A stretch of 32,000 bases of DNA from Candidatus Thorarchaeota archaeon. Its GTDB lineage: Archaea; Asgardarchaeota; Heimdallarchaeia; Hodarchaeales; Hodarchaeaceae. Every line of letters starts with the position of its first letter. Positions within the stretch are counted from its first letter, which is position 1. The notes under the pieces are model-generated. The model saw only the letters and a program-made list of their open reading frames with translations, searched no databases and had not been told where the DNA came from. Of this stretch, positions 1 through 32,000 are shown one piece after another. The position numbers were made by a program, and so were the translations under genes. The stretch is from positions 30,001 to 62,000 of the forward strand of contig JBHLRO010000012.1 in the NCBI GenBank assembly GCA_048882505.1, given 5' to 3'.

Positions 1-2
1 AT

Positions 3-509
3 CATATTCCGTACAGTATAAAGGATTTTCAATTACACGACCCTATTGGTTTCAAAGCAAGTACAACACTCAAGGTCAGGCGGGGCTTTTGTATTCCGAA
101 GTCTATTACTGTCGTTGCTCTGCTCAGGGCAAATGAAATTCCAGCACGACTTCATTTTGCTGATATAATAAACCATAGAAGCCCCCAGCGGTTTCGAGAT
201 CTGATGGGCGGCTCGAACGTTTTTGTATTCCATGCATACGCGGAAGCATTCCTTAATGGTAGATGGTATAAAATGACACCATCTTTTGAACAACCTCTAT
301 GCAAGAAACATGATTATCCCTTGTGCGATTTTGACGGAAAAGGAAACGCGATATTTCAACCATATGATAACTTGGGTAGACCGTTCGTTGAATACATTAG
401 AGATCGGGGAGTGACGGCAGATCTTCCATTTAATGAAATGGTGAGAGCGATGGTAGACTATTACGGTCCCAAAATAAGTAATGGCAATGGGGATAAGCTG
501 GGAAATTAA
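3..509 (+). CDS. Transglutaminase-like family protein, 5'-truncated by window edge
   Basis: The frame of ORF 204..509 is open back to position 3 (HIPYSIKDF...RRGFCIPKSITVVALLRANEIPARLHFADIINH...FVFHAYAEAFLNGRWYKMTPSF). It has a catalytic Cys (GFCIPKS) and His (FHAYAE) with a GRW motif. The stop overlaps the next ATG (TAATG at 507-511). Confidence 0.85.
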   Translation, partial: HIPYSIKDFQLHDPIGFKASTTLKVRRGFCIPKSITVVALLRANEIPARLHFADIINHRSPQRFRDLMGGSNVFVFHAYAEAFLNGRWYKMTPSFEQPLCKKHDYPLCDFDGKGNAIFQPYDNLGRPFVEYIRDRGVTADLPFNEMVRAMVDYYGPKISNGNGDKLGN

Positions 510-2014
510 TGAAAGAAACATCATATGTTCAGCTGATGAAGAAATTCAAGGAAATCGCTATTCTCGAGTCTCTACGCAGCATACTATTTTGGGATCTCAA
601 TACGGGAATGCCTCCGAATGGTCTGGAGTTTAGATCAGAACAATCAGCCTGGTTGCAGCAGCAGCTACACAAACGCTGGACACATCCTAAATTTCTAGAA
701 TTAGTTTCGGTATGTGAAAAGAACGACAACTTAGATCCAGTTCAGAAGAGAAATATTGTACTATGTAGACGCGAGGTAGAAAATCGTACTAGTTTACCTC
801 TAAATCTGGTTCAAGAACTAGCAAAACAGGCAAATCTTACTCAGGAGATCTGGAAAAGAGCGAAGATAACCAATAGTTTTAATAAGGTAAAACCAGCATT
901 AGCAAGATTATTTGAATTGAATTTAAAACGCGCCTCACTCATTGCGGATAACAAGAATATAAACGACCCCTACAATGCGTTAATCGGATTAAGAGATCCA
1001 GGATTGACGGCAGACTTCCTCACAAGTTTGTTTGATGATGCAAAATCCACCTCGATTAGCTTGATAAAAAGGATCGGAAATTCTACACAAACCGGGGGTC
1101 GGATTTTAGCTCGCGAGGTGCCGTTATCGACGCAAAAGGCAATCATACATGATCTTTCAAAGGTTCTTGGTTATTCTAAAGAGAATGGGAGGATCGATCA
1201 GGTAGAACATCCCATCACGTTTGGTTGTGGTCCCCAAGACGTTAGAGTCACTGTTAAGTATCACAAAACCCACGTATTTAAGGCCATTTCGGCCTTTATT
1301 CATGAATGCGGACACGCGATACATGGTTTGCAAAAAAATCGTGAATGGTTTCATCAACCAGTTAATTTTATTGGTTACCCTTCAATAAGTGAATCCCAGT
1401 CTCGTTTCTTTGAGAATATTATAGGATTAAGTCATGAATTCTGGTCGTTTTATTATCCCAGGTTCCAAAAACTAGCTGAGAGAATATTCGACGATGTTTC
1501 CTTCGATGAATTTTATTCTGCTATTAATACCATTAAACCTGGAAAGATCCGAATTGATGCGGATGAGTTAACATATCTCCTACATATCGTGATCCGTTTT
1601 GAACTGGAACGAGACTTATTTGCTGGCCTAATTGGCACGGATGATCTTCCCGAATTATGGAACGAAAAGTATGAGCGGTACCTTGGTGTAGAAGTTGATT
1701 CCGATTCTAACGGAGTCATGCAGGATATCCACTGGTATTCCCATTATTGGGGTTATTTTTTTGGATATAGCTTAGGAGATATGATCTCTTCCCAATTCTT
1801 GTCAGCGTTAACGCGTGAATTGAAGGATTGGCGCCATTCGCTTGAACAAGGTGAAGTAACTCCCATCCTAACCTGGCTTGCCCAAAATATTCACTCTAAA
1901 GGAGCCCTATTTGATTCTTTAGACCTGGTAAGAAAAGTTTCCGGAGAGGAATTGAAAACTAGGTATTATAAAAACTATCTAAATCAGAAATATATGCAAT
2001 TATATGATTTATAG
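509..2014 (+). CDS. Carboxypeptidase, peptidase family M32 (Taq/PfuCP type)
   Basis: HEXXH (HECGH), ESQSRFFEN, IRIDADE and GVMQDIHW motifs; 501 aa is typical for the family. Confidence 0.95.
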   Translation: MKETSYVQLMKKFKEIAILESLRSILFWDLNTGMPPNGLEFRSEQSAWLQQQLHKRWTHPKFLELVSVCEKNDNLDPVQKRNIVLCRREVENRTSLPLNLVQELAKQANLTQEIWKRAKITNSFNKVKPALARLFELNLKRASLIADNKNINDPYNALIGLRDPGLTADFLTSLFDDAKSTSISLIKRIGNSTQTGGRILAREVPLSTQKAIIHDLSKVLGYSKENGRIDQVEHPITFGCGPQDVRVTVKYHKTHVFKAISAFIHECGHAIHGLQKNREWFHQPVNFIGYPSISESQSRFFENIIGLSHEFWSFYYPRFQKLAERIFDDVSFDEFYSAINTIKPGKIRIDADELTYLLHIVIRFELERDLFAGLIGTDDLPELWNEKYERYLGVEVDSDSNGVMQDIHWYSHYWGYFFGYSLGDMISSQFLSALTRELKDWRHSLEQGEVTPILTWLAQNIHSKGALFDSLDLVRKVSGEELKTRYYKNYLNQKYMQLYDL

Positions 2015-2050
2015 GTCTTCTAAACGTGTTTCACACCTCGAGATGGAAAA

Positions 2051-2749
2051 ATGATTATCGAGGATAAATACCTTCGTAACCATTATTCGGTTTTTAAATC
2101 GAGAAGGCACGCAGGGTTTCTCCTTGGGCCATTTATAAGTTTGGAGGATTTTGATGTCCTTTTTATGGTCCCAGCTGGAGGGGTACCCGTAGGTTTGGGA
2201 TTGTTGGAGTTTCCACTAATTCCGCGTAACGCGCAATATGATCTACTAATTGTAAGAAAGATTCAGATACCAAATAATCCAGAGGCAGGAATGGGAGCTG
2301 TAACGCCTGATGGGCAGATCTTCCTGAATGAGCGAATTGTGGATATTTTGGCTTTGCATAGTTTGCAGCTTGATCAACAGATCGAGCGGGCCAAACAGCA
2401 AATTGAAAAACGTAGGAGGGAGTTTCAAGTTGGTGCATTACCGCAGCCTCAAGTCTATGGAAGAAATATCCTGATTGTGGATGATGGGATCGCATCTGGC
2501 TATTCTATAATGGCCGGGGCCAAATGGCTGAGAAGATTAGGAGCTGAAAAGATCATAGTTGCCGTTCCGACCGCCCCTGAGAGCTCTCTAGCTCGTTTAG
2601 AAAATTCAGTTGACAAGATCATATGTTTAAATATCCGAACCCGCTACCCATTTGCCGTGGCGGACGCTTATAAGGATTGGTATGACTTAAACTTCCGAGA
2701 AACTAGGCAATATCTCAAGGAAATCGAATTGTTAAAGGAAATCACCTAA
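2051..2749 (+). CDS. Type I phosphoribosyltransferase family protein
   Basis: FKSRRHAG, PAGGVPVG and VRKIQIPNNPE motifs, plus PRPP-binding loop IVDDGIASG. Confidence 0.9.
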   Translation: MIIEDKYLRNHYSVFKSRRHAGFLLGPFISLEDFDVLFMVPAGGVPVGLGLLEFPLIPRNAQYDLLIVRKIQIPNNPEAGMGAVTPDGQIFLNERIVDILALHSLQLDQQIERAKQQIEKRRREFQVGALPQPQVYGRNILIVDDGIASGYSIMAGAKWLRRLGAEKIIVAVPTAPESSLARLENSVDKIICLNIRTRYPFAVADAYKDWYDLNFRETRQYLKEIELLKEIT

Positions 2750-2788
2750 TGAAACTGGATCAGATCTTTTAATAGTAAGTGGTACTTA

Positions 2789-3700
2789 ATGGATATAATA
2801 GCAATAATTGTTCATGGTTTTGCGGGTTCTCAAGGATTTATGAAAGAGATCGAAGACTCTCTAAGCTCCCCTCCATTCACGGAGTATTATTCCAAGGTGT
2901 GGAACCTTACCTACTACAGTTCAAGTCATGGTCTTAATTTTAGCCTCCCGTACGATCTGATGACACCAATTTATTCCAGGGATACCAAGCAGACCCTGTC
3001 CCACAAACTTTTCTATAAAATAGACTCTCAGTTACAGGATTATCCAGAGGAGGTATACATTGACTTTTTTAGCCACAGTATGGGGGGATTGGTTACTAGA
3101 GCTCTCTTAACCTATCTAGCAACTCCCAATAGAAATCTTCAAGGATTGAGAATTGGGAAAGGAATAGTCAGGAAGGTTCACCTCTTGGGTACGCCCAATC
3201 GTGGAACTCGTTTGGCTCAGCGAGCCATCAACATTCCATTAGATATTCTCCTTTCAGGACTCAATCTCATTCTGGAACTCCCTCGAGGTGGGATTACCAG
3301 GGAGGATTTTGACATCTTAAAATCCCAGTTTATCCAGATGGTTCCCAAATCCACCTTCCTTAAACGTTTGAATAAACCTAGAAAGGAACGGATGACAATT
3401 CTAAGGTCCGTTAAATGGGTGACAGTAAGAGGATTGAATTCGACTGGTTTACTAGGTATTGTCTGGCAGCCGCTGCTCTTCCGTAAGTTTTGGATAGATA
3501 GGAATTTTCCATTTTTGCATCCAGGGATTATCCCAAATGATGGTTTAGTCGATGGTTCAAGCGTTCCATTACCATACGCTCGGAATTTTACGAGTAAGAA
3601 CGCTACCCATATGGATCTTTTAAGGTGGAAGAATAACCCCTCTGGCCAGCGCATTTGTCAGCTCATCCAGCGGGAGCTCCTATCAAACCGCTCATCATAA
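2789..3700 (+). CDS. Alpha/beta hydrolase (lipase/esterase, PGAP1/DUF676-like)
   Basis: Oxyanion VHGF, nucleophile elbow SHSMGG, LGTPNRG, PNDGLV (Asp) and ATHMDL (His); no signal peptide evident. Confidence 0.85.
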   Translation: MDIIAIIVHGFAGSQGFMKEIEDSLSSPPFTEYYSKVWNLTYYSSSHGLNFSLPYDLMTPIYSRDTKQTLSHKLFYKIDSQLQDYPEEVYIDFFSHSMGGLVTRALLTYLATPNRNLQGLRIGKGIVRKVHLLGTPNRGTRLAQRAINIPLDILLSGLNLILELPRGGITREDFDILKSQFIQMVPKSTFLKRLNKPRKERMTILRSVKWVTVRGLNSTGLLGIVWQPLLFRKFWIDRNFPFLHPGIIPNDGLVDGSSVPLPYARNFTSKNATHMDLLRWKNNPSGQRICQLIQRELLSNRSS

Positions 3701-3914
3701 GGATTTAGATGCGCCAAAACAAGTAATCTCATCCAAATAGTGATGCGGTTTAGATTCTTAACCTCCTTTATGCAGGTTATGTATAGCTAAATTGTGCTTT
3801 CCTCAGGATGATTTGGCGTAAACGCGCATTTAACCAAAAATTAGCGTGCTATCAATAGGAGGATTTTTTTCAACTATCCATCCAAGCCACTATTGAAAGG
3901 AGATATTCCGAACT

Positions 3915-5114
3915 ATGAAAGCTCTCGTTTTAGCAGGAGGTAGTGGAAGAGAAGCGTTACCCCTATCAACCTATACTCCAAAAACCATGTTTCAGCTCCA
4001 TGGAAAACCTATCTTACAATATGTGCTTGATGGGCTCATTAAAACTGGAATTGAGGAGTTTGTGGTTGTTGTGGGTTACCTTCAAAAGAAAATTCATCCC
4101 TTACTCCATGAATACCGGCAGCAAGGATGTGCTATTACTATTGTAGACCAAGGTGAAGCGGAGGGAATCGAAGGCGCGATTCTTGCAGCCAGAACGCATT
4201 TCACTGATACTGATGAATTTATACTCGCATATGGCGATATAGTTGCCCCTGTAAAATTCTATGACCATCTTCGGGATTCATATGTCCGTACGGCGGCTGA
4301 TGGCGCCATTGCCGTTACTTTAGTAGGCAAATCGGCTGAATTCGGGATAGTTGGTACCGACGATAGAGGTTTTATTACGGAAATCCTCCCTGATACTAGC
4401 ATGGAAGATGCAGATATACCTTATATTTTTGCGGGAGCTGCAATCTTACCTAGAGAATTTTTCGAAGTTATTAAGCAAGAACGGATATTGACAAGCGCCT
4501 TAACAAGGCTTATTGGGGAGCGACGACGCTTTTGTGCTTCGATCTGGCAGGATGAGTGGATCGATGTCGGCTATGCATGGGATCTTTTGGCGGCAAATAG
4601 GGATCTTTTCAAACCCTTAACATATGCACGTATTCATAAAACAGCAGAGATTGCCCCTTCGGCTCATATTTCGGGATTAGTACTCATAGATGAGAATGTT
4701 GTCATTGACACGAACGCCAAGATAGTTGGGCCGTGCTTTATCGGAAAAAATAGTTACATTGGGACAAATAGCCTAATTCGGGAATTTAGCTGCATAGAAC
4801 AGGATTGCGTGATTGGATTCTCCACTGAGATAAAGAATTCCGTTATCCAGCCGGGCACAAAAATCGGAAGACTATCCTTTGTAGGGGACAGCGTGGTAGG
4901 AGAACAAACGAAGCTGGAAACTGGAGTTACTACCATGAATTTCCTAGAAGATATAGGCCAGACAAAGAAAGTCATTAAAGGGAGAACTTACACCAAATTA
5001 GGCGCGATAATTGGGCCAAAAAGTAGAATAGGATCTAATACTGTACTCCTACCCACGGTCAATATAGATTCAAATCAGATCATTTCTCCCGGAAGTGTTA
5101 TTTCCTCAGACTAG
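3915..5114 (+). CDS. Sugar-phosphate nucleotidyltransferase with left-handed beta-helix (archaeal GlmU-like), catalytic motifs altered
   Basis: N-terminal VLAGGSG...PK, YGD and WIDVG motifs; C-terminal hexapeptide repeats (IDENVVIDTNAKIVGPCFIGKNSYIG...GAIIGPKSRIGSN). Confidence 0.88.
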   Translation: MKALVLAGGSGREALPLSTYTPKTMFQLHGKPILQYVLDGLIKTGIEEFVVVVGYLQKKIHPLLHEYRQQGCAITIVDQGEAEGIEGAILAARTHFTDTDEFILAYGDIVAPVKFYDHLRDSYVRTAADGAIAVTLVGKSAEFGIVGTDDRGFITEILPDTSMEDADIPYIFAGAAILPREFFEVIKQERILTSALTRLIGERRRFCASIWQDEWIDVGYAWDLLAANRDLFKPLTYARIHKTAEIAPSAHISGLVLIDENVVIDTNAKIVGPCFIGKNSYIGTNSLIREFSCIEQDCVIGFSTEIKNSVIQPGTKIGRLSFVGDSVVGEQTKLETGVTTMNFLEDIGQTKKVIKGRTYTKLGAIIGPKSRIGSNTVLLPTVNIDSNQIISPGSVISSD

Positions 5115-5207
5115 TTCAAATGCGAAAAAACACTAAAGACCACGTGATTCAAAAAATAGAAGAGATGACCTCGGCGTTTCCCTGTCACCAAGGTTTATTA
5201 AAAGAGA

Positions 5208-5906
5208 TTACAGTTCAAGTCGCTTATCAGGGATATAGGATATGATTTTTCTTATCTCTTTTTCTTTGGCATTAACCCGAAAAACATTTGAAACACGATA
5301 GATATGAGGATCTGTTTCAGGTTTGATAAATAGATCCCCGCTAAGGAACAACATCTTTTCAAATATATCAGGGGTAGTTTTCTCAAACATAGCGTGCTGG
5401 GCGTTCCCAAATCGCTTTTCATCCCCTAAGATACCCCTGTGGTGGTAAATCTCGGTAGGTGAAATTATCCAGTAATCGATCCGGCTGACTATGAAGATTA
5501 CTATGAGATGGAGAAATATCAATAGCGAAAAGAAAAGATAAAATTCCGCTGATGCAGTAATGGCAGGTACCGTTAGGGTTGGAGGAAGTATCCCTAATGT
5601 TTCCTCGAGGAGGATAAAAACGAGTACCACTACAATAATCGCTAATACGATCACCGCGCTTTTCCCCACACCGAAATCAAATGCGATTATCAAGAAATTG
5701 AAGGCAAAAACGGCGAAGAAAAACGTACCCAGGGTATTCCGCGTAGCATCATCCAAAGCACCACTAAGGAAGAATTCAACGAACCAGACTAGAAATCCAA
5801 CGATCATACTCGGATAAAAAAACAGGGTTTCCGGATAAGACCGAACAACGATATAATCCTTCTTCGCTGGAGGGCTCGATTTAGCTTTTTTACTAGGTTC
5901 AGACAT
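5208..5906 (-). CDS. Hypothetical membrane protein, about 4 TM helices plus a soluble C-terminal domain (bacterial PH/bPH_2-like)
   Basis: Four hydrophobic stretches, then DYWIISPTEIYHHRGILG...GDLFIK...IYRVSNVF. ATG at 5906 is preferred over the TTG at 5921. The PH-like call is tentative. Confidence 0.7.
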   Translation of the reverse strand: MSEPSKKAKSSPPAKKDYIVVRSYPETLFFYPSMIVGFLVWFVEFFLSGALDDATRNTLGTFFFAVFAFNFLIIAFDFGVGKSAVIVLAIIVVVLVFILLEETLGILPPTLTVPAITASAEFYLFFSLLIFLHLIVIFIVSRIDYWIISPTEIYHHRGILGDEKRFGNAQHAMFEKTTPDIFEKMLFLSGDLFIKPETDPHIYRVSNVFRVNAKEKEIRKIISYIPDKRLEL

Positions 5907-5921
5907 TCTTGGAGACTCCAA

Positions 5922-6945
5922 ACTTAATTTGTGAACTAGGGTTCCAATTACTCGATCCTATCTTTTTAACCCTTCGCATTCCTAAAATAAAGAGCGATGC
6001 AAAATCAATGGTGCAAAATGCTAGAAAGGTTGGATATTGGATCAGCAAACTTTTTGGATCTCACATTATCCTCTGAGGGAAATGGTCGATGCAAAAAATT
6101 CTTAGAAACCTCTTATCCTGGAAATCCAGCCTCTGTAATCGTTTAACAGGAGTTTAGGGGAATTTATCCCTCCTCTCCAGAGAAAATAAACTAATTCTGT
6201 CATGATATACGCGTTATTTCGATTCGTTGACCGATCTGATCAGTTCAGAATAGAAAAAAGGAAGAAACGAATACTGGTTCAAGGAGTCTTTTTTGAAGCA
6301 TATGGTTTTACATCTTCTTCCTTGGATTTGAGACTAAAGATTGATCTTCTTTCTATATTATATTTTGGGGCCTCGTAATGAAGTAGGAAGAAGATGGATT
6401 CTCTCATGACCAATTTTACTAATATCGCCCATAATCAGTTTGATTTTGCTCTTTTTGCATTTAATGGTATATCCAATTGTTTACAACCTAAACCCATAAT
6501 ATTAATAAAATTGAAGGTGACCTTTTGTTTGATTTAGTTTTTTTCCCCCTCATGGTCATTTTCGCTTTTGTGTATATTGATTGAACTTGAACCAGTCATT
6601 AACTGGATATAATTCTAATATTGTCGAGCGATAATGTTTTCCAATAATGCCACTTTGGGGAGGAACAGCAAAACAAGTTTATTTTCGTGAGGGTAGCGAG
6701 AAGAAAATTTATTCTCCTTTGAATGATGTCTCGTTGAGGATTTTCGTCACCTTCAAATTTCGGGGATTTTTATGAGAATCAGATTTGGTTTTTAGGAACA
6801 GGCCCCAGTAGCATAGGGTCTTAAAATAGGGCTTACAAAACTGATATTGATAAAATTCGACCGCAACCCACCTAACTAGAACCAACCAGGAATGATGAGC
6901 TCAGCAAAGAATAAGCATGGGAATTGTTCGATCGTTGGAATTTAG
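5922..6945. promoter_or_regulatory. Candidate replication origin / extended regulatory region upstream of cdc6
   Basis: The largest non-coding gap in the window, directly 5' of orc1/cdc6. It has an ORB-like TCCAGAGAAAATAAA (6176-6190), a palindrome CTGGAAATCCAG (6118-6129) and AT-rich tracts around 6490-6545. Confidence 0.45.
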
Positions 6946-6975
6946 GTGTGGATCACGATACCGAGGCAGCTAGCC

Positions 6976-8184
6976 ATGGAAAACACTAGACATGGGCTTT
7001 ATCAATTTTTAGGCAAAAAGGAAGGAATTTTAAAGGACGAACAGGTTTTTGAGGCGAATTATATACCAGATAGGCTGATTCACAGAGATGTTGAACTACA
7101 AAATTTGGCTACTCACTTCTCATCCATTCTTTACAAGGAAAAGCACAACTTTGCAAAGCATGCGATCATTGAAGGTCCGGTAGGTGTAGGGAAGACTGTT
7201 GCGGCCCAAAATATAGGATTGGTTATTGAAACCTTTTCGAGAGAGGAGAAGGCCCAAAAGGTGACCAGTATTCGATTTTTCCATTTAAACTGCCGGAGAT
7301 TGAAGTCCTGGTATCTGCTCCTAACCTCACTTCTTAGACATCTTGTTCCCGCCTTTCCCATTCGAGGATTTAGTACTTCAGAACTAATATCCTATTTGAG
7401 TACGATTTTGGAAGAGAAAAAAATTGGAATGTTGCTTTGTTTGGATGAGGTAGATTATGTTTTAGGGAAACCCTATGGCCTGGATGTCCTATATTCTCTA
7501 ATTCGTGGTCACGAAAACAGCCAGAATCCCCAAATTTCAATGATTATCATTACCCGCAATCCTAATTTCTTGTCGATCCTAGATCCTGCCCTTCGATCGT
7601 CCTTGTCCCATTCTATGATTCGGTTTGGACCGTATACAATCAATCAGATGTATGATATTCTAAAAGCACGCGCAAAAATTGGTTTTCATCCAGGTACTAT
7701 TGGGAGGGATGTTTTATATCAAATAGCATCAATGGCCGTAACAGAAGATACAAGATACGCTATCGAACTCCTTTGGAGATCAGCTAAAATTGCAGAACAA
7801 GAACATTCAAGACATATCATTCCAGATCATGTTATGAGGGCTGAGAATAAGGTATATTCCTCTGATCCCAGAAACTATAACGATCTTTCGGGTCAGCAAA
7901 AACTGGTTTTATCAGCTTTGAACAGCCTGCTGGCCGGAAACAGTCCTGGGTACGTTACGACGCGGGATCTATGGAAAAAATATGAAGATCTGTGTATTGA
8001 GAAGAGAATCAAACCCCGTAAACAGACCCAGTTTTGGCATTATCTTAAAGATCTCTGTAATCGGGGGATAATAACCTTTGAAGTCCAAAATAGACATCTA
8101 GATGGAAAATCCGTGGGGAGGACGGCACGGATCGGTCTTGGATCATCTGCCACTAGGGATTTCCAGCGTCTTTTGATTCCGTAA
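6976..8184 (+). CDS. cdc6: Orc1/Cdc6 family replication initiator (AAA+ plus winged helix)
   Basis: YIPDRLIHRDVE, Walker A GPVGVGKT, Walker B LCLDEVD, RYAIELLWRS and a C-terminal winged helix. ATG at 6976 is preferred over GTG at 6946. Confidence 0.93.
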   Translation: MENTRHGLYQFLGKKEGILKDEQVFEANYIPDRLIHRDVELQNLATHFSSILYKEKHNFAKHAIIEGPVGVGKTVAAQNIGLVIETFSREEKAQKVTSIRFFHLNCRRLKSWYLLLTSLLRHLVPAFPIRGFSTSELISYLSTILEEKKIGMLLCLDEVDYVLGKPYGLDVLYSLIRGHENSQNPQISMIIITRNPNFLSILDPALRSSLSHSMIRFGPYTINQMYDILKARAKIGFHPGTIGRDVLYQIASMAVTEDTRYAIELLWRSAKIAEQEHSRHIIPDHVMRAENKVYSSDPRNYNDLSGQQKLVLSALNSLLAGNSPGYVTTRDLWKKYEDLCIEKRIKPRKQTQFWHYLKDLCNRGIITFEVQNRHLDGKSVGRTARIGLGSSATRDFQRLLIP

Positions 8185-8187
8185 TAG

Positions 8188-8204
8188 CGCCCCTTTAAAA
8201 GGGC
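8188..8204. terminator. Imperfect palindrome at the convergent cdc6 / glycosyltransferase junction
   Basis: CGCCCCTTTAAAAGGGC; overlaps the stop codon of the minus-strand gene. Terminator function is inferred from position only. Confidence 0.35.
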
Positions 8205-9475
8205 TCTGGCTGCAACTGAGACGATTTTGATTTATTTTTTAGTTGTTGAGGAAAAAAGACGATTCGGTTCGATAGAATGAACGCATATAGGATCATAGGG
8301 AGAAACTGGGCGGCAATGCCCGTTATTACCAATAGCGATAATAGACTTGTGATAATCATTCGTTTATGGACGTCATCAATGAGGAAGGCAACGAGTAAAA
8401 TACCGAATAATCCGACTAATGTAAAAACCCAGGCAATGTCGAGCAGCCCAAAAAATAAAACAAACTCTGCAAGAACCGTACCACCAAAAGATCCATCCAG
8501 GGTCCGTTCTGGCGTATTATAAAACAGAACTGTTGAATTTAGGACTTCAATAGGCCCGAACAGAACAAAAAACAAGCTTGTCAGTAAAAACATTTCGGTA
8601 AGGAGCTTTAATCCATTCGTAAAATCAAAGTCCCTAAGATAATTTACTAGAAGAGCTACAACAAATATCCCTGTAAAATATTTTGTCAGCATACTCAAAG
8701 TCCAAAATAATACCGTATAATTGGATTTGCTCTGGTGTTGGAAATAGCAGCCTGCTAAAAAAAGCATTTGGGTTAAACAAACGTTATTCCAAATGACGGG
8801 AATAAAAAGAACCAGGGTTAGCAAGAGAGCTTCTTTTCCTCTTATTTCTAGAGTTTTCTGAATGATTCTGAAAGATATCGCAAGGAAGATCAGATTGGCC
8901 AGTACGATCCCCTGAACATTAAAATCGGGAATAAAATCAGGAATAACTCCTCCAAAGATGAGACTAGCTATTGTGTGGAAACTGCCCAGAAGGAATGTAT
9001 ATAGAACTAGATCTACTGGGAGATATGCATATGTTCCTAAACGAAATACTCCTGGATTATTTGGCTCAGCATGACGCACCGCAGGAACTACGTAAGGGTT
9101 CTGCCCTCCCCAAAGAAGCTGTGTGGCATCAATGATGCTTAAAGTTATATCCCCTCCAAAGAAACCTTGACTGAAAAGTATAAGAAAAACAACTGCAACC
9201 CCAAGAATATAGTATAAAATCCCTTTGGAAAAGTGAAGGGTCTTATCATAGAGCGCAAAAAGAAGGCCAACCACTATTACAATGTTGTAAGCGAAAACCC
9301 CAGTGTATTCGGATATAGGATAGTGAGTTCCGATTTGAAAAAAATCGCCATAGATAAACGCAACGATTGCGAAAACCAAGACTGGGAGTGTAATTAAGAG
9401 CCCCGTTATAATTTCCTTTTTGTACGGTTCTAGCTTATTCTGAATTTTTCTTAGTGATTGAGTCATTGGTCTCAA
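8195..9475 (-). CDS. Polytopic GT-C fold glycosyltransferase (GT87 / PIG-M-like), putative
   Basis: About 10 TM segments; the first large loop has GDITLSIIDATQLLWGGQNPY...YAYLP (D...G-NPY...Y-Y-P pattern of GT87-like enzymes), with a later TKYF motif. The start may be ATG at 9466. Confidence 0.65.
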   Translation of the reverse strand: MRPMTQSLRKIQNKLEPYKKEIITGLLITLPVLVFAIVAFIYGDFFQIGTHYPISEYTGVFAYNIVIVVGLLFALYDKTLHFSKGILYYILGVAVVFLILFSQGFFGGDITLSIIDATQLLWGGQNPYVVPAVRHAEPNNPGVFRLGTYAYLPVDLVLYTFLLGSFHTIASLIFGGVIPDFIPDFNVQGIVLANLIFLAISFRIIQKTLEIRGKEALLLTLVLFIPVIWNNVCLTQMLFLAGCYFQHQSKSNYTVLFWTLSMLTKYFTGIFVVALLVNYLRDFDFTNGLKLLTEMFLLTSLFFVLFGPIEVLNSTVLFYNTPERTLDGSFGGTVLAEFVLFFGLLDIAWVFTLVGLFGILLVAFLIDDVHKRMIITSLLSLLVITGIAAQFLPMILYAFILSNRIVFFPQQLKNKSKSSQLQPEPF

Positions 9476-9619
9476 ATATTGGGTGTTATAGGTTACTGCG
9501 GTTAGGGTATAATGGCCGTAAAAATTCTAACGCTTGATTTATTGGATAAAAATTCTAGATTTTTGCGAATATGGGCATAGGCTTTCATAAGCTGCAATCT
9601 TAATAAGAATTTACGCCCC

Positions 9620-9659
9620 CCGAAAATAGAAATAAAAAAAAAGAGGAAAGAAGAGATAT
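9620..9659 (-). terminator. Oligo-U / pyrimidine-rich archaeal terminator after the surface protein gene
   Basis: The minus strand reads AATATCTCTTCTTTCCTCTTTTTTTTATTTCTATTTTC immediately after the stop codon. Confidence 0.55.
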
Positions 9660-12026
9660 TTAGCGTCTTCTACGAACAATGGCTGGTATTAGGATCAATG
9701 ATCCAAAAACCACGAGTATTTCAAAACCTGGAGAGATACCCGCAGTTGTAGTGGTTGTACTTGGGGTATAGTCGAGTTGATCGAAGTCAAGCGATAAACC
9801 ATAGGATAGACCTGCTGTATCAAAGACACCTGAAATTAGCCAGAAATATTCCGCAGAGGCGTCAAAATCCACAGTCGCTTCACTGAACAAATAGTTCTCT
9901 GTATCATTGTCTGCGGCAGAGACACCTAATGTAATCCCTGCTTTTGCGCCCGCGTGCGTTGTGTTTTTGATCCAGTCCAAACCAAACGTAAAGGTAGAGA
10001 GATCGAAGTCATCACCTTCATCTTGAAGCTGGACTTGGGTTAAAACGAATTCTATGAAGCTTGGGCTGGTTAAAACATCGGAGACGGCGTCTACAACTGC
10101 TTCAACGAACATCATGGATCCGCCCACGACTTCCCAGTCTGGGGTACGTACGGGCAGAGGAATCGCTGACCTTAGCTGATCTAATGGAATTCCAAAGAGA
10201 TTCGGTACAACTTGCGCACCCAGGCCTGCCATTTTATTTGACCCAAAGAGGGTATCCAGGAGTCCCATTGATCGGTAGGAGGTGAATTTAGTGCCAGCAA
10301 GTTCTTGCATTCCAAAAACTATCGCATAATCAGTAAAGATATCAAAGGTTCCACCAGGATTGATCAAGTAGGGTTTCAAAACAGTGCGGGTGAGAGTCTG
10401 GCCTTGCTCGTAATTGTAATACTGTTCTGTGACTTCAACATATGTCACAAATCCGCTCCAGGTTGGAGCAGGGAGGGCAGCCATTTGTTGTTCTATGCTC
10501 CACGGTATGTCGTGACGCCAGTAGTAATCCCAATCTGCTTGTTTATACACCGAGGCTGTTACCGCTCCAGGTTCTAGAAGTTCTGGGACCAAATGGGTAG
10601 TGTTCTCTGATCTTCTTCCTTTATGGAGATCAGTACGATAGAACCAAGTGCTGTTGATGTATGTTTGGGCATCAAACAAGTTAAGGGCAAAGTCAGATTG
10701 ACCCCATTCACCAGTTTCACCACCTAGCGGCCCGTAATAATTCTCTATTGGAGCTTGGGCACCAGATCCAGCTGGAACGCCGCCACCACTGAAGAATCCA
10801 AGTCTATCAGAGAGGAATCGCGCCAAATCGAGCATGCTTCCATCGACATGATAGTATAATCCATCCATCGAGTCAACATGCCAATCCAACAATTTTTCGC
10901 CATCAAGTGCATTAACGGCGCTTTCAATTGAAGTGAGCAGGTCATTGACCAATTGCTCTTGGGTATCATTCACTAAGTCTACTGTGATGTCAAAGAAGAC
11001 ATCCATATTGTATTGGCCCCCATCATTGAGCGCCAGCGGAATATTTGCCGGACTAGGATAGCCTGGTTCCAAATCGAATACGACATAAACCCGTTCATTT
11101 GAATCGAAGCTACCGCTGTGATCCGCATCACTCTTGAAGTCAACGGAAAAACTCGTCAGGATACCAGCATTATCCCAAACACCAGAGACGGAGATATTTT
11201 CCCATTGAAATCCAGAGGTTCCATTGAAGTGTTTTCCCTCGATGGTCAGTGCATAATTACCAGGATAAGACGAAGTGACCTTCCAACTAGTGTTATCGTC
11301 AGGACCTTTCTCACCGCCTTGAGGCAAGACATCCATCCAGTTGGCACTATTGCTCCAAAATGAGTGCGCATCTGCTAGATCATCTAAGACAAAAATGGCT
11401 GGTGTTATAGCTGGAAAACCATCTTTGTATCCAAACAAATGGGCCATATCATTGAGATCGGTAAAGTAGGAAAAGTTCGTCGGGCTACGCACGACCGGCA
11501 ACGGTGGGGTTGCTGAACCGCCAGGAATGGTAAAACTTGTAGGTATAAGATCTAACGGTACCCCTTGAGGAGCAGTTGTTGCGTCTAATTGCCATGCAAC
11601 AGTAATACCTGACCCTAATATGAGGGCAGCCTGCCAATCCAGGAGGCGTTGTCCGCTTGAATCTGTTTGGTCATTGATGATCTTTACGAACAAATCTGAA
11701 CCTTCCATCGTACCATCTATTTTGAATGGAGGTACTCCTTCTCCTTCACCAGAGATGAATCCAACATTCATATATTGGTTCAACGGAGTAACGGCAGTTG
11801 TCAGGTTATATTTGAGATTTGTATTTACCATGCCTTGGGGAAGTGTAGTTCCAGGACCTTGGGTCCATACGGAATCTATACCTAGATCCAGATCCATTGT
11901 GTACGTGCCAGGGAGAGGCCCCCCAGCAAAGGGATCTCCATCCTGAGCCAAGAGGGGCACACCAAGCCCTCCAAGAAGGAGCAATCCAATGGAGACAAGA
12001 CCTAAGATATAAAAGTGTTTTCTCAT
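9660..12026 (-). CDS. Secreted cell-surface (S-layer-like) glycoprotein with PGF-CTERM-type sorting signal
   Basis: Signal peptide MRKHFYILGLVSIGLLLLGGLGVPLLA; acidic and Cys-free, with about 10 N-x-S/T sequons. It ends STTTTTAGISPGF-EILVVFGSLILIPAIV-RRRR (Thr linker, PGF, TM helix, basic tail). Confidence 0.85.
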   Translation of the reverse strand: MRKHFYILGLVSIGLLLLGGLGVPLLAQDGDPFAGGPLPGTYTMDLDLGIDSVWTQGPGTTLPQGMVNTNLKYNLTTAVTPLNQYMNVGFISGEGEGVPPFKIDGTMEGSDLFVKIINDQTDSSGQRLLDWQAALILGSGITVAWQLDATTAPQGVPLDLIPTSFTIPGGSATPPLPVVRSPTNFSYFTDLNDMAHLFGYKDGFPAITPAIFVLDDLADAHSFWSNSANWMDVLPQGGEKGPDDNTSWKVTSSYPGNYALTIEGKHFNGTSGFQWENISVSGVWDNAGILTSFSVDFKSDADHSGSFDSNERVYVVFDLEPGYPSPANIPLALNDGGQYNMDVFFDITVDLVNDTQEQLVNDLLTSIESAVNALDGEKLLDWHVDSMDGLYYHVDGSMLDLARFLSDRLGFFSGGGVPAGSGAQAPIENYYGPLGGETGEWGQSDFALNLFDAQTYINSTWFYRTDLHKGRRSENTTHLVPELLEPGAVTASVYKQADWDYYWRHDIPWSIEQQMAALPAPTWSGFVTYVEVTEQYYNYEQGQTLTRTVLKPYLINPGGTFDIFTDYAIVFGMQELAGTKFTSYRSMGLLDTLFGSNKMAGLGAQVVPNLFGIPLDQLRSAIPLPVRTPDWEVVGGSMMFVEAVVDAVSDVLTSPSFIEFVLTQVQLQDEGDDFDLSTFTFGLDWIKNTTHAGAKAGITLGVSAADNDTENYLFSEATVDFDASAEYFWLISGVFDTAGLSYGLSLDFDQLDYTPSTTTTTAGISPGFEILVVFGSLILIPAIVRRRR

Positions 12027-12035
12027 GTCTTAAAA

Positions 12036-12041
12036 TCACCT
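12036..12041 (-). promoter_or_regulatory. Shine-Dalgarno site (AGGTGA) of the surface protein gene
   Basis: AGGTGA on the minus strand, 9 nt before the ATG at 12026. Confidence 0.7.
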
Positions 12042-12265
12042 TTAAAGGTATTTTTACTGGTAGTTCTCGTGTATTTCTTTCGAGACTCCCTTTCACGCTG
12101 TACTAAAGTTCAACGATCGGGAGGAAGCTCTTATGGTAAGAATTGGATTGATTGTTTATAAGGGTAATAGAATCAATTATCCGCCGAGTTTTACTAGGGG
12201 CTGTTTTGGTTACTTTGATTGGTACGGAGGTTCGAAGACAAAACTAATTATTCTTTCCGGGATGA

Positions 12266-14749
12266 ATGATACATGTCTTGACAGTCAAGATCAACAGAGA
12301 CAAAAAGGAATTATCATTAAGTGTCCGAGACCTGACATTATATGGTGGATTGCCCAAATCCAGAACGGGGATTTTCTTCAAGAATGCGGAAGCAGGTCAA
12401 GAAATCCATTCGCAAATTCAAGAGAAGAAACAAAAAGAAAACGCTGCCTATCAGCAAGAATTTTTTGTGAAACACTCATTGAGTATCAACGGGTGGAAAA
12501 TTACAATCCGAGGCCGTATAGATCTCATATTGAAAACCCCTCAAGAGACTAAAATCGAAGAAATAAAAACAATCTATACAAAACGATTTGAAGATTCCCG
12601 CGAAGATCCTCAAATTTACTCATATAAGTTGCAGCTTCTGTTTTATGCCTGGATTCTCAGTAAAACTGATCCGAACCTTTCTGATCCAGTTTTGAGATTA
12701 ATAATAGTGAATCGTTACGATAATCACCAGTATGATATTGATGTTCCCTTTAGGGATGTCACCAACGACATCCATCAACGAGTACTTGATGTAATTGCCA
12801 AAGAGGAGGAGAATTATAATCAATATGAAAGAAAGGTAGATTCGCTTCGGAATTTACAGTTTCCTTTTCCCTATCGGCAGTATCAAGGAGATATTATAGA
12901 TAAGCTAGAATATGTATTAGAAGAGGGATTGAACCTTATTATTGAGGCCCCAAGTGGCCTTGGAAAAACCGTTGTTTCTCTATACACTCTTCTCCCGAAA
13001 ACAATCATTGAAAACACAAAACTCTTCTTTCTAACAGCAAAAACAACTCAAAGACATATTGTCGAACACACTCTTAGAATGTTTGGAAAACAGGGAGTCG
13101 ACTTCCTGGGGATCGTTTTACGCGCAAAGGAGAAGATGTGTACCAATGAATTCTATTTTTGTCACGAAGACTTTTGTCCTTTTCTCAAAGCCCATATGTA
13201 CAACAATCCCGAGATTTATAAGGAGAAGATTATAAAACAACGTGGGGTTATTACCCCTGAAATAATGGAAGATCTTGCCCGAAAAACTCAGGGATTTTGT
13301 CCTTTTGAATTGGCTTTGGACGTTTCCTTGGACGCTGATGTAATTATTGGCGATTACAATTATGTTTTTCATCCTCGGGTTGTTTTACAACGTTTCTTTG
13401 GGGAAGGAGCGCCTAGAAATATGAAATATTTCCTAATCATTGATGAGGCGCATAATTTGGTTGGGAGGAGTACTTCCTACTACTCTCATAGCTTGTTGCA
13501 GCGCGAAATTGTATCCTTCAAACGAGATTGTACGCAGTTAAAACGTAAGTTTAAGGGAATTCCGTTACCTACGGCCATAGTACCCGAATTAGAAAAAATT
13601 TTTCGGGATTTACAGGTCCTAGTATCCTCCCATCCCATGAATATAACAACTCATGTTATTAAGGGCTCCGATTTACCGCTTCGAACACTAAAAGCCATAA
13701 TTATTCAATATGAAGATGATATAACCCATTATATTCGGTTTTTGGTCGAAAACGGGCATCATTGGCCGGAAGATCCGATCCTTCAATTCTATTACCACCT
13801 TCGCACTTTTGTCGAAACGTCTATTAGCGTTCCCCTCTATCCAAAAGAGTTCTCAATTTTGTTCAATTCTAATGAGGGAGAACTTAAAATCTTATGCAAA
13901 GACGCTTCCTTATTTCTTGGACAACAATTTCAAAAATTCAATTCCGTTATCGCAATTTCTGCCACAATTTCACCTTTTCACTTTTATCGAGATTTGCTTG
14001 GATTACCAGTCGAACGAACGATCCATGAGAGATATCCATCTCCCTTCCCATCTGAAAGAAGAAAAATATTGGTGATAACCGACGTAGATACCCGATATGC
14101 TAATCGACACCTTTCATACCATTCAATTGCCGATTTTCTCAAACGTGCTACCCTTATAAAGCCAGGCAGATACTTTGTTTTTTTCCCTTCCTTCGAATAT
14201 GCAAAAAAAGTTCTCAATCACTATTCCCCAGGAAAGGAACAGCTGATACTACAACAAAACTCGTATATGACTGAAGAAGAACGATTTCAGTTTATTAATA
14301 CTCTAGGAAAGGCCCCACAAGTCTTAGCTGTCGGAGTTACCTCGGGGATTTTTGCAGAGGGAATTGACTTGCCAGGAATTTTGGATGGTATATTTGTAGT
14401 CGGCCCTAGCCTTCCTCCTGTATCCGTTGAGCGTGAGTTAATAAGAAGTTACTACGATGATAAATATAATGACGGTTTTACCTATGCATACCAATTTCCT
14501 GGTCTTACGCGCACCTTCCAAGCAGCGGGTCGCCTAATTCGCTCCGCGAATGATTATGGAATTATTGTGTTTATAGGTCATCGTTTTGGAACACCTGCCT
14601 ATTTTGCCCATTTTCCTTCTTATTACTATCAAACTCACCCAAGGGAGCTAGTTACCACCGATCCCATTGGGGAGATTAAAGCGTTCTGGAAGTTATGGGA
14701 AAAGAAGAAGGATCAATCTATCGAAATAAAAGACTCTAATGTTGAATAG
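12266..14749 (+). CDS. Rad3/XPD/DinG-family Fe-S helicase with N-terminal PD-(D/E)XK nuclease domain
   Basis: N-terminal GRIDLI...IEEIKT...QLLFYA; Walker A EAPSGLGKT; Cys cluster CTNEFYFCHEDFC...FCPF; Walker B IDEAHN; FAEGID and QAAGRLIR. Confidence 0.9.
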   Translation: MIHVLTVKINRDKKELSLSVRDLTLYGGLPKSRTGIFFKNAEAGQEIHSQIQEKKQKENAAYQQEFFVKHSLSINGWKITIRGRIDLILKTPQETKIEEIKTIYTKRFEDSREDPQIYSYKLQLLFYAWILSKTDPNLSDPVLRLIIVNRYDNHQYDIDVPFRDVTNDIHQRVLDVIAKEEENYNQYERKVDSLRNLQFPFPYRQYQGDIIDKLEYVLEEGLNLIIEAPSGLGKTVVSLYTLLPKTIIENTKLFFLTAKTTQRHIVEHTLRMFGKQGVDFLGIVLRAKEKMCTNEFYFCHEDFCPFLKAHMYNNPEIYKEKIIKQRGVITPEIMEDLARKTQGFCPFELALDVSLDADVIIGDYNYVFHPRVVLQRFFGEGAPRNMKYFLIIDEAHNLVGRSTSYYSHSLLQREIVSFKRDCTQLKRKFKGIPLPTAIVPELEKIFRDLQVLVSSHPMNITTHVIKGSDLPLRTLKAIIIQYEDDITHYIRFLVENGHHWPEDPILQFYYHLRTFVETSISVPLYPKEFSILFNSNEGELKILCKDASLFLGQQFQKFNSVIAISATISPFHFYRDLLGLPVERTIHERYPSPFPSERRKILVITDVDTRYANRHLSYHSIADFLKRATLIKPGRYFVFFPSFEYAKKVLNHYSPGKEQLILQQNSYMTEEERFQFINTLGKAPQVLAVGVTSGIFAEGIDLPGILDGIFVVGPSLPPVSVERELIRSYYDDKYNDGFTYAYQFPGLTRTFQAAGRLIRSANDYGIIVFIGHRFGTPAYFAHFPSYYYQTHPRELVTTDPIGEIKAFWKLWEKKKDQSIEIKDSNVE

Positions 14750-15833
14750 CAAAAAATCTAGTTTCCACATAAAGAAGGTTCGGAAGATGCTTTCCGCAGA
14801 AGATAAGGTTTTATATTCTAGGCAGATTATTCTACCCGATTTCGGGGAGGAAGGACAGGTTAAACTAAAAAAAGCAAGGGTGCTGGTTGTTGGATTAGGC
14901 GGACTTGGAACGTTTTCAAGCCTCTTGTTGGCGGAACTGGGAATTGGATACCTAAGGTTGGTAGATCAGGACATCATTGAAGTAACAAATCTTCATAGAC
15001 AGCCACTTTACACTCACTCAGATATTGATCGGGCGAAAGTCGAGGTGGCTGCTGAGAGACTGAAAAGTATCCATCCCTCTATGGTGGTCGACTCGCTTGC
15101 CACCCATATTAATGAGGGTAATGCTGACGATATCCTCCAGAATATCGATGTCGTAATTGATGGATTGGATAATTTTGAAACACGACGGATTCTCAATCAG
15201 GTTTGTCTCAAAAAGGGAATTCCCTTTATATTTTGCGGAGTAAGTGCTCGATCGGGAAATTTATCCACATTTAACTTAAAAAAAGACTCCCCGTGCTTAT
15301 CCTGCATATATCATGGAGTTGATGATGCGGATATCGAGAGCTGTGACATAACTGGAATTCACCCAGCACTCCTACCGATCATAACAGGATTGCAGGTTTA
15401 TGAAGCGGTAGAAATCCTCCTTGGCAATAAATCAAATCTAAATGGTTCTCTTCTGTTTGTCGATCTTCCACAAATGACGTTTGACCATATTTCAATTCGC
15501 AAAAATCCTACATGTCCTGTTTGCTCACATCCCGAGCGTCATCTCCCCGTAAGTTCAGATATTAATTATCGAATGCTAGATTTATGTGGAGGGGACAGCT
15601 TTATGATCGTTCCAAATATTGGACGAAATTCCCTGGATATTCCCAACTTGAGCTCTAAAATCGAAAAGGTCTATAAATTAAAATTGAAAGGTAAATTATC
15701 AATTACCTTTTTTTATAGTGAAAAAATTCTAATTACGCTTTTTAAAGGTGGAAATGCCCTAATTAGAGGAATGAAAGAACCTAGTAAAGTAATGAGCATA
15801 TGGGATCAGATACGCCAACAGTTTATCGAGTAA
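14739..15833 (+). CDS. ThiF/MoeB/E1-like adenylyltransferase with extra C-terminal domain
   Basis: YSRQI, VVGLGGLG, TNLHRQ and DGLDNF motifs; Zn sites CLSC and CPVC; active-site loop ESCDITG; C-terminal LCGG...LFKGGNALIRG domain. Alternative ATG at 14787. Confidence 0.9.
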   Translation: MLNSKKSSFHIKKVRKMLSAEDKVLYSRQIILPDFGEEGQVKLKKARVLVVGLGGLGTFSSLLLAELGIGYLRLVDQDIIEVTNLHRQPLYTHSDIDRAKVEVAAERLKSIHPSMVVDSLATHINEGNADDILQNIDVVIDGLDNFETRRILNQVCLKKGIPFIFCGVSARSGNLSTFNLKKDSPCLSCIYHGVDDADIESCDITGIHPALLPIITGLQVYEAVEILLGNKSNLNGSLLFVDLPQMTFDHISIRKNPTCPVCSHPERHLPVSSDINYRMLDLCGGDSFMIVPNIGRNSLDIPNLSSKIEKVYKLKLKGKLSITFFYSEKILITLFKGGNALIRGMKEPSKVMSIWDQIRQQFIE

Positions 15834-15911
15834 GGGTTTTTGATATGGTTATTACAGTGCAATTTGGACAAGGATTTCTGAGGTTATACTGAACTAGTAG
15901 GTTGATCAGTC

Positions 15912-16961
15912 ATGTCGGAACGTCAAAAGGAAATAGAGGAAAAAATCATCGCTCATGAGAAAGAAAAGAAAATCTTGGAGGGTGTAAGAGCCTATTATGA
16001 GAAAAAAAACCTATCATTCAGTGATATAGAAGAAATTTCAGGGATTTCCATTCGAGAGTTTAAACGGTATCAACAGGAACATGATTACCCCTACCGAGCG
16101 AGTTTAACCCATCTGAAGGCCAAAAAACTATCTGAAAAGATTGATCACCGAATTGCTGAGATCGACAAGGCCATTACAAATCTTCGGGGATCCGTTTTCG
16201 GAACACTAAATCAATTAATTTTCATTCCCAATTGGCAACGTCTAATTGGAACCTCTTTCACAGGGTTCTATCGAAATCAGCCTGTTCAAAAAATCTTCCA
16301 AGCAACCGTAGCGTTCTTGCCTGATATTGCATTAACTGGGTTTGAGGAAACCATGGGGGAACCTTTTTTTCTTTTGACTGGTTTAGGGATCTATTATGTC
16401 AAGTTTCAAATGGGAGCTGGCTCAATAGTTACAGATCATCGGGAGATAACTGGCATTGTTTTACCTCTAGATGTTTATGAAAGAGCCCAAGATGAATCTG
16501 GATCTTTGCTGGAAAGCACCGTTTTACGCATGACAGAGTATATTACCGCCATTCCTTTTTCTCTTGTAATGGCCAGGCGGACTACACAAATGTATCTGCG
16601 TGGTGTACTTTCAAGAAATGTGTTTATGCCCAATAAGGAGTGTTTTGACCAATTGATGGCAAGTTGTCAAGACCCTAATAGTTTTAGTCCGGATGAAGGA
16701 TTTAAAATCCTCTCAGGAGGACTATCAACTCAACGGCAGCTTTACACAAATGAAATTCTCACAGAACGCCCATTGGGAGATTATTCGAGTCTTATCGCAG
16801 GGATAAAAAACACTCAACCCAAATTGGACAAAATTCTTGCTGATTTACAGCTGAACGCTACTCGAGACGCATTTTTTACCAAGCTTCAACAGATTAAGAG
16901 CGAATTTTACGAAATTGGTCGTAAATTTCTGTTTGATTGGGAACCCTCTTACGTTACATAG
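15912..16961 (+). CDS. Hypothetical protein with N-terminal coiled-coil and HTH-like segment
   Basis: 349-aa ORF with protein-like composition; YYEKKNLSFSDIEEISGISIREFKRY resembles a UPF0175-type HTH. The rest is unrecognised. Confidence 0.7.
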   Translation: MSERQKEIEEKIIAHEKEKKILEGVRAYYEKKNLSFSDIEEISGISIREFKRYQQEHDYPYRASLTHLKAKKLSEKIDHRIAEIDKAITNLRGSVFGTLNQLIFIPNWQRLIGTSFTGFYRNQPVQKIFQATVAFLPDIALTGFEETMGEPFFLLTGLGIYYVKFQMGAGSIVTDHREITGIVLPLDVYERAQDESGSLLESTVLRMTEYITAIPFSLVMARRTTQMYLRGVLSRNVFMPNKECFDQLMASCQDPNSFSPDEGFKILSGGLSTQRQLYTNEILTERPLGDYSSLIAGIKNTQPKLDKILADLQLNATRDAFFTKLQQIKSEFYEIGRKFLFDWEPSYVT

Positions 16962-17067
16962 AAATCAGGGAACTAACGAAAGGAATTCTCTCTGCGTTAA
17001 ATTATATTGTGTCTCTAGGCTAAGAGTTCAAACGAGGAAGCCAAACAATACTTATATTCAAGCAAAC

Positions 17068-17086
17068 CGCCCCCATTAAAAGGGGG
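17068..17086. terminator. Hairpin at the convergent junction between the hypothetical gene and the aminotransferase gene
   Basis: CCCCC-ATTAAAA-GGGGG (17070-17086). Terminator function is inferred from position. Confidence 0.4.
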
Positions 17087-17111
17087 TTGTTAAGGTGCTA
17101 AAACCTCCGTT

Positions 17112-18272
17112 TTAATGAAAAAGATCCCTTAGAACTCTTATCATAACCTGAACTTCCGATTCGGCAACCCCTGGATGAATAGGAATTTCAAAATGTGTTT
17201 TTGCAACCTGATCGGTGTTGGGCAGCTTTACCTGAGAATAATCTGGATAAGTAACGAACTGACTCCACCTCCAATTTCTAATACCTTCTAGATAGGTAGG
17301 CTGCTGATGGCAAGGAATATTGTAGATTTGTCGTGAACCGATTCCTTCATCCTTCAGCATTTCCACGACCTGCCGTGCTGTAATATTACCTCCACTGATT
17401 GTAGGCGCGCAAATGTAATCGCTATGAGTAAACCCAGGTGGGATATCTTGATTGTGAATATTTTCCATTCCATAAATCGCCTGTCTGATGGATTTTGCAT
17501 TCCTATGCCGTTTTTCCAGCATTTCGGGAAGTTTTCTTAGCTGAGCCAACCCGAGAGCAGCCAATGGATCTGCTAAACGGAAATTATACCCTATAACGGT
17601 ATGATAATACCCCCCCTTTTCACTTCTCCCATGGTTTTTCAGGCTTCTGATTCTTGCTGCAAGGTCATCGTTATCTGTTACAATCATCCCTCCTTCTCCA
17701 CTGGTTACATTTTTAGTAGCGTAAAACGAAAAACATCCAACATCCCCAAACGATCCCACATGCTTAGATTTTATGTAAGCCCCGTGAGCCTGGCAGGCAT
17801 CTTCAATTACATACAGATCATGTTCCTCTGCAATATCTAACAGTGCGGGCATATTTGCAGGAAGGCCGAAAATATGTACTGGTAGAATTGCCTTCGTTTT
17901 AGATGTTATCAAACTCCTAACAGCTTCTGGATCTATATTGTATGATCCTGATTCTATATCTGCAAATATCGGAATATTACCACAAAGACTAATGGCATTT
18001 GCTGAAGCGATAAATGTGAATGCTGGGGTTATAACTTCGGATCCTGGTCGAATTCCTAATCCTTCTAAAGCCAAATGGAGAGCAGCGGTACCGTTTACTG
18101 TCACAATCGCATTCTTTACCCCAATAAACCTTGAAAACTCTTTTTCAAGCTCACGGGCATATTTACCCTCAACAAATCCCTTTGATCGTATTGCCTGACC
18201 AACTAGTTCTATCTCATCTTCATTGATTTGAGGTTGCGCAAAATACTTCACGATATCGCTCTCCAAGGCCAA
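17112..18272 (-). CDS. DegT/DnrJ/EryC1/StrS family PLP-dependent sugar aminotransferase
   Basis: NGTAALH, TPAFTFIASAN, PVHIFG and EDACQAHG motifs, PLP-lysine motif SFYATKN, GEGG, GYNFRL. Confidence 0.95.
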   Translation of the reverse strand: MALESDIVKYFAQPQINEDEIELVGQAIRSKGFVEGKYARELEKEFSRFIGVKNAIVTVNGTAALHLALEGLGIRPGSEVITPAFTFIASANAISLCGNIPIFADIESGSYNIDPEAVRSLITSKTKAILPVHIFGLPANMPALLDIAEEHDLYVIEDACQAHGAYIKSKHVGSFGDVGCFSFYATKNVTSGEGGMIVTDNDDLAARIRSLKNHGRSEKGGYYHTVIGYNFRLADPLAALGLAQLRKLPEMLEKRHRNAKSIRQAIYGMENIHNQDIPPGFTHSDYICAPTISGGNITARQVVEMLKDEGIGSRQIYNIPCHQQPTYLEGIRNWRWSQFVTYPDYSQVKLPNTDQVAKTHFEIPIHPGVAESEVQVMIRVLRDLFH

Positions 18273-18350
18273 TGAATCTGAAGGAGAGCAACCTTAAAAA
18301 TAGCTTTAAAAAAACACGAAAGACAAAAAGAATCCAAGGTTGAGTTTTCG

Positions 18351-19073
18351 TTGAATCGGGAAAAAATCCATAATTCCTTGGTCTCACAGGTCGTACAGAA
18401 CTATGATAACGTTCGTTCACAGCTGGCTCTCCATGCTCGTCCAGAGATAAGCCCTCAAATCATCGTCGTTACGAAAAATCAGCCAGTTCACTTGATAAAA
18501 CAATTGATAGCTCATTTACCCCGTCCCATATTTGGTGAGAACCGTATTCAAGAGGCTCTTCCCAAGATTGAAGCCTGTCAAACAGCTTCCCAAAGCGTGG
18601 AGTGGCACTTTATTGGAACCCTCCAACGCAATAAGGTGAAAAGGGCTCTTGGAAGATTCTCTTTAATCCAATCATTGGATCGACTTTCTTTAGCCAAGGA
18701 AATCGATAAAAGAGCAGAGCAACAGAATATTGACCACGTAAATTGCCTTCTACAAATTGATGTGAGTAGGGATGGATCGAAATCAGGGGTGATTGCCGAT
18801 ATCGATACCATAAAACAATTTCTGCGTCAGTGTGAGGAACTCTCTCGTCTTCAAATCCTTGGATTAATGACAATGGCACCGTGGCTACCACCAGAGGAGA
18901 CTCGGCCCTATTTCAAGCAAATGGCCCAAATATTTCTCACCTTACAGGGTTTGTCGTTACCTTCAAATGTCAGAATGGAAATCCTTTCAATGGGAATGAG
19001 CAATGATTATTATGTTGCAGTTCAGGAAGGAGCGAATATGATCCGCTTAGGGACGGTGTTATTTGGAAAATAG
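18351..19073 (+). CDS. yggS: YggS/PLPBP family pyridoxal-phosphate-binding protein
   Basis: VVTK, FGENRIQE, WHFIGTLQRNK, GLMTM, LSMGMSNDY and GANMIRLGT motifs; TTG start. Confidence 0.93.
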   Translation: MNREKIHNSLVSQVVQNYDNVRSQLALHARPEISPQIIVVTKNQPVHLIKQLIAHLPRPIFGENRIQEALPKIEACQTASQSVEWHFIGTLQRNKVKRALGRFSLIQSLDRLSLAKEIDKRAEQQNIDHVNCLLQIDVSRDGSKSGVIADIDTIKQFLRQCEELSRLQILGLMTMAPWLPPEETRPYFKQMAQIFLTLQGLSLPSNVRMEILSMGMSNDYYVAVQEGANMIRLGTVLFGK

Positions 19074-19143
19074 TTAATTGGAATAATAATCATTTAGAAA
19101 ACATTCTATATCTCTTATTTTCTTCTTAATAACCGAGACAGAC

Positions 19144-22100
19144 GTGAAAAAAATGTCAGAAGTCAAAAAAACGTATTCTATGTCCAAAGATGAAATCAAA
19201 TTATTCTCGACTCTTCAAAAATATGGTTCGCAATCAAGGCAAGAATTAATGCTAGGTTCAGAACTCCAAGCTGAGAAAGCGGAAAATGCGCTAAATCGTC
19301 TCCTTGAGATTGGTTTTGTTCAGCAAGATGAGGAAATGCAGCTTATATCGCCCGCAATTCCATTTAATAAAATAACGGAATTATTAGATTCAAGTTTGAA
19401 CAAGATAATGTCTGTTGGTAGGGACCAAACAGAAACAATCCAGCTTTATCGGAAAAAGGTAGAGGGAAATATTCAGGAATATCGAAGTAACCTGGAATCC
19501 AAACTAGATACGTACCAAAATATTTCAGGATCATTGGTATCTGAACTTCAGGATAGTCTAGGTGAGTGGGAAAACCAACAAATTGATCAGACAAACCTGC
19601 TATTTGAAGAGGTCGAATCCACACTTCAGGACAAGTTATCACTTAATAAATCGATGGTTCAGCAAGAAGTAGCTCAAAAAGTTGCTTCATTAGAAAAAAA
19701 TTGGACGAGTGCATTAGATGAGCTCCAACGAGTCCAATCTACGGGAGTAAGGATCTTCAATGAAGCAATGGGCCATTATGATCAAGACTTATCAGAAGCA
19801 ATTCAACTTGCAAGTGAAAAAATTTCAGATCTCCATGCTCAACTTTCGGAAATCACTGATACCCTAGAATCAGTCTTTTCATCTCAGGTCCAAGAGTTTT
19901 TTTCTTCAGCTGACGTAATGGCAAAAGATTTCAAGAATAACATAAATTCAGGGCTACAAGAGTCATGGAAAAGGGAAGAGGATTTTATAGGTGGTATCCG
20001 ACAACAAGTTCAGGTTTCTCTGGTTAAGGATGTGACCAATGAACTTCAGAAAGTGGTGAATACTCTTGGCAAAGACCTGGATGCCGATATTGACAGGATA
20101 TTGAAAAATATCCATGATAAGACTGAGGAAATAATTAAGGATCAGAATAAACACCTAGAAGCCCAATTTCAATCTTTTAAAGAGACCGCGAAGGAATTGT
20201 TACAGGAACAGAAGGCTCCATTAAGTGTTTTAAAAAAGGAAGTTACAGAAATCTCTAGTGGTCAGAAAATTGATAGATCCATGACAACTTTCCTTCAGCA
20301 GCTCGCTGCACAGCTTACTGCAGAATCAACCTCCCTTGAGGGTAATTACCGCCAAATCCAAAAATCTGCAATGGAAACGTTGGAGGAAATTAGGCAAAAA
20401 ACCAAGAAAAACCTCCTTGACCAGAATTCCGAGTTCGAAAACCTTATTGGCATTATTACTGAAGAATTCGAGAAAACCGTCACAAATAAAGAACGAGATG
20501 TCGTTACATCACAACAAATCGCGCAATCTTTGAATCAATTTCTAGAAAACCTATTAGTCTCCATTCCAATGCGGGCTACGCATTTAAAGTCATCAGCTAG
20601 GGAGGCCCTTGAAGATATCCCTACAGAACTTAGGGAAAGTCTCCAACGGTCAACTGTTGAAACAGTTAATAGCCTTCATTTGTCTCTTACTGAAACGCAA
20701 CAGAGGGTTGAAAACACCTTTAAGGAGAATCAAGAAGAAAGCCGACGGGAATTTGATAAACTCCTCGCATCATCTGAGCAGCTTTCAACAACAGTATCAA
20801 ATCTTAGAAACTCCTATGGTGAAACCATTGAAAATAGATTTGCACAGCGAGCTAAAGTAATGAATACCGAATTGGAGGCGATTTCAAGAAACTTCCAGCA
20901 AGTCCTACACGGATTTGAGGCGGGAATCGGAGATATGAAAGGGAGGTTATCTGCAGAAGGGGAGCTTGTGGGTCTTGAAACTTCCCTTCAAACCGCCATA
21001 AACCAGATAAAGACTGAGATTAATCAATCATATTCCCAAACAGTGTCAGATTCCAGAGAATATCTTGACCAGGTTAATTCAAGCCTTCAATCATCTCTCG
21101 AAGAAACCTTAAGTGTCATTAAAGACGGTATATCGAATCTCCAATCGGATTTCAAGAAAAACAGTGAATTATTCCTTAACCACCTTAGAGAAAATAACGA
21201 AACACAACAAGGAAACCTGATCAAGGAGTTAGATGCAACAGGATCGAACATATCTGGCCAGATCACAGAATTCAAAGAAAGTTATCAAAAAATCATTGAA
21301 GAAAACCAAAAAAGCGTTGAGGATTACCTTGTGGAAGGTCGTAGGGGCACTGAGGAAGTTATTTCGTTACACAAGGCCAATATTGTCAAGTACCAAGAAA
21401 AAGGCCCAGCAGATATTCTATCATTTATTAATCAAATAGAAACGGAAGTTGTGACCCAAAACAAAAATCTTTCCGATGCTTTGGAAGACCTCATAAGCGC
21501 CTACTCTGGCATTTCTGAAACAACATACGGGGAAATATCTGGAACTTTTACTCAATTTCAAGAAAGCGGAGACAAGCTTTCATCTGCGACAGATGACTCT
21601 GTCCAACTAATTTCCAGTGCTATCGGTAAGGCAAACGATTCTATTGATCAATACTTCTCTGATACGATAACGGAGCTAGAAAATCAGATAAGCGTCGCAA
21701 CGGGACTTATCACTTCTGAAATATCAAGTTCGGCAGGGACGATTCGCAATGAAATCGATAAATCTCAACAGGACTATGAAATAATCATTAAACGGTTGAA
21801 TTCAGAGTTAAGTGCTAGCCTGTCTCGTCAAGAAACTGAATTTATGACAAAAATTCCAGAATTGGAAAATGACCTTTCCTTGATCTTTAACAAAGCTCTA
21901 GAAGAACGAGAATTATCCAATTCCAATTTGGAGAAAGAAATAGCCGAGGATTTGGAAGAATTAAAACAAAATTGGCTCAAACAAACTGGAAATGCCGAAA
22001 CCAAGATCCAAGACTTGATTTCAGGCGTGACAGAGGCCGTTGATGCTAACACAGAAAATCTCGAGAAACATATCCAATCCAATATAGAGCAGATAGCTAA

Positions 22101-23313
22101 ACAGATCGCAACGCTTTACAGCTTTTCCCCTAAGGAGGACGTATTTGAACTCGCCTCGATAAACGATCAGGTGAAGGCGGCCAACAAGCGCTTAAAAACT
22201 GGTATCACAGAGGGATTAAAGCCTCATATCGAAACTTTCGACCAGAAATTCCCCGCGATATTATCAGAACACGATGCCATTCGTAATCAGATAGAAGAGG
22301 ATCTTGATACCTTTGTGGAGGATTTCACAGACACCTTATCTAGTGTACAGTCGTCAGTTAGCAATCAAATTCATACCTTTATGAAAGACGAACGAGATAG
22401 AATAGATTTCGCAGATGAAAAAGAGGAGCTCAATACAATCAGTAGGAATTTTGTTGAAGCCAGTAAAGGTCAAAGCGAAGCTTTCTCGGAAGACTTGAAC
22501 GGATCGATAGATCTCTCCACTGCGTCAGTGTCCAAGTCGAAATCAGATACCTTGGACTCCATGTCTGATATCTCCGAAATCATAAACAGTAACAATAGCA
22601 GCCTCCGGGAGGAAGTGAAACTCATTAGAGATAGTGCGTCAGGAAAACTGAAGGATTTTGGCCAGGAAAAGACTGCCGAAATGAGAAAAAAGCTTGATTC
22701 GTTCAAGAGCGGTTTTGAGAAGTCTGTAAGATCTATGATTGATGGATCTCATCAAGTAGTTCGTGAAGAAATCGAAAATATGGATTCCCGACTAATTGAA
22801 CTGACAAGTAAATCCGAACAGATATTCAAAGAGATCACTGATGAGACCATTGAATTTAAAGACGTACTTCGGACAATTTCTCTGGAGACCGCAAGAGCAA
22901 AGCCGCTTGGTTCAATCCGTTTTGTTCATATTCCCAATGAAGCCGCTAATCTGGACTATTTATCACATCTGATTGAATCTACCGCCAAGCAGTTGACAAT
23001 CTTTGTTTCGGATCCTCCACGATTCCTTTCCCTTCCGGTTTTAAAGAAAGTTCCACCAGAGAAAAGGATATGGATCTATACAAACTATGATTTCTCAAAG
23101 AAGGGGAAAAAATGGTTAAATGAACTTGGAAAACAGGTAAATGTAAATCTACGCAAAGCCAAGACAAATAGGAAGATCACAGGATTGATAGGCGTCGTTG
23201 ATTCAAACTTCGTTCTTATCCTTCCCGATACCGTTGGAATCGTATCATCGGATTCTAATTTGGTTGAAAACGTTGAAAACTTGTTAACACTGCTTAAGGG
23301 GGCCCCAATATAG
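19144..23313 (+). CDS. 1389-aa protein: N-terminal TrmB-like winged HTH, ~1190-aa helical coiled coil, C-terminal TrmB effector-binding-like alpha/beta domain
   Basis: The N-terminus (EIKLFSTLQKYGSQSRQEL...ALNRLLEIGFV...PAIPF) fits a TrmB wHTH. The middle is rich in E/Q/S/K/L, nearly devoid of Cys and poor in Pro. The C-terminus (HLIESTAKQLTIF...RIWIYTN...IGVVDSNFVLI) fits the PLD-like fold without an HKD motif. Alternative ATG at 19153. Confidence 0.7.
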   Translation: MKKMSEVKKTYSMSKDEIKLFSTLQKYGSQSRQELMLGSELQAEKAENALNRLLEIGFVQQDEEMQLISPAIPFNKITELLDSSLNKIMSVGRDQTETIQLYRKKVEGNIQEYRSNLESKLDTYQNISGSLVSELQDSLGEWENQQIDQTNLLFEEVESTLQDKLSLNKSMVQQEVAQKVASLEKNWTSALDELQRVQSTGVRIFNEAMGHYDQDLSEAIQLASEKISDLHAQLSEITDTLESVFSSQVQEFFSSADVMAKDFKNNINSGLQESWKREEDFIGGIRQQVQVSLVKDVTNELQKVVNTLGKDLDADIDRILKNIHDKTEEIIKDQNKHLEAQFQSFKETAKELLQEQKAPLSVLKKEVTEISSGQKIDRSMTTFLQQLAAQLTAESTSLEGNYRQIQKSAMETLEEIRQKTKKNLLDQNSEFENLIGIITEEFEKTVTNKERDVVTSQQIAQSLNQFLENLLVSIPMRATHLKSSAREALEDIPTELRESLQRSTVETVNSLHLSLTETQQRVENTFKENQEESRREFDKLLASSEQLSTTVSNLRNSYGETIENRFAQRAKVMNTELEAISRNFQQVLHGFEAGIGDMKGRLSAEGELVGLETSLQTAINQIKTEINQSYSQTVSDSREYLDQVNSSLQSSLEETLSVIKDGISNLQSDFKKNSELFLNHLRENNETQQGNLIKELDATGSNISGQITEFKESYQKIIEENQKSVEDYLVEGRRGTEEVISLHKANIVKYQEKGPADILSFINQIETEVVTQNKNLSDALEDLISAYSGISETTYGEISGTFTQFQESGDKLSSATDDSVQLISSAIGKANDSIDQYFSDTITELENQISVATGLITSEISSSAGTIRNEIDKSQQDYEIIIKRLNSELSASLSRQETEFMTKIPELENDLSLIFNKALEERELSNSNLEKEIAEDLEELKQNWLKQTGNAETKIQDLISGVTEAVDANTENLEKHIQSNIEQIAKQIATLYSFSPKEDVFELASINDQVKAANKRLKTGITEGLKPHIETFDQKFPAILSEHDAIRNQIEEDLDTFVEDFTDTLSSVQSSVSNQIHTFMKDERDRIDFADEKEELNTISRNFVEASKGQSEAFSEDLNGSIDLSTASVSKSKSDTLDSMSDISEIINSNNSSLREEVKLIRDSASGKLKDFGQEKTAEMRKKLDSFKSGFEKSVRSMIDGSHQVVREEIENMDSRLIELTSKSEQIFKEITDETIEFKDVLRTISLETARAKPLGSIRFVHIPNEAANLDYLSHLIESTAKQLTIFVSDPPRFLSLPVLKKVPPEKRIWIYTNYDFSKKGKKWLNELGKQVNVNLRKAKTNRKITGLIGVVDSNFVLILPDTVGIVSSDSNLVENVENLLTLLKGAPI

Positions 23314-23331
23314 ATTTGGGATGGATACCTC

Positions 23332-25152
23332 TTAAATCGAAATCAATCCTAGTAACCCTGTTTGTTCCAATGTTTTCACTTTAACCAATCCATTCCCATT
23401 GATCCCTTTTAGGTGATAATATTCATTCAAGAGTTTGTTCATCGTCCGTTTGAAATCAGGACGTTTGGGTAGAAAATTATCAAATTCGTCTTCCTTCCTA
23501 CTCATTCCCATACGAGTATTGTAGATTCGTTCAACTAGTGTGATCCGTTGGCCAACTTGTAATATCTGCTTCCAACGCCAGGGTACCTCTAAAACATGAT
23601 TTAGAATTAATTCGAGCTTGCCGACAGATAATCCTATTCGGCTTACCATTGGTTTTGACAGGTATTGGAACATGAAATTAAGAATCCTTTTCGGAAATAT
23701 CTTCCAGAAGGATCTAATGCTAAGAAAAAAAGGGAGATAACGGCTGCAGACAATCATGGAGTCGAGAAAAGCCATAAGATTTTCAAGAAGTATAACGGTT
23801 CGTACTTTACCATGTGAGCTAAGGGGATCGAGTTTGAAAGGATAACCTAGGAATTCTGGCCAAATCATATAGTCGGAGTGAAAATGTGCACTCCCAAAAG
23901 GAGATATTGCTGTAGCTAACGCTAATCCAAGGATTTTCGGATAATAGAACATCGATCCTATCTGAGATTTGATGAATGGCGCGGGCTCATTTGTTAATTG
24001 GTATAAGTAACTCTCTCCTCTGGCCAACTGTTCCCCTAACTTACGTTTAAAGATGATGTCATCTATTCGGTTATACACATTTACATTTCCCCACTGGTAT
24101 TCAGGATGTAATTCCAATAATTTTCGTCGGTCTTCTTGGATATTTGATAGGGCTGCTAGAGCGGCACCCGTGGAAAGAGGGTCGAGGGCTTCATTTTCAC
24201 AGCTAGAAATGCTTTTTTGGATCAGAGGAAGATCGAGAATCTTGAGATTGGGACCGAGAGACACAAACGCCTGATAAGAGTTGCGATTACAGCGAACTGG
24301 ACATTGCCAGCATTGAAATTCTTTGTTAAATCCATTAAAGGACGAAATCTTCATTAAATCTAAATTCAGGACTCTGGAAAGATTTTTCGCAGGTAAAGCA
24401 CCATTTTCGATTGTCTCAAAAATTAAACCGAACGTTCCGTGAGTTTGAAGCAATTTATACCATTCATGGGACTTTAACTCTCCAATCAACTCGTTCAGAA
24501 TATCTGTTGAAACCTTTTTATTCTCTCGTATCTGTTGGGCTTCAGTGATCACGATAGCTTTCAGATTTTTAGATGCCAAAACAGCGCCGAGACCTCCCCG
24601 CCTAAAAAAATTCACTCGGTCTACTGCTGCTCCTGCAAAAACGACCTGATTAACTGCCGCTTGCCCTATGGTCAAGATGCAGGCAGTATTACCATATCTG
24701 TTTCGCAACCAATCATCTGACTCCATAACGTCTTTTTTCCAGATTGGTTGAGCATCCCGGAAACTAATATCCGCAAATTCATCGATTTCAAGGTAAACTG
24801 GGGTTTTGGCTACTCCATCGATCTGGAGGAAGTTTAATTGTCGATTTTCCAGGGCACCACCTAGTTTACCGGTGCAGACCGAAGTGAACAGGGTGTTAGT
24901 ATGGGGAGATTTGAATGTTGCCGTAACATTGCCTCCAGACGGAAAAAGACTGCCAGTTAATGGTCCGGTTCCTATGATTACCGTATTTTCGATACCACGA
25001 GCGCTTGCATTTGTAGGAATGGCATGATATGCGAGAAATACTCCGATTCCCCGACCTCCAAGGAAGTTCTCGACGATTTTTTTATCAATTGGTACTCGGG
25101 GTGGTATCTTCTCTTCAGTGAGGTTGATTGATTGTAATAGCGGCCTCCACAA
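23332..25152 (-). CDS. Aldehyde:ferredoxin oxidoreductase (AFOR) family protein, divergent
   Basis: LGGRGIG, GPLTGS, KSPHT, RGGLGAVLASKNLKAI, CWQCPVRC and DSMIVC motifs. The TTG start is supported by AGGTG 9 nt upstream (25162-25166) and an in-frame TAG immediately before it. Confidence 0.88.
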   Translation of the reverse strand: MWRPLLQSINLTEEKIPPRVPIDKKIVENFLGGRGIGVFLAYHAIPTNASARGIENTVIIGTGPLTGSLFPSGGNVTATFKSPHTNTLFTSVCTGKLGGALENRQLNFLQIDGVAKTPVYLEIDEFADISFRDAQPIWKKDVMESDDWLRNRYGNTACILTIGQAAVNQVVFAGAAVDRVNFFRRGGLGAVLASKNLKAIVITEAQQIRENKKVSTDILNELIGELKSHEWYKLLQTHGTFGLIFETIENGALPAKNLSRVLNLDLMKISSFNGFNKEFQCWQCPVRCNRNSYQAFVSLGPNLKILDLPLIQKSISSCENEALDPLSTGAALAALSNIQEDRRKLLELHPEYQWGNVNVYNRIDDIIFKRKLGEQLARGESYLYQLTNEPAPFIKSQIGSMFYYPKILGLALATAISPFGSAHFHSDYMIWPEFLGYPFKLDPLSSHGKVRTVILLENLMAFLDSMIVCSRYLPFFLSIRSFWKIFPKRILNFMFQYLSKPMVSRIGLSVGKLELILNHVLEVPWRWKQILQVGQRITLVERIYNTRMGMSRKEDEFDNFLPKRPDFKRTMNKLLNEYYHLKGINGNGLVKVKTLEQTGLLGLISI

Positions 25153-25173
25153 CTATTATGACACCTAAAGATG

Positions 25174-25320
25174 TCAATGCCAACGCCACAGATCCTCTGG
25201 ATCTTCGATTTTAGGTTCCTTGCCAAATTTTCGCTCTAAAGGGCTTAAATCCTTCGTTATATTTTCCCTATCTCTCTCTATGTACTCCTTTTCATCCTTA
25301 TTTGGTTTTTCTCTCGACAT
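25174..25320 (-). CDS. Small hypothetical protein (48 aa), below the ORF-track cutoff
   Basis: Translates to MSREKPNKDEKEYIERDRENITKDLSPLERKFGKEPKIEDPEDLWRWH. AGGTGA lies 11 nt upstream (25332-25337), and the ORF ends 21 nt before the AFOR start. Confidence 0.6.
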   Translation of the reverse strand: MSREKPNKDEKEYIERDRENITKDLSPLERKFGKEPKIEDPEDLWRWH

Positions 25321-25433
25321 AAGTAAATGGTTCACCTTTCTATATGTTCGCAGTCCTCAGCTTAAAAATTATGACGCCTTCTCCCCATTAATAAATTCTT
25401 CGGGGCTTCTTTACTTCGTGCTTTTTCTAGGAT

Positions 25434-26948
25434 ATGACCAAAACCACGGCGTCAAAAATCACTACGGATCGGGAAATAAGAAGGCGATGTTTTTATTTCG
25501 GTTTTTTTTGTGATTTAAATGCTGTGCCCAGATCTAAAACCCAGAAAAATCCCGTAAAACTAGTGAGATCCGGTCTATTTCACCTAAAGCGCAAGAATTG
25601 GAAGAAAGCCCAGAGGAAATTTGAAGAAGCTTTGGAAGATGAAGATTTCCAACAAAACCCAGGTGTTTGGTCTAATTACGCAATCAGTTTGGCGAATTTA
25701 AACAAACTATCCGAGGCCCAGGAGGCCTTCATGCGTGCACTCGATCTAGATAAAAAAAATCCCAGCATATGGATCAAAAAAGGATTGGTGGAATACCAAC
25801 TAGAGCGGTTCAAAGATGCAGCATTCAGCTTTGAAAAGGCCAGAAACTTAGATAAAAAGGATTTTGAGATCCTTATTTTTTTGGCCCGCGCTCTTTACAA
25901 GCAAAAAGCCGTTAAAAAATCAATCAGAACCCTCGAAGGTGCAATTAATCGTTTTCCACAATCGCATCAAATTCGGATCGAACTAGCTAAAATCTATTCA
26001 CAGGAGGATGAAATGAAAAAAGCTGAGGAAGTTCTAGAGGCCGCCATCGGTAACACGCCTCATCCTGAGCCTGGTTTAATCCTAGGGCAGCATCTTCTTG
26101 ACCAAAAAGATTACGATCAAGCCATAAGGATCTATGAGCGAGTTTTAAGCCAATTTCCTAACTCCGTTCATGCACAATACGGACTAGGTATAGCGAAACA
26201 CGCCTTAGGTGACTGGCCATCTGCAATTGCCGAATATAATAAAGCACGTGGTATGTTCAGTCCCAAAAAACCCCCCCAAGGTTTCTGGATCAACACAGCT
26301 CGGGTCTTAAAACAACTAAAACGGTATAATGAGGCAATAGATGCTTTGTACCGGGCAAAACGAACTGCCAAACCTCCTCTCGAAGTTTTTATTCTTCTCG
26401 CGGAACTCTACCTTGAGAAAGACATGCCAGAAAAGGCTAAGGAGACCTTGGAAGAGGCCTCAAGAGTTGATAAAACAAATCCAGTGATTCCTTATTATAT
26501 GGGACTGATAGAGCTTCGCTACGGGGGAGTAGATACTGCTAAAAAGCATTTTAAATGGAGCTTGGAACTCAATCCAGATTTCATTGATAGCAAATTTCAA
26601 CTAGCATTTCTTATATCGCGAGAAAACGCTCGAGAGTCATATACTTTAGCTTTGGAAATCTTAGATCAAGATTCGAGCTATTATCCAGCAAGACAATTAG
26701 CTGCTCGGTTGGCATTCAGTTCTCAAGATTATAGAAAAACAATCGATCTCCTTGAAATGGCGATCGTTGAGGATCCAACAAAACGTGCACAGGATATTGA
26801 AATCCTACTTAAAGCCTGGCTAGGAAATAATGAATCTGAAAAAGCTGTTGCTTTTTTTAAACACCTTTTTGAGACAGATCTTCCTGTTCGAGATCTTCTT
26901 GTCTCAAATCCATTCGTCGCAGAATTTCTCAAAAACAATAGTCTTTAA
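25434..26948 (+). CDS. Tetratricopeptide repeat protein
   Basis: Repeated TPR patterns throughout (A..F..AL..D, W...G, A...Y..AL...P); no TM segment. The true start may be GTG at 25524. Confidence 0.85.
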   Translation: MTKTTASKITTDREIRRRCFYFGFFCDLNAVPRSKTQKNPVKLVRSGLFHLKRKNWKKAQRKFEEALEDEDFQQNPGVWSNYAISLANLNKLSEAQEAFMRALDLDKKNPSIWIKKGLVEYQLERFKDAAFSFEKARNLDKKDFEILIFLARALYKQKAVKKSIRTLEGAINRFPQSHQIRIELAKIYSQEDEMKKAEEVLEAAIGNTPHPEPGLILGQHLLDQKDYDQAIRIYERVLSQFPNSVHAQYGLGIAKHALGDWPSAIAEYNKARGMFSPKKPPQGFWINTARVLKQLKRYNEAIDALYRAKRTAKPPLEVFILLAELYLEKDMPEKAKETLEEASRVDKTNPVIPYYMGLIELRYGGVDTAKKHFKWSLELNPDFIDSKFQLAFLISRENARESYTLALEILDQDSSYYPARQLAARLAFSSQDYRKTIDLLEMAIVEDPTKRAQDIEILLKAWLGNNESEKAVAFFKHLFETDLPVRDLLVSNPFVAEFLKNNSL

Positions 26949-26983
26949 GGAGTAAAGGACTTACAGATATAGAAAAACCGGGA

Positions 26984-28348
26984 ATGTCAATACGGGTGAT
27001 TAAATTGTCACAAAAATACGGAAAAGGCATAGTCATAGTCGGGGTCCAGTATGGAGATGAAGGAAAAGGCAAGATTGTTGATCACTATGCTTCAAAATCA
27101 TATATCGATGTGGTTACTAGATTTAATGGTGGTGCAAATGCTGGACATACAATCGTAACAAATAAGGAAAAGTACGCCCTTAATCTGTTACCCTCAGGTA
27201 TGGTCTATGGAAAGCCCTCTTATATAGGGAATGGATGTGTAGTAGACCTAGAGAGGGTAAAAGAAGAGCTCACTCAATTTCCCACCAAACATCATTTACT
27301 TCATATTAGTGAAAGGGCCCAACTAGTATTACCCCATCACAAGATACTAGATCAATATCAAGAAAAGATGAAACAGAAACGAACGCTTGAAGTGGGAACA
27401 ACCAAACGAGGAATTGGGCCCGCTTATCACGATAAAAGTTCTAGATTTGGGATTCGTTTTGGAGATCTATGGGATGAGGAACTTCTGAAGCAGCAGGTCG
27501 ATCTACTCTCAGAATATTACCAAGGATTCCCATTAGAAGTGGTAAACGCTGTTCAGCCAAGCCATTTAATGGGACTATTCTCAAAGTGGAAAGCTTCTTT
27601 TAAACGGATGTTGTGTGATACCGGGGTTATTCTTTCCAAGAAACTTTCTCAAGGAAAGAATGTACTTTTTGAAGGTGCTCAATCCACTCTACTGGATTTA
27701 GACCACGGGGTCTATCCTTTTAACACTTCATCAAATTGTGTGGTGGCATCTGCATCCACGGGAACGGGAATAGCTCCCCATAACTTGACTGAGAGAATCG
27801 GCGTCGTCAAAGCCTATACCTCGCGAGTGGGTGGAGGTCCCATTATATCGGAAATCAGCGACATTCCCGAAGGGGAAACACTTCAAAAAGAGGGTGGAGA
27901 ATTTGGTACATCTACGGGAAGGCCCCGACGGATCTCCTGGTTAGATTTAGTTGCAGTGAAATATGCTACGCGATTAAATGGTCTAACGGGAATTGCTTTG
28001 ACGAAAATAGACATCCTTGGACATCTAAAGGAGTTTGAGGTTGTAGTCGAATACGAAGGATACGAAATAGATCCAGATTTCCCCTCATATCCTATGCGAA
28101 TTTCCGATATAAAGAGGATTATACCCGTTACAGAAATTTTGCCTAGTTGGGGTATTTTATCCTCTGAAAGCTGGAGAGAGCTTAAGCTGAAAGGTTGGGA
28201 TTCATTTCCTTCAGAGCTGAAATCGTTTATAAAGATGATAGAAGATTACATTGGAATTCCGATTCTATTGGTTGGGACTGGGCCCTCCAGGTCTGAACTC
28301 ATCGAACGGAATGACCTAGAATCATCCATATCCGTTCCATCTCCCTAA
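26984..28348 (+). CDS. purA: Adenylosuccinate synthetase
   Basis: GVQYGDEGKGKIVD, GGANAGHT, GTTKRGIGPAY, FEGAQ, EFGTSTGRPRR and TKID motifs. Confidence 0.97.
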   Translation: MSIRVIKLSQKYGKGIVIVGVQYGDEGKGKIVDHYASKSYIDVVTRFNGGANAGHTIVTNKEKYALNLLPSGMVYGKPSYIGNGCVVDLERVKEELTQFPTKHHLLHISERAQLVLPHHKILDQYQEKMKQKRTLEVGTTKRGIGPAYHDKSSRFGIRFGDLWDEELLKQQVDLLSEYYQGFPLEVVNAVQPSHLMGLFSKWKASFKRMLCDTGVILSKKLSQGKNVLFEGAQSTLLDLDHGVYPFNTSSNCVVASASTGTGIAPHNLTERIGVVKAYTSRVGGGPIISEISDIPEGETLQKEGGEFGTSTGRPRRISWLDLVAVKYATRLNGLTGIALTKIDILGHLKEFEVVVEYEGYEIDPDFPSYPMRISDIKRIIPVTEILPSWGILSSESWRELKLKGWDSFPSELKSFIKMIEDYIGIPILLVGTGPSRSELIERNDLESSISVPSP

Positions 28349-28364
28349 GGAGATCGAAGAATTT

Positions 28365-32000: not shown

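Follow-up and report, generated by a model that had tools for sequence, protein, structure and literature searches.

The question raised by this locus is what kind of protein results when the two end domains of a TrmB-type regulator are separated by a helical rod. The gene lies in a window of 32,000 nucleotides, the whole stretch of DNA that was analysed, and all features given here are on the + strand. Open reading frame 19144-23313 comprises 1389 codons and is a real gene of a Hodarchaeales (Asgard) genome. An in-frame GTG at 19144 lies upstream of an ATG at 19153, which is probably the true start because Met4 is invariant across 41 homologues and the database record has 1386 amino acids. 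The rod-protein gene is placed at 19153..23313 (1386 aa), and residue numbers throughout follow the 1389-residue frame. Its dN/dS is ~0.13 (0.10–0.17 against an 87% identical orthologue), and orthologue lengths are held at 1386–1418 aa with indels of 1–3 residues only. The gene is flanked by yggS upstream and AFOR downstream; no functionally linked neighbors were seen at the locus, and no proteomic evidence for the protein was found in the paper supplements searched.

Proteins of the TrmB/TrmBL2 family have a short amphipathic dimerization helix and a total length of ~260–340 aa. The rod protein shares their N-terminal winged helix (wHTH) and non-catalytic PLD-like domain, but it exceeds this length and carries a hendecad helix of ~1,180 residues instead of the short one. 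The preliminary description proposed a TrmB scaffold with two end domains, and this plan held, with the wHTH and the PLD-like domain matched at the N- and C-termini. The TrmB/TrmBL2-type winged helix (aa 9–72, 19168..19359) matches Pfam TrmB (PF01978) at aa 11–65 with E 2e-5 and 24.8 bits, below the cut-off of 25.6 that relatives exceed. A family profile of this domain searched against the PDB gave TrmBL2 (2.3e-4) and then TrmB (4.5e-4) as best matches. The domain is acidic (mean net charge −3.1, n = 41 orthologues), and its recognition helix and wing are degenerate. The TrmB recognition-helix residues S/R-K/T-x-Y-R/D are absent from the orthologue wHTH (n = 41), and none of the 41 orthologues has the wing motif of the family, G-x(2-4)-[RK][YF]. 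A sequence-level test did not find DNA-contacting residues in the recognition helix and wing, other residues standing at the Tyr/Arg positions. The recognition helix of the long members has on average 1.3 K/R versus 2.2 D/E, with the TrmB Tyr replaced by E/K/Q, and the wing motif is retained by 65 of the 88 other long members. The suggestion of a DNA-binding tether acting through the wHTH is weakened by this acidity and by the loss of recognition residues and wing motif in the 41 orthologues, and we infer that the heads are interaction modules, not sequence-specific DNA readers.

The C-terminal PLD-like domain (aa 1256–1389, 22909..23310) is net basic. It was identified only through folding or a broadened profile, and a sequence search with this domain alone gave no match in Pfam, NCBIfam, or the PDB. 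Its AF2 model has a pLDDT of 87.7; the best structural match is TrmB 2f5t (Z 14.7; 121 residues aligned at rmsd 2.2), and the match to the TrmBL2 structure has Z 12.3. No C-terminal domain in the family alignment carries HxKxxxxD, the Asp-equivalent D1353 is the sole invariant catalytic-motif position, and the domain is catalytically dead. It aligns to residues 110–241 of 2f5t only, and the protein stops at the end of the PLD-like subdomain. With no sugar-binding subdomain present, the effector-binding role proposed earlier is unsupported. The same absence bears on whether the protein is a genuine transcription factor in which the spacer has become very long, and which would loop operators and sense ligands through its C-terminal domain. 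A TrmB-type domain at each end is consistent with such a protein, but the altered recognition helix of the long members and the ordinary short TrmB proteins also kept in each genome make it very unlikely. A basic-aromatic motif, F-[TS]-K-K-G-K-K-W (aa 1317–1324, 23092..23115), is present in 41/41 orthologues and 0/88 other long members, and it is thus specific to this Hodarchaeales orthologue group.

The middle region has a hydrophobic period of 3.64–3.67 (power 46.9 versus a shuffle maximum of 11.7) with little 3.5 signal, and its autocorrelation peaks at 11 and 22. The hendecad spacing reported earlier from repeats now located at aa 1053–1085 was confirmed by this periodicity, and the ~1,180 residues form an a-d-e-h hendecad helix in 11-residue register. 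The rod has an N-terminal arm (aa 74–659, 19363..21120) and a C-terminal arm (aa 660–1250, 21121..22893) that pairs antiparallel with it. The rod contains 8 prolines (0.7%) and, like the wHTH, is strongly acidic (net −85; −63 to −92). The AF2 model of the 1198-aa rod has a pLDDT of 64 and a pTM of 0.31, and Foldseek with this model gave no match at E<=0.001. The protein has no Walker A and no TM helix (max KD19 1.6), and its ends are other folds; the claims that it is not an SMC and lacks a TM helix stand, and an extended rod with a structural role is supported. A lipid-coating helix of the apolipoprotein or perilipin type would share the 11/3 amphipathic period, and Pfam Apolipoprotein PF01442 is matched above its cut-off of 90 (100.9 bits, E 9.5e-29), a match that arises from the shared 11/22 periodicity. 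However, Pro-punctuated, basic-flanked 22-mers are absent, the two positions that border the hydrophobic face are not both rich in K/R (22% at i, 8% at k), and the rod is strongly acidic, so this role is highly improbable.

The rod has a mirror symmetry centred on residue 660, residue i pairing with ~1318−i. Close relatives carry mirrored insertions (+88/+18...+18/+88, +44...+44, and +22...+22), and other close relatives have a single midpoint block of +172 or +114. The sum i+j ~1318 was predicted from these insertions before the covariation analysis, in which 1318 topped ~176 antidiagonal bands (z 5.9); the signal is in antidiagonal sums only, single pairs among the 43 sequences being noise. 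A second family gave a band at 1077 (z 4.7) versus a predicted 1068, and family-wide coupling between the first and last helices (89 effective sequences) peaked at 1321, 1324, 1317, and 1328. A complex prediction of the N arm (62–290) with the C arm (1025–1262) scored 0.05 and carries no weight either way. Sequence patterns indicate that the two halves of the rod pair antiparallel with each other. Mirror pairing therefore places a wHTH beside a PLD domain at every rod end, and the covariation shows that the hydrophobic face serves helix–helix packing, which argues against lipid coating. An irregular segment at aa 327–373 (20122..20262; AF2 pLDDT <50) has its mirror partner at aa 952–1000 (21997–22143; index sums 1325–1327), and the two may form a flexible elbow. 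Proline pairs hinted at an apex close to residue 610, a position rejected because indels and covariation point to 660. The dimer helix of TrmBL2 also pairs antiparallel. Axis offsets from the N and C domains place the mirror axis at ~residue 96 of TrmBL2, within its single dimer helix (PMC4877046).

The mirror centre (aa 651–670, 21094..21153) is near-invariant around I659-K660-E661-G662-F663 and has no indels, and the helical phase shifts by only 1 degree across it. Covariation and indels fit a two-chain antiparallel pair and a one-chain hairpin alike. We moderately favor a two-chain antiparallel dimer, a bipolar rod of ~175 nm, because the helix is unbroken through the centre. The same mirror pairing within one chain would give an SMC-arm-like hairpin of ~87 nm with wHTH and PLD domain at one end, a tentative but substantial alternative. 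Equally tentative is its corollary that conserved aa 651–670 form an apex interaction site and that dimerization proceeds through the heads. The AF2 monomer does fold back at 654–659, but the pLDDT of this turn is <50 and a lone chain cannot meet the contacts otherwise. The conserved V658...G662-F663-S664, with G662 kept in 39/41 orthologues within a cap-like pattern, may represent a helix cap followed by a tight turn, but the phase is continuous, indels are absent at the rod protein's centre, and neither a Gly/Pro loop nor any turn residue occurs there in clade relatives. A basic loop exactly at the centre is found in ~20 paralogues: the strongest basic/Gly/Pro window lies <=20 residues from the predicted centre in ~20/93 relatives versus 5.4 expected. 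These paralogues look like hairpins, and fold-back forms probably exist in the family on this ground. The reach of ~180 nm claimed earlier therefore stands if the paired halves belong to two chains (~175–180 nm) and fails if one chain folds back (~87 nm).

The chances are about even that the protein is a cytoplasmic structural rod on a TrmBL2 scaffold, two-chain and bipolar, with heads as interaction modules and a spacer or scaffold function. Two chains would pair via the elongated TrmBL2-type dimer helix into a rod of lineage-specific fixed length. PLD–PLD or head–head contacts, comparable to the TrmBL2 dimer-to-tetramer step, may join rods into bundles or networks, and the FxKKGKKW patch could attach rod ends to an anionic surface, either membrane or DNA backbone. 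Such rods would serve as spacers or scaffolds of fixed length that order the cell interior, possibly keeping the nucleoid in place. A structural scaffold seems likelier than a wHTH-based DNA tether, because the wHTH is acidic and DNA-reading residues are lost. TrmBL2 binds DNA non-specifically, forms a stiff nucleoprotein filament, and is a tetramer. A DNA-bridging or nucleoid-organizing ruler, with heads binding DNA non-specifically via the wing or a basic PLD patch, is rather unlikely, as is the idea that it bridges distant segments and may cooperate with Smc-ScpAB or oppose it, like TrmBL2 in Thermococcus. Several observations favor such a ruler: TrmBL2, the closest relative, belongs to the nucleoid proteins and stalls Smc-ScpAB (PMC11840125), most other long members keep the wing motif, and DNA is confined and central in Hodarchaeales-affiliated cells (PMC12077186). 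In addition, a ~800-aa paralogue adjoins two scpB genes in 18/18 assessable genomes of the same genus, and it sits between scpA-like and scpB in genomes G000 and G256; in the latter, smc is adjacent too. However, the gene beside scpB is a paralogue, the arrangement is that of a single genus with generally conserved synteny and was not seen in G235 (other family), and the orthologue wHTH has lost both motifs. The chromosome-segregation link proposed earlier is thus kept indirectly through the paralogue's scpA/scpB cluster, and is limited by the confinement of that cluster to one genus.

The C-terminal domain profile matches 288/301 Asgard genomes (~96%), with 1–5 long paralogues of 540–2,084 aa per genome. 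Named matches and long Atlas clusters were all Asgard, the genome search covering Asgard genomes. The tree comes from a FastTree run with two short domains, in which the rows of the short TrmB proteins are poorly aligned. No published description of the rod family was found in the literature searched, including Asgard/ESCRT papers, subscription journals being mostly outside this coverage; neither TrmB nor coiled-coil proteins are mentioned in a review from 2026 (PMC12993045) or in a survey based on structures (PMC12962969). What is new here is mirror pairing about residue 660 in a TrmBL2 relative with a ~1,180-residue rod. A transcription-factor or chromatin scaffold would have been repurposed through >30-fold extension of one helix, with mirrored insertions recording the geometry. 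Asgard cells are reportedly large and of complex shape. Their DNA is confined (PMC12077186), and a soluble rod family whose lengths differ by only a few residues within each lineage offers a concrete candidate for Asgard cell organization. More speculatively, and unlikely in this full form, Asgard archaea may hold unrecognized, near-universal non-enzymatic rods derived from a chromatin protein, comprising ~175 nm antiparallel dimers and hairpins with a membrane-binding basic-aromatic tip.

Among known systems, active PLD nucleases and lipases (Nuc, Zucchini) bear HxKxxxxD, which the rod's PLD-like domain lacks. Apolipoprotein A1/A4/E and other 11/3 helices share the 11/22-residue amphipathic periodicity, but the rod is cytoplasmic, acidic, nearly proline-free, self-pairing, and TrmB-capped. 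The sugar-sensing regulator TrmB (PDB 3qph, 2f5t) agrees with the rod protein in its type of wHTH and in its PLD-like subdomain (Z 14.4–14.7); TrmB/TrmBL1 sensors carry an extra C-terminal sugar-binding subdomain, whereas the rod protein lacks it and has a giant rod added. SMC, MukB, and Rad50 likewise bring N- and C-terminal domains together at one end of a long antiparallel coiled coil, and the rod's mirrored irregular segment recalls their elbow. They differ in their heptad period, hinge or hook domain, and Walker A, in place of which the rod protein has a hendecad period and neither a split ABC ATPase head nor a hinge; the source genome encodes its own Smc-like gene. The NCBIfam TrmBL2 model, whose cut-off is 530 bits, does not match the rod protein and gives a relative 29.9 bits. 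TrmBL2 (TK0471/PF0496; PDB 5bpd, 5box, 5bpi, 5bqt), a Thermococcales chromatin protein, differs in having a pairing helix of a few dozen residues, whereas the rod protein has ~1,180 in hendecad register, an acidic wHTH without DNA-reading residues, and 1–5 long paralogues per genome. Nevertheless, TrmBL2 has the same order of wHTH, amphipathic pairing helix, and single PLD-like domain, likewise without a sugar-binding subdomain, and the rod's mirror axis falls in the TrmBL2 dimer helix.

The TrmB-headed rod protein is encoded by an intact ORF of 1389 codons (window 19144-23313, + strand), which probably starts at ATG 19153 because Met4 is invariant among homologues. Purifying selection acts on all three parts of the gene, with dN/dS values of 0.17 for the head, 0.13 for the rod, and 0.10 for the C domain. 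The full-length orthologues (n = 40) are 1386-1418 aa long and differ by 1-3 residue indels only; those with names all belong to Hodarchaeales/Heimdallarchaeota. A broadened C-domain profile, counted over genomes of the Asgard phylum, matches 288 of 301 genomes and 88 of the 90 high-quality ones, some of the 288 matches being short TrmBs, and every named match to the family is Asgard. Of 15 near-complete genomes inspected one by one, 14 contain long members, usually several in each, and the source genome holds three (1389, 812, and 767 aa). Fetched long members range from 539 to 2084 aa with lineage-specific lengths, and almost all carry a wHTH, a hendecad rod, and a PLD domain. Literature searches found no paper describing the protein or its family. 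It is a real, conserved, Asgard-wide variant of the TrmB scaffold and apparently undescribed.

The N domain is matched by Pfam TrmB, and the PDB ranking for its family profile places TrmBL2 and TrmB on top. Sequence searches of Pfam, NCBIfam, and the PDB with the C domain gave no match. Its AF2 model is confident and shows a PLD-type fold, with TrmB as nearest structural neighbour (Z 14.7, 121 residues at rmsd 2.2), ahead of NucT, FAM83, and TrmBL2. TrmB-type domains at both termini, as claimed in the preliminary description, are therefore borne out by Pfam and profile at one end and by structure at the other. Its hendecad spacing also held: in aa 75-1250 a hydrophobic period of 3.64-3.67 dominates (power 46.9 vs at most 11.7 in shuffles), and the heptad signal is nearly absent. 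The hydrophobic share by position in a phased 41-sequence alignment (a 79%, d 52%, e 50%, h 71%) is that of a typical hendecad core, and the AF2 helix is nearly continuous. A scan of the protein found neither a Walker A motif nor a TM helix, in agreement with the view that it is neither an SMC nor membrane-spanning.

Where close relatives are not equally long, the difference lies in mirrored insertions (+88, +18 ... +18, +88; +44 ... +44, plus a central +4; +22 ... +22; +70 ... +74) or in a single block on the rod midpoint (+172, +114). Insertions of both kinds fit one rule, which predicts that paired residues of the rod protein sum to about 1318. The prediction came before the covariation analysis of 43 orthologues: among roughly 176 antidiagonal bands, the strongest one falls at exactly 1318 (z 5.9), whereas the best parallel band reaches z 2.5; a second family has its band at 1077 (z 4.7) vs 1068 predicted. 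Over the 135 members compared (89 effective), coupling links the helix that follows the wHTH to the one preceding the PLD domain (sums 1321, 1324, 1317, 1328). Low-confidence AF2 segments are likewise mirrored (327-373 with 952-1000), with a turn at 654-659. Together, these data indicate that the two arms of the rod run antiparallel, with residue 660 as the axis, an arrangement that brings the wHTH and PLD domains together at a rod end. The mirrored insertions and antiparallel covariation make compact repeat bundles unlikely for the middle.

Mirror symmetry fits both a two-chain dimer and a one-chain hairpin. In about 20 of 93 members (5.4 expected), the predicted centre coincides exactly with a basic Gly/Pro loop, in many cases one that includes an aromatic residue (GLFGKK-like), and the helical phase jumps there. 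Both the ATPase-operon members and the 767-aa paralogue belong to this class, whose members look like fold-back hairpins. Basic-aromatic Gly-rich loops lie at the exact mirror centre in loci L071, L069, L053, L067, L079, L064, L074, L075, L085, and L093; such loops may resemble a membrane-insertion tip. A tight hairpin of ~87 nm is a tentative reading for the rod protein itself, supported by conserved G662 and the turn in the AF2 monomer. However, its clade shows a phase shift of 1 degree across the centre, no indels at 640-680, and mostly no turn residues there, and mapping via N-profile and C-domain alignments puts the mirror axis near TrmBL2 residue 96, inside the single dimer-forming helix of that protein. 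For these reasons an antiparallel dimer is somewhat favoured, whose length would be 1177 x 0.1485 nm, or ~175 nm; the ~180 nm first estimated would stand for this dimer but not for the hairpin.

The rod gene lies between yggS upstream and a convergent AFOR gene downstream, an arrangement kept within the genus only, and its locus is uninformative about function. Elsewhere in the window (5922-8184), cdc6/orc1 (6946-8184) follows a 1-kb gene-free, AT-richer stretch that has a GC content of 36% and contains several short inverted repeats; the region before it, ~12 kb from the rod gene, is a possible replication origin in which a canonical ORB match was not found. The window also holds a PD-(D/E)XK nuclease and XPD/DinG-type helicase fusion overlapping a ThiF/E1-like gene (12266-15833), a subtilase that carries a GIFT/ABC_transp_aux-like domain and may have a zinc ribbon at its C terminus (29199-31925), and two long minus-strand ORFs of 426 and 788 aa without Pfam match (8195-12026), the latter richer in GC (47%) than the window. 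A periodicity scan of the source genome (G000) revealed a 14,728-codon ORF (C14:6854-51037).

The 812-aa paralogue (G000 C7:73589-76024, L092:5090-7525; also L072) has an scpA-like gene on one side and a tandem pair of scpB genes on the other, and in another genome (G256) smc precedes scpA at the ~800-aa paralogue locus. The ~800-aa paralogue adjoins scpB in 18/18 assessable genomes of this genus and in this genus only. This placement stands out given that in Thermococcus Smc-ScpAB is stalled by TrmBL2 (PMC11840125). Directly upstream of eight unbroken-centre members from several families (L055, L059, L077, L081, L096, L102, L105, L106) is a gene without Pfam match for a Cys-rich protein of ~290 aa with five conserved Cys, of which the source genome has an unlinked copy (C2:208672-209559). 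Five members, most of them with a broken centre (L061, L067, L079, L083, L101), are preceded by a STAND-like ATPase whose tail is TPR/SNAP-like, and a headless hendecad protein usually stands between the two; in the source-genome copy (L094:3496-7396, C1:9495-13395) the third gene, the TrmB-headed rod, is missing. Shorter members of 445-735 aa (L070, L089, L110, L056, L054) have non-hendecad linkers whose insertions still obey the mirror rule, and some extend ~170 residues beyond the PLD domain and have small GTPases and a putatively longin-like gene as neighbours.

The TrmB-type wHTH is present, but its expected DNA binding is doubtful: the recognition helix of long members is acidic and without the TrmB Tyr, and the wing motif occurs in 0/41 of the orthologue group vs 65/88 elsewhere, which argues against a sequence-specific regulator. 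In this group, the mean wHTH charge is -3.1 and the PLD domain is basic (+7.7); its FxKKGKKW motif is invariant and found in no member outside the group. Any binding to anionic surfaces may have shifted to the PLD end. A non-specific DNA bridge, the main functional rival, seems unlikely. The preferred reading, with an even prospect, is a fixed-length bipolar structural rod; its heads would connect rods with one another or with an anionic surface.

The protein descends from TrmB/TrmBL2 and departs from that family in length and DNA-reading features. Of the TrmB end domain first described, the PLD-type fold remains, and the sugar-binding subdomain is absent; a motif check also found HxKxxxxD absent from the C domain. 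These two absences give the layout of TrmBL2, used here for comparison (PMC4877046): in both proteins the C domain is without the sugar-binding subdomain, and the overall layout is the same.
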